Part shown: piece by piece, positions 1-64,000 of the stretch | Layout: each line of letters opens with the position of its first letter | Numbering within the stretch: the stretch's first letter is position 1 | Made by a program: the position numbers and the translations under genes | From: a virus | Taxonomy: Duplodnaviria; Caudoviricetes | DNA length: 64,000 nucleotides | IMG/VR virus record: IMGVR_UViG_3300049192_000016 | Coordinates: 1 to 64,000 of that record | Direction: 5' to 3' (one strand) | Notes under the pieces: generated by a model | Database searches by the model: none | Told to the model about the DNA's origin: nothing | The model's input: the letters and a program-made list of their open reading frames with translations, nothing else

Positions 1-213
1 CAATTCGTATTTCAGGAAGAGCTTCAGGGCAGTAGTGACAGCATGTTTTTCTGCTTCCGTCATGTTGACAAGCATATCTTGCTTATCTTTTTCCATAGCA
101 ATTTCATCTGCTGTCCAGAAACATTTTTCTAGTTGTGTGCGAGCATACTCTACAAACTGAGGGTAATGTACTACATAACTGTCTGTGTGTGTTTTAATTC
201 GGGGTTGTTTCAT
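1..213 (-). CDS. nrdB: Ribonucleotide reductase beta subunit, N-terminal 71 aa (runs off window edge)
   Basis: Hand translation MKQPRIKTHTDSYVVHYPQFVEYARTQLEKCFWTADEIAMEKDKQDMLVNMTEAEKHAVTTALKLFLKYEL; the FW..DEI..D...L...EK pattern is typical of class Ia small subunits. Not in the ORF track. Confidence 0.85.
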   Translation of the reverse strand, partial: MKQPRIKTHTDSYVVHYPQFVEYARTQLEKCFWTADEIAMEKDKQDMLVNMTEAEKHAVTTALKLFLKYEL

Positions 214-265
214 CTCTCCCTTTCTCAATTCAAAGTACAAATCATATCACAATCTTTCTCGCCTG

Positions 266-574
266 TCAATGATCAAACTTCTCTGCCAGTACAAGATTGG
301 AGTAAATATCCCTCTCAACAATACCACAATCTAGAAGAAATTGTTCCGCTTTCTCTTTAGTGAGATTCCTGATGAACTTGTCTACCATGTCTTTTGTAAG
401 ATGTTGTTCAATGTAACTTGGATAACTTTTAAGATTCAGTTCGTGTTCTAGATTTGCAACATACTCTTCAATCTTGTACAAATTCTTCTTTGCGTCATAG
501 CTGTCATAGAAACAATCACAATCGGATTCTTCTAAATCTACTAGCCAGTCGAATAGCTCGTTTAATTCTTTCAT
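266..574 (-). CDS. Hypothetical protein (~102 aa; likely start MKELNE)
   Basis: Open frame packed between dut and nrdB on the coding strand. Confidence 0.7.
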   Translation of the reverse strand: MKELNELFDWLVDLEESDCDCFYDSYDAKKNLYKIEEYVANLEHELNLKSYPSYIEQHLTKDMVDKFIRNLTKEKAEQFLLDCGIVERDIYSNLVLAEKFDH

Positions 575-575
575 A

Positions 576-1028
576 TCAATTCCCGCTGTGTCCGAAGCCA
601 CCCTTACCACGCTTCGTATCAGAAAGCTTCTGCACCACTTCAAATTCAACTTGTTCTACAGGAACCAGCATAGCTTGTGCAATACGATCCCCATGTTTAA
701 CACGAAGCGGGTCCGTAGTCAACCCTGCCACAAGTCCCACTTTCACTTCACCTCGATAGTCACTATCAATAATCCCTGTACCATTGACAAGAGAAACATT
801 GTGTTTAAATCCGTGGCCAGAGCGAGAATACACTTTCATTGCATAGCCTTCTGGAATTTCGAATTCTAGCTTTGTGTCAAAGAAAGCAGTTGTGTTAGAG
901 TACATGTTAATACTTGCATTTGGACAATATGCGTAGATATCGAAGCAACCACTACCGTCTGTTGCATAGGTTGGGGTAATTGGTTCCGGCATATCTTTTT
1001 GGTGAATCTTTTTGATTTTTAGTTTCAA
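576..1028 (-). CDS. dut: dUTPase
   Basis: Motifs GSGCFDI, RSGHG, GIIDSDYRGEV, GDRIAQ, RGKGGFGHSG. Confidence 0.97.
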   Translation of the reverse strand: MKLKIKKIHQKDMPEPITPTYATDGSGCFDIYAYCPNASINMYSNTTAFFDTKLEFEIPEGYAMKVYSRSGHGFKHNVSLVNGTGIIDSDYRGEVKVGLVAGLTTDPLRVKHGDRIAQAMLVPVEQVEFEVVQKLSDTKRGKGGFGHSGN

Positions 1029-1279
1029 TTCAACATCCCCTCCGCAATTGCAACTACTTCCTTAGAATAACTGGATGCCAGAGGGCTTCCAACTCCATGA
1101 ATAACACTATATTCAGGCAAAAAAGTTCGTGCTTCATTTTCAGCCATATCGTATGTGTAATCTGACATTACAGGCTCTGCTAAAACATAATACAAATAAC
1201 GATGTGCAAGAAGGTTGTTTTCTACTTCTTGGTACGTACAACCTTCCCAATAACTGCTTTGTTCTTTTGTTACGATCAT
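1025..1279 (-). CDS. Stand-alone domain Ia-like protein of NAD-dependent DNA ligase
   Basis: AHRYLYYVLAEPVMSDYTYD matches the LigA domain Ia pattern H...YY....P..SD..YD. Confidence 0.7.
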   Translation of the reverse strand: MIVTKEQSSYWEGCTYQEVENNLLAHRYLYYVLAEPVMSDYTYDMAENEARTFLPEYSVIHGVGSPLASSYSKEVVAIAEGMLN

Positions 1280-2241
1280 TTACCATACTCCTCTTCAAGC
1301 CACTTCATACTAACAAACAAAGGATCATAACTGCCATTCTTAACATTGTGTTTCAGAATCAGTCCTCTCCAATGTTTATTACCTTGGAAACCTTTGTAGT
1401 CTTCCTCATGTACGTACGCTGCACCAGCCACAATACCCCATTGCTGTTGTCCATTTGCAGGCAAGAACCTAGTAGCCACATCAAGGCACTGTCGATGCCC
1501 CATAGTGAATGATTGTCCAATCGTCTTCAACATGTTAGCTGCTGTACCACCAAGAGGTTTACCAGTCATTACGTTAGGGAAGTAGTGGCAATATACAATA
1601 CCATCTACTTCTACAGGAGTGAGAAAATCATAAACTTCCCAACCAAGTTCTTTGTATTGTAAGTCATCAATACTCAAGAAACCATGCAACTCAGGATTCG
1701 CATTTACGTGACGAGTGATACGGTCTTCATGATTTCCAAGAGTCAATACGAGACGAGGATTATAAACTTCCTCACCATTTGCACGTTGCTGTTCCTGCAA
1801 ATCACGCAAAGGTTTCAACAAAGCTTTCATGCCGCCAACAGCCCAATCAATATCATCTTGTACGCGACGGCCTTCGGCACTCTTCTTACCTTTATCATAC
1901 GATGATAAAGAAGGCATGTCCGCATGGTCAGCAAGGTGAACCACAACATCAGGACGCTTACGAACAATGTATTCACCAATCCAACGGAGATAATCAAAAG
2001 AGATTCCGGGCTTTACTTGTGTGTCTGGAATGACTAGATGTGTCTTAGGGGAACCGTCTACACGCTCATAAGTTTTCAAAGTTTCAGTCACCTTGCCACT
2101 CATCTCACGATAATACTTCCTCAGAAAATCACTCACAGTCGTGCGAGGAATTTTCACAATCTCAGCAATCTGCCTCCAGCTAAGAACTTTGGTATTAGCT
2201 AGAGAAACTGCCTGTGCCTGCCACGTATTATGCTCAATCAT
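1276..2241 (-). CDS. Calcineurin-like metallophosphoesterase with N-terminal HTH
   Basis: HLVIPDTQ, HLADHAD, LGNHE, GH motifs; N-terminal SWRQIAEIVKIPRTTVSDFL helix-turn-helix. Confidence 0.85.
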   Translation of the reverse strand: MIEHNTWQAQAVSLANTKVLSWRQIAEIVKIPRTTVSDFLRKYYREMSGKVTETLKTYERVDGSPKTHLVIPDTQVKPGISFDYLRWIGEYIVRKRPDVVVHLADHADMPSLSSYDKGKKSAEGRRVQDDIDWAVGGMKALLKPLRDLQEQQRANGEEVYNPRLVLTLGNHEDRITRHVNANPELHGFLSIDDLQYKELGWEVYDFLTPVEVDGIVYCHYFPNVMTGKPLGGTAANMLKTIGQSFTMGHRQCLDVATRFLPANGQQQWGIVAGAAYVHEEDYKGFQGNKHWRGLILKHNVKNGSYDPLFVSMKWLEEEYGK

Positions 2242-2860
2242 TCATCCTCCTTAGTATTTCCTGCCCCGTCACCAAAAACACCTGTTATATTCCCACCTCC
2301 GCCTGCTGTCCAACTAGTTCCAGTTTTTACTCCAACAGGTAATCCTGTTTTGTCCCAAAGTTGAGCATTCACCATATAGCTAGGATCAACCTGCATACCA
2401 CCGTAAGTGATGCCGCCCGTGCTCAAATGTTGCACAGCCTTACTTAGTTGTTTTACAGTATCTTCCAAAAGCAATACCCGATGTTTCAACTCTGCAATCT
2501 CTTTCTGAGGATTCCAAATTTGTGCTTCATTCATACAACCACCCACTCTCCAACATCAACCAAGTTATCACCTTCCTCTACAGTACAAGTAGTGAATAGT
2601 TTCCCATTTCTCATGATTTTGTATTTGTCATCAACCATCTCTGCAACATAAATCACAGAAGGATTTGACTTATGATAGAAAGAGAAATTGTTCATTCTTG
2701 TTCCAACGTAGGCTTATCAAATGCTGCCATGAAAATCTTGAAAGCATTTTCTAGAGCTTGTCGAGAGGGATATTTGGAACAAGCTTGCAGATATGCCCCA
2801 TCAATCAATTGTACGATGTAATAACCATCACTATCATGCATTACACGGAATTCATTCATT
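2238..2860 (-). CDS. Three small hypothetical genes (2238-2546 plus two of ~50 aa)
   Basis: Tandem overlapping ORFs on the coding strand. Confidence 0.6.
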
Positions 2861-2861
2861 T

Positions 2862-3389
2862 TCAAGTTCTTTCAGTTGTTTGATAAATTTTCTTCAAAGC
2901 TTCTTTCCTCTGTTCATTATTCTTACACACAAAATCATGGCTGTCAAGCAATTGTTGAAGTTCTTGTTTATTGTCTTTCTTTAACATCTTCGCAATGAAC
3001 AATGCCTCTTTGGCTTGTTCCTCTGTCACGCCGTATTTGTCCATGTAAGTTTTCACATTATGGCAACCATCGCATAATATCTGGTATCCATCTACATCAA
3101 CAAACAAGCGTTCAATAAACCCTGCAATATCCTCTTTACAAGACAAAGAGCCGCAAGGAATGATGTGGTCCGATGCTACAGATTTACTATCGAAGAGCCC
3201 TGCACACTTAGCACAACGATAGAGCCATTTCTTACGTTTGTTGTCTCCAACATAAGGAACTTTAGCGTTGTTCATTGCTTCGTATGCGGGAGGCCATCGT
3301 TGTGATAGCTTGCGCAAGCCGCTTCGCAACCATTGGAAAAATTTTTTATCAGCTTGCACAGGTATAAGTGCCTCCTGTAAATCCGGCAT
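2862..3389 (-). CDS. HNH (His-Me finger) endonuclease of the replication module
   Basis: CAKC...SDHIIPCG...YQILCDGCHNVKT. Confidence 0.85.
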   Translation of the reverse strand: MPDLQEALIPVQADKKFFQWLRSGLRKLSQRWPPAYEAMNNAKVPYVGDNKRKKWLYRCAKCAGLFDSKSVASDHIIPCGSLSCKEDIAGFIERLFVDVDGYQILCDGCHNVKTYMDKYGVTEEQAKEALFIAKMLKKDNKQELQQLLDSHDFVCKNNEQRKEALKKIYQTTERT

Positions 3390-4161
3390 TCTTGAAACGG
3401 TCTTTCTCCAAGTCGCGTTGCGTTGTTGAGTCTAACAACTTTTGAAAGAAATCTTCACTACCTGTGACATAAACGCCATCAACCCACAAAGAAAACCATT
3501 TAGGTTCATATCGTTTGATAAGATGTTTCTTCCGTCGCATTTTCATTTCAACACTCCTACCAAATACAATGCTTCAGATTCGCTAAAGCCTTCTGCGCGG
3601 TATGCGTCGTATTTGGCTTTGGTCATACGGGCTTGTAGACGGATAGACTCAACATGAGTCACCCAATTGTCTGTGATAGATTTAATCGCTTGAGCGGCTT
3701 CCACGATTGCTTTTTGCTTGTCGTCTTTATTCATTCCACATCCTCCAAGTTTGTCGGCAAAGTACCTCCGTACTCGTACAGCCACTGATTATCACATTCA
3801 ATATATTCCACAGTAAAACCAAGAACTTCTAACACTTGATCGAGTCGAAGGGAATGACCCTCAAGCTTCAGTTTATTATTTACGTAGAAACCTTCCCAAT
3901 CATCACAGTTGCTAACTATGGTTAGTTTCCTATTCATCATTTCTTCCCATGCCGAGCAAAGCAATCTGCATAACCACTCTTGTAGCTTTCCTGCATAGCA
4001 ATACAAACAGCAGCCACAACATAACTATGCGGAATGAACTCTTCTACATTTCCCACATAAGAATGTTTTTCGTCATCGTCTTCAATACAGGCGCGGATGA
4101 CTTCTACGGCTGTATTGATCATGTGTTCGGGGAAAGATTCTCTCAATTGGTTGTAGCTCAT
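3349..4161 (-). CDS. Run of four small hypothetical genes
   Basis: ORFs 3349-3546, 3543-3785, 3731-4006, 3937-4161 with overlapping start/stop packing. Confidence 0.65.
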
Positions 4162-5120
4162 TTAATATTCCATTCTTCACTAAATTTATATTGTTGCCCT
4201 ACGTAGTCTAGCATCTTCAACAATTGCATGTTTTCATCCATCACTTCAATCCACGACATTGTTCCTCCATCGGGCACCAGCAATCCATCTTGAAAGGTTT
4301 CTCTGTAAATCCAAGCAACACGTTGTGCAAGCTGCTCTTTGGTTGTGCAATCCGAAAGACACTTAGTGGCACTGACTTCACCAAAACCTTTTCCACGACG
4401 CAATCCAAACTTCTCAACAACGGACTCTACGGCGTATGGGATTCCTTGTATGTTGTCACAAGCATCCCCACGAAGACTTTGCCAGCACATGTGATAGAAA
4501 GCATCGAAATCCTTCACATAAGAAGGTTGAGCATCCCATCGTTTCCAGTCAGAGTGCCAGCCCACACATTGATTAAGGTCTTTGTCACAGTGCATTACAG
4601 AACGCTCAGAATCCTCTCCAAATTCTTTGTGTTCGTACAACCAAATAGATGCAATGTCATCAGTTTCAATGTTTGTACTTGGTTGTACAATGTAAGACCC
4701 GATTTCTTTAATCAACCTCTCTTTAATTGCATTGAACAGCAAAGGTTTAGCCGGACGTTGACCTTTATAAGGTTGAATCCTTGCAACTTTATCTCTGAAG
4801 TTACCGTACGGGCCTCCTAATCCAAATCTTACAGTTTTCACAGGGTTTGCATCAGCAATGTCGCTCATTCGTGCAAGCAACCCGTCTACAGCTTTTCTAA
4901 CACTACCTACAACTGTTTGACAATCCTCAATCTCAAATTGAGAAGGTTTCCATTTAGGATTTTCCTTCAACCAATTCTTAAAATCTGTTCGTGTACTGTA
5001 ATGTTTCTTTCTGCCAGATTGGATGTGTGTGACAAGAATTGTGTTCTCTTGTTGCGTTGCTGCCGCTGAAACTAGAGGTGTGTCGAAGTCTACAAAGAGG
5101 TCATATTTACGTTTTCTCAT
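4158..5120 (-). CDS. 5'-3' exonuclease (T7 gp6-like)
   Basis: FVDFDT, NFRDKVA..QPYKGQR, ETDD, DKDLNQ, GDACDNIQGIP, GFGEVSA motifs. Confidence 0.9.
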   Translation of the reverse strand: MRKRKYDLFVDFDTPLVSAAATQQENTILVTHIQSGRKKHYSTRTDFKNWLKENPKWKPSQFEIEDCQTVVGSVRKAVDGLLARMSDIADANPVKTVRFGLGGPYGNFRDKVARIQPYKGQRPAKPLLFNAIKERLIKEIGSYIVQPSTNIETDDIASIWLYEHKEFGEDSERSVMHCDKDLNQCVGWHSDWKRWDAQPSYVKDFDAFYHMCWQSLRGDACDNIQGIPYAVESVVEKFGLRRGKGFGEVSATKCLSDCTTKEQLAQRVAWIYRETFQDGLLVPDGGTMSWIEVMDENMQLLKMLDYVGQQYKFSEEWNIK

Positions 5121-5129
5121 ATGTCTCCA

Positions 5130-5166
5130 AAAGAAAAGCCCTGAAGCCTTTCGGACAACAGGGCTT
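5130..5166 (-). terminator. Intrinsic terminator after SSB gene
   Basis: AAGCCCTG...CAGGGCTT followed by TTCTTT on minus strand. Confidence 0.7.
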
Positions 5167-5179
5167 AATTTAAGCTACA

Positions 5180-5821
5180 TCAGAAGGGTGCGTCTTCCGT
5201 TTCGTCAGCATCTTCTTGCTCTACAACAGTTTGTTTCTGTTTGTTTGCACGAGCTTGAGTAGCTGCTTTACGTGGAGCTTCAGTTTTCACTTCCTTAGCT
5301 TCACCAAACTCACTACCCGGAGCACCACCTTTCGATTCGTACTCAATGAAACCATCTTCGGTCATCAAGACATTTTGTAGTTTTGCAAACGTTCCAAAGT
5401 CATTACTGTTGATGCGATAAGACACTTTACCAAAGCTACCATTCGCAATCAACCTCGACTCAGTAATTTCTACACGATCACCGTTAGCATAGTCCACAAA
5501 AACTTTTGGACGATTCTCAGGATAGAACGGCTCACCATCTTTCGTAGCATCTCGCTTGAGTTTAATTTCGTAGACGTTCTTCTCACCTTTCAGATGATCT
5601 GGCAGTGACATCTTATACTTTGATTCAAACTCACCAGTTTTAACTTTCTTTGCCGGTTGTTTCTTGAATTCCGCTTCCCAAGCATCTGCTGCATCTTCAT
5701 TCACAATCACACTGATAGTGTACTCAGTGTCTTTGGATTGATATTTAGGAGAGGCTTCAGCAATCTTCGCGTACACCAGAGTACCTTCGATAACACCAAA
5801 CGTCTTTTTCTTTTCAGTCAT
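5180..5821 (-). CDS. Single-stranded DNA-binding protein (T7 gp2.5-like)
   Basis: Position in T7-like replisome, ANGS.GKV motif, acidic C-tail ending in Phe (EQEDADETEDAPF). Confidence 0.7.
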   Translation of the reverse strand: MTEKKKTFGVIEGTLVYAKIAEASPKYQSKDTEYTISVIVNEDAADAWEAEFKKQPAKKVKTGEFESKYKMSLPDHLKGEKNVYEIKLKRDATKDGEPFYPENRPKVFVDYANGDRVEITESRLIANGSFGKVSYRINSNDFGTFAKLQNVLMTEDGFIEYESKGGAPGSEFGEAKEVKTEAPRKAATQARANKQKQTVVEQEDADETEDAPF

Positions 5822-5879
5822 ATATTTCCTTCTCTTGTTTAATTAATAAATGCACTTGCTTTTAGCTCTTGCTTTGAAA

Positions 5880-6641
5880 TCACTTACCTTGCAAAATAGC
5901 CTTCAGTTGCTTCTGCTGAATCACCATTTTAGCAAGTTCTTTCTTCAAATACTTCAATTCTTCGTGAGCTTGATACTCAGTACCGATTTCACCTATCTGA
6001 TCAGCATCCCGCTTGACCTGCTTCCAATAAGTGATGTGTTCATGATAAGCAGTAATAACCTTCTTATTGAAATTACTAATCTGCATTGCTACCGATTGGG
6101 ACAACGTTGCTTTACTCATTTTACTTCCTCCTTAAATGGAACATACTTCGTATTCAATGTTTCAAATACACCACTCTCAGCATCATACTCCACAACCATA
6201 CTTGTATAAACATATGGAGCATCATTCAAATAACTAGCAGGATGATCTACAGTTATAACTATTGCGCGATTTCCCACAAGAATTGGCAACTCTGTAGGTT
6301 TGTAATGCACAACAGGTTTTTGGTATGTTTCTTGTGTGATTGCATCAAAATACTCTTGTTTAGTGTTATACATCTTCATTCTCCTTAATACTCTCTTCAG
6401 CCAACTTAACAAACTTCTCGAAAGTATCCTGCATCTTCTTCGTCATCACTTGTTGTCCATTTGTGAAGGACAGGATGTGATTTCCCATGTAATAAGCGTA
6501 GCTGACAATCCCGGCCTCCCGGTTAAAGCTCAATCCGAATGTGTTCAGTGTGGCCTGAAGGCTGTCTAGATATTGCTTGAAAGCTTTGTGTGCTGCTTCA
6601 TCCGTGAAGTCTATCTTATGATATTTCTGTTCTACGAACAT
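5880..6641 (-). CDS. Three small hypothetical genes
   Basis: ORFs 5880-6119, 6116-6412, 6366-6641. Confidence 0.65.
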
Positions 6642-6659
6642 CTTTTACCTTTGTTGATT

Positions 6660-6744
6660 TGATGGACATTACAGGATTCCCACCTGTTTCCGCTCCCAAT
6701 GTGACTCTTTACATGCAAAGGGAACAGATCGCGTACTAATGTCC
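6660..6744 (-). ncRNA. tRNA-like element, anticodon not assignable
   Basis: 7-bp acceptor GGACATT/AATGTCC, T-arm-like ACAGG-TGGGAAT-CCTGT, 3' A-TCA; lies 7 nt downstream of tRNA-Arg. Confidence 0.5.
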
Positions 6745-6751
6745 GTTGTTC

Positions 6752-6828
6752 TGGCCCGCCAAGCAAGACTTGAACTTGCGACAACGGACTTAGAAGGTCC
6801 GTGCTCTATCCATCTGAGCTATTGGCGG
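6752..6828 (-). tRNA. tRNA-Arg(UCU)
   Basis: CCGCCAA acceptor, TAGCTCAG D-arm, CGGAC-CTTCTAA-GTCCG anticodon arm, GTTCAAGTC T-loop, encoded CCA. Confidence 0.95.
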
Positions 6829-6840
6829 ATATGAAACGTC

Positions 6841-6869
6841 ATCCTACACTACTTTGTTTGTCCTGTCAA
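6841..6869 (-). promoter_or_regulatory. Sigma70-type promoter for tRNA-Arg
   Basis: TTGACA-N17-TAGGAT. Confidence 0.7.
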
Positions 6870-9007
6870 GTAGGATTTACAAATATTTTCCCACTCAACA
6901 CGTCATCAATCATGTCATTCAAACATTTCCATTGATGATTCTTAGCGAAGTCATCCCCTACATTGTAAACTGTCTGCACATATTTAACATACTCTTTGAA
7001 ATCACTATCAGTCCAAACTTCTACATCTGTAGGCTTCTGTGTGAAATCCTCTTTCGTCACAGCCTTCTTACGTTTCGTTACCATTGCCCTTCTCCTCAAA
7101 CATCATAATCATATAATCCTTACCATCTAAATCCTTCCTCCGTTTCAATAGATAATGGAAACTATCATAGAAAGTAGCAGCTTCATATTCAGTATCATAA
7201 TGATGTTCGCCCATATCGATTTCTGTTTCCCAAGCAACTATCCACATTTCAAACCCTCCACTTGCACTGAGCAACCGTATGCACCATAGCACCAATTGCT
7301 ACAACAATGTTTAAAACAGGAATAGCAGCAATAACAAGACATTCAATCAAATCTACATACGTCATTACACGCTTACAAGCTAAATAATCTGCCGCCATTG
7401 CAATCAAGCACCAAATTACACAAATCAAATATAGGACTAGCATTTAAATATCCCCTGTGTTTCTTTCCAGTAACATGACCTCTAAACGGTCAATCTCATC
7501 TTCCGTCATCATTGTATAACAATCCTGTCCATTGTCAAGGTCATATACAAACAAAATTTCTACTTCATCATAACTTTGTGGTTCGTCCCATGTATAAGGG
7601 TTCCACGTTCGGAAGTTGCCTTTGTCATACCAATAAACTACTTCGTAGAGTTCTCTATCCTCTCCACAAGCTTCAATTGTGAAAGAGATGTTGTTGCTAT
7701 AGATCATTCGATTCCCCTTGTATTGTCGGAAGTCGTCCAAACTGGCTAGTCAACCCAATAGCAAGCAAATCTACAGAGCGAATGTGTTCAATCAATGTTT
7801 TGTAGTCATATGGAGAATGGCCTGTGCTATGTAAATAGTCTAACATTTTATCTGCACGCACTCGCCATGTAACATGTGCGTCTGTTTCATCCACTTTTCG
7901 CTTATGTGGAAAATTTGGGGGAAACAGAGCATTATGTTTAGTTTTGAAGCGGAAGCTGTCAAGCTTTAGTAAAACTGCTTTTGTTGCAGATTCCAGCAGA
8001 GGTTTGGCTTCACGTTTTGATAAACGGTCATAAGTTCTCAATCAAAAACTCCAGCAGTACGTTCGGTCCAAACAGCTTCCAGAATAGCACCAATTACCCA
8101 ACGATGAGGGAGGAAGTCAGTAGGAGTGACATATTTTTCAGGGTTTAATAGTGCGTGTGTCTGTGCAATCCGCAATGCACGGTCAACATTGTGTTCGCCA
8201 TAGCTGTCAATCCACTCTTCGTAATAATCTCGTTCAATATCATTCATTGTTTTTCTCCCACTGTTTAATCAATCTGACAGGCACTTTCTGCCATTTCTTC
8301 TTACCGCCTATCCAGACGTAATCTTCAAGGTTCATTAGAGATCACTCCTACCAAGTATAATTCGTTTCACTCGTGTAGCACTCGGATTGTCATATTCGTA
8401 ATGCAAATCAGCAAACTCTAATGTGTCGAATGTTGAATTGCTCCATTTGAGGTCTTCTTGTTTGGTGTCAGGAAGAACTAGTTCTGTTTCATAAATATCG
8501 TGTCCTTGATAATATCCGTGATGACGTTCTTTGGCTAACACAACATCGATAGTGCAATCGTCAGGAAAGCGTTTAAGCCATTCTTGGAGTTGTTTGTTGG
8601 TTGTAGGCATCAGGCCACCTTTTCAAATATCGCATATTCAAGTTCATGAACTTTTTCAAGAGGGATTTCTAACTCTTGCCCGCATTGCATTCCACTGCCG
8701 CGAACAGTTAGATAGTATTTCCCTTTACGTTCGTTGAGGGACACATATCCGGGATAAGCCTTACCATTTGTTTCTGTATATGCAAAAATTTTCCTGTTCA
8801 TATCAAAATCGCTTTCTTTGTTAGTTCGTATTCTTCAGCCTCATCTTCGTGACTAGTGTAGCTATCCAAACTGTAACTCAAATCATCTGTCCAAATAACG
8901 TGAGGAGCAAAAGCACGTTCAGGAAGTTGACCATGATCAGCATACACGTACACTTCCAATTCTGGATCGTGTTGTTGGAGGAGTTCAATCAATTGTTTAA
9001 CTTTCAT
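6866..9007 (-). CDS. Run of ~10 small hypothetical genes
   Basis: Consecutive overlapping minus-strand ORFs of 60-115 aa (6866-7099, 7068-7295, 7249-7443, 7444-7740, 7697-8041, 8038-8247, 8335-8610, 8610-8801, 8798-9007). Confidence 0.65.
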
Positions 9008-9016
9008 GTTGTTCCT

Positions 9017-9169
9017 TTAGTGAATATCAGAGTATTTTGTACCAAAATTAATATCGCAAGCTAACTCCCTGTTCAACTTCAACTGATTGTTCACAGCTTG
9101 CATAGCATCTTCTACAAGAGTTTTATATTCAGGTTGTTTGTCTTCATCTAGCTCTAAAATCTTTTCATC
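9017..9169 (-). CDS. DNA polymerase (family A), exon 2
   Basis: DEKILELDEDK...NRELACDINFGTKYSDIH*; completes motif C (QFH|DE) after splicing. Confidence 0.92.
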   Translation of the reverse strand, partial: DEKILELDEDKQPEYKTLVEDAMQAVNNQLKLNRELACDINFGTKYSDIH

Positions 9170-9397
9170 CAGTCTTGTTCTGCGCTTCGTTAGAGCGCCC
9201 TCCCATTACTAAGAGTGTCGGACTATATCACCATCCCGTAGGATGCCCCCCGTTTCGATTCCACTTGGAACCTACGCCTTACGGCTAGTCTCTGAACGTT
9301 CTCTTAAAAGAGCTTCGCTGCTGATTGCCCTAGAAGGGTTTCCAGCAATTAGAGGGGTTATTCAATGTAGATTACTCTACAAGGCCACAATGAGTTT
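9170..9397 (-). mobile_element. Group I intron (228 nt, no internal ORF) in DNA polymerase
   Basis: P AATTGCTGGAAA, Q AATCAGCAG, R GTTCAGAGACTA, S GATATAGTCC; 5' exon ends in U, intron ends in G; P1 CCAU/GUGG and P10 UCAUU/GAUGA pairings. Confidence 0.93.
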
Positions 9398-11179
9398 ATG
9401 GAACTGACCTAAGAGTTTAAAATCCAACCCTCGTTTCTCTGCAAGCTTCTTTGCATGGTACAACCAAATATCAAGAATATAACTACCACTGCCTTGAATC
9501 AAAGTAGAAAACCTGTCCTTCTCTTCTCGCAGAGAGTACCAGAATTTGTTGATAGGATTCTGTTGCCACATCCCGAAAGAAGTTTTCTTCACAAGAGTCA
9601 TAGAAGCAATTTTTGCAATAGACCAGTTCATCTTATGATATGCCTCATGAAGCTTCTTAGCAACTCTCTCCGACACTTTAGCAGTACGTGCAATAGTTTT
9701 TACACCAGCCCCGTATTGACATGCGTAGTTAGTGCTTTTACCTGTTGCACGAATCTCATCAAGCTTTGCAAATCGCTTATCATCCTCGGGATTATGGTGT
9801 TCTTGTCCTTTGTACCAAACATACCAATCAGCGTCTTCTTTGGAAATTAATCCTGCAATAGTTGCAATAGTCAAATGAGGGTCGAAACCTTTTGTCATTT
9901 GAGTCTTGACGTATTCCGGGTCCAGTTTCCACTGAAAGTGGTGTTTCAATCGATCCTCAAGACTAGATAAGTCAGAGCCAAGTAGTATTTTGCCCGGACG
10001 TGCCATCAACAATCCACGCAATTCCTTGCCATACTTAACCCGCAATGACGGAAGATTCACGCACTCTTTGTGAGTTAGACGAAGTGTATTTGTAAAGCCA
10101 CTTGCCCTTGCTGTAACTTCTCCATTCACAGCATCACGAAGAAAACCTTTCACTACACCAACACGATGATTCAAAATACCCAAGCCTGCAATATGTTCAA
10201 TACCTGCACACTTAGGAATCAAGTCTTTAACAGACTGGCAAACTTCACCACCTTTCAAATTAATCTGTGGGATTTGCCTAGTTGTGCCATCCTCTTCACG
10301 AACGAACTTGAATGTCTGAGCCTCCCATCCTAAACTGTCTAACCACATTTTTATTTGTGATGAAGATGCAGGGTTGCCATCTTTCCACTCTTTGATAACT
10401 TCAATATCAGCCTTGTGTTCAAAAGGAAGCCCAAGTGATTCAGTAAGTTCTTTCCACTTTTCTCCAGCAGAAGAAAGATCACCATTCTTTTTAAATGGTT
10501 TTGCTGGACGGGATTTAATCACTTTCACAGGAACCTTCGGCATCACCTCTGTCAATGCAACCACTTTATCTTCAATAGCTTTTTCAAGTTCTTTCTGCAA
10601 ATTCTTTGCTGCCTCTACATCAAGCTTCCAACGGTTGCGTTGTTGCATTACAAGCTCGTCCATCTTCCACATCAAGTAGCTAACAAACCTGTCGTATGAA
10701 CCCTCTGCATCTCCGTACAGCACCCTCAACTTGCCCTGCAAATACTTCCACAAACTCAATTGAATCTTGCAGTCTTCCATCACCCGATGATTGTACTCTT
10801 CTTGTGTTTGATTTTCCCAATCTTCAATTTTAGGTTTAGGTACTCCAAAAAACTCCCCCCACTCTGCAAGACCGTGTTTCAGTCTTTGAGGTTCCAAATA
10901 CCAACTGAGTGGTAGTGTGTCAATTATTTTAACCTTACTTACGTCGTATCCAAGAAATGTCAAAGCTTCAATGTCAAACAACTTACCATTGTGCATAATA
11001 AGTGTAGGTCCGGTATCAAAGAAAGCTTGAATCTCCCCTCTTTGACTTCCCTCAAACAAGCTTTCTTTTTTAGTGTCTACAGCAATCAATCCAAGGTTAT
11101 GCAAACGAGGGTTGCTTTGACGAATCATATCATCAATAAGCCCACTCGTTTCAATATCAGCAGCGTAAATATTATTCAT
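9398..11179 (-). CDS. DNA polymerase (family A, T7 gp5-like) with 3'-5' exonuclease domain, exon 1 (594 aa; spliced 644 aa)
   Basis: YAADIETS exo I, HNGKLFD, GSDLSSLEDR motif A, KSTNYACQYG motif B, TLIQGSGS. Confidence 0.96.
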
Positions 11180-11187
11180 AAATTACC

Positions 11188-11757
11188 TTAAACGTCACAC
11201 ACAACATGCCCCCAATTCTTTCCTGTGATTGCAGATTTAGTTGTATCATATCTGAACCCAAAATGATCAGCTATTTTTTGTACACCAATTCCTTCTGAGA
11301 ACATTTTCCTCATCTTACACACAATTTCGCTATTTAAAACCCTCCGTGGGTGTTTATCCCCTAGGTTAGTTTTAGTACCACTCTCATAACTATGTTTTAC
11401 GTTATGTTGTTGCGTACACCACTCCAAATTATCTACCCTGTTGTTTGTTTTGTCACAATCTTTGTGATTAACAACTGGTAAGTTGTCTGGGTTTTCTAAA
11501 AAGGTAATTGCCACAAGACGATGAATCACAAAATTGGCACTTTCACCATCTCTAGATAAATAAACAGACAGATAACCATTTCCGTTTACCGTTGGTTTCA
11601 TCAGGCGGGGTTGAGTTATAAAAGAAAATTCTCCATTTACGTTTCTCCCCTTCTTTAAATATGATTTAGATCGAAGATTCCCAAAATTTGAAATTTCATA
11701 TCTATCTTCATAGCCAACAACATCACGCCAATCTTCTACTAAATCTACTGTGTTCAT
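11188..11757 (-). CDS. NUMOD4-HNH homing endonuclease
   Basis: EDWRDVVGYEDRYEISNFGNLRS; IHRLVAITF...VVNHKDCDKTNNRVDNLEWCT. Confidence 0.93.
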   Translation of the reverse strand: MNTVDLVEDWRDVVGYEDRYEISNFGNLRSKSYLKKGRNVNGEFSFITQPRLMKPTVNGNGYLSVYLSRDGESANFVIHRLVAITFLENPDNLPVVNHKDCDKTNNRVDNLEWCTQQHNVKHSYESGTKTNLGDKHPRRVLNSEIVCKMRKMFSEGIGVQKIADHFGFRYDTTKSAITGKNWGHVVCDV

Positions 11758-11787
11758 AATAAACCTTTTAAAGTTAATCTAGTAGTC

Positions 11788-11816
11788 ATTATACAGTAAA
11801 TCTAGTATATTGTCAA
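11788..11816 (-). promoter_or_regulatory. Consensus sigma70 promoter
   Basis: TTGACA-N17-TATAAT with TG extension. Confidence 0.85.
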
Positions 11817-11819
11817 ATC

Positions 11820-13568
11820 TTAAAGTTGCGGATTAGCCATTAACCAATCCTCTTTATCCCACATTGTATGCGAAGTGTTGTCGTAATAGTATTCACCACT
11901 CATACCTGTCCGACCTGTCCAACGGCATTTACTCATCTTCATATAAGTGGTGTTCCTTTCAATTTCGTCTTCAGCTTCTTTATTACGAGTGAAGATTAGG
12001 TTGCAAGCACCAGACTTCAGAATTGCCGAAGACCCATGGATATCCTCTTCATGCATGTTGGCACCAGTAGAATTAGCCTTTTGTCCACTCCCGCTCTTAC
12101 GTACATGATTCACGCAGATAAAAGTGACATTGTGACTCTTCACCATCCCTTTCATCCAACGCATGAACACAGCTTGATCTTCGTTACTCAACCCATCAAG
12201 GATGTCCTGCAATGGATCAAGCTCAATCACCTTGCAACCACAGGCAATGATGAGATTCATGATAAGCTCTTTCAAACTCTCTAAACCGCCATCACGTTCC
12301 TCTACAAGATGCCAACGTGGAGTACCGTCTTCATTGTACCACAATTGTTTTGCTTTTTCTTGAACTTCTTCACTCTGCAAGAAAGCAACTTTCTCATCTA
12401 CATCCTCAATCAAATCAATCTTACAACCAATGTGGCGAGAAAGAATTTTCGTACCATACTGGCCGCTGTCACTCTCTAAAGTGACAACTCCAATACGGTG
12501 AGGGCTATGGAACACCCAATAGTATGTACATTCGTCAACAATTGTACTCTTACCAGTGCCAGAAGCCGAAGCAAGATTTACAATAACTCCGAGAGGAATG
12601 CCGCCTGCCATTTGCTTTTGAACTTTGTGCATAAATGGTGGCAAAGGAATCTTTGGTGTTTTGGCCTGTTCAATGATTTTATCCATCAAACTGTCGCTAC
12701 CGATAATCCCATCAGGACTATAAGCAGGTGCATCATAAAACAACTTTATAAATTGCTTTTCCTTACCCTTCTCCAGATATTCATTAGCATCTTTCAAAGC
12801 AAGCTTCATAACAAACATCTTGCCTTTTGGAAGAACATCTACAAGCTTCTTTACAGCTTCCTTACCAGCTTCATCGTTGTCATAGCATACAACAATCTTG
12901 TCGAAATTGTTTAGCCACTCATAATGTTTTTGAATTTGTTTGTAGCTTCCACTTTCTCCAATACCACTTGAAACAACTGGAATAGGGTCGTAGTCACTAC
13001 CTTTACTCTTGCGGTAATTCTCAAGCATCATGTGAGCACTCAAACAGTCAACTTCACCGGCAGTAATTAGGACATACTTCCCTTGAGCGCTCTTCCACCG
13101 CCATTGCCCAAACAAGTCTGAGTCTTTCCCGATCTTACCCACGCTGTAGAACTCTTTTGGCAGCTTACGAACCTTATAACCCGCTGCCTTAAAATTTTCA
13201 GTGTAAGGGTAGAAAACTTCTTCTACTTCGTTTGTTTCTTCAGAATATTTAAAACGGCAAGCATATGCTTTGTAGATTTCATCAGAAATACTACGGCACC
13301 CTTTACCATTCACACCAGTATAAGATTTTAACTGCTCTACTTCCGCTTCTGTAATCAACTCTTTCGTCATAATCTCACAATCATTGTATTCGTAATCATC
13401 AAGTCCTCTGGCAGCAATATGCTCGTCTGAAGGTAAGGTGTATCCGCAGCTAAAACAAAAACCACCTCTTCCTTCTCCGTAGTAACTAAAATTATCACCG
13501 GCTCTGTCTCCCCCTGAAGATCGGCATTTAGGACAAGGATTCTTGCCAATGATGTAATCAGACATCAA
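11820..13568 (-). CDS. Primase-helicase (T7 gp4-like)
   Basis: N-terminal CPKC...CFSC zinc finger, TOPRIM ITAGEVD and YDNDEAG, Walker A SGTGKST, LDPLQ, HVRK. Confidence 0.96.
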   Translation of the reverse strand: MMSDYIIGKNPCPKCRSSGGDRAGDNFSYYGEGRGGFCFSCGYTLPSDEHIAARGLDDYEYNDCEIMTKELITEAEVEQLKSYTGVNGKGCRSISDEIYKAYACRFKYSEETNEVEEVFYPYTENFKAAGYKVRKLPKEFYSVGKIGKDSDLFGQWRWKSAQGKYVLITAGEVDCLSAHMMLENYRKSKGSDYDPIPVVSSGIGESGSYKQIQKHYEWLNNFDKIVVCYDNDEAGKEAVKKLVDVLPKGKMFVMKLALKDANEYLEKGKEKQFIKLFYDAPAYSPDGIIGSDSLMDKIIEQAKTPKIPLPPFMHKVQKQMAGGIPLGVIVNLASASGTGKSTIVDECTYYWVFHSPHRIGVVTLESDSGQYGTKILSRHIGCKIDLIEDVDEKVAFLQSEEVQEKAKQLWYNEDGTPRWHLVEERDGGLESLKELIMNLIIACGCKVIELDPLQDILDGLSNEDQAVFMRWMKGMVKSHNVTFICVNHVRKSGSGQKANSTGANMHEEDIHGSSAILKSGACNLIFTRNKEAEDEIERNTTYMKMSKCRWTGRTGMSGEYYYDNTSHTMWDKEDWLMANPQL

Positions 13569-14223
13569 TAAACCCCTCTGATCTGCTATATCCTAAATAA
13601 TCTAACTCTAACTTTTCTATGTAGTTGCAAGCTTCCTGATAGTCATCGAACCGTTTACCTGCCACTTGTTTTCCTTTTACTATCATTGACGTCTTCCACC
13701 GACCAACTTCTGATTCCCAATAAACGCCAATACGGCCAGACGTATTCTTTAAACTTCTACGATTAGAGCATTGAGAGGATACATCACTCCAGACACAATT
13801 CTCTTTACTGTACCCTTCTGAATTGTCAACCCTTTCAAGCCAAGAACCTTCCGGCCTATCGCCCATATCTCGGTAAAAATTCTCAAACTCTAACCAGTCA
13901 TTAGATACGGATATACCTCTTTCACTGTAGTATTTACTGTGTTTGTGTTTTGGGTTAGTTGCTCTGTTTACCATTTCATGCCACACAGCGTATACAGGCG
14001 TTTTCGACATGCCATGTGTGGTGTTGGAGTTCACCCTATTTTCTTGAGCAAAGCACCCACAACTCTTAGTTGCCCCTTGTTGAAGCGCACTTCTAGCCAC
14101 CGAATTTGTATTACCACATTCACATACACAGTTCCAATAGTACATACCGTGCTTGTCTTTGTGCGAAACTCCTAATACAGTCAACCTTCCATATTTATTA
14201 CCAGTCAAATCTTTAAATTTCAA
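13558..14223 (-). CDS. HNH endonuclease with AP2-like C-terminus
   Basis: DLTGNKYGRLTV, WNCVCECG, FENFYRDMGDRPEGSWLERVDNSEGYSKENCVW. Confidence 0.9.
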   Translation of the reverse strand: MKFKDLTGNKYGRLTVLGVSHKDKHGMYYWNCVCECGNTNSVARSALQQGATKSCGCFAQENRVNSNTTHGMSKTPVYAVWHEMVNRATNPKHKHSKYYSERGISVSNDWLEFENFYRDMGDRPEGSWLERVDNSEGYSKENCVWSDVSSQCSNRRSLKNTSGRIGVYWESEVGRWKTSMIVKGKQVAGKRFDDYQEACNYIEKLELDYLGYSRSEGFIDV

Positions 14224-14250
14224 GGTGTACTCCTACAATTGTAAATTTAC

Positions 14251-14279
14251 AGTTTAACACCTATACACCTTTTTGTCAA
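14251..14279 (-). promoter_or_regulatory. Sigma70-type promoter for HNH gene
   Basis: TTGACA-N17-TAAACT. Confidence 0.75.
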
Positions 14280-14336
14280 CCTTTCTTCCTACATTGTGGA
14301 CAAGGTTCCGTAGTTCTCAATCACCCCTCCCAATAA

Positions 14337-14552
14337 TCACTCATCATATTCCCTCACAACAGCCCAATGTGTAGTAATGAAATCATACAAAGCATCTTCA
14401 TCACTATCATACCAGTGGCCATGTTTATATGAAGCATACCCACGTTGATACTTTATTGCATCCTCAACTTTCATGCGACTAATACAATTTACATGCTCAA
14501 AAGACAATCCACCATACTGTCAAGGTTCTACCCATTCAACGTATTTTGTCAT
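14337..14552 (-). pseudogene. Small gene interrupted by in-frame TGA at codon 11
   Basis: Start coupled to upstream stop (TGATG); MTKYVEWVEP*QYGGLSFEHV...DFITTHWAVVREYDE. Confidence 0.55.
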
Positions 14553-16510
14553 CAACCACCCCAAGGAATATGATCAGCAATTAATTCAACTTCTGTTGCG
14601 GTGTTAGGATTTTCAAAATTGTGCAAGACAATTCTTGGTACATAGGCGTTCCCTTGTGAGCATATCCAGTCAGCAGCAGAATTTACAACTTCTACTTTGC
14701 AACCTGCATCACGAAGGGCCTTCTCAATAATCTTCATTTCAAAGTTAATCCCACCACCTAACCCTGCAACAGTTATTTTAGTTTTCATTCAATCTCCTAA
14801 TAGAGAATATACGCACCATACAAATCATACACGCCCATATCTTTGTGCTTGATATGCGAACGAATCCTTACTCTACATAAGTCATGAAGCTCTCTGTCAG
14901 GATACATCATATCAAGCATGATGTGTGAACATTGAGCACCGTATAGATAATTCTTAACAAAGTCCTCATTCATAAACTGAATTCTAGACTCATTGTTGAA
15001 CACTAACCTATTACTTTGATTGTAGAAAATCCAATCACCACGCATTTCTGGTGACAAACTATGTATTACATCTTTGGGAAGACGAGTAATGTACAAAATC
15101 CTTGCTTCAGGATTTTCTCGTGCAAGTTTAAAAGCTCGTTCAATAAGATTCATTCAATTTCCTCGTAACTCCATTCACAGCCGCAACACGTCCCGAGCAA
15201 ACTGAGAATATCATTCACATCAGGAGGTTCTTCACGTTCGTCTGTCTCATCCTCCCAACAAAATCCCTTCAAACAATCATCACAAATGTGTAAAAGCAAG
15301 TGGACACGAGCATCATATTCACTCTCGAACACTCGTGGCTTGTTGGAATGGACGAGGGATACGGGGAGATAGGTTAGAATGTATTTCACGTAGGATCATC
15401 CTCATATGCATAAGACATTGTAACAGGAACGTTCAGTGCAGCAACCAAATCTAAAATTTCTTGTGCAATTTCCTTAGATGAGAAATCTTTCTCAATTGAC
15501 GCAACAAGCCACATTCGGTGTCTATTGTCTTCAATATACCCACAAACCTTCTCATCGTCGTATGTAATACTAACTTTAGAAATCATTCAAGCCTCCTGAT
15601 ACAATTCGCCAAGTTTGTAAACAAGTGCATCATACCTTTTCTGCAATTGATCATAATCATACTTAGCATCCAACAATTTATCTTCGTAATCATCGAACAA
15701 GACATAGTCTCCTTTAGAATTTTCCACCATCTTGTTTTGATTTTCCCCGTAGTCGTACGTCAATTGGACATAGACAGGTTCTAAAGAATATCGCTTCACC
15801 AAATCAAGCCTCCTTAGTATTCACAACAAGCACAAGACAACCAACAGAATTCTTTTTCTCCGCTGGAACACTCTCCCTCATCTTCTTTGCAGCTTCTTGA
15901 CATTCACTCTCTGTATCGTAGTATTGTACATGAGCGAAGACAGAAAGGGGAGTGGTTTGTAGGAGAACGGCTAAAATGTAAACTAACATGATTTATTTTC
16001 CCTCATCTAGTGCATCAAAATAACCCTTCATCCAAAATGCACGAGGTTCTGTGTCTTCTGAATAAGGACAGTCTTTCAAATCAAATCCATCATCCCATGC
16101 TATCATTCCTTCGTCATACCACTCTGCTTCAATACCTATAAGAAGTGTGTAAGGTTCGTCATTATTCATTTCACATCCACCACTTCATAATTAGTGTTTG
16201 ACACCAGAGGATTACGAATAAAACTCTGGCAGTATTTCACTGTAACAGGTTTACCATCAAACATCAACGTTTCAATCTTCTTAGCCACTTCAGGCTTCAG
16301 AACAGAGAATTTCCAAATGTTTGTAATGCCACTATTTTGTTTCGTGCGAATGCCATCTTGTACCATTTCACCTTCCCAAGATTTGTTCACAAGCCCTTTG
16401 CTAGAGAATTTCTGCACAATACCAGAGCGAATACCTTCGGAATAGCATTCAGCTTGTGCGGCGAATGCGGAGATAGACAACAGAATAGAAATTAGTAGTT
16501 TGTTCATCAC
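14552..16510 (-). CDS. Run of small hypothetical genes, including a signal-peptide protein (16166-16510)
   Basis: ORFs 14552-14788, 14797-15153, 15150-15389, 15386-15586, 15587-15802, 15804-15989, 16166-16510. Confidence 0.65.
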
Positions 16511-16516
16511 GACCTT

Positions 16517-17185
16517 TCAGGGAGTAACCTTAAATACTTGGTTGATTTGTTCAGCAATCAATTTAGCAACTAGTACATGCTCATCTTGAGTTACGCCTTC
16601 ATCAATCCTTACTTCCAGATAATGAATCCAACTTCGGATTGTACCGTTAAAATACGCACGAGACATTGTATTTCCTTCAGGAAGGATAACACGACAGCAC
16701 TCTTTAGCAATACCTGCCTCAATTCCCCAGCGATAGTGTTCTTCCACCAGAGTAAGAATTTCCTGTTGACGGCGATTCCAGTCATTGTAGATAAAACTTT
16801 CCTCTTCATCTTCTAGATTGAAACGAATGCTATTCTGACGATTCTTACTATCTTGTTTGCGGGCTTCCCGAAGTACAAAACAATCCCCAAGCGCAGTTAC
16901 ATCCGCATAACGTTGCGAGAACTCTTGTGGTCGAAGACTCCAGTGGCGCAGCAATTGGCGCATGATGTCACGAGGACACTCAACTTCTACCACAGCATTT
17001 GCCATGTCCAAAGGGGACCAATGTTTGTGTTTGCGAAGATACGTCAACAACTTCTCTGCTGTATCCATATTCATCTGATTAGATGGATTAGATACACGAG
17101 CACAATACGCAATCAATTCTTGTGCAGAATCAATACCTTCTACAACACCTTTAGTTACAGCAATTAGCTTAGCTTTAAACGTCAT
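16517..17185 (-). CDS. thyX: Flavin-dependent thymidylate synthase
   Basis: HWSPLDMA, RQLLRHWS...QEFSQRY, RVILPEG, RSWIHYLEVR. Confidence 0.96.
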   Translation of the reverse strand: MTFKAKLIAVTKGVVEGIDSAQELIAYCARVSNPSNQMNMDTAEKLLTYLRKHKHWSPLDMANAVVEVECPRDIMRQLLRHWSLRPQEFSQRYADVTALGDCFVLREARKQDSKNRQNSIRFNLEDEEESFIYNDWNRRQQEILTLVEEHYRWGIEAGIAKECCRVILPEGNTMSRAYFNGTIRSWIHYLEVRIDEGVTQDEHVLVAKLIAEQINQVFKVTP

Positions 17186-19437
17186 TCTTCCTCCTCAAAA
17201 CATTTCCAATACTCATCAACATCAACCCACAAATCATTTTCATGTGCACACCAACCATCAAACAGAAGAAACAATTTCCAGCGTTCCCCATTTATAATCT
17301 GTTCTGGATCATTAACATCTTCTGTCTCAGGATCAAAACAAGCTGCACACCCATTGATCCTACCATCTTCGTCAACATTTTCCCAAACATAATCTGCTTG
17401 AATCTCTCTTGGCTCAAACCCTTGATATCCGAAAGAATATGTTGTTTTAAGCCAAATGATGGATTGCTGATGTTCCGGCTTCTTTTCACTCACTTTGTGA
17501 AATGTGATTGTAACAGGCATCATGGCCCCAGCACATGTTTAACATAATATTCCATAGCTTCTGTAGCCTCTTGTTGGGATGAGTACAAATCAGTAAACAT
17601 TTCTGCTTCATCATTCCAAGTGTACAATCCTCTTTCTTCACAAAACCAAACGTGAGGCGTAGACGTTTTTGTCCAATTACCTTTGAACATTCTGTCGTAT
17701 TCGGAAACATAATTTGGATCATGTTGAATACGAAATTCATGGCAACTCACAGCAACACCCCCATAATTTGTAGAATCACAATCGACCCCGTAATAGCCGC
17801 AGCAACACTCCAAGCAACAGCTTTCAGAATAGTATTCTCCGCAGCACCAATTCGCAACATTGAAACGATAAATGCAATTGTCAATGCAGCTATAAATAAA
17901 GAGATGACTTCGTGCATTTTATTCTCCTAGTTTCTTGTCAAGCCAGTTAAAAATATCTCCTCCAACATCCTTGCCACTGTTGAAGTAACGTTGAATAGAA
18001 TCAAACATAACACCAGCAATAAAAACAGGAAGGAATATGATTATGAAAATAATTCCTACAATGAGACGTTTCTTACTCATTTTCCTCATCTCCTTCCAGT
18101 TCCTCAACATCCCAATAATGTGTATCTTCTGTAGCGTAGTGTAATTCTAGATAATCTACCAAATGTTCTCCGAAGTCATGTGCGTCTTCGTAGCTGTCAA
18201 CATCAACGATGGTTGTAATTGAAATTGCATATTTAGTCATCACAATCTTCCTCCACAGTTACACTACCATACTCAAGAATTCCATCAGTGCAGGAACCAT
18301 TCTCTACAACAATTCGTTCAGCATCTTCTTCACTCTCTGCTTCAACATAATATGTGATGGTTACGTAGTAATTAGGCATTATCTAATCCCAATTCTGTCA
18401 AATCAACAGGAAAAGATTCCTCATGGCTCCATGGGGCGAAAATAAACCCATCATCTACGAGAATATCTTCTTTACTACGTTCAATGTCACGTTTTAGAAG
18501 TTCAAGATATTCGAGAATGTCTTCTACAGAATCTCCACAAATATTCACAGGGTTTTCTGTACAAGCACAAATTTCTCCCTTGGAATTGTAATAGGTTTCT
18601 TTTGCTTCCAAATAGGTTTCACCAGTTTTAGTTTTAAGCTGCCACAAACGAATGTTCCAACTCATTGTTCACTCTCCCAATCAGCTTCATATTCAAACCA
18701 CATATCATCAATATTAGGGATCAAATCGAAAGCATGTTCCAAGAATTCATCCCGCAATTTGAGATAGTCATACTCTGATTTAGTGATTGTTACCAAACCG
18801 TTGTCGTCCATATTAATTCCCCAAGAAACTGAACGTCTGTCGAATAATCTCAAAAGTCAATTCATGACAAATCAGCCATTTTACAATAGCCAAAGGAGCA
18901 AAGAAGAAATCAACAATGCTCCAGAAGATGCTGTGATGAATCGTGTAGCCAACCATTGCTACACAAACACTAAAAATAAACCAGAATACTTCTTTCATTC
19001 GTCATCATCCTTTTTAAAAATATTCAAATGTGTTACCAAATTGTCACCAAACCAAGAGGGAGTTTTATAGTAATCCACCGATGCAAAAGACATTCCACAA
19101 TCCTGATGATCCAGATGATTTCCAAAATCTTGTTCTCCTGAATTACCATACCATGACACAAACTCTTCAGCTTGTTCTTTTGTTTCAAATCCAGATAGTA
19201 CAACATTGTATGTCATTTCTCCAGCCCCTCCAGTCGAAAATAAACTTCCGTCAACTCAACAATTTCATAACGTGCTTGATCATCAAATTTCTTCTTGATC
19301 CACCTGCTACCATCAAAATACACAGTGGCTTCTGCATAAGACAGTTTAGCACCACCTGTAGACTTCCAGCAAGAGCGACCATTAAATTCTACGAAAGAGT
19401 TTGTCTCTTTGTCTATGATTCCGTAAATTTTAGTCAT
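17182..19437 (-). CDS. Run of small hypothetical genes
   Basis: Tandem minus-strand ORFs 17182-17523, 17520-17813, 17919-18110, 18372-18665, 18662-18853, 18813-18998, 18995-19216, 19213-19437. Confidence 0.65.
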
Positions 19438-19446
19438 GCTACTTCC

Positions 19447-20034
19447 TTATTTCCAAACACTGACTTCAACAGTTTCATGTATGTGCCTTTCTGTGTAACC
19501 AGCACCTTGTGCATTAAGTTCTTCGATCATTTTTAACCTGTATTCTTTAGCAAGTCTCATAGCTTCCTCATAGCCAAAGTCATCTATAGAAAACCTTTTT
19601 GATTTTTGTTTCTTATTTTCTGTCCAAGATGCGGTTGCATACAATCTGTCACCTCCGTTATCCGTAATTGATACACCTGTTAAACCATGTTTATTTGGTT
19701 TTGTAGCATTTCTTTTGTTCTTGGTCATGGGAACACATCTAAGATTTTCAATCCTGTTGTTAGAGCTATCTCCGTCTATATGATCAATCTCAAACCCATG
19801 AGGTATAGGAAAATTAAACATTTCCCATATAATTCGGTGCACCATGACTCTTTTGTTTCTGTCAAAATATTTAACATTTACTCTGTAGTATTTCTGTCTA
19901 ATACCTCTTGAAAATGTACCTGCCTGTTTACCGTCTTGCTTTGAACGTTTGTACTTATAAACTCTATTAGGATTCCAAATTAAACAACTAGGAGATGTTT
20001 CATCATAAATAAACAACGCTTTCCAATCCATCAC
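19447..20034 (-). CDS. HNH endonuclease
   Basis: VHRIIWEMF...EIDHIDGDSSNNRIENLRCV; C-terminal AP2-like KSKRFSIDDFG. Confidence 0.92.
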   Translation of the reverse strand: MMDWKALFIYDETSPSCLIWNPNRVYKYKRSKQDGKQAGTFSRGIRQKYYRVNVKYFDRNKRVMVHRIIWEMFNFPIPHGFEIDHIDGDSSNNRIENLRCVPMTKNKRNATKPNKHGLTGVSITDNGGDRLYATASWTENKKQKSKRFSIDDFGYEEAMRLAKEYRLKMIEELNAQGAGYTERHIHETVEVSVWK

Positions 20035-20216
20035 AGACCCTCCAACTGCTGTTGCAACTTCTTCTGTTTTGCAAGTATCCTTGCTCTCAGAATCTTTTCA
20101 ACAACTTCCAAATCCTCTTTCTTCCGGTAATACGAAAGTTGTTGTGTGATCGCTGCAACAGTGCTGGAGAGAACGTGCTCCACAAGTTCTTCTATGGTAC
20201 AGTCTTGATAATTCAT
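20031..20216 (-). CDS. Small helical protein (61 aa, start MNYQDC), weak paralogue of 39206-39403 and 42746-42946
   Basis: True start lies downstream of the promoter at 20242-20270. Confidence 0.6.
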   Translation of the reverse strand: MNYQDCTIEELVEHVLSSTVAAITQQLSYYRKKEDLEVVEKILRARILAKQKKLQQQLEGL

Positions 20217-20241
20217 GTTATATCTTTCTTGATAAAATTCA

Positions 20242-20270
20242 AGTATAACATGAATGTTGATTCTTGTCAA
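20242..20270 (-). promoter_or_regulatory. Sigma70-type promoter
   Basis: TTGACA-N17-TATACT. Confidence 0.8.
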
Positions 20271-21184
20271 GTATTGTAAGCTACTTCACCTTTATTAACT
20301 TTGTCAAGGAATTTGTCATACCAATCTTCTTCATACAAATTGAATACATTGGTGTAATTGTTCCACGCATACTCTCGCCACCAGCCTGAAGCTATTGATG
20401 AACAAACCTTTATCATAGCCATTTCAAAAGCTTCTCGGGGTGTCTTCTTACCGGGAAACACAGATAAACTTCTCTCAATGGCCAAGGTCATTGCCTCTTC
20501 AAGTACAGAAAGTAGTTTAACTTGTTCATCACACTTATCAAACAATTCTTTGGAGCAAAACACTTCAGAAGTATCTTCTTTGAAGAACTCATAAGCCGGT
20601 TTATGCAGTCGCTTTACAGCTTGATGCACTTGGTCGTGCACAAAAATCTGTTTTACACCTGTACGGTCATTGTCAAAGAAATCCATTTTAGAAGTTTTTA
20701 ATGAAGGGTGAGAGTATGTATAAGTATCCTTCTCCCGCTCTTTCAGAAACGATTGATGCTCATCACGAATTTTAGCTCCAGCTTTTCTCAGTGAATGAAT
20801 ATCTTCCATAGTTTTCAAGAAATGTGGAGAGTCTTTTAGATACTTGTGCGACTCTTTGAGCAAATACAAAACATCAAGCGACGGAACAATCAAGCCATCC
20901 TCTGTCACAACATTGTCAGTCTGGCTCTCAACAAACTTGATGAGTTTTTCTGCACGAGAGCCTTCCCAAACAATTTCACACTCAGTGATTGTTCCGTCTT
21001 TTTGTTTCATGTAGAAACTCTTTCCTGATGAGATAGGAAAGCAAGCAACAACATCCTGTTTAGACTTCCTATAAGCTTCCCATTCTTCGTACGTTCCTAC
21101 AAGATCAACGTCATTAGCTTTACGCCAAGGGATGTGATGTTGAATAGCCAAGCTGCCAATGAGCAACATTTTAAGTCCTTTCAA
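20267..21184 (-). CDS. Putative nucleotidyltransferase (pol-beta superfamily N-terminal motif plus helical C-terminal domain)
   Basis: LLIGSLAI...RKANDVDLVG = hG[GS]...DhD motif. Confidence 0.65.
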   Translation of the reverse strand: MKGLKMLLIGSLAIQHHIPWRKANDVDLVGTYEEWEAYRKSKQDVVACFPISSGKSFYMKQKDGTITECEIVWEGSRAEKLIKFVESQTDNVVTEDGLIVPSLDVLYLLKESHKYLKDSPHFLKTMEDIHSLRKAGAKIRDEHQSFLKEREKDTYTYSHPSLKTSKMDFFDNDRTGVKQIFVHDQVHQAVKRLHKPAYEFFKEDTSEVFCSKELFDKCDEQVKLLSVLEEAMTLAIERSLSVFPGKKTPREAFEMAMIKVCSSIASGWWREYAWNNYTNVFNLYEEDWYDKFLDKVNKGEVAYNT

Positions 21185-21367
21185 TTAGCACGAAGAAGCA
21201 TACCAATCCACGTACTCTTCAGTAACATCCTCGTAAAGCTCTCGCACGTTTTCTACAAAATTGAATTCAATTCCATTGTCACGGGCCAATTGTCCTGCAG
21301 AATTCAGAATGTTTTTAGCTTCTTCAATTTGTTGTGCAATAATTTCAACAACTTCTTGCTTGTTCAT
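21185..21367 (-). CDS. Small protein ending DWYASSC (60 aa)
   Basis: RBS AAGGAG, start MNKQEVV. Confidence 0.8.
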   Translation of the reverse strand: MNKQEVVEIIAQQIEEAKNILNSAGQLARDNGIEFNFVENVRELYEDVTEEYVDWYASSC

Positions 21368-21378
21368 ATTAATTCTCC

Positions 21379-21633
21379 TTAGCAGTGATAAGACGAAGAT
21401 TGCCAATTAGGATGCAAGCTGTCAACTTCTTCAACAAACTCTTCCAGTTCGTATCCAAGCTTAACTTGTACGCCAGAAAGTTCCACAACCTCTTTAATTT
21501 CTTTCAAGAGATTTTTAATTGCAGCAGTTTTCTCTGCAACAAGCTTTGAACCTTCTTTCTGGCTAATAGGGGTTACACCAGCTTTCTTCATCAGTTCTTC
21601 GTAGCGTGCTTTAGAGATAGTTACATTAGTCAT
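21379..21633 (-). CDS. Small protein ending NWQSSSYHC (84 aa)
   Basis: ORF track; conserved C-terminus. Confidence 0.8.
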   Translation of the reverse strand: MTNVTISKARYEELMKKAGVTPISQKEGSKLVAEKTAAIKNLLKEIKEVVELSGVQVKLGYELEEFVEEVDSLHPNWQSSSYHC

Positions 21634-22220
21634 TTTTTACCTTTAAAAAGTATTAATTTTGTTGGCTCCTGAAGAGCATTGTATAATCTTGGATCAATTT
21701 CGTTTTTCCAATTTTCTGCCACTTGTTTTACATACTCTATTTTGTTTTCTAAATAGACATCTTGTGCTTTTTCTATTGTTTCATAAGTACCTAGATAGAT
21801 TTGTTCATTATCTATTGTTATGCAAGCCCTAAAGTTGTGTCCGTTTCTGTAAACACCCGTAGGGAGATCAAATTTCCTTTGTGTAGACTGTATTAGATTA
21901 TTAATACATTGAGGGACTAATACACATACCTCGGAAGAATAGTAGTAATTTCCCGGAAATAAAATATCTTTGTCAATGTGATACCCTTTTCCATAACCTA
22001 TCTGTGTGGTGTACCAGTCAGTAAATAATTGAAAATTTTCAAAGTGATTTTCAACCCCTATGTAACTTGTTGCAGACTTTTGTCGAACAGGACCTTGTTT
22101 ACATCTTTGCTGAATGGCTTGCCATACCGAGCCAGATATAGTATTAGTTTTTAAACCATTCAATCTAAAGGATTGAACCCAAAGATTATTTCTTTTAAAG
22201 TCAGGAACAGGCATCAGCAA
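21630..22220 (-). CDS. HNH/AP2-type endonuclease inserted in the W..SS.C array
   Basis: WQAIQQRC, FENFQLFTDW, YHIDKDIL...CVLVPQCINNL, IYLGTYETIEKAQDVY. Confidence 0.85.
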   Translation of the reverse strand: MLMPVPDFKRNNLWVQSFRLNGLKTNTISGSVWQAIQQRCKQGPVRQKSATSYIGVENHFENFQLFTDWYTTQIGYGKGYHIDKDILFPGNYYYSSEVCVLVPQCINNLIQSTQRKFDLPTGVYRNGHNFRACITIDNEQIYLGTYETIEKAQDVYLENKIEYVKQVAENWKNEIDPRLYNALQEPTKLILFKGKK

Positions 22221-22654
22221 CTTGAACTGTGCCAGTTACGAGATTGATATTCCATATCTTCCAGAATACCGAACAGCTTACCCAAAGAAGTTGTAGAGTC
22301 ATACTCATTTTCAACACCAGCTTCTTCTAGCAAATTACTCCACACATCCCCATTGTCACCCCAATCTTCAGAGTAGAGCAAGTAGTATTCTACACCAGAA
22401 ATACCTGCAATCAACTCTACCATACGCAAACTCTCGTCTGCAACTTTCGCCAAACTTTCTACCAAAGCGCTGTCAATTTGGGCATCCTCATCATCACTAT
22501 CTTCTACACTTTTTGCATGAGCAATAATTTCGTGCATTGCTGTTTCTGCTTTAGACTGAAAATCTGCCATATGTTTACTTGCATCTTTCTGTACAGCTTT
22601 TTGAACTTTCTTCAGCTCTTCAATCGTGTAACCACCAATGATAATTTCTTCCAT
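22214..22654 (-). CDS. Protein ending NWHSSSC (146 aa)
   Basis: RBS AAGGAG, start MEEIIIGG. Confidence 0.8.
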   Translation of the reverse strand: MEEIIIGGYTIEELKKVQKAVQKDASKHMADFQSKAETAMHEIIAHAKSVEDSDDEDAQIDSALVESLAKVADESLRMVELIAGISGVEYYLLYSEDWGDNGDVWSNLLEEAGVENEYDSTTSLGKLFGILEDMEYQSRNWHSSSC

Positions 22655-22668
22655 TTTCTTCTCCTTAA

Positions 22669-22887
22669 TTAGCAACTCAAAGACGAAGCATACCAACCGT
22701 CAGACTCTTCTCCGTACTCGTTGGTTTTACCTACGTCATTACCGTTGAAAGTTCCACCCATGCCGTAAGTAGGCTCAAATGTAAAACTCAAACCGTGTTC
22801 TTGTGCAAAGTCACATGCGTCAAACAGAGCTTGCTTGGCTTCTGCCACCAACTCACTCAACTTCTTGCTAGCTTCTTGCTTTTCCAT
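22669..22887 (-). CDS. Small protein ending GWYASSLSC (72 aa)
   Basis: RBS GGAGG; YGMGG motif and conserved C-terminus. Confidence 0.8.
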   Translation of the reverse strand: MEKQEASKKLSELVAEAKQALFDACDFAQEHGLSFTFEPTYGMGGTFNGNDVGKTNEYGEESDGWYASSLSC

Positions 22888-22928
22888 TTTACTTCCTCCG
22901 AATATTAATGAGGAGAAGAGCTGACAGG

Positions 22929-23375
22929 CTACTTCCTTCTATAAAATACCATATTATCAATTTTTACAACTCTCTTCATCTTGTGCTGCCACTCAGGACT
23001 AACACTCGTGTCATGGAAGAAAGTACACTCCCTACACACAGGTTCTAGCATAGACACTTCCCGAAGCATTGTCAAGCCTTCTAGATCAACTTTCTGCACT
23101 TTCTTCATTGTCATATTAGTGAACTGATGTTTCTCTAACACCACTTCACACGCTGTCATCCCTTTCTTGTGCATCCTGTAGAGGATAACATCAAGCACTG
23201 CACGAGATTGTTGCAAATTGTTGAAGGTTGTCTCTTGATGAATTGTTGCCGCTAAACAAGAAAGCTCCCAAGAGAACGCCGAAGGAGCATCCTCTACGAG
23301 AGCTTTTGATGTAAATAAAAGTAAACTGAATAGTGTAGTTTTAAACAGGTGTTTGAACAATATCAACCACTCCAA
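22929..23375 (-). CDS. SleB-like cell wall hydrolase
   Basis: CLAATIHQE (catalytic Glu position), AVLDVILYR, CEVVLEKHQFT, FFH, IDNMVFY. Confidence 0.8.
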   Translation of the reverse strand: MEWLILFKHLFKTTLFSLLLFTSKALVEDAPSAFSWELSCLAATIHQETTFNNLQQSRAVLDVILYRMHKKGMTACEVVLEKHQFTNMTMKKVQKVDLEGLTMLREVSMLEPVCRECTFFHDTSVSPEWQHKMKRVVKIDNMVFYRRK

Positions 23376-24604
23376 CTGTCAGGAATACCAATCTTCAATA
23401 TCTCCAAAGCATTATCATCCGCTGTCACTTGTGCAAAATGGTATTTCACATCCTCTACAGCTTTACCATTCCACTGATGTGTAATTGTTGTGTACATAGC
23501 CATTTCCACTTTGTTTTCAAACCTTTCATGACCTTCCCCGCCCGGAAGCTTTGTTGCAGCTAACATATGTGTAGACACAAACCCTCTAGAATATCCTTGA
23601 TTAAGGATTCCTTCCCAATAATCCAATCCTGCTGTTTCTCCATCCCTGTCTAGAATAGAATGATACATCATGTTCACAAACTCTCTATTTGTCTTGTCCC
23701 CGTACAACAGAGAACCTTCATAAGAATTTATCAACATATCTGAAAATTCAGTCTCATAAACAACAGCAGCAAGATTATTGCTGATATGCCAATTCATCCC
23801 ATCTAAATCAGCAGGACGATTAAAAATTGTTACATACTGCTCTGTCAGTGTTTGTCTAATGGGAGTCCAGTTGAAGTCGTAAATTTCTCCATCTACTCTC
23901 ATTGCTGTAACAACTTGCATAGCCAGCAAGTCTTGATTGCCATACAATGCATTCGATCCGAATTGTGTGTAGCTAATCGTTCCATATCCACCATCACCCC
24001 AATCTGCACCCCAGCTATTACGAATTATATAACTACCTCCATCAATATTGCTGTCCCACCCAATAATATTGACACAATGATTACCAAGCACTATACCATT
24101 CCCATGTCCAATCTGTGTCGATAAACTTCCTGACTCGTTGTACAGGAAATCTCTAACTTTGAAACTTGTAATAACAGACTTCCCCTGCGCTAAATAAGAT
24201 AGTACATTATCTCTGATTTGCTCGGAAGTCTGAAGAGTATTCAAAGACATGAACATATCTACTTTATAATCTTTTGCAAAGTAGTCATACATCCATTGTG
24301 GAGGTTTTGCATATAGATTCTGCTCGGTATAATTCCAAACATATTCGGGGGCAATACCATTGGATTCGGATAAATATAAATTGACAGCCGCAACATTACC
24401 ACTATCAATCGAAGTGGTTCCTAAAGCCTCTCGTCCATCGTAATAAGAAAATAATCTAGAGAGCACAGGGATAGGGTGTCCTGCTTGATTCATCATCTCA
24501 TAAAGAGAAGCTACAATAGATGACGGGACGCATGTCCCCCATGATCCTTGATCTGTTATTGATGATTCATATTTTATATTGTAATACTTAGATGCATATG
24601 TCAT
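23363..24604 (-). CDS. Papain-like (C1A) cysteine protease fused to DUF4214-like domain(s)
   Basis: DQGSWGTC (Gln/Cys), GNHCV (His), IRNSWG (Asn); C-terminal YVTIFNRPADLDGMNWH and FVNMMYHSILDRDGETAGLDYWEGIL. Confidence 0.85.
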   Translation of the reverse strand: MTYASKYYNIKYESSITDQGSWGTCVPSSIVASLYEMMNQAGHPIPVLSRLFSYYDGREALGTTSIDSGNVAAVNLYLSESNGIAPEYVWNYTEQNLYAKPPQWMYDYFAKDYKVDMFMSLNTLQTSEQIRDNVLSYLAQGKSVITSFKVRDFLYNESGSLSTQIGHGNGIVLGNHCVNIIGWDSNIDGGSYIIRNSWGADWGDGGYGTISYTQFGSNALYGNQDLLAMQVVTAMRVDGEIYDFNWTPIRQTLTEQYVTIFNRPADLDGMNWHISNNLAAVVYETEFSDMLINSYEGSLLYGDKTNREFVNMMYHSILDRDGETAGLDYWEGILNQGYSRGFVSTHMLAATKLPGGEGHERFENKVEMAMYTTITHQWNGKAVEDVKYHFAQVTADDNALEILKIGIPDSWSG

Positions 24605-24619
24605 TCAAATTGTCTCCAT

Positions 24620-25427
24620 AAATTTATAGGTTCTTTTTCAGGTTTGTGCCGTTCATATAACTCTTTTGTAAGTTTATCAATTTGTTTGTTGTCCATTTTA
24701 AACTCATCTGTGTCAGAAGGATCTTCCGTGTAACGGCGGTAAGGAGGACGAACACTGTATTTTTCTTCTAAAATCATAATTCATTCCTTTTCATTTTAAT
24801 ATCTCCACAAACTTCACACCGAAGATCATACCAATTTCCACAAGTACCTCCTACACCATTCCCAATAGTTCCTTGTCGGATGATTTTCCATTTATGATTG
24901 TGACCAATAAACAATTTATAAAGTAGTTCGATCATTTCAACTCCTCAATACAAAGTTCTTTAGCAACAATGTCCCAAGCTGTTTGAATCTTGTGAAGCAC
25001 AACTTGTGCAGATGCAGTGGAGCGATGTAAATACATTTCCAGCAGTTTAATTTCAGTGCTGGCGTACTCTAATGCGTCCAACACTTTTTCTAATTGTTCC
25101 TTATCCATTTTTAGTCTCCTCAATCAATTGTTGTTGAATCTTCTGAAAATTAATACTACTAGGATCAAGCATCAAAACAATCTTATTGTTTACCCAATTT
25201 TGAATACGTTCAGGAAGTTGTACAAGCCTCAAACCGTGATCAAAATAAATTGAAAAATCACTATTGTTGAAAGGAATATCAACATTATAGAAACGGTTTC
25301 CGTTCATCTCATATCGTGGTGCAATTGTTTGTCCACATTTCAGAAATAAATGTGTTGAGTCTTTACCCACTGAAATCACTTGTACAACACTTCCTGTAGG
25401 ATAGCCTTTTGGTGTAAATTTACTCAT
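24620..25427 (-). CDS. Run of small hypothetical genes
   Basis: ORFs 24932-25123, 25101-25427 and two shorter coupled ORFs. Confidence 0.6.
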
Positions 25428-25473
25428 AAATTTCCTTTGTCATGTATGTTCCTTCTTGTTTGTTCATGTTCGG

Positions 25474-25543
25474 AGAGTAGCACACGCTTCAAGAAATGTC
25501 AAAGAAAATTGTGCTTGCAAGAGGATGTTGTGTGTGCTAACAT
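25474..25543. promoter_or_regulatory. Back-to-back divergent sigma70 promoters at the strand switch
   Basis: Minus TTGACA-N17-TACTCT (25474-25502); plus TTGCAA-N17-TAACAT (25515-25543). Confidence 0.75.
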
Positions 25544-25606
25544 ATGGGCGTTGTGAACAAATTTTACAGGAGAATGTAGCTTAACAGCTCATCTCCTCAA
25601 ATCTTT

Positions 25607-26041
25607 TTGGAGAATGTGATGAAAGTTAAGTGTCTTAATGCTCATTGTAGTAGCGGTGAATTGGAGGTAGGGAAGATTTACGAAGTTGATTTGTCTATCT
25701 CTCCTGTATCTGATTTTTATCTGAAAAATGTAGGTTGTTGGCGGAAAGATCGTTTTGAAATTGTAGAAGACAATATAGAGCAAAAACCTATCGACAAACA
25801 TTACAACTTCAACTACGATTTGTCTGCTGAAGATCGTAAAAAATCTTCCATCAAAGTTGACCCATATTTCGTCGCTAATGTGTGGAAACTTGGTGAGAAA
25901 GACAACACAGGTGTGTTGTTCCATTGCTTAAAAACTATTGCACGCTTTAGTGAAAAGAATTCCAAAGAACGTGAAATTAAAGCATTGTACAAACAAATCA
26001 AACGTTTGGCTGAATTGGAAAATGTAGATTTGGAATCCTAA
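25607..26041 (+). CDS. Hypothetical protein with DUF3310-like C-terminal part
   Basis: PIDKHY...VDPY...LFHCLKTIAR. Confidence 0.55.
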   Translation: MENVMKVKCLNAHCSSGELEVGKIYEVDLSISPVSDFYLKNVGCWRKDRFEIVEDNIEQKPIDKHYNFNYDLSAEDRKKSSIKVDPYFVANVWKLGEKDNTGVLFHCLKTIARFSEKNSKEREIKALYKQIKRLAELENVDLES

Positions 26042-26424
26042 ACCATTTTCTAAAATCTAATTTCCAAGAATTTATGACAACTTGTGCAAATTTTATAAAA
26101 GTATATAAGGAGAGGGGTGTCTTTCTGTGATTACAGAAAAAGCCTCTCCCAGCATTTGTTGCCATAAAACAAAACAGTTTCTTGATAGACATGTTTTCAT
26201 TATTTCAATTTCTTTTGGGCAATAGTTCCCATTTCCCCATGAAAGTATGGAAATTTTAAATGTTCAGGACAAAAAGACTGACACGGATAGTCTTTGCCAC
26301 CACTTACCACACTACGCCGATTTGTGCTCTTTTGGTGCACGATACGTCAAATAAATTGTTCTTGACGTTGGACAAACAAGAAGCTATATTACGTACATGA
26401 CGGAACAAACAAGAGGGAATTGAG

Positions 26425-28424
26425 ATGAGAAATTTGAAAACTTCCTCCTACGCAATGGGACAGGAAATTTGGACAATTACCGAGAAAAAGCTTGTAGAAA
26501 AAGATGAATACGAGCAAACTATGGAGTTAGACGCTAACGGTTGGCCTTTCTTTCGTGTTACAAAGAAAACTGTTCAAGTGATGGAAGAAGTTGTTAGCCC
26601 GCCATTTATGTTTTGAGGAGGATAAAATGACCAAACGACAACAAGCAATTCAACAGAAAATTGAAGACAAGAAAATCAAAATTAAGTTGTTGAAGAAGGC
26701 TCACAGTAGAATTAAAAACCACTTAAGTTATTATATATGTTTTGCATTGACAGCTTCTGAGGAAAGTATTTTGGAATATTTAGCTTCTAGAAGTTTGAAG
26801 TGTTACATTTTAAAACAGCTTAAAGGTTTTTCTACTTTAGAATCGTGGCAAGATAAAAAAAGAGTTTACAAAAATGAATGGCAAGTCCGCAAAGACCGCT
26901 GCAATTGGATTAAATGGATGATTTCATGTCTGGAAGAGGACATCGTTTCTCTCAACGAGAAACTGTTGAAAGGGAAATTGAAATAATGGATGACACATGG
27001 ACTAAACATTTAGCAGATATTCTGAAACAACGTCAAAACGAAGCTCGTTTGTTTTATCTATGCAAGAAATTCATTCGTGACAACGACATTCATTGTGTTG
27101 AAACTATTTCTCAAACAGATCATGTAATCACAAACGCTTATGATTTTATTGCGGACATTTGTGATATTGTGGGGTTCGCATCTAGTGATGCTTCCTCTGA
27201 CGAGGATTCAGAATGAAATGCCCTGAATGCTCTGCACAAATGTACCATTCCGATGGTTGGGAAGAATATTAGGATGGTGAAGTGGAAGAAGGAGGCTATT
27301 GGGCGCAATGGGACTGCTTAATGTGCCATCACACTGTGCATAATTACGAAGTCAATTATGAAGACCCGGAGGAAGAATAATGATTCGCACTGAAACTGAA
27401 AACACTAGCGATGTACCAGATTGTGGCAGTTTGGTGGTACATGTTCATATCACAGATCATGCAGATACCCGCATTAAAGAACGTTTAGGACTTCCGAAAT
27501 CGGCTAGACAGAAAGCAGCCGAAAAAGCTTATGCTGAAGGTAAGCAACATTCAGAGACTAAAGGTAAGTTGCATCGTTATCTTGATGGGCTTTGGTTGCA
27601 AAAAGGTAATGCAAACAAAATGCGATTATATTCCAACCACGTATGGATGTTCAATGACAACACGTTAATAACTGTGTGGGAAATTCCAAAGAATTTACAA
27701 AAAGGTATAAGATGAAACAGATTGAGAACGAAGTGAACAATATGAACAATTGGAGGAACGACAATTGAAACTAAAGTCAGCCGTAACAACGTATGAAATT
27801 TCTCTTGAAGAATTGAAAGAGCATTTTGCAGAGCAATTGAAAGTGGATAAGAGTAAGATTTATATTGAGGATCGAAAGGTTTCTCAAGGGTATGGTACTA
27901 ATGAATATTCATCGTTTGGTGGATTGAAAATCACGGTACGTGATAACCTGTGAGGGATTTGTAATGTATTGGTCCCACTTTAAATGGGTGTCAAACGAAC
28001 ATGACAGATTTCCCGGCGACAAGCTTATTGAAATGCTTGTAAGTTATGACAGCAATGGTGTTTTCACTATTTGGGAGATGAGGAAATATGACTAAATACA
28101 ACGCAGAAATGGCACAGTTGTTCTCAGAACTCCTTGCTAAAACAGTGGAGCGTTATACAGAATATTGCTATAGTGACAAATCAGAAGACAGCCTTCAGTG
28201 TATTTTAGAAGATGCTTATGAAGATTACTACAAGATTTGGGAGGATTTCACTCGTGACTGAAGAATACGACGAATCATATGAGTATCAAACACTAATGAA
28301 ATTCTACAACGTTTCAACAGAAGTTGAGTTGATAAAAGCTATGGAAAACCACATTGCCAGATTGCAAGAAAAGCTTCGTCCGTTGCATGTGACGTTTACT
28401 CCTCTTCGTTCTAGGATTGGTTGA
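26425..28424 (+). CDS. Run of small hypothetical genes
   Basis: ORFs 26425-26616, 26591-26986, 26914-27216, 27380-27715, 27750-27953, 28212-28424 and shorter coupled ORFs. Confidence 0.65.
27213..27380 (+). pseudogene. Zinc-ribbon protein interrupted by in-frame TAG (27270-27272)
   Basis: ATGA and TAATG coupling at both ends; MKCPEC...EEY*DGEV...WDCLMC. Confidence 0.6.
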
Positions 28425-28804
28425 TGAAACAATATCCAATGTCCATGACAATCAGTAACATGGTTTGGCAGACAGAGCGTGCCAAGGATGCATATAATCA
28501 CTATCAGAAGCTTGCCGAAGCTATGAAGACGGACAACGACAAGATTGCTCGCCTGCGCTCTCACGAATGTATCTCATGCTATTACACAGGAAAGATTGGT
28601 GGTCGTATTGGTGGCTCTGCTATGACACACAAAGCTTGTATGTGCTGCGGACAAGATCAATTGTATAGCTCAACGAACACTGATGCTCTGTGCATGACCT
28701 GTGCTCAAAAGTGTGATTTGTGCAAGCACTGTGGCGGGGACGTACAAATGCGTGTTCGTAGGAAAGAATGGCCGAAGTCTGACGCACAGCAACAAAAGTC
28801 TTGA
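28421..28804 (+). CDS. Cys-rich protein with multiple CxxC motifs
   Basis: CISC, CMCC, CMTC, CDLCKHC. Confidence 0.8.
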   Translation: MMKQYPMSMTISNMVWQTERAKDAYNHYQKLAEAMKTDNDKIARLRSHECISCYYTGKIGGRIGGSAMTHKACMCCGQDQLYSSTNTDALCMTCAQKCDLCKHCGGDVQMRVRRKEWPKSDAQQQKS

Positions 28805-28900
28805 TATCACACTCTCCACAGCTTGTCTGTAGGACTACTCCTATTCTATAAGTAGTCCTCCTCCTTTCTTCCGCAACGCACAAATTCTTTGTGAAATGTG

Positions 28901-28929
28901 TTGACACGCCTGTTCTCCTTGTTTAAGAT
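28901..28929 (+). promoter_or_regulatory. Sigma70-type promoter
   Basis: TTGACA-N17-TAAGAT. Confidence 0.8.
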
Positions 28930-29025
28930 ACACACATGACGACAACACAACGTTGTCAAAAGCTTCCCAAACAACGAAGCTTACATTTAATGTGTTTCCT
29001 AACCAATGAAATCAAGGAGTTTACC

Positions 29026-29559
29026 ATGCAAGCACTGTTGCCACGATTCAACCCTCAAGCTAATAATGCTGTTGTGTTCATCACTGACACGGAAGACAAG
29101 GGGCCTAAGAAAGAACTGCAAGCTTGGTTCCCTAACGGCGATGGTATCCGCGTTGTGCCTATCGAATTCTATAAGTCCACGCTGCAATTGAATGAAGAAG
29201 AAACCAAGCAAGTTGTGGACGACTACGCTAAACACAACAATGCTGTCGCGTATTGCATTCGACATCGTTTACCCTACAGCAAGAGCAAAAACATTCCTCA
29301 GCGCTTGCAGGAACAAGCGGCAAATGAAGCACAGCATAAGCCTGTAGAGCAAGTGCGTCAAGAAACACAAGTGGTTGAGAACATCAACGTTAAACCTCTG
29401 TCTGCACGTCAGAAAGCAGCACGTCAGCGCTATCAAGAGGATTTGGTGAAAAGTTCGATGAAAGACGTTAAATCCGCCTCTCCAGAAGACAAGAAGCGAG
29501 CAGCAGAAGAACTGGCAGCGAAGATTGCACAGATGTTGCTGACGACACTTGAAGATTGA
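29026..29559 (+). CDS. Hypothetical protein (177 aa, start MQALLPRF), own transcription unit
   Basis: RBS AAGGAG; flanked by promoter and terminator. Confidence 0.8.
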   Translation: MQALLPRFNPQANNAVVFITDTEDKGPKKELQAWFPNGDGIRVVPIEFYKSTLQLNEEETKQVVDDYAKHNNAVAYCIRHRLPYSKSKNIPQRLQEQAANEAQHKPVEQVRQETQVVENINVKPLSARQKAARQRYQEDLVKSSMKDVKSASPEDKKRAAEELAAKIAQMLLTTLED

Positions 29560-29579
29560 TTCTATGAGACACAACACAG

Positions 29580-29602
29580 AGCCTCCTTCGGGAGGCTTTT
29601 TG
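29580..29602 (+). terminator. Intrinsic terminator
   Basis: AGCCTCC-TTCG-GGAGGCT-TTTT. Confidence 0.9.
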
Positions 29603-29620
29603 CTTTGGAGAAGAATTTTC

Positions 29621-29649
29621 TTGCATATTAGAGCAAGCTAGCTTACAAT
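29621..29649 (+). promoter_or_regulatory. Sigma70-type promoter
   Basis: TTGCAT-N17-TACAAT. Confidence 0.65.
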
Positions 29650-32185
29650 GGCTCACATGAACACAGCAAAACAAACGGAGGAAGAAATGAGTACCCCATA
29701 CCAATTCGCAATTAATAACACCAAAGCATATATCCGTGGTGAGCTAAACCAATACAACATTGGACGTATGAACGGTACGGCTGTAGATATATTTCAAGCT
29801 GCGAAGATTTTGGCAATTGCGTTTGTAAAAGATGAAGATGACATTGTTGCTGATCTTCTGAAAGATTGACATGACCTTTCCAATACGAAACATCGGCAAC
29901 ATCAACCATCCGATACACGGGCTCTGGTACATCTACTACAACACAGAAACGTTCCAATACGCTGCCAGCAGGGAAATGGTAGCTCCTGTAAATGATTGGC
30001 ATTATTCGTTGATTGCATTATTTTTGAAGAAGGGACTGTGAAATGAGCCTAACACAAGATGAACGCATGTGGTTTGCCAAACGTGATGATTTACATGAAA
30101 CTGAAAAGGAAATCATCGAAGACACTCTGACAGAATTTGAGAACATGTTGTGGCTCTCAGGACGACCTGTTCCGGGGGATGATAGGATAGCTGCTTTGGA
30201 AGCTGCGATGATTAAATATATCATTACGAGTAAGGAGAAATAATCGTGGCAGATATATCGAAGTGTCAAGGCACAGGCTGCCCACTAAAACACTCCTGCT
30301 ATCGCTTCACAGCAGCGCCTAAACCGTTCTGGCAGAGTTATCTTAGGAATGTGCCTGTGAAATGGAAAGTGAACACAGGAAGCCAATCTATTGTACCGGA
30401 ATGTGAATATTTTTGGAATAACGTTGAGGAGGAAGGGAAATGAAACACAATACACCGGGAATCACTCTTGAACAATTCATCGCTCTTAAACCTCGTGAGC
30501 TTCGTTTAGGTCAGTTCTTCGTGAACACCTACTGCAAGCCTGTTAAGAACCATTGGGAAGGTTGGGTACACGAGATGTACGAAGCTGACGGAGCCAAAGC
30601 TAAACGAATGATTACTCAATTGATGGTACAATGGCAATGGGACACGTTGCCTGAGATTGGAGATGAGAAATGAACATCGATATCGAACACATCGCAAGCA
30701 GTATCGCTTTTGAGGCTGTACCGCTCTATCCTAAGTCTGCTGAAGACGTGAATAAATACGAGGAAAACAGAGCTTTCACTATGTACTCCTACGAACGTTT
30801 CAGCAGCCTCATCATCCAAGGAATTGCACAAGAAATGCTTTCACAAGGACGTTCTGTGGACGATGTTAAGTGGGTGTTGCAGAGTAAGCACATTCGTTGG
30901 GGATTGGACAGTATGGAAGATCAGTTTATTGAGCTTGGCAAAGAGTTTGCTCGTAAGCAAGGTTTTAAGGAGCTTGTGTGCAAATGACTCAATACATCAT
31001 TAAATGCTCCAATGCATCCAAAAAGCGCAACCAACGAGGTTCTGTAAGCGTCTATTCTCCCGATGGTTCTACATTACTTGCGAGGGTATATGCTGACGTA
31101 TCAAACTTGTACAAGTTCATTTGCAAGAATCATTGCTCCGCTCGGACAAGTCTAGTACAACAGCTTATGGGGAAAGGAATTTCGCAGAAGGATATACAAG
31201 AGATTCTGTCAGATAATCTTACGAAGAAACCTTCGCTGTTCGATATGCTGACGTTCCGCCCAAGCTTGGTAGAGATGCAATTTGGTAAAGAGCCTTGTTT
31301 GCTGGATGTGTTGAAAGAATACTATTACAAGAATGGATTCTCTGCACAACAGACGGCAATGATTGTTGACCAGTATGTTGCTCAACTGGAAAGCTACAGT
31401 AAGCAAAATAAGCCTTGACACAAGCTGAAATAAGCACTATTCTAGATGCATTGGACAACACGTTGAAGGAGAAGGAAATGGAAAACTATCCTGTTAGAGG
31501 CTTTAAAAATCTTATTGGAGAAACTATCAAAAAGATTAATAGTAAAGCAATTAATGTTATAGAGGTTGAATGTGTTTCTGGAAAAATATTTGAGATTGAC
31601 TGTGACGAGCAACACTATCAAATTGGTATAATTCGTTGCACTGAAAAAGTGGAGAGATAAATGTCCTTTCCCATCATCACAGAATTCTACGACAGCAGCC
31701 GGAACAGAAACATTGTAAAAACTAACAGAGCATCTAATGCTAACAGGGCTGTGGAAAACGCTCTAAAGTTCATCGCTTGCAACGTTTATGGAGCCAGCTA
31801 CGCACAAGTGTTTGACTCTGAGACAGCGGAAGTGCATGCAGAAATCATCCTGCGTAAGAATGGTAAAATCGAAATTACGTATTTACGGAATGCACGGGAT
31901 TTCGAAACGAGAATTCGTGCTGATGTTTGGTTGGCTAATGAAATTTAAGGAGAAATAATCATGCATATTCAACCAGTGGTTCAAACTTATGATGTTGTTC
32001 TAACTAGCGCAGAACTCCGACTAATTGCTTACGGGCTAGAACTTCATGCAGCAAATGCCGGTACTGTTCCATATAAAGTAGCAGCGTGCTTAAAAATGGC
32101 AGAAAAGTTTAACAATGCTCTGAAGAAAACTGCAAATAAACCTGTTAAAAAGGAAGCTGAAAGCACGGCTGAAAGCACATCATGA
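29648..32185 (+). CDS. Run of small hypothetical genes
   Basis: ORFs 29648-29869, 30043-30243, 30246-30443, 30440-30673, 30670-30987, 30978-31418, 31415-31660, 31661-31948, 31961-32185. Confidence 0.65.
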
Positions 32186-32568
32186 CACGAATAAACGTAG
32201 TGCCTGTAGAAACACTCCATCGTGCTCACCTCGTGGCCGAACATAGGGAACTTCCACGAGTGTTCGGCCTAGCATACAAAGCTTCACAGAGCAACAAGCC
32301 GTGGACGGACAAGCAGCCATCAACCTATAAGCTCGGAGAATTTCATGTAATTTTCTTCTACGACAAGCTTAAATGGCTCTCTGACAGACACAAGCAACTC
32401 ACTGCCGAAATGCTCTCACGCGGATACAAACCAAGCTTCACAAGTTGTCTGCAAGACGAATGGCAAGACAAAATTCCAGCAAGCTATTGGAAGGATTATG
32501 TTCCTACGGAAGAAGCTGTTAAAATCAATATGCAACGTATTAACGAACGTTTGGAGAATATGAAATGA
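32182..32568 (+). CDS. denV: Pyrimidine-dimer DNA glycosylase (T4 endonuclease V-like)
   Basis: MTRINVVP...HLVAEHRELPRVF...LGEFHVIFFYDKL. Confidence 0.95.
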   Translation: MTRINVVPVETLHRAHLVAEHRELPRVFGLAYKASQSNKPWTDKQPSTYKLGEFHVIFFYDKLKWLSDRHKQLTAEMLSRGYKPSFTSCLQDEWQDKIPASYWKDYVPTEEAVKINMQRINERLENMK

Positions 32569-34538
32569 AGAAAACTATCTACTGGATATTCTTTGTACCA
32601 CTAGGGTTCATATTTTGCATTGCATGTATTATGGAAGGAATTGGATATACATTGCAAGAAGTTATCCACAAATGGGAAGAATGGGCTTTGGATTATAAGA
32701 CACGATTCCCGCATATGCGTTATAAGGGTGAAGGGATTTGGAGTAGTGTTCCTGATAAGGAGGGTGTAAAATGACAAAAGTGATTGTGGAACATGCTGAA
32801 TCAGAGCCACCAGAGGATATTTTCTTTCAAGGGAATATTGTTGTCAGCAACGATGAAGACAAATGGATTGTTTTGGTAACATGGAACATAAATGAAGAAA
32901 GGTTCAATGGTGTAATCCTATATACAACCGGAAGAGTTAAGTCAGGTGATTATGAAACAGGGTATAGCAAATCCTGCTTCAAACAATTCCACGGTAAAAT
33001 TATTCTGGAAAGCTGATAATGAACTTCCCCAAACAACTCTCCGAAGAACAAATTGAAGATGTACTTTCGGCATATTGGTTTATGTTGCTGGAGTGTCAGG
33101 ATAAAGCTTCAGATGATGTTCTTCTTCAAATGTTTATTTCTAAGTATTTCAAAGTGTGGAATGATGTAACAGGACAAGAACATTTACCTAAATGGGAGAA
33201 GAAATGAAATACATTTTGATTATGGTGATTAAATCATCAAGTGGTGCAATATGCCCTTTTCAGCAAGAATTTAATTCTAAAGAAGCGGCAATGAGTGTTT
33301 GGAATTATTTTAAAGAACAGTCTCTTAGTGTCCTAGGAGGTGTCTTTTCTAAAGGAGAGGAACAACAATGATCTTCCCTTTCAAAGATTTCATTATATGG
33401 AGTTGGATTTGGGATAAAGCTGTGAAGATTGTTTGGAGGAAGAAATGAAATTACAAAAAGAATTGAGGGATTATTCCTTTGACGAGTTAGTTCAATACTG
33501 TCAAGCGCGAATTCTTATATCTATTCCTGTGGGAAAATTCAATGATGAGGTTTGACGTGCTATGGATTTGGTTTTAATGTGGAAAGTTGAAAAGGATAAG
33601 AAATGACTGCCAAGACGAATGTAATGAGTATTGGAGGAACGCAGTGACTATTACACAAACACAAATGAACATTATTCTTGGAATGGCTAAGGACATTCGG
33701 GACGATGCTGTTTATGTACAAGAGACATACAAAGATTTCGAAATTAGCCAATGGCACAAGGAATTGTACAGGCAAGCAAAAGAAGGATTAGATTTTTCTC
33801 AACGTCGCTTGCAGGTTTATTTGGAAGGGCTTGTGGAATGAAAGATTTCCTATACAAACTTTCTGTCTCTGTTGCCTCATGGAGTGTTGTTGTTATTCTG
33901 ATGGTAACTGGATTAGATAAGTGGCTTGTTAATACGATTAAAGGATTGTGATGACATACAACTATCTCGACGCATTATTTGAAAACCATGAAATGTTCCT
34001 TGCTGGAATTATTTCGTTTGAGGAATACATGATGTATGAAACTATTTTGAATTATGAAACGGAGAGGATTGTTGTATGACAAGCATCGACACAAACAGTG
34101 ATTTATTCATTGTTATGAGACAACTGCAAGAAAAGTCACTCCTCACATATCCCACTGTATTTATGCGCAACATTGTTGAAATGACAGCAGAACAGAGGAT
34201 GAGATTATTGCAAAGAAACAATCACTTGACATGCCCGCGAGCAAAGACTAAATTACCAATGACACACATTCTTGGAGACAATAATGAAAATAGCAACATA
34301 TTACCTTGCAGCAATTCTGGCTAACTATGTAATTCTTTGTGCTTTGATGGGCCAGCCATTGTGGGAGGGGCCTCTGACGCGTATGCAGCCTCCACAAGAC
34401 GTTTCAATGCTTGAGGCTAGGTCGTATCAGGTAGGGGAGTCCCAAGTTACAGTTGCGAGGGCCAAAGGTGCTGATGGGCAATGGAAGACGTGTAAGCTGG
34501 TGAGTAATGCGGGTGGTGCGGAGATGGTGTGCAAGTAA
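32565..34538 (+). CDS. Run of small hypothetical genes
   Basis: ORFs 32565-32774, 32771-33016, 33019-33207, 33587-33841, 34076-34324, 34272-34538 and shorter ones. Confidence 0.6.
33445..33606 (+). pseudogene. Small gene interrupted by in-frame TGA (33553-33555)
   Basis: RBS GGAGG; MKLQKELRD...KFNDEV*RAMDLVLMWKVEKDKK. Confidence 0.5.
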
Positions 34539-34791
34539 ATGCAAAAAATGTAAAATAAATCAATGGGACAGCAACTGGCATCATTCGCCACTCAGGCAAT
34601 TTAGCAGAGCAGCGGTTGGATTGCTTGGAATGATGACTTGCGTAAGACTCCACCATATGAATGTTCCCAAGAGCGTTCTTACAAGAATTCTCTTGAAAGC
34701 AAGAACAAAATGTAGTAAGCTGTGCTTGTGGATTTTCCATACAATTAGTTTTACAAGTAAAACCATTTCCCTCTAAAACAGGAGTAGTAAA

Positions 34792-36795
34792 ATGTCTGAT
34801 TTTAAGCCGTTCTCCCAAGCTGTACACAAGCAATATTCCGAAATGTCCAAACACGAATTGTTTGTTGTTGATATCTCTGGTGATGATTTGTGGGCTGCAT
34901 ATCTCGCAGCTTTCCCTGAAGGCACCAATCCAATTTATCGTGAACGTACGGAGCATGATTGTTCTTGCTGCCGTAATTTCATCAAGAATATTGGTAATGT
35001 TGTCTGCATCCAAGATGGTTTTGTTTCCACCGTGTGGGATCATGTACACACTGACAACGAATATGAAGTAGTTGCTAACCGACTTGGTGAAATGGTTTCT
35101 GGTGCAAAGATTAAAGGATTGTTCCGCTCCAAAGAACGTTCCTACGGTGCTGAAACGTCTGTAGAATTGTTGGCAGACAAAACCACTAAGACTTGGAATC
35201 ACTTCCATGGTAAAGTGAGTAACAAACATTACAATGAGCAAGCTGCAACGATTATTGGCGACTATAACACCACTGTCAGTGTATTCAAACGTGGCTTGGA
35301 AGAACTAAAGCCTGATGCTTTTGCAACAGTGATGGATTTGATTAGTTCCAACAATTTGTACAAAGGGAATGATTTTGTCAATTCCATTGCCGCATTCCAA
35401 AAAGCACAAAAAGTATATTTGGCACTGGAAGGTAAAGAGCGTGATGTTCACTTGTGGACAAATGCAATGCTTCCTGCTGCACGTTTCCGCAACACGGCGA
35501 TTGGCTCTCTGCTGGTGGACCTGTCCGATGGCATGGATTTGGAAGCTGCTGTAAAGAGTTATGAACAGAAAGTTGCTCCAACTAACTACAAGCGTCCTAA
35601 CGCATTGATTACACAGAAGATGGTGGATGATGCGATGAAAACTATCAATGAGCTTGGCTTGGAGCCAGCATTGGAGCGGCGCTTTGCCACTATTGAAGAT
35701 GTTTCTGTCAATGACATTCTGTTTGTGGATAATGCTGTACGTGGGAAGATGAAGGGCGGGGTAGCCGATATTCTGTCCTCATCCGTTACACCACAAGCAA
35801 TCAAAGAAGATAAAGCACAAGAAATTTCTGTTGATGATTTCCTGTCGAATGTTGTGCCATCTGCAAAGAGCATGGCTGTGATGGTGAAGAACACTCATCA
35901 AAGTAACTTTGTCAGCTTGACGGCTCCTGTACATGATGGTGTAGAGCCTATTTTCAAGTGGGATAATAATTTCTCTTGGAGCTATGACGGGAATGTTACA
36001 GATTCGATTAAAGAGCGTGTGAAGGCTCAAGGCGGGATTACCGATGCTGTGATGCGTGTATCTCTGGCATGGTATAACAAAGATGACTTGGATTTGCATG
36101 TTATTGAACCAAATGGGTTTGAGATTGCTTTCCCGAACAAAGGATGTCGTTCCAAGAATTCTGGTATGCTTGATGTGGATATGAATGCATATGGTCCACA
36201 CAGCGATACAGAGCCAGTTGAGAATGTTGTTTGGACTCGCCCGATGGATGGACAATACCGCGTTGTTGTCAATAATTACAACAAACGTACTACAGAACGG
36301 CAGGGATTTACCATTGAGGTAGAAAGCAATGGCAGCTTGCACCAATACACTTGCAAGTCTTCTCCTCGTAGTGGTCAAGATAATAATGCATTGGTGTTGC
36401 ATGTTAAAAATGGTTCTGTAGTAAAGATTGAAGCAAGCGCTGGTGTAGAAGGTGGAGGCTTCTCACAAGAGAAATGGGGCATTGAAACAGAGAAATTCAC
36501 TCGTGTGGATACGCTGATGTTGTCTCCTAATCATTGGGGAGAGAACAAAGTAGGGGCAAAGCATACAATCTTTGTGTTGGATGGCTGCAACAATCCTGTC
36601 CCTACTCGCGGGATTTATAATGAATTCCTGAAGCCAGAGCTTGAGAAGCATCGTAAAGTGTTTGAGGTATTGGGCCAAAAAACTATGTGCCAGCCTACAG
36701 AGCGTCAGTTGTCAGGTGTTGGATTCTCCGCTTCGCGTAATGATAGTGTTGTTGTAAAAGTGAATGACCAAAAGTTGTACAATGTGAAATTTTAA
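34792..36795 (+). CDS. 667-aa phage protein with N-terminal HDCSCC motif and YfaP/DUF2135-like beta domain
   Basis: ERTEHDCSCCRNFIK; MRVSLAWYNKDDLDLHVIEPNG...LDVDMN. Confidence 0.8.
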   Translation: MSDFKPFSQAVHKQYSEMSKHELFVVDISGDDLWAAYLAAFPEGTNPIYRERTEHDCSCCRNFIKNIGNVVCIQDGFVSTVWDHVHTDNEYEVVANRLGEMVSGAKIKGLFRSKERSYGAETSVELLADKTTKTWNHFHGKVSNKHYNEQAATIIGDYNTTVSVFKRGLEELKPDAFATVMDLISSNNLYKGNDFVNSIAAFQKAQKVYLALEGKERDVHLWTNAMLPAARFRNTAIGSLLVDLSDGMDLEAAVKSYEQKVAPTNYKRPNALITQKMVDDAMKTINELGLEPALERRFATIEDVSVNDILFVDNAVRGKMKGGVADILSSSVTPQAIKEDKAQEISVDDFLSNVVPSAKSMAVMVKNTHQSNFVSLTAPVHDGVEPIFKWDNNFSWSYDGNVTDSIKERVKAQGGITDAVMRVSLAWYNKDDLDLHVIEPNGFEIAFPNKGCRSKNSGMLDVDMNAYGPHSDTEPVENVVWTRPMDGQYRVVVNNYNKRTTERQGFTIEVESNGSLHQYTCKSSPRSGQDNNALVLHVKNGSVVKIEASAGVEGGGFSQEKWGIETEKFTRVDTLMLSPNHWGENKVGAKHTIFVLDGCNNPVPTRGIYNEFLKPELEKHRKVFEVLGQKTMCQPTERQLSGVGFSASRNDSVVVKVNDQKLYNVKF

Positions 36796-36810
36796 TTAAG
36801 GAGAAACAAA

Positions 36811-37218
36811 ATGTCTAATGCAAATGTGTTCGAAATTGCAACCCGAAAAGCCTTCCGCTTTCCTTCCACCAAAGGGGAGTTGACTACTGAACAACTGTGG
36901 AACCTTCCACTACTGGCAGCCAACAATTTCTGTTTGAACTATGTGGCAAGTTCTGTCAACAGTGAATTGAAAGCTATGACAGAAGAATCCTTCGTGTCTG
37001 TGAAGCCAATGCCCGGTAAGGCGGATTTGGAGGCCAAGCTTGAGGTTGTGAAGCACATCATCTCCTATAAGCAGGAAGAGCAAGAGAAAGCCCGCAATGC
37101 TGCTGAGAAGGCTGCTAAACGTGAAAAGCTTGTACAGGCTCTTGCTCATCAAGAGGATAAGGCTCTGGAGCAAATGACACCTGATGAAATTCGGGCTAAA
37201 TTGGCTGAATTGGAATAA
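36811..37218 (+). CDS. 135-aa helical protein co-transcribed with the 667-aa gene
   Basis: RBS AAGGAG; FEIATRKAFRFPSTKGELTTEQLWNLPL. Confidence 0.85.
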   Translation: MSNANVFEIATRKAFRFPSTKGELTTEQLWNLPLLAANNFCLNYVASSVNSELKAMTEESFVSVKPMPGKADLEAKLEVVKHIISYKQEEQEKARNAAEKAAKREKLVQALAHQEDKALEQMTPDEIRAKLAELE

Positions 37219-37228
37219 CATTCTAGAG

Positions 37229-37252
37229 GCTCCCGCAAGGGAGCTTTCTCTT
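37229..37252 (+). terminator. Intrinsic terminator
   Basis: GCTCCC-GCAA-GGGAGC-TTT. Confidence 0.85.
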
Positions 37253-37717
37253 ATGTGGTAAACAGGCTCAGGAAGGCCATTTCTAGGCTTGTGGTGAGGT
37301 TTTCTGTTGAGGGATGTTAAAAGTTATGTCCGATGTTTTGGAAGGCTCTTAGGGGCTTAAAATTGATTGGAGGATATTGGATGAAAACACGTATATTAAA
37401 GAAATCTGAAAATACATACAAAGCGTATGATGACGAAGAATTCATAGGTTATGTTGTTCGGCAAGAAGACGGGAAATGGTTGTACAATCCTCTTCCTGAT
37501 GAAACTTTGAAGTCTAGAGTGTTTGATAGTTATGATGAATTGTATGATTGGTTGAAGTGGAGTGATTACTGATGAAACAATATGAATTGACTAACAGCTT
37601 GACAGGTGAGACAGTTGTTGTAAATATTCCAGATCAAGAAACTTTAGAATATTGTGTGGACATGATGCAAAGAATGTTTCAGTGTGAGATTATTGTTACC
37701 GAATTGGTGGTGCAATA

Positions 37718-38146
37718 ATGTCAAAATCTGTACGAAACTACTATCAGAACAAAAAGAACAGTAGTAAGGCTCGTAAAATTCCTTTCGAACTCACTATCGA
37801 CCAAATGAGGGAATTGTGGAAGGTGGATACGTGTGCTTACACAGGGCTTAAGCTAACACATGCAACGGAAGCTAAACAGAAGCCTACAGATTTTACACTA
37901 GAGCGTGTAGATTGCTCTAAGGGTTATACAATGGAAAACACTATTGTTGTTTGTTATGCTGCTAATGCCGTTAAAGCTGCTATTGAGGTCTACTTTAGGG
38001 AGAAGTCTGTTGATGTGATTCACAGTATGAGCAAGACGTTGAAGGAGCGGGAAGCTGTGGAGGAAGCGCAGCAGGATTTAAGTAGGATGCAGAGGGTTGT
38101 GAAGTGGATGGCGGGGAAGGTGGGGATGAGGGTTGTTTCTTTGTGA
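37718..38146 (+). CDS. His-Me finger/HNH-like nuclease-fold protein
   Basis: CAYTG...TLERVDCSKGYTMENTIVVCYAAN. Confidence 0.65.
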   Translation: MSKSVRNYYQNKKNSSKARKIPFELTIDQMRELWKVDTCAYTGLKLTHATEAKQKPTDFTLERVDCSKGYTMENTIVVCYAANAVKAAIEVYFREKSVDVIHSMSKTLKEREAVEEAQQDLSRMQRVVKWMAGKVGMRVVSL

Positions 38147-38164
38147 GGCAACGTACAATAATTT

Positions 38165-38188
38165 AGCCCCAACAGGGGCTGCTGTTTT
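38165..38188. terminator. Hairpin between convergent genes
   Basis: AGCCCC-AACA-GGGGCT. Confidence 0.6.
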
Positions 38189-38564
38189 ATTGATTAAAAC
38201 TAGTGGTAAGGTTGAACTTGTACTTATATGGTATTTTGATTTTAGATAAAACACCACTTTTCCCTGCTGTATTATAAACAGGGAGATAATGTAGTATAGC
38301 CTGTGACTCTACAAACAAAGCTTCAGAGTGGGAGCCATATACTCTAACTTCTACAATGTACACTTCTGTGATCCATGATTTTGTTTTGCAATGTCTCTTC
38401 CAACGCTGCATAAAATCATTCGTCTTACCTACATAAATAGGGTTATTATTAAAATCCCTCATTGTGTAAACAAAATAGTTATCACCGCAACCTACAGCGT
38501 ATACGCATTGCTCAAATGTGATATCATCTCCTATAACGAATAGTGATGTGTCTAGTTCTGTCAT
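38187..38564 (-). CDS. Small GIY-YIG nuclease
   Basis: YFVYTMRD...PIYVGKTNDFMQRWKRH...EALFVE...PVYN. Confidence 0.85.
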   Translation of the reverse strand: MTELDTSLFVIGDDITFEQCVYAVGCGDNYFVYTMRDFNNNPIYVGKTNDFMQRWKRHCKTKSWITEVYIVEVRVYGSHSEALFVESQAILHYLPVYNTAGKSGVLSKIKIPYKYKFNLTTSFNQ

Positions 38565-38627
38565 GTAAATCCCTTTTTAAAATATTCATAAATGTCCTCT
38601 TAGTAAGGGTAGTGTTCAACAAAATAA

Positions 38628-39209
38628 TTATTGCACAACAACAAGATTCCTCTCAATAATCTCCTTCTTCACCATCCTGTGTGCAATCTGTAGCGATACC
38701 ATGTATTTCTGTGCTTGCCTCTCCCCAATAGACAGGTATTCCTTGATAAAATCCACATCAATACTTGCACAAACACACAACACATCGAACAAGTGGTATT
38801 TAGACAAATCTCTTGTGTTACCTCCTAAGTCCAAGCGAGACACACCAGTAAAAATATCATCAATCCAATAGTGGTCTTTAACACACTCAGAATACATGTC
38901 AAAATAAGGCTCAAGGAAGTTGAGCACCATGCTGTTCTTCACAACATTCTTCGGCCTACCTTTCTCTACAGGCTCTATGTCCGTGACAGACGCTAGCCGC
39001 TGTTCTTCCAATATTCGCAACATTGCATTGTCTGGACGACTTTTGGGGATTGCCTTCCTAAGTTTTAGTAGTTGTTCGATTGGCATCCTAGATTCCGGTG
39101 TATCCTTGGTTGCCTCCATGTACCTATCCACTATCTCTTGTTGTGCTTTAGTTAGTTTCATAAATCCTTGTTTGTTGTAAATTAGAGACACATTTGGAAT
39201 TACCGTCAC
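38628..39209 (-). CDS. Hypothetical protein (193 aa)
   Basis: Long ORF coupled to upstream gene. Confidence 0.75.
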   Translation of the reverse strand: MTVIPNVSLIYNKQGFMKLTKAQQEIVDRYMEATKDTPESRMPIEQLLKLRKAIPKSRPDNAMLRILEEQRLASVTDIEPVEKGRPKNVVKNSMVLNFLEPYFDMYSECVKDHYWIDDIFTGVSRLDLGGNTRDLSKYHLFDVLCVCASIDVDFIKEYLSIGERQAQKYMVSLQIAHRMVKKEIIERNLVVVQ

Positions 39210-39403
39210 CTATAATAAGAGAGAATATCAATTTTCCTCTGCAACAACATTTTCTTGTACAACTTGTAAGCTTCCTCTAGCTTTGCACTCATAGTTATGT
39301 TATTCTTGTGATTCTTCCTCATACAAGATACAGTAGCACGAGTAACAGACAACCAATAAGTTGCAATCTCTTCAACACTACTGTTTTCGTAGTTTAATCG
39401 CAT
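39206..39403 (-). CDS. Small helical protein (65 aa, start MRLNYE), paralogue of 42746-42946
   Basis: Shared RLNY...I.......V.RA..S..RKNHK...S.KL. Confidence 0.8.
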   Translation of the reverse strand: MRLNYENSSVEEIATYWLSVTRATVSCMRKNHKNNITMSAKLEEAYKLYKKMLLQRKIDILSYYR

Positions 39404-39434
39404 ACAAACCCCTATAAATTTAACGTAACGTATG

Positions 39435-39463
39435 ATTATACTACGAAACATACAGTTTGTCAA
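39435..39463 (-). promoter_or_regulatory. Consensus sigma70 promoter
   Basis: TTGACA-N17-TATAAT. Confidence 0.85.
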
Positions 39464-39554
39464 GTTTTATTTATTCGTTTTGTTTGTTGATTGTTGTAGC
39501 TTCTTGTGCTATGCTGTATTCATTCTGATGTAGTCATTCAATAGGAGAACCAAA

Positions 39555-42536
39555 ATGAAATACTCTCAATCCCTTGTATGGAAAGCATGTGACGACATTC
39601 TTCCTTCGATTGCGAAAGCCCGTAAAACTATCCATTTCAACCTACCAAAGATTCTTGAGATGGCCGCTGTAGAGTGCTTCCTTATGCAAGATGACGTTGA
39701 TTTCAGATTGTCTAAAGATTTGACATGGGCTGCCTACATTGTGCGAGTAGCATTGAAAGAGCTTAACACTCAAGGTAAGATGACTTTTGGTGATGTTGAA
39801 GAATATTGGATGTAAAGGAGAACAACATGATACGTACATGTAATGGTTGCAAAGCTTTAGAAATGGATAGATTCAACAGTAGATGCACTCTGAATCATAA
39901 AATAGTTGTTGTCAGAAGTATTATGGGATTTCCTGTTGAATTTAAACCTGAAAGTGGTGATTGCCCTAAACCTAAAACAAACAGTGTTTATTGTGATTTA
40001 TTATTAAATATGAGTAAAGTAAAATGATAACAATCCTCTGGCAAGAAAGCGACAAGCCAATAACATTCAAGAAACGCTATGCTTTCTGGCGTAGTATTCG
40101 TTGTGACATGCTGACAAGCGTATTCTTAGCTTTGTTGGGGACATTGGGGAATAATTAAGGAGACTATTATGAAAGTAGAAATCAACCAGAATGACATGCA
40201 AAACCCTGTTGTTGTAAGTATGGATTTCAACGAAGCAATGATTCTTCGTGCAATTGTTTATGAAGCTTATGATGCTAAAGATGTTGCTCGTGCCGAACTT
40301 TTGAACAAATTGTTTGGCGGATTAAATGAAGTTGTAAATGACCCTTATTTTGATTAATATGCATAAACTTAAATTTATCAAATTCAGACCATACCAGACA
40401 CAGGAACAACGTCGCTGGATGATTGTTGGAAATAAACGTGTTTGGTTTTCTTTGAAAATGTTTAGAAAGGGACTGTGATGAACAAAACACGCGAAGCTGT
40501 ATTCATAGACAAACAGAAATTGATTGAGGCTATTGAGAAGTCTACAATCGAAATTGAATATGTTGATGATGTTTATGACAAAGACAATTGTGGTGATTTG
40601 AGGGTGCGTTCTACACGTATTAAAGTGATTGATGCCCAAGAGTTGTTATACACATTGAGGGGAGAGTAATAATGAAATGTATCGCATTTGTTGAAGGTCC
40701 ATCATTGTGCAATAATGGATTTCCTCAGAGTAGTATTTGCAGAGGTGATGTTTGTACAATGTGTGGTAAGTATTCTGACAAAATACCTGCTTGTCAGAAC
40801 GAGGATATTCATTCTGTATGGATTGATGAGAGTGGTAAACCTAAGTATTATAAGGATAAGTCATGAACCTGATAGACATTCCCTATAATGTTGAATATAG
40901 GAAGAAACAAAACAAAGTGACTATTGTTGTTCGAGAAGCTTAACAACGTTAAGGAGAAATAATATGAAATTTGAAGAATTGTTGCGTAATTACATTGAAG
41001 CTCGTGCAACATTCCATGCTTGTGGTGCTTTCGCCACAACGGAGGATTGTAATAAGTATGTTGCCGCTAAGGAGGCTCTGGTGGAACGTAATAAAAAGCT
41101 TGTGAAAGCATTAATGCAAATTTCACAATACATGGAAACGGAAGCGGCTGATATTGCAATGGATGTTTTGAAAGAAGTTGTAGAAGATAATGGGGAGCTT
41201 GAAAATGTCTTGTAAATGGATGGGTGTTGGTGAGTATAGGCGTGCAGAGGATGATTTCAGTGAATCCCCTCCTTATCCTTGGCCCCGTCCTCCTAAATAT
41301 ACTCCGCCCACAACTAAAGTGGATTGTTATGACTACATGAAATGGTTCTACACTAAAGTGGAACAAGAAGGCAGTCATAATCGTATGTGGTGGAGGAATC
41401 AACGTGATGGGCAAGAACTGTTGTTTAAAGTAGGTGAGAAAGTGAAGGTGACACATTCTCCAACTAACGACAGAGCAAATACACTTAGTGGGATGGGAGG
41501 GGATCACATATCAGCTTACGCTTGGAGAGGTGAATGGTGCAGTTGGATGAGTAAACACGTCGGAAGTGTTTTTACCATTAAATCTATCCATGTTTTGTAT
41601 GGGATTTGTTTTGAGGAGATTGATGGGTGTTGGCCAGCTTGTGTGTTAGAGCCAGTTAATAAAAAACAACAACCCCATCACTTAAGGAACTCAGATTATG
41701 TATAAGCTGTACATTAAACAAGGTGAAGAAAAGCAGCCAGCCATTCAAGGAGGGCTTCATGTGTTGACGACAGACGTTAGTTCGCAGCAGGCTATTGCTT
41801 GGCTGGCTGAGGCTAAGAGGCAGAGTGATTTGGAATTGATTTGGGAGAAACTAAAGAAGATTACGGTTATCCAGAATGAAATATTCCAGCCAACTCCAAC
41901 AAGCTGTAAACATTGCCGAAGAGAAAGCTATTCAACGCTTTCTTGACATCAATGGCATTGACAGAAATGGCAATATCCCTTACACTATTGAGCATATTAA
42001 GCGTGGTCCATATGTATCAATCATTGTAAAGGAACTTTGTGAAGACACTAGCTGAGTTTATCAAATCGTACGAACTTATCGCAGTCACTGTTCCAGACAA
42101 GACAGTGAGGTATATTGTGATTGTAGAGTTGATTAAGACGGATTATTTACATATTCTTGATGATGTTTTGAAGTGGTTGTTACAACATATTGATGAGTAG
42201 TGTCTCTTACGAGCCACTCTTTTACTCATTACACTCATAAAAGTGATGGAGGTTGAAATGAATGTTAAGCCGGGTGATTTGGCTATTATTGTGAATGATT
42301 ATTACGGGGATGCAGCAGGTAAGATTTGTAAAGTTTTAGAGCTTAATAAACTACTTGCTTTGATGGGTGATCCTATTTGGAAGATTGAACTACAAACTCC
42401 CTCTATGACCAATGAAGCTGGGTTGCAAACTATTGTAGCTTGTCCTGATAGTTGGCTACGTCCTGTCAGTGGCATTCCTGAAGTAGATTTCGATTACACT
42501 GACGTTCCATCGAACAAGGAGCTAGAAAATGTATAA
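39555..42536 (+). CDS. Run of small hypothetical genes
   Basis: ORFs 39555-39815, 39806-40027, 40169-40357, 40475-40669, 40672-40866, 40964-41215, 41190-41705, 41698-41946, 42243-42536. Confidence 0.65.
41958..41986 (+). promoter_or_regulatory. Sigma70-type promoter
   Basis: TTGACA-N17-TACACT. Confidence 0.7.
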
Positions 42537-42687
42537 GTTGTACATTAAAGACGGAGAAGAATGGAAGCCTGCTATTCAAGGTGGGCTACATGTTTTGACG
42601 ACGAATATTAGCTCTCAGGAAGCTATTGCTTGGTTGGCTGAGGCTAGGAAGCATAATGGCTTTGAGATGGAATGGAAGAGGATTTAG
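42529..42687 (+). CDS. 52-aa paralogue of 41698-41946
   Basis: MYKLYIKDGEEWKPAIQGGLHVLTTNISSQEAIAWLAEA vs MYKLYIKQGEEKQPAIQGGLHVLTTDVSSQQAIAWLAEA. Confidence 0.85.
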   Translation: MYKLYIKDGEEWKPAIQGGLHVLTTNISSQEAIAWLAEARKHNGFEMEWKRI

Positions 42688-42745
42688 TTCAAATATAAGA
42701 ATACAAAATGGAAATGACAATTGGACCGCTAGACGGTCCTTTTTG

Positions 42746-42946
42746 TTATGCAGCTTCTTTTTCAGCAATCTTCCGCTTCAACCTGTTCAGATACATCAAT
42801 TCAAGGGCTTTATCAAGCTTTTGAGACAGTTCTACCTCTCCCTTGTGGTTCTTCCTCACACTGCTGATAGCTGCCCTTGAAACGGTGTCGAAGTGTTCTG
42901 CGATTTGTTCAATGGTAGCTGTGTAGTAGTTCAAACGTTTCTTCAT
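42746..42946 (-). CDS. Small helical protein (66 aa), paralogue of 39206-39403
   Basis: RBS AGGAG, own promoter. Confidence 0.8.
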   Translation of the reverse strand: MKKRLNYYTATIEQIAEHFDTVSRAAISSVRKNHKGEVELSQKLDKALELMYLNRLKRKIAEKEAA

Positions 42947-42973
42947 TGGTTTCTCCTAAATATAGATATGCAG

Positions 42974-43039
42974 ATGGTATCACATACAAGATGCTTTGTC
43001 AACTACTAATTTGACAACATTGTTAAGACATGATATACT
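42974..43039. promoter_or_regulatory. Divergent sigma70 promoter pair
   Basis: Minus TTGACA-N17-TACCAT (42974-43002); plus TTGACA-N17-TATACT (43011-43039). Confidence 0.8.
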
Positions 43040-43053
43040 CTTGACATTGATTA

Positions 43054-43986
43054 ATGAATGGAGTAGATATGAAATTTGGAAAGAAGTACACCATAGGGTC
43101 TTGTCATAAGAATTCACAAGGAGATGAGTTTGTAATTAAAGATTTGTCTAATGGAAGGGTATACATAGAATTTTTGAAAGATGGTTCAACTAAGGACTAC
43201 TCTCAAAATGGTTTTAACCGTAACAATGTTAGTAGCTTTAAGAAGGTAGAGGTAGGAAATTACTATAAACTAAATTGTGGGATTGAGGTAGTAGTGTCAG
43301 AGGTTAAGGAAAAAACTTGTGTAGTAACAGATGGAAAAACATCTAAAGAAGTTTATAAGACTAATTTAGTTTCTGGAGAAATTTCTTGGGCAGTTGATGG
43401 AGTAAAAATCTCTTTTAAAAAGAAGATGCGAGAAGGTTTGACATTTGATACTAATAAGTCTGGAAGATTAAAAGTAATTGAATATATTAATTCGTTAAAA
43501 GTGTTAGTGGAATTTGAGAATACAGGCCATAGACAATTTTGCATTATGCAAAATATCGTAGAAGGTTGTGTTGCGGATAGAAGTTTGTTAAATGAGAAGC
43601 CTAAAGGTAATTATATTTACAGTGCATTTATAGAGGATGAACTAGTATATATTGGAAGAGGTCAGAGGAGTAGGTACAAACACTGTGCGTCAGGGGCATC
43701 TACTTCTTTTTATCTGAACAAAATGTTTTTTGAAGGTAAGGATATAAAAACTTGTATTGTGATAGACAAACTTTCTTCTGAAGACTCCGAGATGTTAGAG
43801 ACTTTTCTAATAAAAAGTTTCAAACCAAAAGGAAATACACTAATCAATTCCAAAAATGAAAAAGTTAATTCAAATTTCCAAGAATTTCTGGAATCCATGC
43901 GGAATTTTGAGGACTCTCTTAAGGAACCCTCTACCTATCTGGATATTGTCAAACAGCAATTTTCTGAAAAGTTGTGTTTAGTATAG
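43054..43986 (+). CDS. Putative homing endonuclease: repeated beta-rich N-terminal modules plus GIY-YIG domain
   Basis: GLTFDTNKSGRLKVIEYINSLKVLVEFENTG repeat; YIYSAF...LVYIGRGQRSRYKH...LETFLI...PKGN. Confidence 0.8.
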   Translation: MNGVDMKFGKKYTIGSCHKNSQGDEFVIKDLSNGRVYIEFLKDGSTKDYSQNGFNRNNVSSFKKVEVGNYYKLNCGIEVVVSEVKEKTCVVTDGKTSKEVYKTNLVSGEISWAVDGVKISFKKKMREGLTFDTNKSGRLKVIEYINSLKVLVEFENTGHRQFCIMQNIVEGCVADRSLLNEKPKGNYIYSAFIEDELVYIGRGQRSRYKHCASGASTSFYLNKMFFEGKDIKTCIVIDKLSSEDSEMLETFLIKSFKPKGNTLINSKNEKVNSNFQEFLESMRNFEDSLKEPSTYLDIVKQQFSEKLCLV

Positions 43987-44205
43987 GCGTGTGTGGATTA
44001 GAGCCGCCGTCCGCCACGCGAGCTATGAATCCATTATAGGCTAATTTCCTCGGACAAGCAATAACAAGCTTGAAAAATAACTTCTTTGTTGCGTCTTATC
44101 TACAGCATGTTGTTTCTGTCGTGGCGGACATACGCACAGTACATTGCACCTCATATAGAGCAAAGCGGTTGTAGGACTCTTACATGACTTTTTGATGGAA
44201 AACTG

Positions 44206-44234
44206 TTGACAGGCGATAGGGCAGGGACTAAGAT
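44206..44234 (+). promoter_or_regulatory. Sigma70-type promoter heading the early-type block
   Basis: TTGACA-N17-TAAGAT. Confidence 0.8.
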
Positions 44235-44276
44235 GACTACATCAGCAGCACAAACACGAACACTAAGGAGAAGCAA

Positions 44277-46572
44277 ATGAACACTATCAACCTTTTGATT
44301 GACTCTTGCCGTGGTATTTACATTCCACAGCATTTCGCAACATCCTTTGATCTGTCGCAGTGGAAGGGTATTGACAAGGAAGCTGTAGAGATTCTTTCGG
44401 ACGTTGACAACGAATTCTATTGGGAAGCGTGGGACAGTGTTTTGAGTAATGCCACGTTTGAGAAAGACGGGAATGTATGGCGTTTGTATCAGGACGGTGA
44501 CTTGTGGGCAATCTGCTATGAACTGATGACAGATGAAGAAAAACACAATTTTGGAATGGAAGACTAAATGAAACACTTTTCTTGCAAAGAAAATCGTTGG
44601 CACGCATGGGAATCAACTAAAGGCATTCTCTTGTCGGACGAAAGCGTTAAGAAACTCCGCCAGTTCGGAACGATTGACGATGTTGTTAATTGGCTGTACG
44701 TCAATGGGCAAAAGGATGTTGCGCGGGAATTGAATAAAAATTGGGGAAAACAGAAATGAAGACCTATTACGTGTGGGCAGACGATCATTGCGACAATTGC
44801 ACAGAAGACTATAATCAAGCTGTCCAATGGGGAATTGAATTTGTAAACGAGGGGAAAGAAAACGTTTATATCACTGATGAAAATAACGATTTAATTTTTG
44901 TGGTGAGCGAATGAAACATTCCCTTTTCTTCGGAATCATTTCCATGTTCGCATTAGGCGCTACAGCGTTTATTGCTTTGACGATTACACATATGTGAGGT
45001 GATTATGAATAAAGTAATTATTGATGTAGAGTCCAAAGGACGGAAAGTATTCATCCGTGCATTGTCTCGTTTGAAAGGTACGGAATTTATTAAGGATTGC
45101 GGGGAATATTATTTCGGTGGCTCTACCGGATACAACAAACTGGAATACATAGGTAAAATGAATGCTGCTGAGCTTGATGCATGGGCATACAAAGTAAAGT
45201 GCGCTAGTTGTTTCGTTGGTGCTGTGGACGATAAAGAGGTTTAAAATGACACGCGAAGAACACGAACGGGCTAGGCGTGAATTGGGCTGGCCGTTTAAGA
45301 AGTAATACGTTGCACGCAATCAATTAATCTTTAGGAGTATTTAAAATGTCTTACGAATCGAAATGCAAAGAAATCCTCGACCTGTTCCGTGCTAGTGGTA
45401 AGGTAGTAAATGAAGATGAGCAAGACGAATATCGCTTCATCCCACACGAAGATAGTAATATGGGGCGTGCTGTACAGATTTTGCAAACTATCTGCGACAG
45501 TCAGAGTCATACGATTCCTACTGCTGACATGTCGGAATATGAAGATAAGGATGATATGGAAGGAGCTTTCTACGACATCTTCGAAGCGCTGGAAACTATC
45601 GAGAGTAATATCGGCGATGAATTTATGCTTGAGTTTGACGGCAATGAATATCGTCTGATTCCTGAAGATATTATCTGGGAAGTGTACAAGGATGAAATTC
45701 AACAGCTTGTGGAAGATTGCTATTCCGATGTTATCAAGCTGGACAAGATTCCTAATTTCATTGCTGTAACGATTGATTGGGAACAGACGGCGAAGAATGC
45801 TTATGCGGATGGTTATGGGCATACGTTTAGCGGATATGATGGCAGCGAGGAAGAATCGGCAGGTTATTATATTTTCAGGACTAAGTAATCATGGGAAAAC
45901 ATTTACATTCTGCAAAACTGAGTGAAACATTAACCCTTTCTCTTTGCACCGATGGATTTTGGCTTTATGATAAAACTCTTGGAATGAATCTTTCCATGAA
46001 AGCTAGTACGTCAGAATCCGCATTTGTGGAAGCTTTAACATATTATCAAAATCGATTGGTGGAAGTGGAGAGTAAGTATAAATCCTTGCAATCAAAGGTT
46101 GATGCTTTCGTTAGTCAATTGGTTGAGGAAGATGAGGAATAAATCATGCCAACAATCGGCCCATACAAAGTAACCTCAAGCAATCCAGTCATTTCCAAGA
46201 CTCGGGGAGTAAGCTATCCCTCCTATGTCAGGATAGTTAAGGAAGGCGTAGAATTGGCCTGTGTACGAAGCGAAAAGGGTAATCTATGGCATAGGGTGAG
46301 GAAGTATGCACAAGCGCCTGAGAGGCATGAATTGATGCGGCAGCTACATGTTGCAGGTGTGAGTCAAGCTGACGTTGAAATGTTGTTTAAACTTTAAGAT
46401 TGGAGATATCATGTATAAGCAAATCGAAGGAATGATGTCAGCAGAAGTTGACTATCTCGGCGACGTACTATTTTTCCTGCATGGACGTTGTCTATCGGAG
46501 AGCGGGTTGCCTACAGGAGGGACATATAAACTGCTAAAGGATGTTATTGAGTACACAAAGGCCAACTCCTGA
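44277..46572 (+). CDS. Block of small early-type genes
   Basis: ORFs 44277-44567, 44568-44759, 44999-45244, 45346-45888, 45891-46142, 46146-46397, 46375-46572. Confidence 0.7.
45346..45888 (+). CDS. Highly acidic protein, ArdA-like C-terminus (possible DNA mimic)
   Basis: About 43 D/E vs 14 K/R by hand count; IDWEQTAK...GYYIFRT. Confidence 0.5.
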   Translation: MSYESKCKEILDLFRASGKVVNEDEQDEYRFIPHEDSNMGRAVQILQTICDSQSHTIPTADMSEYEDKDDMEGAFYDIFEALETIESNIGDEFMLEFDGNEYRLIPEDIIWEVYKDEIQQLVEDCYSDVIKLDKIPNFIAVTIDWEQTAKNAYADGYGHTFSGYDGSEEESAGYYIFRTK

Positions 46573-46578
46573 CAAATG

Positions 46579-46602
46579 CCCGCTCCGTGCGGGTTTCTTT
46601 TT
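46579..46602 (+). terminator. Intrinsic terminator closing the early block
   Basis: CCCGC-TCCGT-GCGGG-TTTCTTTTT. Confidence 0.85.
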
Positions 46603-47280
46603 GTTCACTAATTTCTCTCTTAACAGAAATGTCTGAATTATTGTGACGCGTCACTTTTATTAGGTTAGTGTTCACTAACGTTAGTAGGTACTAACATCAA
46701 ACCCGAACTCGCGCTCTATTCTTGCTATATAGAAGTAGACCAAATGGTCTAGATGATGACTAGCGAACACTAGTTTCTTTACAGCAACTATACAGCAATA
46801 TGTTGCATAATAGCAACGAAACAAGGGTTATCCACAGTATCTTGACAGAATGTTAATAGATAGCTCTGTGAAGGCCCAGTTATCCACATAACCTCAAAAT
46901 CGACTAAGAATTAAACGCCCGTTTCGATTCTTTACCTGTTTGAAATCAAGGCTTTAGACGCGTCATTGATAATGCAGGTAGGAGGGTACTAGTGTTGATT
47001 TGATCGTTGAATCAGGCGCGATCTGACGCCTTTTGAAAGGGGTTTTGAGAGTGTTCTTGCCCAGTCATTAAGCCTTTGAGGATATTTTGAAATCGTGTAA
47101 TTTTGTCAATTTCCTAGGAGCAACAGGGGTTAAACAGTACACGCAGTTTTGTATGATATTTATCCAAAAGAAATATTTCTTGTAAAAATAAAACAGCAGT
47201 TAAACTAAAAATTTTATAAATAAAAATTCAAAAAAAAAAACGCACAAAGGATTTCTCCAATGTGCGCTAAATTAAAATTT
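46600..47280. other. Long non-coding region with palindromes, two DnaA boxes and an AT-rich tract
   Basis: No ORF of 60 aa or more; GTGACGCGTCAC, GTTAGTG-TT-CACTAAC, GTTAGTA-GG-TACTAAC; TTATCCACA at 46828 and 46880. Confidence 0.75.
47231..47270 (-). terminator. Intrinsic terminator after recombinase
   Basis: CGCACA...TGTGCG followed by a long T run on minus strand. Confidence 0.75.
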
Positions 47281-47285
47281 TAAAA

Positions 47286-47948
47286 TTATTTCCAGCGAGA
47301 AACTAAATTAATTACAGTTTGAGAGTACCACAATCCGCCTCTTGCTGTAAGAGTCCCACAAGAGTTTAATTCCGCAGCAATTGCTTTAAAACTCATCTTG
47401 TCCCTCAACATTCGTTCAATAGTGGGTCGAAGTTTTTCAGCAAATCTATCCGCCTTGCTCTTGATAGACTCTACCGCAATCTCCCTAGCTTCGTTTAAGT
47501 TAGTGCGATTACCAAGAAGAACACCTCTAGCTTTAGCGGCAGCTAATCCAGCCTTAGTTCGTTCGCTACCTACAGAAGCCTCCTTCTCAGCAATACCTTG
47601 CATGATATGTTGTACAAATCCATCTGCTTTTTCTCCTAAAGCAATAGACATCACTAGTTTTTTCTTTTGCATCAACTCCCTAGAAACACCAGCGTCCCTA
47701 CTGCAACGGTCCTCCTTTGTTACAACTACTTGACATTTCAACTTCCTTGCCATGGAGATTGCAGCTTGTAACACTGGACGATCATGCAGAGGAAGTCTAC
47801 CACTACCCACTTCCTCTAGTATTGTCACAAGGTTGTATCCATTGTAGGAAGCCCATCGTTCAATCTCAGCCCTTTGACTTTCAAGACCATTTCGTGTCTC
47901 CCCTTGCATACGGGTACTTACTCTAACAAGACCTATGATATTTTTCAT
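47286..47948 (-). CDS. Small serine recombinase (resolvase/invertase family) with C-terminal DNA-binding domain
   Basis: GLVRVST (catalytic Ser), LESQR, EVGSG, RPVLQAAI, KEDRCSRD, ERTKAGLAAAKARGVLLGN. Confidence 0.93.
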   Translation of the reverse strand: MKNIIGLVRVSTRMQGETRNGLESQRAEIERWASYNGYNLVTILEEVGSGRLPLHDRPVLQAAISMARKLKCQVVVTKEDRCSRDAGVSRELMQKKKLVMSIALGEKADGFVQHIMQGIAEKEASVGSERTKAGLAAAKARGVLLGNRTNLNEAREIAVESIKSKADRFAEKLRPTIERMLRDKMSFKAIAAELNSCGTLTARGGLWYSQTVINLVSRWK

Positions 47949-47995
47949 ACAAACACCTCTTAGTAATTTGATGAAGGTATCATATCATTTAGATT

Positions 47996-49195
47996 TTATA
48001 CTGTCAAGAGCCTTCGTGAACGTCTTTGTTTGAATTCTTCGGATTGACTGTATTCTTCCCATACGTCAGGATGGGAATCATTCTTAACAAGATTGCAGAA
48101 CGCACAAAGCCATTGAAGATTTTCAATGTAATTACTTCCACCGAGAGCAATAGGATGCTTATGGTCTAAATGTTTCTTAACAAGAAGAAATGATGTGTCA
48201 CAACAAGCGCATTTGTTATCTTGATCTACAAGAAGTTGCAAAACTTCCTCTTGAGTGTGACTTCCTTCTGCTTTCTCTCGTTTACCTCTGCGAATCCTGT
48301 TATAATGGTTGGCTTTTTCAGGATTCTCTTTTTGGTATTGTAAAGCTTTCTTTAATAGTTCTTCTCTGTTTTCTTCGTAATACTGGATAGACCTATTTTT
48401 AGCATATTGTTTGTATTTATTATCAAACTCTGGACTTTTTCTATCATACACATCGTATTGACCTCCAGTGATGTTTTGGTAGGTGTACTCATACGTATTA
48501 CCAGTTTCTTCATATTGTACCATACATAGAAGTGATTCTAAATCCCTACTGATAATAGAGAATTTCATACCAAGCTTGTCAGTGAATCGTTCACCAACCA
48601 CTGATAGTATTTCTTTTTCTTTTTGTACTTTCTTTTCTTGTTTCTTTAGTTGTGCCTCTTGTTTTTTAACTAGGGCAGCGGCTTCTTTTCTCTTCTTTGA
48701 TAGTCGTTCTTTCTCTATTTTTTGTTTTGTTTTTTCAATCTTTTTTTGTTTTTCTTTTTCGGCTGAAATTCGTTTCTTCTCTTTTACATCATGAAGCAAT
48801 CCTTTCAGTAAAGCATCTTTTTGAACAGCTTGAGTATTTCCTGTGTTAACAAATTTCACAATAACTTTTTTGCAGGAAATATATTCTTCAACAACAACAT
48901 CACCATAAAAGTTAGTTTTGAAAATTGTTCCAGTAGGGATGGTAGCAGCCTCCTTCTTAGGAGAAGGGTATTTATTCTCTGCACCATTCTTTTTGTATTG
49001 TTTGTTGTCTCTTACTTTACCAATAGCTAAATCAGCACTACGGCAAGTTTGTGTGTTCCCTGTGTTAACAAATCGAATTCTTATTTTATTTGAATTTGTA
49101 TTGTCTAGTATTTCCACATCGCCCCAATAGGATGTGGGATATTTCTCACCAACTTCAAAGTTGTATTTCCTTGGTCTGTTAGATGTGTTTTCCAT
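47996..49195 (-). CDS. Putative homing endonuclease: repeated beta-rich modules plus C-terminal HNH
   Basis: GTIFKTNFYGDVVVEEYISCKKVIVKFVNTG repeats; CACC...HLDHKHPIALGGSNYIENLQWLCAFCNLVK. Confidence 0.9.
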   Translation of the reverse strand: MENTSNRPRKYNFEVGEKYPTSYWGDVEILDNTNSNKIRIRFVNTGNTQTCRSADLAIGKVRDNKQYKKNGAENKYPSPKKEAATIPTGTIFKTNFYGDVVVEEYISCKKVIVKFVNTGNTQAVQKDALLKGLLHDVKEKKRISAEKEKQKKIEKTKQKIEKERLSKKRKEAAALVKKQEAQLKKQEKKVQKEKEILSVVGERFTDKLGMKFSIISRDLESLLCMVQYEETGNTYEYTYQNITGGQYDVYDRKSPEFDNKYKQYAKNRSIQYYEENREELLKKALQYQKENPEKANHYNRIRRGKREKAEGSHTQEEVLQLLVDQDNKCACCDTSFLLVKKHLDHKHPIALGGSNYIENLQWLCAFCNLVKNDSHPDVWEEYSQSEEFKQRRSRRLLTV

Positions 49196-49251
49196 AATTT
49201 CTCCAATAGAAAAAGGGAACTCAAAGGTTCCCTCATTGTTTAACTTAGAGA

Positions 49252-49280
49252 ATTATATCATAGCTAAACCATCTTGTCAA
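49252..49280 (-). promoter_or_regulatory. Consensus sigma70 promoter followed by a terminator-like hairpin (49210-49232)
   Basis: TTGACA-N17-TATAAT; GGGAAC-CTTTGA-GTTCCC-TTTTT. Confidence 0.8.
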
Positions 49281-49876
49281 CTTTCAACAATTATACACAA
49301 CTCCATCCCAGCCATTTCCCCACTTCCATTTTCATCACTCCAATGTCCCAATTATAATATCCAGCACGTTGTACAAGACGTTCCTCAATCACAACAAGAC
49401 ACTCTTCAGAAAGCTTCAACTCCTCTTTAGCCCACAGAAGAACAATTTCAATATTTTCTTCCATCAATATTTCCTTCGTTGCTTGTAGAATTTCCTGCCA
49501 TACCCTTTTGTTGGCTTAGAGAACAACATTGCCACAAGACACACACCAAACACCAATCCTAAGAAGTCCATTTAATATTTCCTTTCAAGGCAATGAGAAT
49601 TACCAGCAACCAATATTTCCAGTCTGTAAAATCTACAGGGTATAGTTGTGATATGGTAGCTCCGATTGCACTACAAAGCAAGATGTCAATCATTTTAATA
49701 CAACCTAAGAGAAGTGATTTCAAATTTACTCGGAATGTTGTTCTTGTTCTGCATCAAGTAGGAAAACAGTTCCATAGCTTCATCTTCCGTTTCAAACAGT
49801 TGCAGATTTATAATTTCTTTTAATCCATTGTTATTGAACACGACGCAGTAATATTTTGTTATGTGATTTGTTTCAA

Positions 49877-50425
49877 TCATTTATATTCCCCTCCAAGTTC
49901 ATAGAACCTACGTAAGAATTCTTTCTTACTCTTTTCTGCACTCCACGGCACAATAATAAACTGAGCAGCCTCTACATTCTTCCCATTATAAATAAGTCCT
50001 TGTGGACACAATGGCTGAAGGTATTTTCGCTCTGCTACAAAAACAGCATTGTCTGCGTCTTTTATCATTGATTCCATTGGGAATGGTAATCCATATTTCT
50101 CAAAGATTGCTTTCTCCACTTTGTACTCAATCTTCCGATAATCTGGAAGAAGTTGTTTGAGTGGTTTTGCAATATCGTTCAAGAAAGCCTCTGACACGTC
50201 ATGCATAAGTCCAACAAGCTGAATATCTTTTGGATAACCTTGTTGTTCAAGATAGACGGACACGTACCAAGAATGTTGTGCAACATTGTAGGCCACTTCA
50301 GAGCTACCTGTAAAACGGTTAATATGTGAAAGGTTATGTGCAACGTCTTCTATGGAGTACACAGAGGTTTCAGGAGCTTCAAAGTTGAAGAAGCCTCCGT
50401 TGTATAGGTGGATGTAATTATTCAA
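49877..50425 (-). CDS. HD-domain 5'-deoxynucleotidase (YfbR/YfdR-like)
   Basis: SHINRFTG...NVAQHS...LMHDVSEAFLNDIAKPLK...IKDAD. Confidence 0.88.
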   Translation of the reverse strand: MNNYIHLYNGGFFNFEAPETSVYSIEDVAHNLSHINRFTGSSEVAYNVAQHSWYVSVYLEQQGYPKDIQLVGLMHDVSEAFLNDIAKPLKQLLPDYRKIEYKVEKAIFEKYGLPFPMESMIKDADNAVFVAERKYLQPLCPQGLIYNGKNVEAAQFIIVPWSAEKSKKEFLRRFYELGGEYK

Positions 50426-50973
50426 GCTTGTTGCTCCTTAATTTTCTTCATAACATCTTCCAAACTGAGTGGTGTGTAATTAATTTGCTCTACACTCACA
50501 CAGAAGTAACGACTGTCGATTTCTTCCCATACGGTTGATCCGTTCCAATGTGTTAGCTTCACCCTTTGACTATGCAAATGGCCGTGGATATTCCCTTTCC
50601 ATCTCTCATGCACACTCATTGGATGCAGAGGGATATGCGACAAAATATAATCATTCAGTTTATGACTGCCACGAATGTCTTTGAAATATTTTAGATATTC
50701 TTCTGCACGGAAAACGTCATGATTACCTTTAATCAACACTTTCTCTCCGTTCAATCTTTCCAGAATTGGCAGTGCAGAGCGATTAATAACAACATCCCCT
50801 AAATGATAAACCTTGTCTTTTGGACGTACAACACTATTCCAGTTCTTTACAAGAGCTTCATCCATGTCTTCAACATTATCCCATGGACGTTCTTTCGTAA
50901 CTCCGTCTTTACGGAGAAATTGAGTAATTCCGCGATGACTGAAATGTGTGTCACTGATTAAAAACGTATTCAT
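50422..50973 (-). CDS. Calcineurin-like metallophosphoesterase
   Basis: ISDTHFSH, YHLGDV, KGNHD, LSHIP, IHGHLH. Confidence 0.92.
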   Translation of the reverse strand: MNTFLISDTHFSHRGITQFLRKDGVTKERPWDNVEDMDEALVKNWNSVVRPKDKVYHLGDVVINRSALPILERLNGEKVLIKGNHDVFRAEEYLKYFKDIRGSHKLNDYILSHIPLHPMSVHERWKGNIHGHLHSQRVKLTHWNGSTVWEEIDSRYFCVSVEQINYTPLSLEDVMKKIKEQQA

Positions 50974-51214
50974 TCATCCTCCAATTCAATTTCCCCAATA
51001 AACATTTGATAACGTTTATTGTTTGTGTTGTATTCTTTACACACTTGTTCAGCTTTGCTCCGTGTGACATAGGCTTTCACAGGTTGGTCATATCCATAGC
51101 ATTTCTCTTCCATTACGAGATAAATTTTCTTAGGAATTGTTCTCATTTGTTCCTCCTTGTTCATAACAAATACATAGTATCATTCTGTTTGAGATGTTGC
51201 AAGCGTTTTGTGCA

Positions 51215-51240
51215 AAATAAAAGCCGCTCTAAGGCGGCCC
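51215..51240 (-). terminator. Intrinsic terminator
   Basis: GCCGC-CTTAGA-GCGGC-TTTT on minus strand. Confidence 0.75.
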
Positions 51241-51243
51241 ATG

Positions 51244-51876
51244 TTAGTCGTTCAATCCTGCTTTTTCTGTAGAGTCATCTTCAGACTCTTCCTTTTCGTC
51301 TTGTCGCAGCATATTACGAAGTTTCAAACGTTCCATGCATTCTTCCGGGGTAAGCCAGATTTCCAGTCCGTTGTACAGACGTTCAAACTCTTGTGCAGTG
51401 AGAAAATCTTTGTACAAATCATTCATCATAGCCTTCAAAGTTTTCATGAAGTGATTTGTAGACGCTTCCATGTTACCAGAATGCCCGCCGTAGAGCCAGC
51501 TTGCAGCGTGAAGCATCACACTTACATAGCGAGAGAACGTTACAACATGGGCCTTCATAAGAATGAACGTCGCAGCAGAAGCAATGTCACTATCTACGTG
51601 TACATGAATAATAGCTTCTGTGTTGTCCATGGCAGACAAGAGAGGAAGAATTGCTTCTACACTACCTCCACCAGATGCAAGGCGAATTACAACAATATCA
51701 TCTGGCCCTGCTTGCTCCAGAATGTCTACAAGTTGTGCAAACTGCTCTACGTGACGAAACTCTTTAGAAATCGTTACACGATGTACGAAAGTTTCAGGAG
51801 TAGAAAACACCTCGAAAATGTCATCATTTTGTTCAAACAGTTTAGCGATATCGTTGTTTGATTGTTTGTGTTTCAT
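51244..51876 (-). CDS. ClpP-like protease subunit
   Basis: IRLASGGGSV, IASAATFILM, VMLHAAS, EIWLTPEE. Confidence 0.85.
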   Translation of the reverse strand: MKHKQSNNDIAKLFEQNDDIFEVFSTPETFVHRVTISKEFRHVEQFAQLVDILEQAGPDDIVVIRLASGGGSVEAILPLLSAMDNTEAIIHVHVDSDIASAATFILMKAHVVTFSRYVSVMLHAASWLYGGHSGNMEASTNHFMKTLKAMMNDLYKDFLTAQEFERLYNGLEIWLTPEECMERLKLRNMLRQDEKEESEDDSTEKAGLND

Positions 51877-51885
51877 TGTTGCTCC

Positions 51886-52668
51886 TTAGTTATGATGATA
51901 CATCTTGACAAACGCACGGCACAAACCAGACCTGACAACATCGTGCATCGTATAGTTTACAACACCAGTGTTAAATTCCAGTTCATTCAAATCTTCTTCT
52001 GTCATGTATGCTGGCCGGTCTTCTACAGTTTTGTTGATTAAATTTACTGTGTGTAGTAAACCGCTATCCGCTTTCAAATCTGTCTGTTTTTGGTCGCCTG
52101 TCAGTATTAGTTGGCAGTTATCACCAAGACGGGAAAGTAACATTTCAAATTCGTCTGAAGTCATGTTCTGCACTTCTTCTGCAATGACAACAGCATTATC
52201 AATAGACAACCCACGCATGTGTTCTAGGCTTTGCATATAGATAGTACCCTTTTCAAGTGCATAATGACAGAAACCTTTCCCCATGAAAGTAGACAAATGA
52301 GCAAGAGTTTGTGTGAAGAACACAGAAAGTTTCATGTTCAAATCTCCGGGAAGCATTCCCAGAGATTTACCAGTAGAAACGTTAGGACGTACAAGCACAA
52401 TACGTTCAATTTGTTTCTTTCGTAATTGCTCTGCCGCATGATGGGCAGCAAGGAAAGATTTCCCACTACCGGCAGCACCAATTGCCCAAATCACTTTCCT
52501 ACCTTCGTTTTGGTATTTCAGTTGCAAAGCTTGGTTTTTCGTTTGTGCTACAAGTTTCTGTGCTGCTGTTTGTTTTGGTTCTTCTGTTACAAACTTTTCT
52601 TTGTGATGAACAGTCTTATCCTGCTCAATTTTGTCTTTACGTGTAAAACGGTGCGCACCTTTACTCAC
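51886..52668 (-). CDS. phoH: PhoH-family ATPase
   Basis: GAAGSGKS, LGMLPGDL, MRGLSIDNAVVIAEEVQN, GDQKQTDL, DVVRSGL. Confidence 0.95.
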   Translation of the reverse strand: MSKGAHRFTRKDKIEQDKTVHHKEKFVTEEPKQTAAQKLVAQTKNQALQLKYQNEGRKVIWAIGAAGSGKSFLAAHHAAEQLRKKQIERIVLVRPNVSTGKSLGMLPGDLNMKLSVFFTQTLAHLSTFMGKGFCHYALEKGTIYMQSLEHMRGLSIDNAVVIAEEVQNMTSDEFEMLLSRLGDNCQLILTGDQKQTDLKADSGLLHTVNLINKTVEDRPAYMTEEDLNELEFNTGVVNYTMHDVVRSGLCRAFVKMYHHN

Positions 52669-52687
52669 GTATTACCTCCAATTCTTA

Positions 52688-53196
52688 TTAATTAGGCTCC
52701 AGCCAAGTGACAAACTGAGGAGCAACATCCAATGTTTCAAATGCTCCAGCAATCGTCAACATGAAACGTCCATCAGTTGTCTTGTAGAAGTGTTGAATGT
52801 GCCAAAAGTCATTTTCGTACTCTACAACAGTTCCTTGACGCATCTTGTACATTTCTACATCTACGTTTTCGAACCAGATTTTCATTTTGCTTTAGGCTTT
52901 GGGCCACGTTTTACCACTTCAGTTTTACCGAAAACGTCACCTTGTGGTTGTACAGGAGTTACAGGAATTTCTTTATGTAGTTGATCTTCATTCAAATCAG
53001 CCATCAAGGACTCTACAGTGTCATGAGTCACAAACTCTTGCTCCATCACAATCTCGTACAAACCAGCAATATAGATGGGTTCACGTACTTGAGACACACG
53101 ATAACCCTGTTTAATTAGTTTTTCCATCTCGTACAATGCAACAGGGAACGATGGTTCTACAATAGTGATTTCTTCAATTTTATTCGTCATTTTCAA
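52688..53196 (-). CDS. Two hypothetical genes
   Basis: ORFs 52688-52885, 52882-53196. Confidence 0.65.
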
Positions 53197-53328
53197 CTTC
53201 CTCCATAAAAGGCTTCAAAATAGAAACATCAATAGTTTCCGGCTCATCTTCCGCACACTCGTAAGAATGCACAAAATCTTCAATATCTAGATAACTCAAA
53301 TTTCCTCCTGTTTGTTCTTGCAAGATGC

Positions 53329-53407
53329 ACATTAGCACATACAACACTTTTTGTCAAGAAATGTGTAGGCGAGAGAAGTTGACAATTGTTGATTGTTAGT
53401 ATAAAAT
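53329..53407. promoter_or_regulatory. Divergent sigma70 promoter pair at strand switch
   Basis: Minus TTGACA-N17-TAATGT (53329-53357); plus TTGACA-N17-TAAAAT (53379-53407). Confidence 0.75.
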
Positions 53408-53435
53408 CAAGTTATTTTGTCTAAAGGAGACAAAC

Positions 53436-54509
53436 ATGCCTACAATTCCAGATGTAGTTGTTCCAAAAGCAACTTGGGTCAATCTCTATACACTAACTTC
53501 TATAACGGTAGGTACACATATAAGAATTACGAATAAAGGTAGTGACGCTGTTACCATTGCAACCTCTTCTACACAACCTACAGTTGTACAGCTAGGCGAC
53601 ATGCTAGACGTAGGTGTGAATCAGTCTATGGACATTGCAGCTTCTACAATATCTGCTTGGGCATATTCTAGTAATGGTACAACACTATCTGTACAATCTG
53701 CAACAAGAGATAAGCAGAGAAATGGTGCTACAATGACAACTTCTGCCCATTCTCATGGAATGCCTTTTGATCATGCTGTTTCGTTAGGACTGATAACAGG
53801 AGTTCGAAGGGTTACGGCACTAGGGAATAACCCTGATATTGATACAACCACTCTTCCAGAGGACGTATGGCCAGTGGGCGGTATGTACCCTTGGCCTTCT
53901 AGTGCTACAACATTGAATATTTTGTGCAGCAATGTGAACGATACGTCTACTGGTACAGGAGCAAGAACTATTACAATTGCAGGGTTGGATGCTAATTATG
54001 CAGAGGTTACGGAAGTTGTAACTCTTGCTACAAATCCTTCTACAACGACTACAATTAATTCATTCTTACGTGTTAACAGCACGAGTATAACAAGCACAGG
54101 AACAGGAAGAATCAATGCTGGAGATATTGATATTCGTAGAACAGGATTCTTGACAGAAATTCTTGCAAGAATTCCAGCAGGAAAGGGCACGCACAGGTCT
54201 TCAGGTTATACAGTACCCGCAGGTCACACTTTGTGTGTGACAAGTATTTTCATTGGTATCAATCGACCCACTGTAAAGACAGATGCCAGCGTAGCTACCT
54301 ACTTCGGTTCTCCTAATGGATTTTACAGACTACCTCTTGAAATTTCCATGGCAGATAATCCTTACAGACATGAAGCAAATCCTCCTATTATGGTGTTAGA
54401 GAAGAACGATTTCATTCTTCAAGGTTCTTATGTGAGTGAAAGTAATGCAAATATTACAGCCGCTTGGAATGGATTATTGTATCAAACTTCAGTAGTGAAT
54501 GTTCCATAA
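53436..54509 (+). CDS. 357-aa Thr/Ser/Gly-rich beta-type protein, possibly virion-associated
   Basis: RBS AAAGGAG; composition typical of structural/decoration proteins. Confidence 0.7.
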   Translation: MPTIPDVVVPKATWVNLYTLTSITVGTHIRITNKGSDAVTIATSSTQPTVVQLGDMLDVGVNQSMDIAASTISAWAYSSNGTTLSVQSATRDKQRNGATMTTSAHSHGMPFDHAVSLGLITGVRRVTALGNNPDIDTTTLPEDVWPVGGMYPWPSSATTLNILCSNVNDTSTGTGARTITIAGLDANYAEVTEVVTLATNPSTTTTINSFLRVNSTSITSTGTGRINAGDIDIRRTGFLTEILARIPAGKGTHRSSGYTVPAGHTLCVTSIFIGINRPTVKTDASVATYFGSPNGFYRLPLEISMADNPYRHEANPPIMVLEKNDFILQGSYVSESNANITAAWNGLLYQTSVVNVP

Positions 54510-54510
54510 C

Positions 54511-54539
54511 TTGACAACTGATGAACAATATGATAATAT
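54511..54539 (+). promoter_or_regulatory. Sigma70-type promoter
   Basis: TTGACA-N17-TAATAT. Confidence 0.75.
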
Positions 54540-54560
54540 CCTCCATTATTAGGAGGAAAC

Positions 54561-55010
54561 ATGGAAGAACAGACAAATTCTTCTGTTACCATTGTAGAGG
54601 GTGACGAGGAAAAACGCAAGGCAGGAAGACCTGTAGGAACATATAAAAAGCCAGTAGATAGAGGGAGCTTCCTCAAACAAAATGGTCATGAGTTTGATAA
54701 AGTTATCAAAAAGTCAGCCAAACACATTGAAGATGTGATGGAGGCTCTTGCTAAAATAGCAACAGATGAGAACGCTTCTAACAGTGAACGCACAAATGCT
54801 GGTAAGATTTTCATGGAAAACATGTCCCGCATGGTAGAACAACGCAACAAAGATGATGTGACAAGGAAAATTGCAGAAATTCGTGTACGGGGGAATATAG
54901 GGGCAGGAAGCACGGCAGAAGAGGATGATAGTGAGGGCGCAATTATTGATTTTGACACAATTAATCCTGAATTTGCTAACAATGAACAGCAAGAAATACC
55001 AAATTCTTGA
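54561..55010 (+). CDS. Hypothetical protein, candidate terminase small subunit
   Basis: RKAGRPVG motif, helical core, position upstream of tRNAs and terL. Confidence 0.45.
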   Translation: MEEQTNSSVTIVEGDEEKRKAGRPVGTYKKPVDRGSFLKQNGHEFDKVIKKSAKHIEDVMEALAKIATDENASNSERTNAGKIFMENMSRMVEQRNKDDVTRKIAEIRVRGNIGAGSTAEEDDSEGAIIDFDTINPEFANNEQQEIPNS

Positions 55011-55035
55011 CAATTTCAAATTTGTGTGTTAAGAT
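55007..55035 (+). promoter_or_regulatory. Sigma70-type promoter for tRNA cluster
   Basis: TTGACA-N17-TAAGAT. Confidence 0.8.
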
Positions 55036-55138
55036 TATTTTGTCTGTTAATTCAGACATCTTTTCTGAGCGCTCTTGGCAGGAGTGTAGCACCTCCTCTG
55101 CACTTTTGTTGATTGAAGTGCTCTCAGATGAGATTTAT

Positions 55139-55230
55139 AGAAAGTTGGCTGAGAGGTTTAAGGCAGCAGGTTGCTAACCTGTCGGATTGTTTATGCAGTC
55201 CCATCCGTTCGAATCGGATACTTTCTGCTA
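55139..55230 (+). tRNA. tRNA-Ser(GCU)
   Basis: AGAAAGT/ACTTTCT acceptor, GCAGG-TTGCTAA-CCTGT, long variable arm, GTTCGAATC. Confidence 0.92.
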
Positions 55231-55237
55231 GAGTTAT

Positions 55238-55333
55238 GGAAATGCAAACCGATGGGCGACGGTGCCGGTCTTGAAAACCGTGTGAGTTGTAGCAATACAG
55301 CCTTGGGAGTTCGACTCTACCCCATTTCCGCCA
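55238..55333 (+). tRNA. tRNA-Ser(UGA)
   Basis: GGAAATG/CATTTCC, CGGT-CTTGAAA-ACCG, long variable arm, CCA. Confidence 0.9.
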
Positions 55334-55342
55334 AAATATGTG

Positions 55343-55371
55343 TTGACAATTGTTCGAAGTTGTTGTACATT
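55343..55371 (+). promoter_or_regulatory. Internal sigma70-type promoter in tRNA cluster
   Basis: TTGACA-N17-TACATT. Confidence 0.7.
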
Positions 55372-55380
55372 AGAGTTAAT

Positions 55381-55464
55381 GGGCTGGTGGCTAGTGGAAA
55401 TTTGGTACACCTAATGGTCTTAGAAACCATGCTTTTGAGAGTTCGAGTCTCTCCCGGCCTACCA
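55381..55464 (+). tRNA. tRNA-Leu(UAG)
   Basis: ATGGT-CTTAGAA-ACCAT, GTTCGAGTC, CCA. Confidence 0.9.
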
Positions 55465-55465
55465 T

Positions 55466-55558
55466 GGATTGAAGCCAAATATTGGTTTAAGTTGGCGCGG
55501 ACTGTAAATCCGTAGCGTGCTAGACACGGTGAAGGTTCGATTCCTTCTCAATCCACCA
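55466..55558 (+). tRNA. tRNA-Tyr(GUA)
   Basis: GGATTGA/TCAATCC, GCGGA-CTGTAAA-TCCGT, CCA. Confidence 0.93.
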
Positions 55559-55559
55559 T

Positions 55560-55638
55560 CTGAGTGTAATGTCAGTCAGGTCAGACGGCCCGCTTTGGAA
55601 GTGGGAGGTCGCTAGTTCGAATCTAGCCACTCAGACCA
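55560..55638 (+). tRNA. tRNA-Pro(UGG)
   Basis: CTGAGTG/CACTCAG, CCCGC-TTTGGAA-GTGGG, CCA. Confidence 0.93.
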
Positions 55639-55647
55639 GAATAAAAT

Positions 55648-55732
55648 GCAAGCGTGGTGGAATTGGTATACACAGCAGACTTAAGATCTGCCGCCTTCGG
55701 GATTGAGGGATCGTTGCCCTCCGCTTGTACCA
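55648..55732 (+). tRNA. tRNA-Leu(UAA)
   Basis: GCAAGCG/CGCTTGT, GCAGA-CTTAAGA-TCTGC, CCA; atypical T-loop ATCGTTG. Confidence 0.9.
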
Positions 55733-55741
55733 AGTTTCAAT

Positions 55742-55816
55742 GCTCTGTTAGTTTAACATGGTAAAATCTCCCCTTGTAAGGGAGCATAGGCGTTTCGAGC
55801 ACGTCACAGAGCACCA
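55742..55816 (+). tRNA. tRNA-Thr(UGU)
   Basis: GCTCTGT/ACAGAGC, CTCCC-CTTGTAA-GGGAG, CCA. Confidence 0.88.
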
Positions 55817-55825
55817 AGTTTCAAA

Positions 55826-55898
55826 TGCGGGGTAGTGTAAAGGTAGCACGAAAGTCTCATAAGCTTTCAGTCCAGTTCGACTCTGGCGACCGCATCCA
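55826..55898 (+). tRNA. tRNA with CAU anticodon (Met, fMet or Ile2 not resolved)
   Basis: AAAGT-CTCATAA-GCTTT, GTTCGACTC, CCA; mismatched acceptor stem. Confidence 0.82.
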
Positions 55899-55905
55899 AA
55901 TTTAT

Positions 55906-55980
55906 TGTAGAGTAGCACAGAGGTAGTGCAGTTGACTGTTAATCAATTGGTCGGTGGTTCGATCCCACCCTCTACAGCCA
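55906..55980 (+). tRNA. tRNA-Asn(GUU)
   Basis: TGTAGAG/CTCTACA, GTTGA-CTGTTAA-TCAAT, CCA. Confidence 0.95.
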
Positions 55981-55986
55981 TATAAA

Positions 55987-56059
55987 GCGGGATTGGTGTA
56001 AGTGGCAACACAGTATCTTTCCAAGTTACAGTAGTCAGTTCGATTTCTGACATTCCGCT
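55987..56059 (+). tRNA. tRNA-Gly(UCC), no encoded CCA
   Basis: GCGGGAT/ATTCCGC, loop TTTCCAA, GTTCGATT. Confidence 0.85.
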
Positions 56060-56063
56060 CTCT

Positions 56064-56430
56064 AATTCGCCTTCATGGCCCGTAGCACAGAAATTCAGGG
56101 ACGCCTGATAAAGCCTTCGGAGCACAACCCGCTGCTATTCAATTAATAACGATTGATGTGTACGGTTGTCACGGAGCACCATTTAAAGTCTTACAGGCTT
56201 CTTAGTTCAGCACTTACAGTGGTCTAAGAAATAACCCACGTAAGCAATTCTACAGAACATTCACCGCATCCTGTCTTCAGAGTAGGCTCTTGCCGTGAGT
56301 GTTCTACCTATCTGGTTGCAGCCGTCATTGCGCTGTCATCTGTAGTAGTTCATCACGGTAAGACAATCCCTAAAGAACTCAAAAGAGATTCTACACACGA
56401 ATCTACGAATTGTCGTATTCAAAATTCTAG
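56064..56430 (+). ncRNA. Candidate structured non-coding RNA (~370 nt)
   Basis: ORF-free, GC-richer, multiple helices read by eye (TCAGG/CCTGA, TTCTTAG/CTAAGAA, AGAACATTCAC/GTGAGTGTTCT, AGATTC/GAATCT, TACGA/TCGTA). Confidence 0.6.
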
Positions 56431-56438
56431 GAGGAACA

Positions 56439-56651
56439 ATGTCTAAAGAAGAAAAAGTTTATTACGAAGAAGCTGGTAAAGGAACGCATCGTCGTGTAGA
56501 AGATCGTGAAAAGATTGCCTCAAATTGGGACAAGATTGATTGGTCGAAGAAGACTGAAGACAAGCAGGAGGAAGTTTGTGCAACTTGTCTTGGTAAAGGT
56601 GGGATTTGGGATTGTGGTTGGTACTATGAGTGCACTACTTGTGGGAAGTAG
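56439..56651 (+). CDS. 70-aa protein with C-terminal zinc ribbon
   Basis: RBS AGGAGG; CATC...CTTC. Confidence 0.75.
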   Translation: MSKEEKVYYEEAGKGTHRRVEDREKIASNWDKIDWSKKTEDKQEEVCATCLGKGGIWDCGWYYECTTCGK

Positions 56652-56739
56652 TTTGTAGATTTATTTAGGTTGTGGAGAGGAAGCCATTTAAGGGCTTTGA
56701 GATAGTGGCATGGTTTGTGTGGCGTGCTATCAAGATTAC

Positions 56740-56812
56740 GCGGCGAACAGGGTAGCTCCCTTGGTAGAACCTTAACTTCTATCTAGCCGCATTTATTAAC
56801 TCGTTAAGGGAG
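56740..56812 (+). promoter_or_regulatory. Structured 5' leader with anti-Shine-Dalgarno sequence
   Basis: GCGGC...GCCGC enclosing AGGG-TAG-CTCCCT and TAGAA/TTCTA; CTCCCTT complementary to RBS AAGGGAG. Confidence 0.55.
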
Positions 56813-56816
56813 TGTT

Positions 56817-57950
56817 ATGCAGGGAAAAGAAGACTTAATAGTTGTTCCGGGAATGATTTTTGAAACTAATAATTATGGCAAGGTTGCAGTTATAGAATAT
56901 AACAGTGCCAATAATGTAATAGTAGAGTTTGAAAACGGGCATATTCAAAAGGTTCATAAAGTACAACTCAAAAATGGTAAACTAAGAAACCGAAGTCTTC
57001 CCGGACCATCTAATGCGTTGAAAAGTTCTGAAGAACAAATAAACAAACTTAAAGAAATTCACAATAACTTTTACGACTACTCTGAGTCTGAGTACACAAC
57101 GGCAAAAGATAAAATAAAAATTAAATGCCCTGTTCACGGCTTCTTCTGGCAAACCTATTCATGCCACGCATCCGGCAAAGGTTGCGAAAAATGCGCAAGG
57201 GAGCGAACTATACAAGGAATTAGAAATAGGAATGGCCATACTGTAGAATCTCTAATAGAGAAATTTAAAGAAATTCATGGTGACAAATATGAATATCCAA
57301 ATTTTGTAAGAATAGATAGTAAAGAGAAAATTGAAATTGTATGTAAGAAACACAATAAACCTTTCTATCAGGTCTACAAAGTTCATTTAAAAGGTCATGG
57401 TTGTCCTGATTGCGCTTTTGAAAGAATTGCTGAAAATCAAAGATACACGACTGAAGAGTTTATATTCCTTTGTCAAGAAAAATATGGAGATAAGTACGAT
57501 TATTCAAGACTTGAATACAAATCTTATCATGAACCTGTGGAGATAGGTTGCAGAGAATCCGGCCACGGATTTTTCAAAACTAGAGCTTCAAGTCATCACT
57601 ACCAGAATACAGGTTGCCCTGATTGCAATAAAGGCGGGTTCAATGCGAATAAACCAGCCACTTTATATGTATTCTACTCAGGAGATATGACCAAAGTAGG
57701 TATTACGAACAGGTCAGCAGCAGAAAGATGCCGAGAGTTAAATGTAGATGCAGGTCATTGTTTTGAGGTTGTTAGGCAACACAATTTTGAAAGTGGTTTT
57801 GTTTGTTCTAACATTGAAACAGAGCTTTTACGATATCTAAGAAAGCTGTATAAAAATCCTGAAATCAAGTTCAATGGTTCTTCTGAGTGTTTCTTTGATG
57901 TAGATAGAGAAGCTTTGAATAAGAAAATAGAGGAATTAACAAATGACTAA
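56817..57950 (+). CDS. Putative homing endonuclease: beta-rich module, three CxxH/CxxC zinc repeats, GIY-YIG-like (T5orf172-type) C-terminus
   Basis: GMIFETNNYGKVAVIEYNS; HGDKYEY...IVCKKH...HLKGHGCPDC repeats; ATLYVF...TKVGITNRSAAERCRELN. Confidence 0.8.
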   Translation: MQGKEDLIVVPGMIFETNNYGKVAVIEYNSANNVIVEFENGHIQKVHKVQLKNGKLRNRSLPGPSNALKSSEEQINKLKEIHNNFYDYSESEYTTAKDKIKIKCPVHGFFWQTYSCHASGKGCEKCARERTIQGIRNRNGHTVESLIEKFKEIHGDKYEYPNFVRIDSKEKIEIVCKKHNKPFYQVYKVHLKGHGCPDCAFERIAENQRYTTEEFIFLCQEKYGDKYDYSRLEYKSYHEPVEIGCRESGHGFFKTRASSHHYQNTGCPDCNKGGFNANKPATLYVFYSGDMTKVGITNRSAAERCRELNVDAGHCFEVVRQHNFESGFVCSNIETELLRYLRKLYKNPEIKFNGSSECFFDVDREALNKKIEELTND

Positions 57951-58047
57951 ACAAAAGAAAGAAAAGAAAGTATTTCAGCCTATCAGTGAAAAACAGAGGA
58001 TGTTTTTTAATGATAAAACAACTGATGTAATTTTTCTCGGTGGTGGT
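57943..58047 (+). CDS. terL: Terminase large subunit, exon 1 (35 aa)
   Basis: MTKQKKEKKVFQPISEKQRMFFNDKTTDVIFLGGG; joins AGGGKS to give Walker A GGGAGGGKS. Confidence 0.92.
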
Positions 58048-58287
58048 AGATAATCCGGTGCCTCCACGTTAAAAACAACTCTCTAACTCGGGGGAACTCT
58101 CAAGTAGACAATCCCGAACGAAGCCCTTATGGGTGTGTCTAACGACTAGCTGAAAAGCGTACACTCAAGTGAGTGGAAACGGGAGTCTTCTCTTAGGAGA
58201 AAGAAAATATAGTCTAATCTTTATAGCGATATAAAGCAGCTTAATTGCGGGCAAAGATTAACGACCTTTGTTGAATAGTGCCTCATG
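58048..58287 (+). mobile_element. Group I intron (240 nt, no internal ORF) in terL Walker A
   Basis: P AACTCGGGGGAA, Q AATCCCGAAC, R TCTAACGACTA, S AAAATATAGTCT; exon ends U, intron ends G; guide CCGGTGCCTCCAC pairs with both exons. Confidence 0.92.
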
Positions 58288-59703
58288 GCCGGTGGAGGTA
58301 AATCTGCAAGCGTATTAATGAAAAACCTTGACGGCATTCATGATAAGAATTTTCGTTGTTCTATCCTCCGTCGTTATGAGCCAGAGTTAAAAAAACTCGG
58401 TGGGTTAATTGATGAGAGCAAAAACGTGTACTCATTTTTCACGAAAGAGCCTTATAAAACACAAAATAAGCAATGGATTTTCCCCAGTGGAGCTATGATT
58501 GCCTTCGGTGCTATTTCTTGTGATGATGATTTGAGGTCTTGGCAGGGGAGTCAGCTAACTCGAATTTGCGTGGACGAAGTTTGTACAGGTTGGACAGAGA
58601 AACAGATTCTTTTCCTTCAGTCTCGCTTGCGTACAGTCGGTTCTGATATTCACCCTCAACTTCTATTAACTGGGAATCCAGAGTTCTCCAGTTTTATGAA
58701 GGAATGGGTTGATTTCTGCCTTGATCCCGATACAGGTGTACCTGTTTCCGGAACAGAGAACAGAATTCGTTGGTTTTACGTTGAGGATAATAAGGCAAAA
58801 TGGGCTGACAGTCCAGAAGAATGCTACGAGTTGTATGGTAAACCCAAAGGGATGATATACGCTCATAAGATGTCTGAAGATGAGATGAACAAATTGAGTG
58901 TGCATGATCGTACTCGTTTGTTTATGCCAAAATCGTTCCGTTTCATACCCACTGGTGTTTTTGACAACAAATATTTGCTACCACCGCTGAACAACAGTTA
59001 TTTGCCTTCTCTGTTGTCTCAACCTTACGTAAATCAGTTAGTTTTTTTACACGGATCGTGGACAGCCCGAGAGCAAGGAAGTAGTTTCTTCGATAGAAGT
59101 TGGGTAGAGATTGTTGATTTTGCGCCACCAGACGCAGTTAGGGCAAGAGCTTGGGATTTTGCCTCTGAAGAAAAAACAAAAAGCAACAACCCTGACTTCA
59201 CTGCTGGGGTTAAGATGAGTAGAGATAAACTAGGCTTCTACTATATTGAAGACGTTGTTAGGTTTCAAGCAAGCGTAGATAAGGTGCTAAAAAAGGTCGC
59301 CGAAATAGCTGAAGACGATGGAGATAAGACTACGACCATTATCCCAACTGACCCAGCGGCGGCAGGTAAAGCTGCATCCTTCTTTTTCAAGAAAGTGTTA
59401 GCTGAAGCAGGTATTTATGTAAAAACAGCACCTACAGTGAGTGGAAAATCTAAATTGACACGTTTTTTACCATTCTGTTCGTTAGCTGAATCGGGTTTTG
59501 TAAAGGTTGTTCGAGGGGATTGGAACGAAGAATACTTCTGTGAATTAGAAAGATTCTCTGCTGATTTGAGAATTCAGAAACATTCTAAGGACGATCAACT
59601 CGATGCCACGAGTGATGTTTTCAATTACTTGGTGAGGAATCAGGATGTGCCTAATTTCTCCCTACCCAACCTAACCCAACCATCCCCAATCCCTACATTA
59701 TAA
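58288..59703 (+). CDS. terL: Terminase large subunit, exon 2 (spliced protein 506 aa)
   Basis: ICVDE Walker B, TGNP, RAWDFAS, PDFTAGV, DDQLDA nuclease motifs. Confidence 0.95.
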   Translation, partial: AGGGKSASVLMKNLDGIHDKNFRCSILRRYEPELKKLGGLIDESKNVYSFFTKEPYKTQNKQWIFPSGAMIAFGAISCDDDLRSWQGSQLTRICVDEVCTGWTEKQILFLQSRLRTVGSDIHPQLLLTGNPEFSSFMKEWVDFCLDPDTGVPVSGTENRIRWFYVEDNKAKWADSPEECYELYGKPKGMIYAHKMSEDEMNKLSVHDRTRLFMPKSFRFIPTGVFDNKYLLPPLNNSYLPSLLSQPYVNQLVFLHGSWTAREQGSSFFDRSWVEIVDFAPPDAVRARAWDFASEEKTKSNNPDFTAGVKMSRDKLGFYYIEDVVRFQASVDKVLKKVAEIAEDDGDKTTTIIPTDPAAAGKAASFFFKKVLAEAGIYVKTAPTVSGKSKLTRFLPFCSLAESGFVKVVRGDWNEEYFCELERFSADLRIQKHSKDDQLDATSDVFNYLVRNQDVPNFSLPNLTQPSPIPTL

Positions 59704-59742
59704 CATACAAAATGTAGAAAACAAGAGCAAAGTTGTAAAATG

Positions 59743-59771
59743 TTGACAAGAAACATTTCTCATGCTACAAT
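59743..59771 (+). promoter_or_regulatory. Sigma70-type promoter upstream of portal
   Basis: TTGACA-N17-TACAAT. Confidence 0.8.
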
Positions 59772-59798
59772 CTTGCTCGTAAAAATTCAGGAGAGAAA

Positions 59799-61280
59799 AT
59801 GGCTAAAAAGAAGCCCACAGATACGGCTCTTGAGGCCGATGAAGGTCAGGCAATTCCAAGAATTTCCCTCTCGGAGACAGGTTACAGTGGACTCCGAATC
59901 TCAGCAAAACAAATTCTAGATGAAAAACAACGTACATTTCTTCCCGGCCCTGCTTTGTGGCAAGTCATCGAAGAGATGATGTTGGATAGTACAGTTTCGA
60001 CAGCTTTCAATGTCTACACAATGTTTATGGCACGAGTAAACTGGAAAGTTTGCCCACCAGAGAATGCGACTGATATAGAAAAAGAACGAACAGAATTTAT
60101 CGCATCTTGCAAAGATGATATGGAGGGAAGTTGGACAAGCTTCATGACCGAAGTATTACCATATCTGAAGTATGGTCATGCTATCATTGAAAAAGTTTAT
60201 CGTCGCAGATTGAAAAAGAACGGTAGTAAATACAACGATGGTAAAGTAGGTATTCGCAAACTTGCTCCTCGTAGCCAAGAAACGATTACAAAGTGGTATT
60301 TTTCTGAAGATGGTAGAGAACTTCTAGCAGTAGGGCAAAATATGTCTTTCCTGCAAGGTTCTTCCAGATACAAAGTAAATACGAACGATGATGGTGTGGT
60401 AGAACTCAAACGTGAAAAAATTATGATTTTCACGGCTGACGGTACAAAGAACAATCCACAAGGTAAATCTCTTTTGCGTTGTGTATTCTTGCCATACAAA
60501 CAGTTAACACTGCTTAAAGATCAATTGATGCTAGGTGTGTCTAAAGATTTGCAAGGGATTCCATATTTCCAAATCCCACCAAAATATCTTGATCCAAACG
60601 CTTCTGCTGAAGATAAAGCTGTGTACGAGTCTTTTAAAGTGATTGTAAAAGGTCTTGCAGAGGGTACTCAGAAGGGTGTGATTCTCCCTAAGATTATCGA
60701 CTCTGAAACTAAAGAAGACCTTGTTTCGCTGCAACTGCTAGAAGCCAAAGGTGGGAAGTCTTTCGACATTCCTACAATCATCACTTCTTTGCAGAATGAC
60801 ATTCTGACAGCACTTTCTTGCGATGTTGTGCGTCTAGGACAAAACAACGTTGGTTCTTTCTCACTGTCCTCTAGTAAAGAGAATTTGTTAGCAATGGCTA
60901 TTGAATTCCGTTTGAAGGAAATTCAAGAAGTTCTCAACAACGATTTGGTACGACAATTATACGAGCTAAATGGTTGGGACACAAGCAGAATGTGTAAATT
61001 TGAATACGATGACGTAATCGATTTAGACATGGATGAATATGGTAAATATTTGCAACGTACTGCTGCTGTTGGTTTGTTGGTTAAAGACCATGAAACCATA
61101 AACAAAGTTCGTGAAGTGATGCAAGTTAGCCCGATTCCTGAAGACGAACCTATTCCCGAAGACAAAATGACTGGTAACAGTTCTCGCTCTGGTGATGGTA
61201 TGGAAAAAGGCTCTGGCAATGGTACTTCTGATAAAGCTGCTGGAGAGGATACTTCATCTTCAAACAAAGAAAACAATTAA
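59799..61280 (+). CDS. Portal protein
   Basis: Position after terL; LPYLKYGHAIIEKVYR, RKLAPRSQETI, NPQGKSLLR, LGQNNVGSFSL. Confidence 0.93.
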   Translation: MAKKKPTDTALEADEGQAIPRISLSETGYSGLRISAKQILDEKQRTFLPGPALWQVIEEMMLDSTVSTAFNVYTMFMARVNWKVCPPENATDIEKERTEFIASCKDDMEGSWTSFMTEVLPYLKYGHAIIEKVYRRRLKKNGSKYNDGKVGIRKLAPRSQETITKWYFSEDGRELLAVGQNMSFLQGSSRYKVNTNDDGVVELKREKIMIFTADGTKNNPQGKSLLRCVFLPYKQLTLLKDQLMLGVSKDLQGIPYFQIPPKYLDPNASAEDKAVYESFKVIVKGLAEGTQKGVILPKIIDSETKEDLVSLQLLEAKGGKSFDIPTIITSLQNDILTALSCDVVRLGQNNVGSFSLSSSKENLLAMAIEFRLKEIQEVLNNDLVRQLYELNGWDTSRMCKFEYDDVIDLDMDEYGKYLQRTAAVGLLVKDHETINKVREVMQVSPIPEDEPIPEDKMTGNSSRSGDGMEKGSGNGTSDKAAGEDTSSSNKENN

Positions 61281-61292
61281 TAAAGGAGCCAT

Positions 61293-62135
61293 ATGGCACA
61301 TAGCTTACACAGGCTCCTAGCGAGTCTATATTCTGTCCCACATTTAGTTACAGCAGAAGCATTGAAGCCGATTATTGATTATCTTCAGATGCGTAACTCT
61401 GTGAACTTTGCTGTTGTACCCCAAGAAAATCTTCAAAAGAAAAAAGAACAAAAACAATATGGTGATGTTGGCGAAATTCTTATAGATGGTGCTCTGTCAT
61501 ATCAACCTGTCTACGGTGAGTGCGGTGTTGTCGAAGGAACTAGCTATGTAGGTATCTTAGCACAAGCTCAGGAACTTATCAATGGTGGGATCAAGGTTTT
61601 GGTGACTACTCACTCTAGCCCCGGGGGTCAGGCAATGCACTGTTTCTCTACGGCAAATGATCTTCGTAAGATGTGTACGGATGCAGGAGTACACTGGATT
61701 AGTTATATTGATGAACAATCTGCGTCAGCAAGCCTAGCAATTGGTATTGCTGCTGACGAAGTGATTATTCATCCTAGTGCCGAGACAGGTTCTATTGGTT
61801 GTGTTTGTGCAATTCTAGATGCTTCTAAAGCATTAGAGAATGCTGGACTAAAACCAATCTATATTTCTTCCACTCCGGGTAAAACACCTTTTAATGAGGA
61901 TGGAAGTTTCTCTGAAGAGTTCCTGTCGCGTATGCAAGAGTCTGTGACAAAACTTGGAAATCAATTTATCGACCATGTAAACAAATACACGGGATTGTCT
62001 GCAAAAGAAATTTCTGACATGGACGCAAAGATGTTTGATGCTGAAGAAGCATTGTCAATCGGTCTTGTAAATAAAATTATGGATCATAATCAATTTGTAG
62101 ATTATCTGTCTACTTTAACAAAGGGAGCAAATTAA
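61293..62135 (+). CDS. Head maturation protease (S49/ClpP-like)
   Basis: HSSPGGQ, ASASLAIG, GSIGCV, FDAEEALSIGLVNKI. Confidence 0.92.
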   Translation: MAHSLHRLLASLYSVPHLVTAEALKPIIDYLQMRNSVNFAVVPQENLQKKKEQKQYGDVGEILIDGALSYQPVYGECGVVEGTSYVGILAQAQELINGGIKVLVTTHSSPGGQAMHCFSTANDLRKMCTDAGVHWISYIDEQSASASLAIGIAADEVIIHPSAETGSIGCVCAILDASKALENAGLKPIYISSTPGKTPFNEDGSFSEEFLSRMQESVTKLGNQFIDHVNKYTGLSAKEISDMDAKMFDAEEALSIGLVNKIMDHNQFVDYLSTLTKGAN

Positions 62136-62647
62136 TGCTTGAAAATTTGAAAAAGAAATTGGGTATTGTTCCCAATGTTGAAGCAGAGGATGTGCAGGAA
62201 ACTGTAACTTTCTCTGTAACGGATTCGCAAGAATACAAAGAATTGTTGGAAGGCTTCACTGAACAAAGTGCTCAACTCGATGCCGCTGTAGCTAAATCTA
62301 CTGCTCTGGAAGACAAAGTGAAATCTTTGGAAGCACAACTGACGCAATTTGCAGAGCAAAAAGTTGCTGCTGAAGCTGAAGCAAAGAAAGTAAAAATGGA
62401 TGCACGTTTAGCATCTCTTTCTAAAGAAGTTGGCGATGAACGGGCTGCAAAAGTTCTAGCCGCAACTGAGGGTCTGGATGATGTAGCTTTTGAAGCTATT
62501 GCCAGTGCTCTTAAAATGTCGGCTGACAATGAAGCCAATTCAACTCTCTTTACAGAGCAAGGCGGGGAAGGCGAAGTATCTGCTGACGCTTTGAGTGCAG
62601 AATCGGCAGAAATGAAGATTCTCAAAGAGAAATACAAACCTAATTAA
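62135..62647 (+). CDS. Scaffolding protein
   Basis: Coiled-coil, Ala/Glu/Lys-rich, between protease and decoration genes. Confidence 0.75.
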   Translation: MLENLKKKLGIVPNVEAEDVQETVTFSVTDSQEYKELLEGFTEQSAQLDAAVAKSTALEDKVKSLEAQLTQFAEQKVAAEAEAKKVKMDARLASLSKEVGDERAAKVLAATEGLDDVAFEAIASALKMSADNEANSTLFTEQGGEGEVSADALSAESAEMKILKEKYKPN

Positions 62648-62660
62648 TAAAGGATAGAAA

Positions 62661-63359
62661 ATGACTGTTTTTGCTACTGATAGCAACTGCTTCTCGCTGG
62701 TTGTAAAACATGAGTATGAGCCAGCATCGGCTTTCTGCCGTGATGTGCTGACGGTTTATGATGTCGCACAGACGATGAAAGTTGGTACTGTGTTGGGTAA
62801 ATTCTTGGCTTCGCCTACTGGTACAGCCGGTTCCACTGTTGGTACTGGTAATGGTGCAATGGGCGCAATCACTGTAACTTCTGTAGCCGGTTTGGAAACT
62901 GGTGTTTATACACTGAAGATTGTTAAGGCTGCTGCCAATGCTGGTGACTTCGTTGTTACTAAACCTAACGGCAGTGTAATGGGTTACGGCACAGTTGGTG
63001 TCGCATTCTCTCAAGGCGGCTTGGCATTCACTCTGGCAGATGGATCGACTGATTTTGTTGTTGGTGATTCGATTCCAATTACTGTTGCTGGTACTGCTAA
63101 ATATAAAAAAGTAGAGGCCACTGCTACGGATGGTTCTCAAATTGCCGCCGCAATCATGATCGGTGACACACTTGGCTATTCCGGTGATATTGCCGTTGCT
63201 GCTACTACTGACACGAAAGTCTTGGCCCTTACTCGCGGCCCCGCTCTGGTATCTAAAGGTGGTTTGGTGTTCGGCTCGTCTGTGGACACTCAAGCCGAAC
63301 TGGATTTGGCTTACGCTCAACTGACCGCTTTGGGCATGTTGCCTGTAGAAGCTGTTTAA
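62661..63359 (+). CDS. Head decoration protein
   Basis: VGTVLGK...ATDGSQIAAAIM lambda gpD-like pattern with Gly/Thr-rich insertion; precedes major capsid gene. Confidence 0.8.
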   Translation: MTVFATDSNCFSLVVKHEYEPASAFCRDVLTVYDVAQTMKVGTVLGKFLASPTGTAGSTVGTGNGAMGAITVTSVAGLETGVYTLKIVKAAANAGDFVVTKPNGSVMGYGTVGVAFSQGGLAFTLADGSTDFVVGDSIPITVAGTAKYKKVEATATDGSQIAAAIMIGDTLGYSGDIAVAATTDTKVLALTRGPALVSKGGLVFGSSVDTQAELDLAYAQLTALGMLPVEAV

Positions 63360-63377
63360 TTATAAAGGAAATTATTC

Positions 63378-64000
63378 ATGATTATTCGTGATACTCGTGA
63401 CGGTGGCCAATTTAAGATGGCCGATTGGACCCAAGAAATCAATGTAATTCCTAATTCGTGGGGTTTCATTGGTAATATGGGTTTGTTCCAAGAAGAATCT
63501 GTGACTGGCCCTGTTGTCCAGTTTGAAGAAATTACTCAAAATGGTGCTTTAATCATTGACCGTGTGCGCGGTGATCGTTCTACGGTAGGTAAGAATTATG
63601 ACCGTAAAATGCACTCGTTCAATATTCCTCACTTCCCTCTGGATGACTATATTTCGCCACGCGATTTGCAAGGTGTTCGTGCTTACGGTCAGCCAAACGA
63701 AGTCGAAAAGCTGGCAAATGTTCGTGCTCGTAAAATGGAACGTATTCGTCGTAACCATGCTTGGACTCTGGAAGCCGCCCGCGCACAAGTTCTGACTGCT
63801 GGTACAGTGTATGCACCATCTGGCACTGTCTCGCAAAACTGGTTTACCGAGTTTGGTGTTACGCAAACTTCTGTGGACTTTGTGTTCGGTACTTCGGCTA
63901 CTGACATTGTAGGCAAAATTGAGTCGGTCATTGCAGCTATTCAAGATAATGCTGGTGAATATGGTTCGACTGTAACAGGTGTTGTCTTCCTGTGCTCTCC
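63378..64000 (+). CDS. Major capsid protein (lambda gpE-like family), 5' part, runs off window
   Basis: Hand translation MIIRDTRDGGQFKMADWTQEINVIPNSWGFIGNMGLF...IPHFPLDDYISPRDLQGVRAYG; RBS AAAGGA; not in ORF track. Confidence 0.92.
   Translation, partial: MIIRDTRDGGQFKMADWTQEINVIPNSWGFIGNMGLFQEESVTGPVVQFEEITQNGALIIDRVRGDRSTVGKNYDRKMHSFNIPHFPLDDYISPRDLQGVRAYGQPNEVEKLANVRARKMERIRRNHAWTLEAARAQVLTAGTVYAPSGTVSQNWFTEFGVTQTSVDFVFGTSATDIVGKIESVIAAIQDNAGEYGSTVTGVVFLCS

Follow-up and report, generated by a model that had tools for sequence, protein, structure and literature searches.

A virus-only module of a MenT-like pol-beta nucleotidyltransferase and an upstream array of small acidic proteins with a conserved C-terminal Trp/Ser-Ser/Cys tail

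Introduction

The pol-beta nucleotidyltransferases (NTases) MntA (of the type VII system HepT-MntA) and GlnE / GlnD put NMP on a hydroxyl of a dedicated partner protein, which is encoded next to the enzyme or acts alongside it. In the MenAT1 system of M. tuberculosis, the antitoxin MenA1 is a 68-aa protein made of one long helix that is encoded immediately upstream of MenT1, and its binding blocks the active sites (PMC10435456). MenA1 acts through this helix, and the crystal structure of the complex shows disorder in the 17 C-terminal residues of MenA1 (PMC10435456).

Analysis of a 64,000-nucleotide stretch of DNA from a Caudoviricetes virus (positions 1 to 64,000 of IMG/VR record IMGVR_UViG_3300049192_000016, hereafter the window) revealed a two-component, virus-only module that consists of one MenT-like pol-beta NTase and an upstream array of one to six small acidic paralogues. 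The array is probably co-transcribed. A literature search covering DUF and PHROG identifiers, phage NTases, C-terminal cysteine, AMPylation and phAPEC8 found no published description of this tail-NTase module, and neither the tail family nor the enzyme family has yet been given a name or a structure. The region gave zero nucleotide matches against 50,697 phage records, which indicates that it has no close sequenced relative.

Results and Discussion

Genes of the module in the window

The features identified in the region are shown below with their window positions and strand.

20267..21184, minus strand: nucleotidyltransferase with DUF7277 and DUF7275 (PF23942 E 4.5e-13, PF23940 E 4.2e-62; phrog_2141 E 8e-91)
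21185..21367, minus strand: tail protein D, 60 aa, C-terminus DWYASSC, ribosome-binding site (RBS) AAGGAG, ATG at 21367
21379..21633, minus strand: tail protein C, 84 aa, C-terminus NWQSSSYHC, RBS AAAGG
21630..22220, minus strand: free-standing HNH/AP2-like endonuclease gene between B and C (phrog_953 E 2.5e-41, phrog_374 E 1.2e-24)
22214..22654, minus strand: tail protein B, 146 aa, C-terminus NWHSSSC, RBS AAGGAG, ATG at 22654
22669..22887, minus strand: tail protein A, 72 aa, C-terminus GWYASSLSC, RBS GGAGGA
23047..23075, minus strand: promoter-like site TTGACA-17-TATGCT upstream of the first tail gene (consensus scan)

The ORF listing and a reading of the DNA bore out the four small ORFs and the C-termini given for them in the original prediction. 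All four tail genes carry a Shine-Dalgarno sequence 5-9 nt ahead of the ATG, and all four products end in the motif W-x-x-S-S-x(0-2)-C. Among the 1,566 ORFs of the complete 90,665-bp genome, exactly these four end in the motif and 0.28 were predicted from residue composition; chance is therefore no explanation for it. The tail serines are coded by both TCN and AGY, which points to selection on the protein rather than to a DNA repeat. The stop codon of gene D is separated by 15 nt from the probable ATG of the enzyme gene. The promoter-like site may mark where the transcription unit starts, and it is to be taken as a lead only, since such sites are no commoner in the region than in shuffled sequence.

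Insertion of an HNH gene in the array, as first proposed, is backed by the PHROG 'HNH endonuclease' families (phrog_953), and a Pfam HNH match is absent. The ATG of this gene overlaps the stop codon of gene B (TGATG) and its own stop codon overlaps the start of gene C (ATGA). The HNH gene is an insertion and lies outside the module. In P0218, a domain resembling its product was interpreted as part of a fusion with a tail protein.

The tail proteins of the window gave nothing significant in Pfam, NCBIfam or PADLOC. Tail protein A matches phrog_899 (E 1.4e-13) and belongs to the commonest tail subfamily, which is marked by an invariant Y-G-M-G-G motif and for which the profile search found 964 clusters at 50% identity. 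Alignment of 31 orthologues of protein A (alignment A2) revealed F35, M43, G44, G45, W65, S68 and C72 as invariant residues. Tail protein B, without a match in Pfam, NCBIfam or PHROG, represents a long-bodied subfamily whose 12 orthologues (about 137-189 aa) end W-x-S-S-x-C in related loci. Orthologues of tail protein C occur in more than 12 loci; they are 76-90 aa long, at most 59% identical and end W-N-S-S-S-Y-x-C. Orthologues of tail protein D were found in loci L013, L015 and L036.

Conservation and structure of the tail-protein family

The four paralogues had been said to share little beyond their C-termini. Comparison of the bodies does not bear this out: with the last nine residues removed, 159 of 178 tail proteins, all four window proteins included, fall into one BLASTP cluster. 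Judged by sequence, the four window proteins are true paralogues of a single family, and they all belong to the tail family represented by phrog_899 and its relatives. The family layout consists of an amphipathic helix, a G-[ILV]-x-F-x-[FL] strand and then an acidic linker, after which the chain closes with W-x-[SPA]-S-S-x-x-C at the C-terminus or with a six-residue variant of it. Tail proteins are acidic, with a median pI of 4.4. Some are fused to extra domains, namely WYL_2 (E 3e-8) and SH3-like N-termini.

A total of 150 representatives of 50%-identity clusters of the commonest subfamily were used for the analysis of the tail. Tryptophan and cysteine are invariant in 150/150, and S-S is invariant in all 146 of the 150 that have an eight-residue tail. 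Threonine, serine in place of cysteine, and phenylalanine or tyrosine in place of tryptophan never appear among these representatives. The tail ends exactly at cysteine in 147 of them. This near-absolute conservation of W, S-S and C points to chemistry and not to docking alone. The same residues are 100% conserved in an alignment of 176 sequences that had been preselected with the motif regex. In a few family members the motif copy is internal or one residue follows the cysteine, which suggests that a free carboxylate is not strictly required.

The AlphaFold2 (AF2) model of tail protein A (pLDDT 81.6) predicts a helix at residues 3-30 and a strand at 45-47 that pairs with 65-67. In this model W65 is packed in the hairpin and the last five residues are free. 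The model found no fold match among 48,161 PDB chains (best Z 3.4) and unnamed clusters only in the ESM Atlas.

The nucleotidyltransferase

The ORF at 20267-21184, from which a 305-aa enzyme had been proposed, was confirmed. The true start is likely the ATG at 21169, which is preceded by an AAAGGA RBS, agrees with the N-terminus of the family alignment and gives 300 aa instead. Bit scores are 50.2 for PF23942 and 209.8 for PF23940 (cut-off 27), and both DUF7277 and DUF7275 are matched by 38/38 aligned homologues.

Comparison of 89 sequences revealed G10-S11, D27, K110, H113, H183-D184, H187, E229-E230, R238 and R270 to be invariant, and D25 is kept in 88 of them. E68 is present in 77 of 84 tail-linked enzymes and in all five enzymes without a canonical tail. 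The AF2 model of the enzyme (pLDDT 92.9) matches MenT1 (8an4, Z 10.1), ANT(2'') (9.2), MenT3 (9.1), MenT4 (9.0) and LnuA (8.5), and it also resembles CCA-adding enzymes and poly(A) polymerases. The characteristic elements of the pol-beta superfamily were found together: hG[GS], the [DE]x[DE] pair, a third carboxylate and the core alpha-beta fold. The assignment to pol-beta NTases, made earlier from the GS and DxD motifs, is thus borne out by these motifs and by the predicted fold. With its catalytic residues kept, the enzyme is an intact NTase.

In its C-terminal half the enzyme has an invariant H-D-x-x-H within one helix, and a helix further along bears E-E and E-R; in the model, these motifs could form a second metal site. 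A Pfam search with this half at E<=10 found DUF7275 only and no HD, zincin or other family, so that these motifs stay an unexplained possible second site. The enzyme profile matched nothing among Protein Data Bank sequences at E<=1, and the enzyme has no significant PADLOC or NCBIfam match. Longer, fused versions of the enzyme were looked for and not found, a result that counts as weak evidence.

Linkage between the tail and enzyme families

A total of 77 IMG/VR loci with upstream DNA, chosen for the enzyme alone, were used to analyse the 2.5 kb upstream of the enzyme gene. In 72 of them, 1-5 co-oriented tail genes lie just upstream of the enzyme, and the median gap to the enzyme is 51 bp. The motif was found in 0 of 6,842 ORFs on the opposite strand at enzyme-selected loci. 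The tail side was analysed by a DNA pattern search and, separately, by a tail-only profile search. The enzyme is on the same contig for 12/12 tail proteins found by DNA pattern and is present for 4/4 drawn from the profile search; starting from tail proteins, the enzyme lies downstream in every case with enough DNA. Linkage of the motif family with the NTase across genomes, on which the original prediction was to stand or fall, was thus decisively upheld from both the enzyme and the tail sides.

Analysis of neighbouring gene families in 87 loci revealed tail families in 71 and 28 loci and the next best family in 18; no recurring neighbour family other than the tails stands beside the enzyme. 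Adjacency is kept in phages of Proteobacteria and Myxococcota and in contigs binned with Bacteroidota, Bdellovibrionota and Saccharibacteria MAGs, and it persists at 36-45% enzyme identity although every other neighbour differs. The tail and enzyme families are physically and evolutionarily linked, and the pairing is shared by hundreds of large phages that are not related to one another. Tail genes and enzyme also occur together in isolated phages of E. coli, Ralstonia, Acinetobacter, Myxococcus, Citrobacter and Erwinia. At least 684 sequenced phages have a member of the enzyme family. T4-like and phAPEC8-like phages are among them, and E. coli K-12 was the isolation host of some of these; phages of Acinetobacter, Pseudomonas, Aeromonas, Klebsiella and Stenotrophomonas have it as well. 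Cellular genomes of 185,579 species (one genome each) gave seven enzyme matches, all on MAG contigs; since six of the seven loci have tail genes upstream, these matches are probably phage DNA.

The module genes sit in early/middle-type regions: in phage Berthold the module lies between genes 41 and 61 and in JS98 in the e/nudE block. The anti-defence or virion-loading role suggested earlier finds no support, given these gene regions and the lack of a PADLOC match. Other small genes lie between array and enzyme in JS98 and Hallingskeid.

Distant homologues in actinophages have the full catalytic and C-terminal motif set and no tail genes, and giant viruses of eukaryotes likewise encode DUF7275 proteins. 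The four loci without a canonical tail are L046, with a variant tail, and L057, L069 and L136, with none upstream; their enzymes keep all catalytic residues. Co-variation of tail loss with enzyme residues Y49, P50 and W73 in four loci was considered and rejected because these positions are only 49-77% conserved in tail-bearing loci. A link to RNA repair had looked possible because Erwinia phage Hallingskeid has Pnk and RNA ligase genes next to its array, an RNA ligase gene is near the Annadreamy homologue, and locus L141 has a TROVE/Ro-like neighbour. As a general feature it was likewise rejected, since just 7 of 94 loci have an RNA ligase at a distance of up to about 5 kb.

Possible roles of the tail proteins

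The linkage in both directions together with the pol-beta fold supports well the proposal of a dedicated enzyme/partner system. Our tentative preference is for the reading that the enzyme nucleotidylates a tail serine. The helix-strand body would anchor the tryptophan and leave a short S-S-x(0-2)-Cys-COOH stub exposed; the body would dock on the enzyme, the stub would enter the catalytic cleft and the enzyme would move a nucleotidyl group from an NTP onto a serine hydroxyl of the tail. The cysteine thiol near this serine may help to bind the active-site metals or may react afterwards. Variable bodies and N-terminal add-ons (e.g. Sm/SH3-like) would give each modified paralogue its own task early in lytic infection. 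The occurrence of one enzyme with many diverging paralogues, some of them domain-fused, fits one modifier with many substrates, and a tail conserved like a reactive site in the 150 representatives counts for nucleotidylation. Against a protein substrate stands the fact that, among proteins of solved structure, those nearest to the enzyme have tRNA or small molecules as substrates. The retention of catalytic residues in loci without a canonical tail also counts against nucleotidylation of the tail, and the tail-less actinophage homologues and giant-virus DUF7275 proteins suggest that the main substrate of the enzyme was probably a different one and may be so still. A further step, in which serine O-nucleotidylation is followed by reaction of the terminal thiol, would turn the W-x-x-S-S-x-x-Cys tag into a covalent cap or adduct that arms small effectors, a new virus-specific post-translational chemistry; we regard this extension as quite unlikely.

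The enzyme's nearest relatives in structure are toxins that modify tRNA, and since for one of them, MenT1, a small helical protein from an upstream gene blocks the activity, an inhibitory or regulatory role, left out of account in the original prediction, is a serious rival, although we rate it as somewhat unlikely. The tail proteins would then be unmodified pseudo-substrates that bind the cleft and inhibit, time or buffer an RNA- or tRNA-directed NTase serving host takeover or RNA repair: the acidic proteins would span a positively charged cleft and the Ser/Cys stub would fill the acceptor or metal site. The MenT1 toxin is the best structural match, MenA1 and the tail proteins have gene order, size and helical character in common, and the low pI of the tail proteins agrees with such binding. 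Full catalytic motifs in tail-less homologues suggest that the tails are accessory, one of 38 family members has a weak AbiEii match (E 0.009), and near-absence from cellular genomes fits an enzyme that harms its host. However, antitoxins do not behave as a set of as many as six diverging paralogues to one enzyme, with domains added to some, the extreme tail rather than a helix is the most conserved part, the absolute invariance of Ser, Ser and Cys exceeds the usual demands of binding, and the enzyme is not basic (median pI 6.0). The same invariance is left unexplained if the tail proteins are targeting adaptors, an unlikely reading in which tail and core dock on the enzyme and the variable bodies recruit a host or phage protein or RNA for nucleotidylation. 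Adaptors would account for bodies and copy number that vary around an unchanging tail and core, for the many partners of one enzyme and for the fusions to Sm/SH3-like WYL_2 domains, typical ligand- or nucleic-acid-binding modules, but the commonest subfamily is conserved across its entire length and most members, at just 60-85 aa, consist of core and acidic linker with little room for a target-binding surface.

Maturation of a RiPP-like kind, for which the invariance of S, S and C counts but which we hold to be very doubtful, would run as follows: the enzyme would activate the tail serine as a leaving group and the cysteine thiol would close a lanthionine-type thioether or similar ring, or form a covalent adduct, as a new cap. 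Ring sizes common in lanthipeptides fit the 3-4 residue Ser-to-Cys spacing of the dominant eight-residue tail, whereas the short W-x-x-S-S-C tails would give rings of just 1-2 residues. Multiple 'precursors' per enzyme recall promiscuous RiPP synthetases, and the possible second metal site (H-D-x-x-H with E-E / E-R) would suit this reading, but these motifs are present also in tail-less homologues. To our knowledge no RiPP pathway uses a pol-beta NTase. The RiPP analogy drawn earlier fails on defining features, since no protease, exporter or cyclase recurs nearby. That the two families do not interact and are merely syntenic early genes travelling together is highly improbable: the small genes that intervene in JS98 and Hallingskeid would agree with it, and the adjacency that spans distant phages while all other neighbours change speaks against it.

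An invariant Trp/Ser-Ser/terminal-Cys tag genetically linked with one active NTase constitutes a clear and cheaply testable hypothesis. If nucleotidylation or maturation of the tail is true, the module would be a new protein-nucleotidylation or tail-maturation system; if regulation is true, multi-partner control of a toxin-like RNA NTase in host takeover would be new as well. Either outcome would annotate thousands of 'hypothetical' phage genes.

Comparison with known systems

Comparison with ubiquitin-like conjugation, an analogy drawn in the original prediction, fails: the tail-protein model shows a long helix and a small hairpin and no beta-grasp fold, the proteins end in Cys and not in GG, and the partner is a pol-beta enzyme rather than a Rossmann-type E1. 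The prochlorosins with ProcM are similar to the phage module in having several short paralogous genes, one modifying enzyme and a common recognition element. In the phage module, however, the C-terminal 'core' is conserved and the body variable, the reverse of the conserved leader and variable core of RiPPs. The tail proteins are also folded, acidic and 60-150 aa long, unlike RiPP precursors, the enzyme is of a class not known among RiPP enzymes, and no Pfam match to RiPP enzymes was found. The RNA-ligase-associated RlaP (PF10127) combines a pol-beta NTase with a helical domain as the phage enzyme does, and RNA-repair genes are sometimes nearby; identity with RlaP was rejected, since PF10127 matches 0/38 members and RNA ligase genes are nearby in only the 7 of 94 loci given above.

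The system closest in structure is MenAT1 (8an4, 8an5; PMC10435456), which is the best match to the N-terminal 155 residues of the enzyme (Foldseek E 1e-5). Both systems encode a small long-helix protein directly upstream of the NTase, and the phage enzyme shares with MenT/AbiEii the conserved GS / DxD together with a Lys and an Asp in the helical lobe. In the models this likeness is at fold level only: DUF1814/AbiEii (PF08843) does not match the window enzyme at E<=1, and the match of one of 38 homologues (E 0.0088) is below the gathering score. The phage enzyme has an extra, unmatched C-terminal region of 150 residues, and each enzyme has one to six partners versus one in MenAT1. The invariant part of the phage partner is its extreme C-terminal W/SS/C tail, whereas the MenA1 C-terminus is the disordered part. 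The phage module belongs to lytic viruses only and is not a chromosomal toxin-antitoxin system; classification as type II/VII toxin-antitoxin was rejected on the grounds of near-absence from the 185,579 species genomes and of the number of partners per enzyme.

ANT(2'')-Ia and LnuA (4xje, 4wh5) are two-lobed NTases like the phage enzyme and catalyse O-nucleotidylation of a substrate hydroxyl. MenT nucleotidylates the tRNA 3'-OH, and ANT(2'')/LnuA nucleotidylate antibiotic hydroxyls. The latter have small-molecule substrates and no partner proteins, and their identity to the phage enzyme is 10-11% (VIA alignment). With MntA and GlnE / GlnD no sequence or Pfam relationship of the enzyme was found, and NMP transfer to a dedicated partner, as carried out by these proteins, is the mechanism that we favour for the phage module. 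MntA and GlnE / GlnD modify a tyrosine of a folded partner, whereas the candidate acceptor in the phage module is a serine in a C-terminal stub.

Gene array and its surroundings

The source record (90,665 bp) is rated complete by CheckV, and the window is its first 64 kb; a nucleotide search of the region against 50,697 phage records found no close sequenced relative. Analysis of the ORFs and DNA revealed six closely packed minus-strand genes at 22887-20267, confirming the predicted four small genes with the C-terminal ending W-x-x-S-S-x(0-2)-C (the tail), the HNH gene inside their array and the enzyme gene after the last of them.

Genes of the array, in order of transcription
22669-22887 (-), tail protein A, 72 aa, ending GWYASSLSC
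22214-22654 (-), tail protein B, 146 aa, ending NWHSSSC
21630-22220 (-), HNH/AP2-like free-standing endonuclease, 194-196 aa, between B and C (phrog_953, E 2.5e-41)
21379-21633 (-), tail protein C, 84 aa, ending NWQSSSYHC
21185-21367 (-), tail protein D, 60 aa, ending DWYASSC
20267-21184 (-), enzyme, last of the six, after D

A good Shine-Dalgarno sequence precedes each of genes A-D, and the endonuclease gene overlaps the stop of B (TGATG) and the start of C (ATGA). The ATG at 21169, 15 nt past the stop of D and with AAAGGA ahead of it, is the most likely start of the enzyme, giving 300 aa. Exactly four ORFs in the complete genome end in the motif, namely A-D, against 0.28 expected from composition. 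Tail serine codons vary among the paralogues (TCG, TCT, TCA, AGT), which argues for selection on the tail at the protein level.

The first half of phrog_899 (221 positions) resembles the window endonuclease and its last third resembles tail protein A; fused or read-through calls therefore appear to have contributed to this PHROG, an example being the metagenomic protein P0218, in which a very similar N-terminal endonuclease domain and a subfamily-A tail protein were called as one 254-aa protein. A promoter-like site begins at the enzyme stop codon (20242-20270, minus strand; TTGACA, 17 nt, TG-n-TATACT; 11 of 12 consensus matches), a candidate that would drive a small gene (20031-20270) and an HNH_3/AP2 endonuclease (19447-20034). 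The array is immediately preceded on the minus strand by two genes, one for a cell-wall hydrolase of 148 aa (22929-23375; Pfam Hydrolase_2, E 1.3e-10) and the other for a peptidase-like protein of 413 aa (23363-24604); a hydrolase of this type precedes the module in only 18 related loci.

Linkage of enzyme and tail genes

Of the 77 enzyme loci of IMG/VR that include 1.5 kb or more of upstream sequence, 72 have tail genes in the same orientation no more than 2.5 kb upstream. One, two, three, four and five such genes occur in 22, 25, 14, 6 and 5 loci, respectively, and the median gap between array and enzyme is 51 bp. Two of the five exceptions carry variant tails (...WSSSNCY and ...GWAPSNVCW), and none of 6,842 opposite-strand ORFs of enzyme loci has the motif. 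The same layout was found in phages phAPEC8 (three tail genes), Ralstonia RsoM2USA (two), JS98 (five), Acinetobacter Berthold (two), Myxococcus Mx1 and Citrobacter Tr1 and in six of seven MAG loci; in the Erwinia jumbo phage Hallingskeid a same-strand tail gene is found 3.7 kb upstream. Starting from the tails, the enzyme was present on the contigs of all 12 tail proteins found with the DNA pattern for A-Y-G-M-G-G-Y, with none of the 27 unrelated matches to that pattern, and downstream of the tail gene in all four representatives from a tail-only profile search. Hence the linkage across genomes on which the original prediction depended is seen from both sides. Clustering of neighbours at 87 loci found only tail families to recur (71 and 28 loci; next family, 18).

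RNA-handling genes occur near the module in some phages (TROVE/Ro60-like, T4-type RNA ligase with polynucleotide kinase, and other RNA ligases; loci L141:3730-5325, L088:703-3489, L084:2016-2675 and L142:51-944). An RNA-repair neighbourhood was rejected as a general feature, since just 7 of 94 loci have an RNA ligase within some 5 kb.

Tail-protein family

From related loci, 178 distinct motif-ending proteins were gathered (median 84 aa, median net charge -8, 94% acidic), 127 with the eight-residue form W-x-x-S-S-x-x-C and 45 with a six-residue form. By sequence, the tail proteins are one family; 159 of the 178 form a single BLASTP cluster after removal of the last nine residues, with all four window proteins inside. 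The common body comprises an amphipathic helix ending ...E-A-x-x-L-A-x-E-x-G-[LVI], a short strand with F-x-[LF] and an acidic linker that is variable, and related phages contain a separate subfamily of orthologues for each of A-D. These proteins matched nothing by fold or in Pfam, NCBIfam and PADLOC, apart from a WYL_2 Sm/SH3-like beta-barrel (PF10902, E 3e-8) at the N-terminus of one member (L058:2515-3033). The N-termini of two other members, P0123 and P0161, look similar and are beta-rich, and matched nothing in Pfam. Such fusions indicate that the helix-strand-tail unit is portable.

Subfamily A, where Y-G-M-G-G is invariant, was modelled (pLDDT 81.6) as a helix of 28 residues plus a small hairpin. 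The hairpin strand that carries W is paired with the one following G-M-G-G, and the five C-terminal residues stick out. A profile search with this subfamily alone gave 964 clusters at 50% identity, nearly always matching to the last residue. In the best 150 of these, tryptophan and cysteine are invariant, the 146 that have an eight-residue tail all keep S-S, and cysteine is the final residue in 147, the other three having one residue more.

A few tail proteins, including L001:3350-3628 (phAPEC8 gp190), L085:2715-2942 (JS98 orf126) and one from locus L028, carry an internal W-x-x-S-S-C followed by tyrosine about 20-25 residues ahead of the terminal copy, a form common to phAPEC8 and the T4-like phage JS98. 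This could mean processing after the internal cysteine or a dispensable free carboxylate.

Enzyme family and fold

The enzyme family occurs in at least 684 phage records (tblastn), including T4-like phages (JS98, Bp7, Acinetobacter and Aeromonas phages), Phapecoctavirus, Pseudomonas phiPsa374-like, Stenotrophomonas and Ralstonia phages and others. The family is viral, since a search of 185,579 bacterial and archaeal genomes, one per species, gave only seven matches, every one on a MAG contig. It is not confined to phages, because DUF7275 proteins occur in giant viruses of eukaryotes (BFVD; Foldseek): A0A3G5AJ90 of Sylvanvirus (508 aa, E 4.5e-17) and A0A3G5AE53 of Satyrvirus (571 aa, E 6.6e-10). 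Distant homologues, which come from phages of Gordonia and Streptomyces (25-28% identity), have retained both sets of motifs, catalytic and C-terminal, and lack the enzyme's 30-residue hairpin insert; no tail genes were found with them.

The enzyme (phrog_2141) comprises DUF7277 (residues 6-82) and DUF7275 (105-286), and none of 524 homologues in a metagenome protein collection has a functional name. An alignment of 38 sequences, later widened to 89, found G10-S11, D25, D27, K110, S112-H113, H183-D184, H187, E229-E230, E237-R238, K259 and R270 to be invariant or nearly so. In the confident AlphaFold2 model (pLDDT 92.9), the first ~155 residues match the toxin MenT1 best (Z 10.1, rmsd 4.2 over 154 residues), followed by ANT(2'') (Z 9.2), MenT3/TglT (Z 9.1) and MenT4 (Z 9.0), with JHP933 and LnuA also among the matches. 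These matches argue that the enzyme, on its model, is a pol-beta nucleotidyltransferase that is intact and structurally of the MenT/ANT type; the predicted pol-beta assignment is thus borne out by fold and by G10-S11, D25 and D27. Residues 156-305 matched no solved structure. There, H-D-x-x-H (183-187) lies on one predicted helix and E-E (229-230) and E-R (237-238) on a later one, conserved throughout the 89 sequences as well as in the actinophage homologues that lack tail genes; they look like a putative metal site apart from the DxD centre, and no family or fold match was found to explain them.

Proposed mechanism and alternatives

Enzyme and tail genes constitute a conserved, virus-only module of two families, in which a predicted active nucleotidyltransferase accompanies a tag whose conservation resembles that of a reactive site. 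The mechanism we favour, tentatively, is that the tail would reach the active site and the enzyme would O-nucleotidylate a tail serine. The absolute invariance of both serines, cysteine and tryptophan over roughly a thousand divergent clusters exceeds what docking normally needs, one enzyme with many diverging, domain-gaining paralogues is what would be expected of a modifier with its substrates, and hydroxyl nucleotidylation is the chemistry of the MenT/ANT class.

The main rival, which we consider doubtful, is that the tail proteins are pseudo-substrate regulators of an RNA-directed enzyme, like MenA1. A helical protein of 68 aa, encoded upstream of MenT1, blocks this toxin (PMC10435456), which is the structure most similar to the enzyme, and the tail-less homologues, with motifs kept, predict that tails are dispensable for core activity; however, MenA1 works via its helix, its C-terminus being disordered, and antitoxins are not known to occur in arrays of six. 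That the tail proteins are adaptors is unlikely. RiPP-like ring closure of the tail is more improbable still, and the RiPP and ubiquitin-like analogies of the original prediction did not hold, the module belonging to neither class. Mere synteny of enzyme and tail genes is very improbable. No support was found for two further original suggestions, loading into virions and a specific part in anti-defence; the module genes lie in early/middle-type regions.

Comparison with known systems

Literature searches found no published description, and we regard this as an undescribed two-part module. This analysis contributes the tail-to-enzyme linkage, the invariance count in 150 independent clusters, the near-absence from cellular genomes, the tail-less actinophage and giant-virus homologues with all motifs and the finding that the RNA-repair neighbourhood is not general. 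Membership of the enzyme in DUF1814 was rejected (a weak AbiEii match in only 1 of 38 members), the enzyme falls outside RlaP, and the module outside classical toxin-antitoxin systems. By analogy, the module would act most like MenAT1 of Mycobacterium tuberculosis, with which it shares a nucleotidyltransferase with a small partner encoded upstream, or like a protein-nucleotidylating nucleotidyltransferase with a dedicated partner, such as MntA-HepT.
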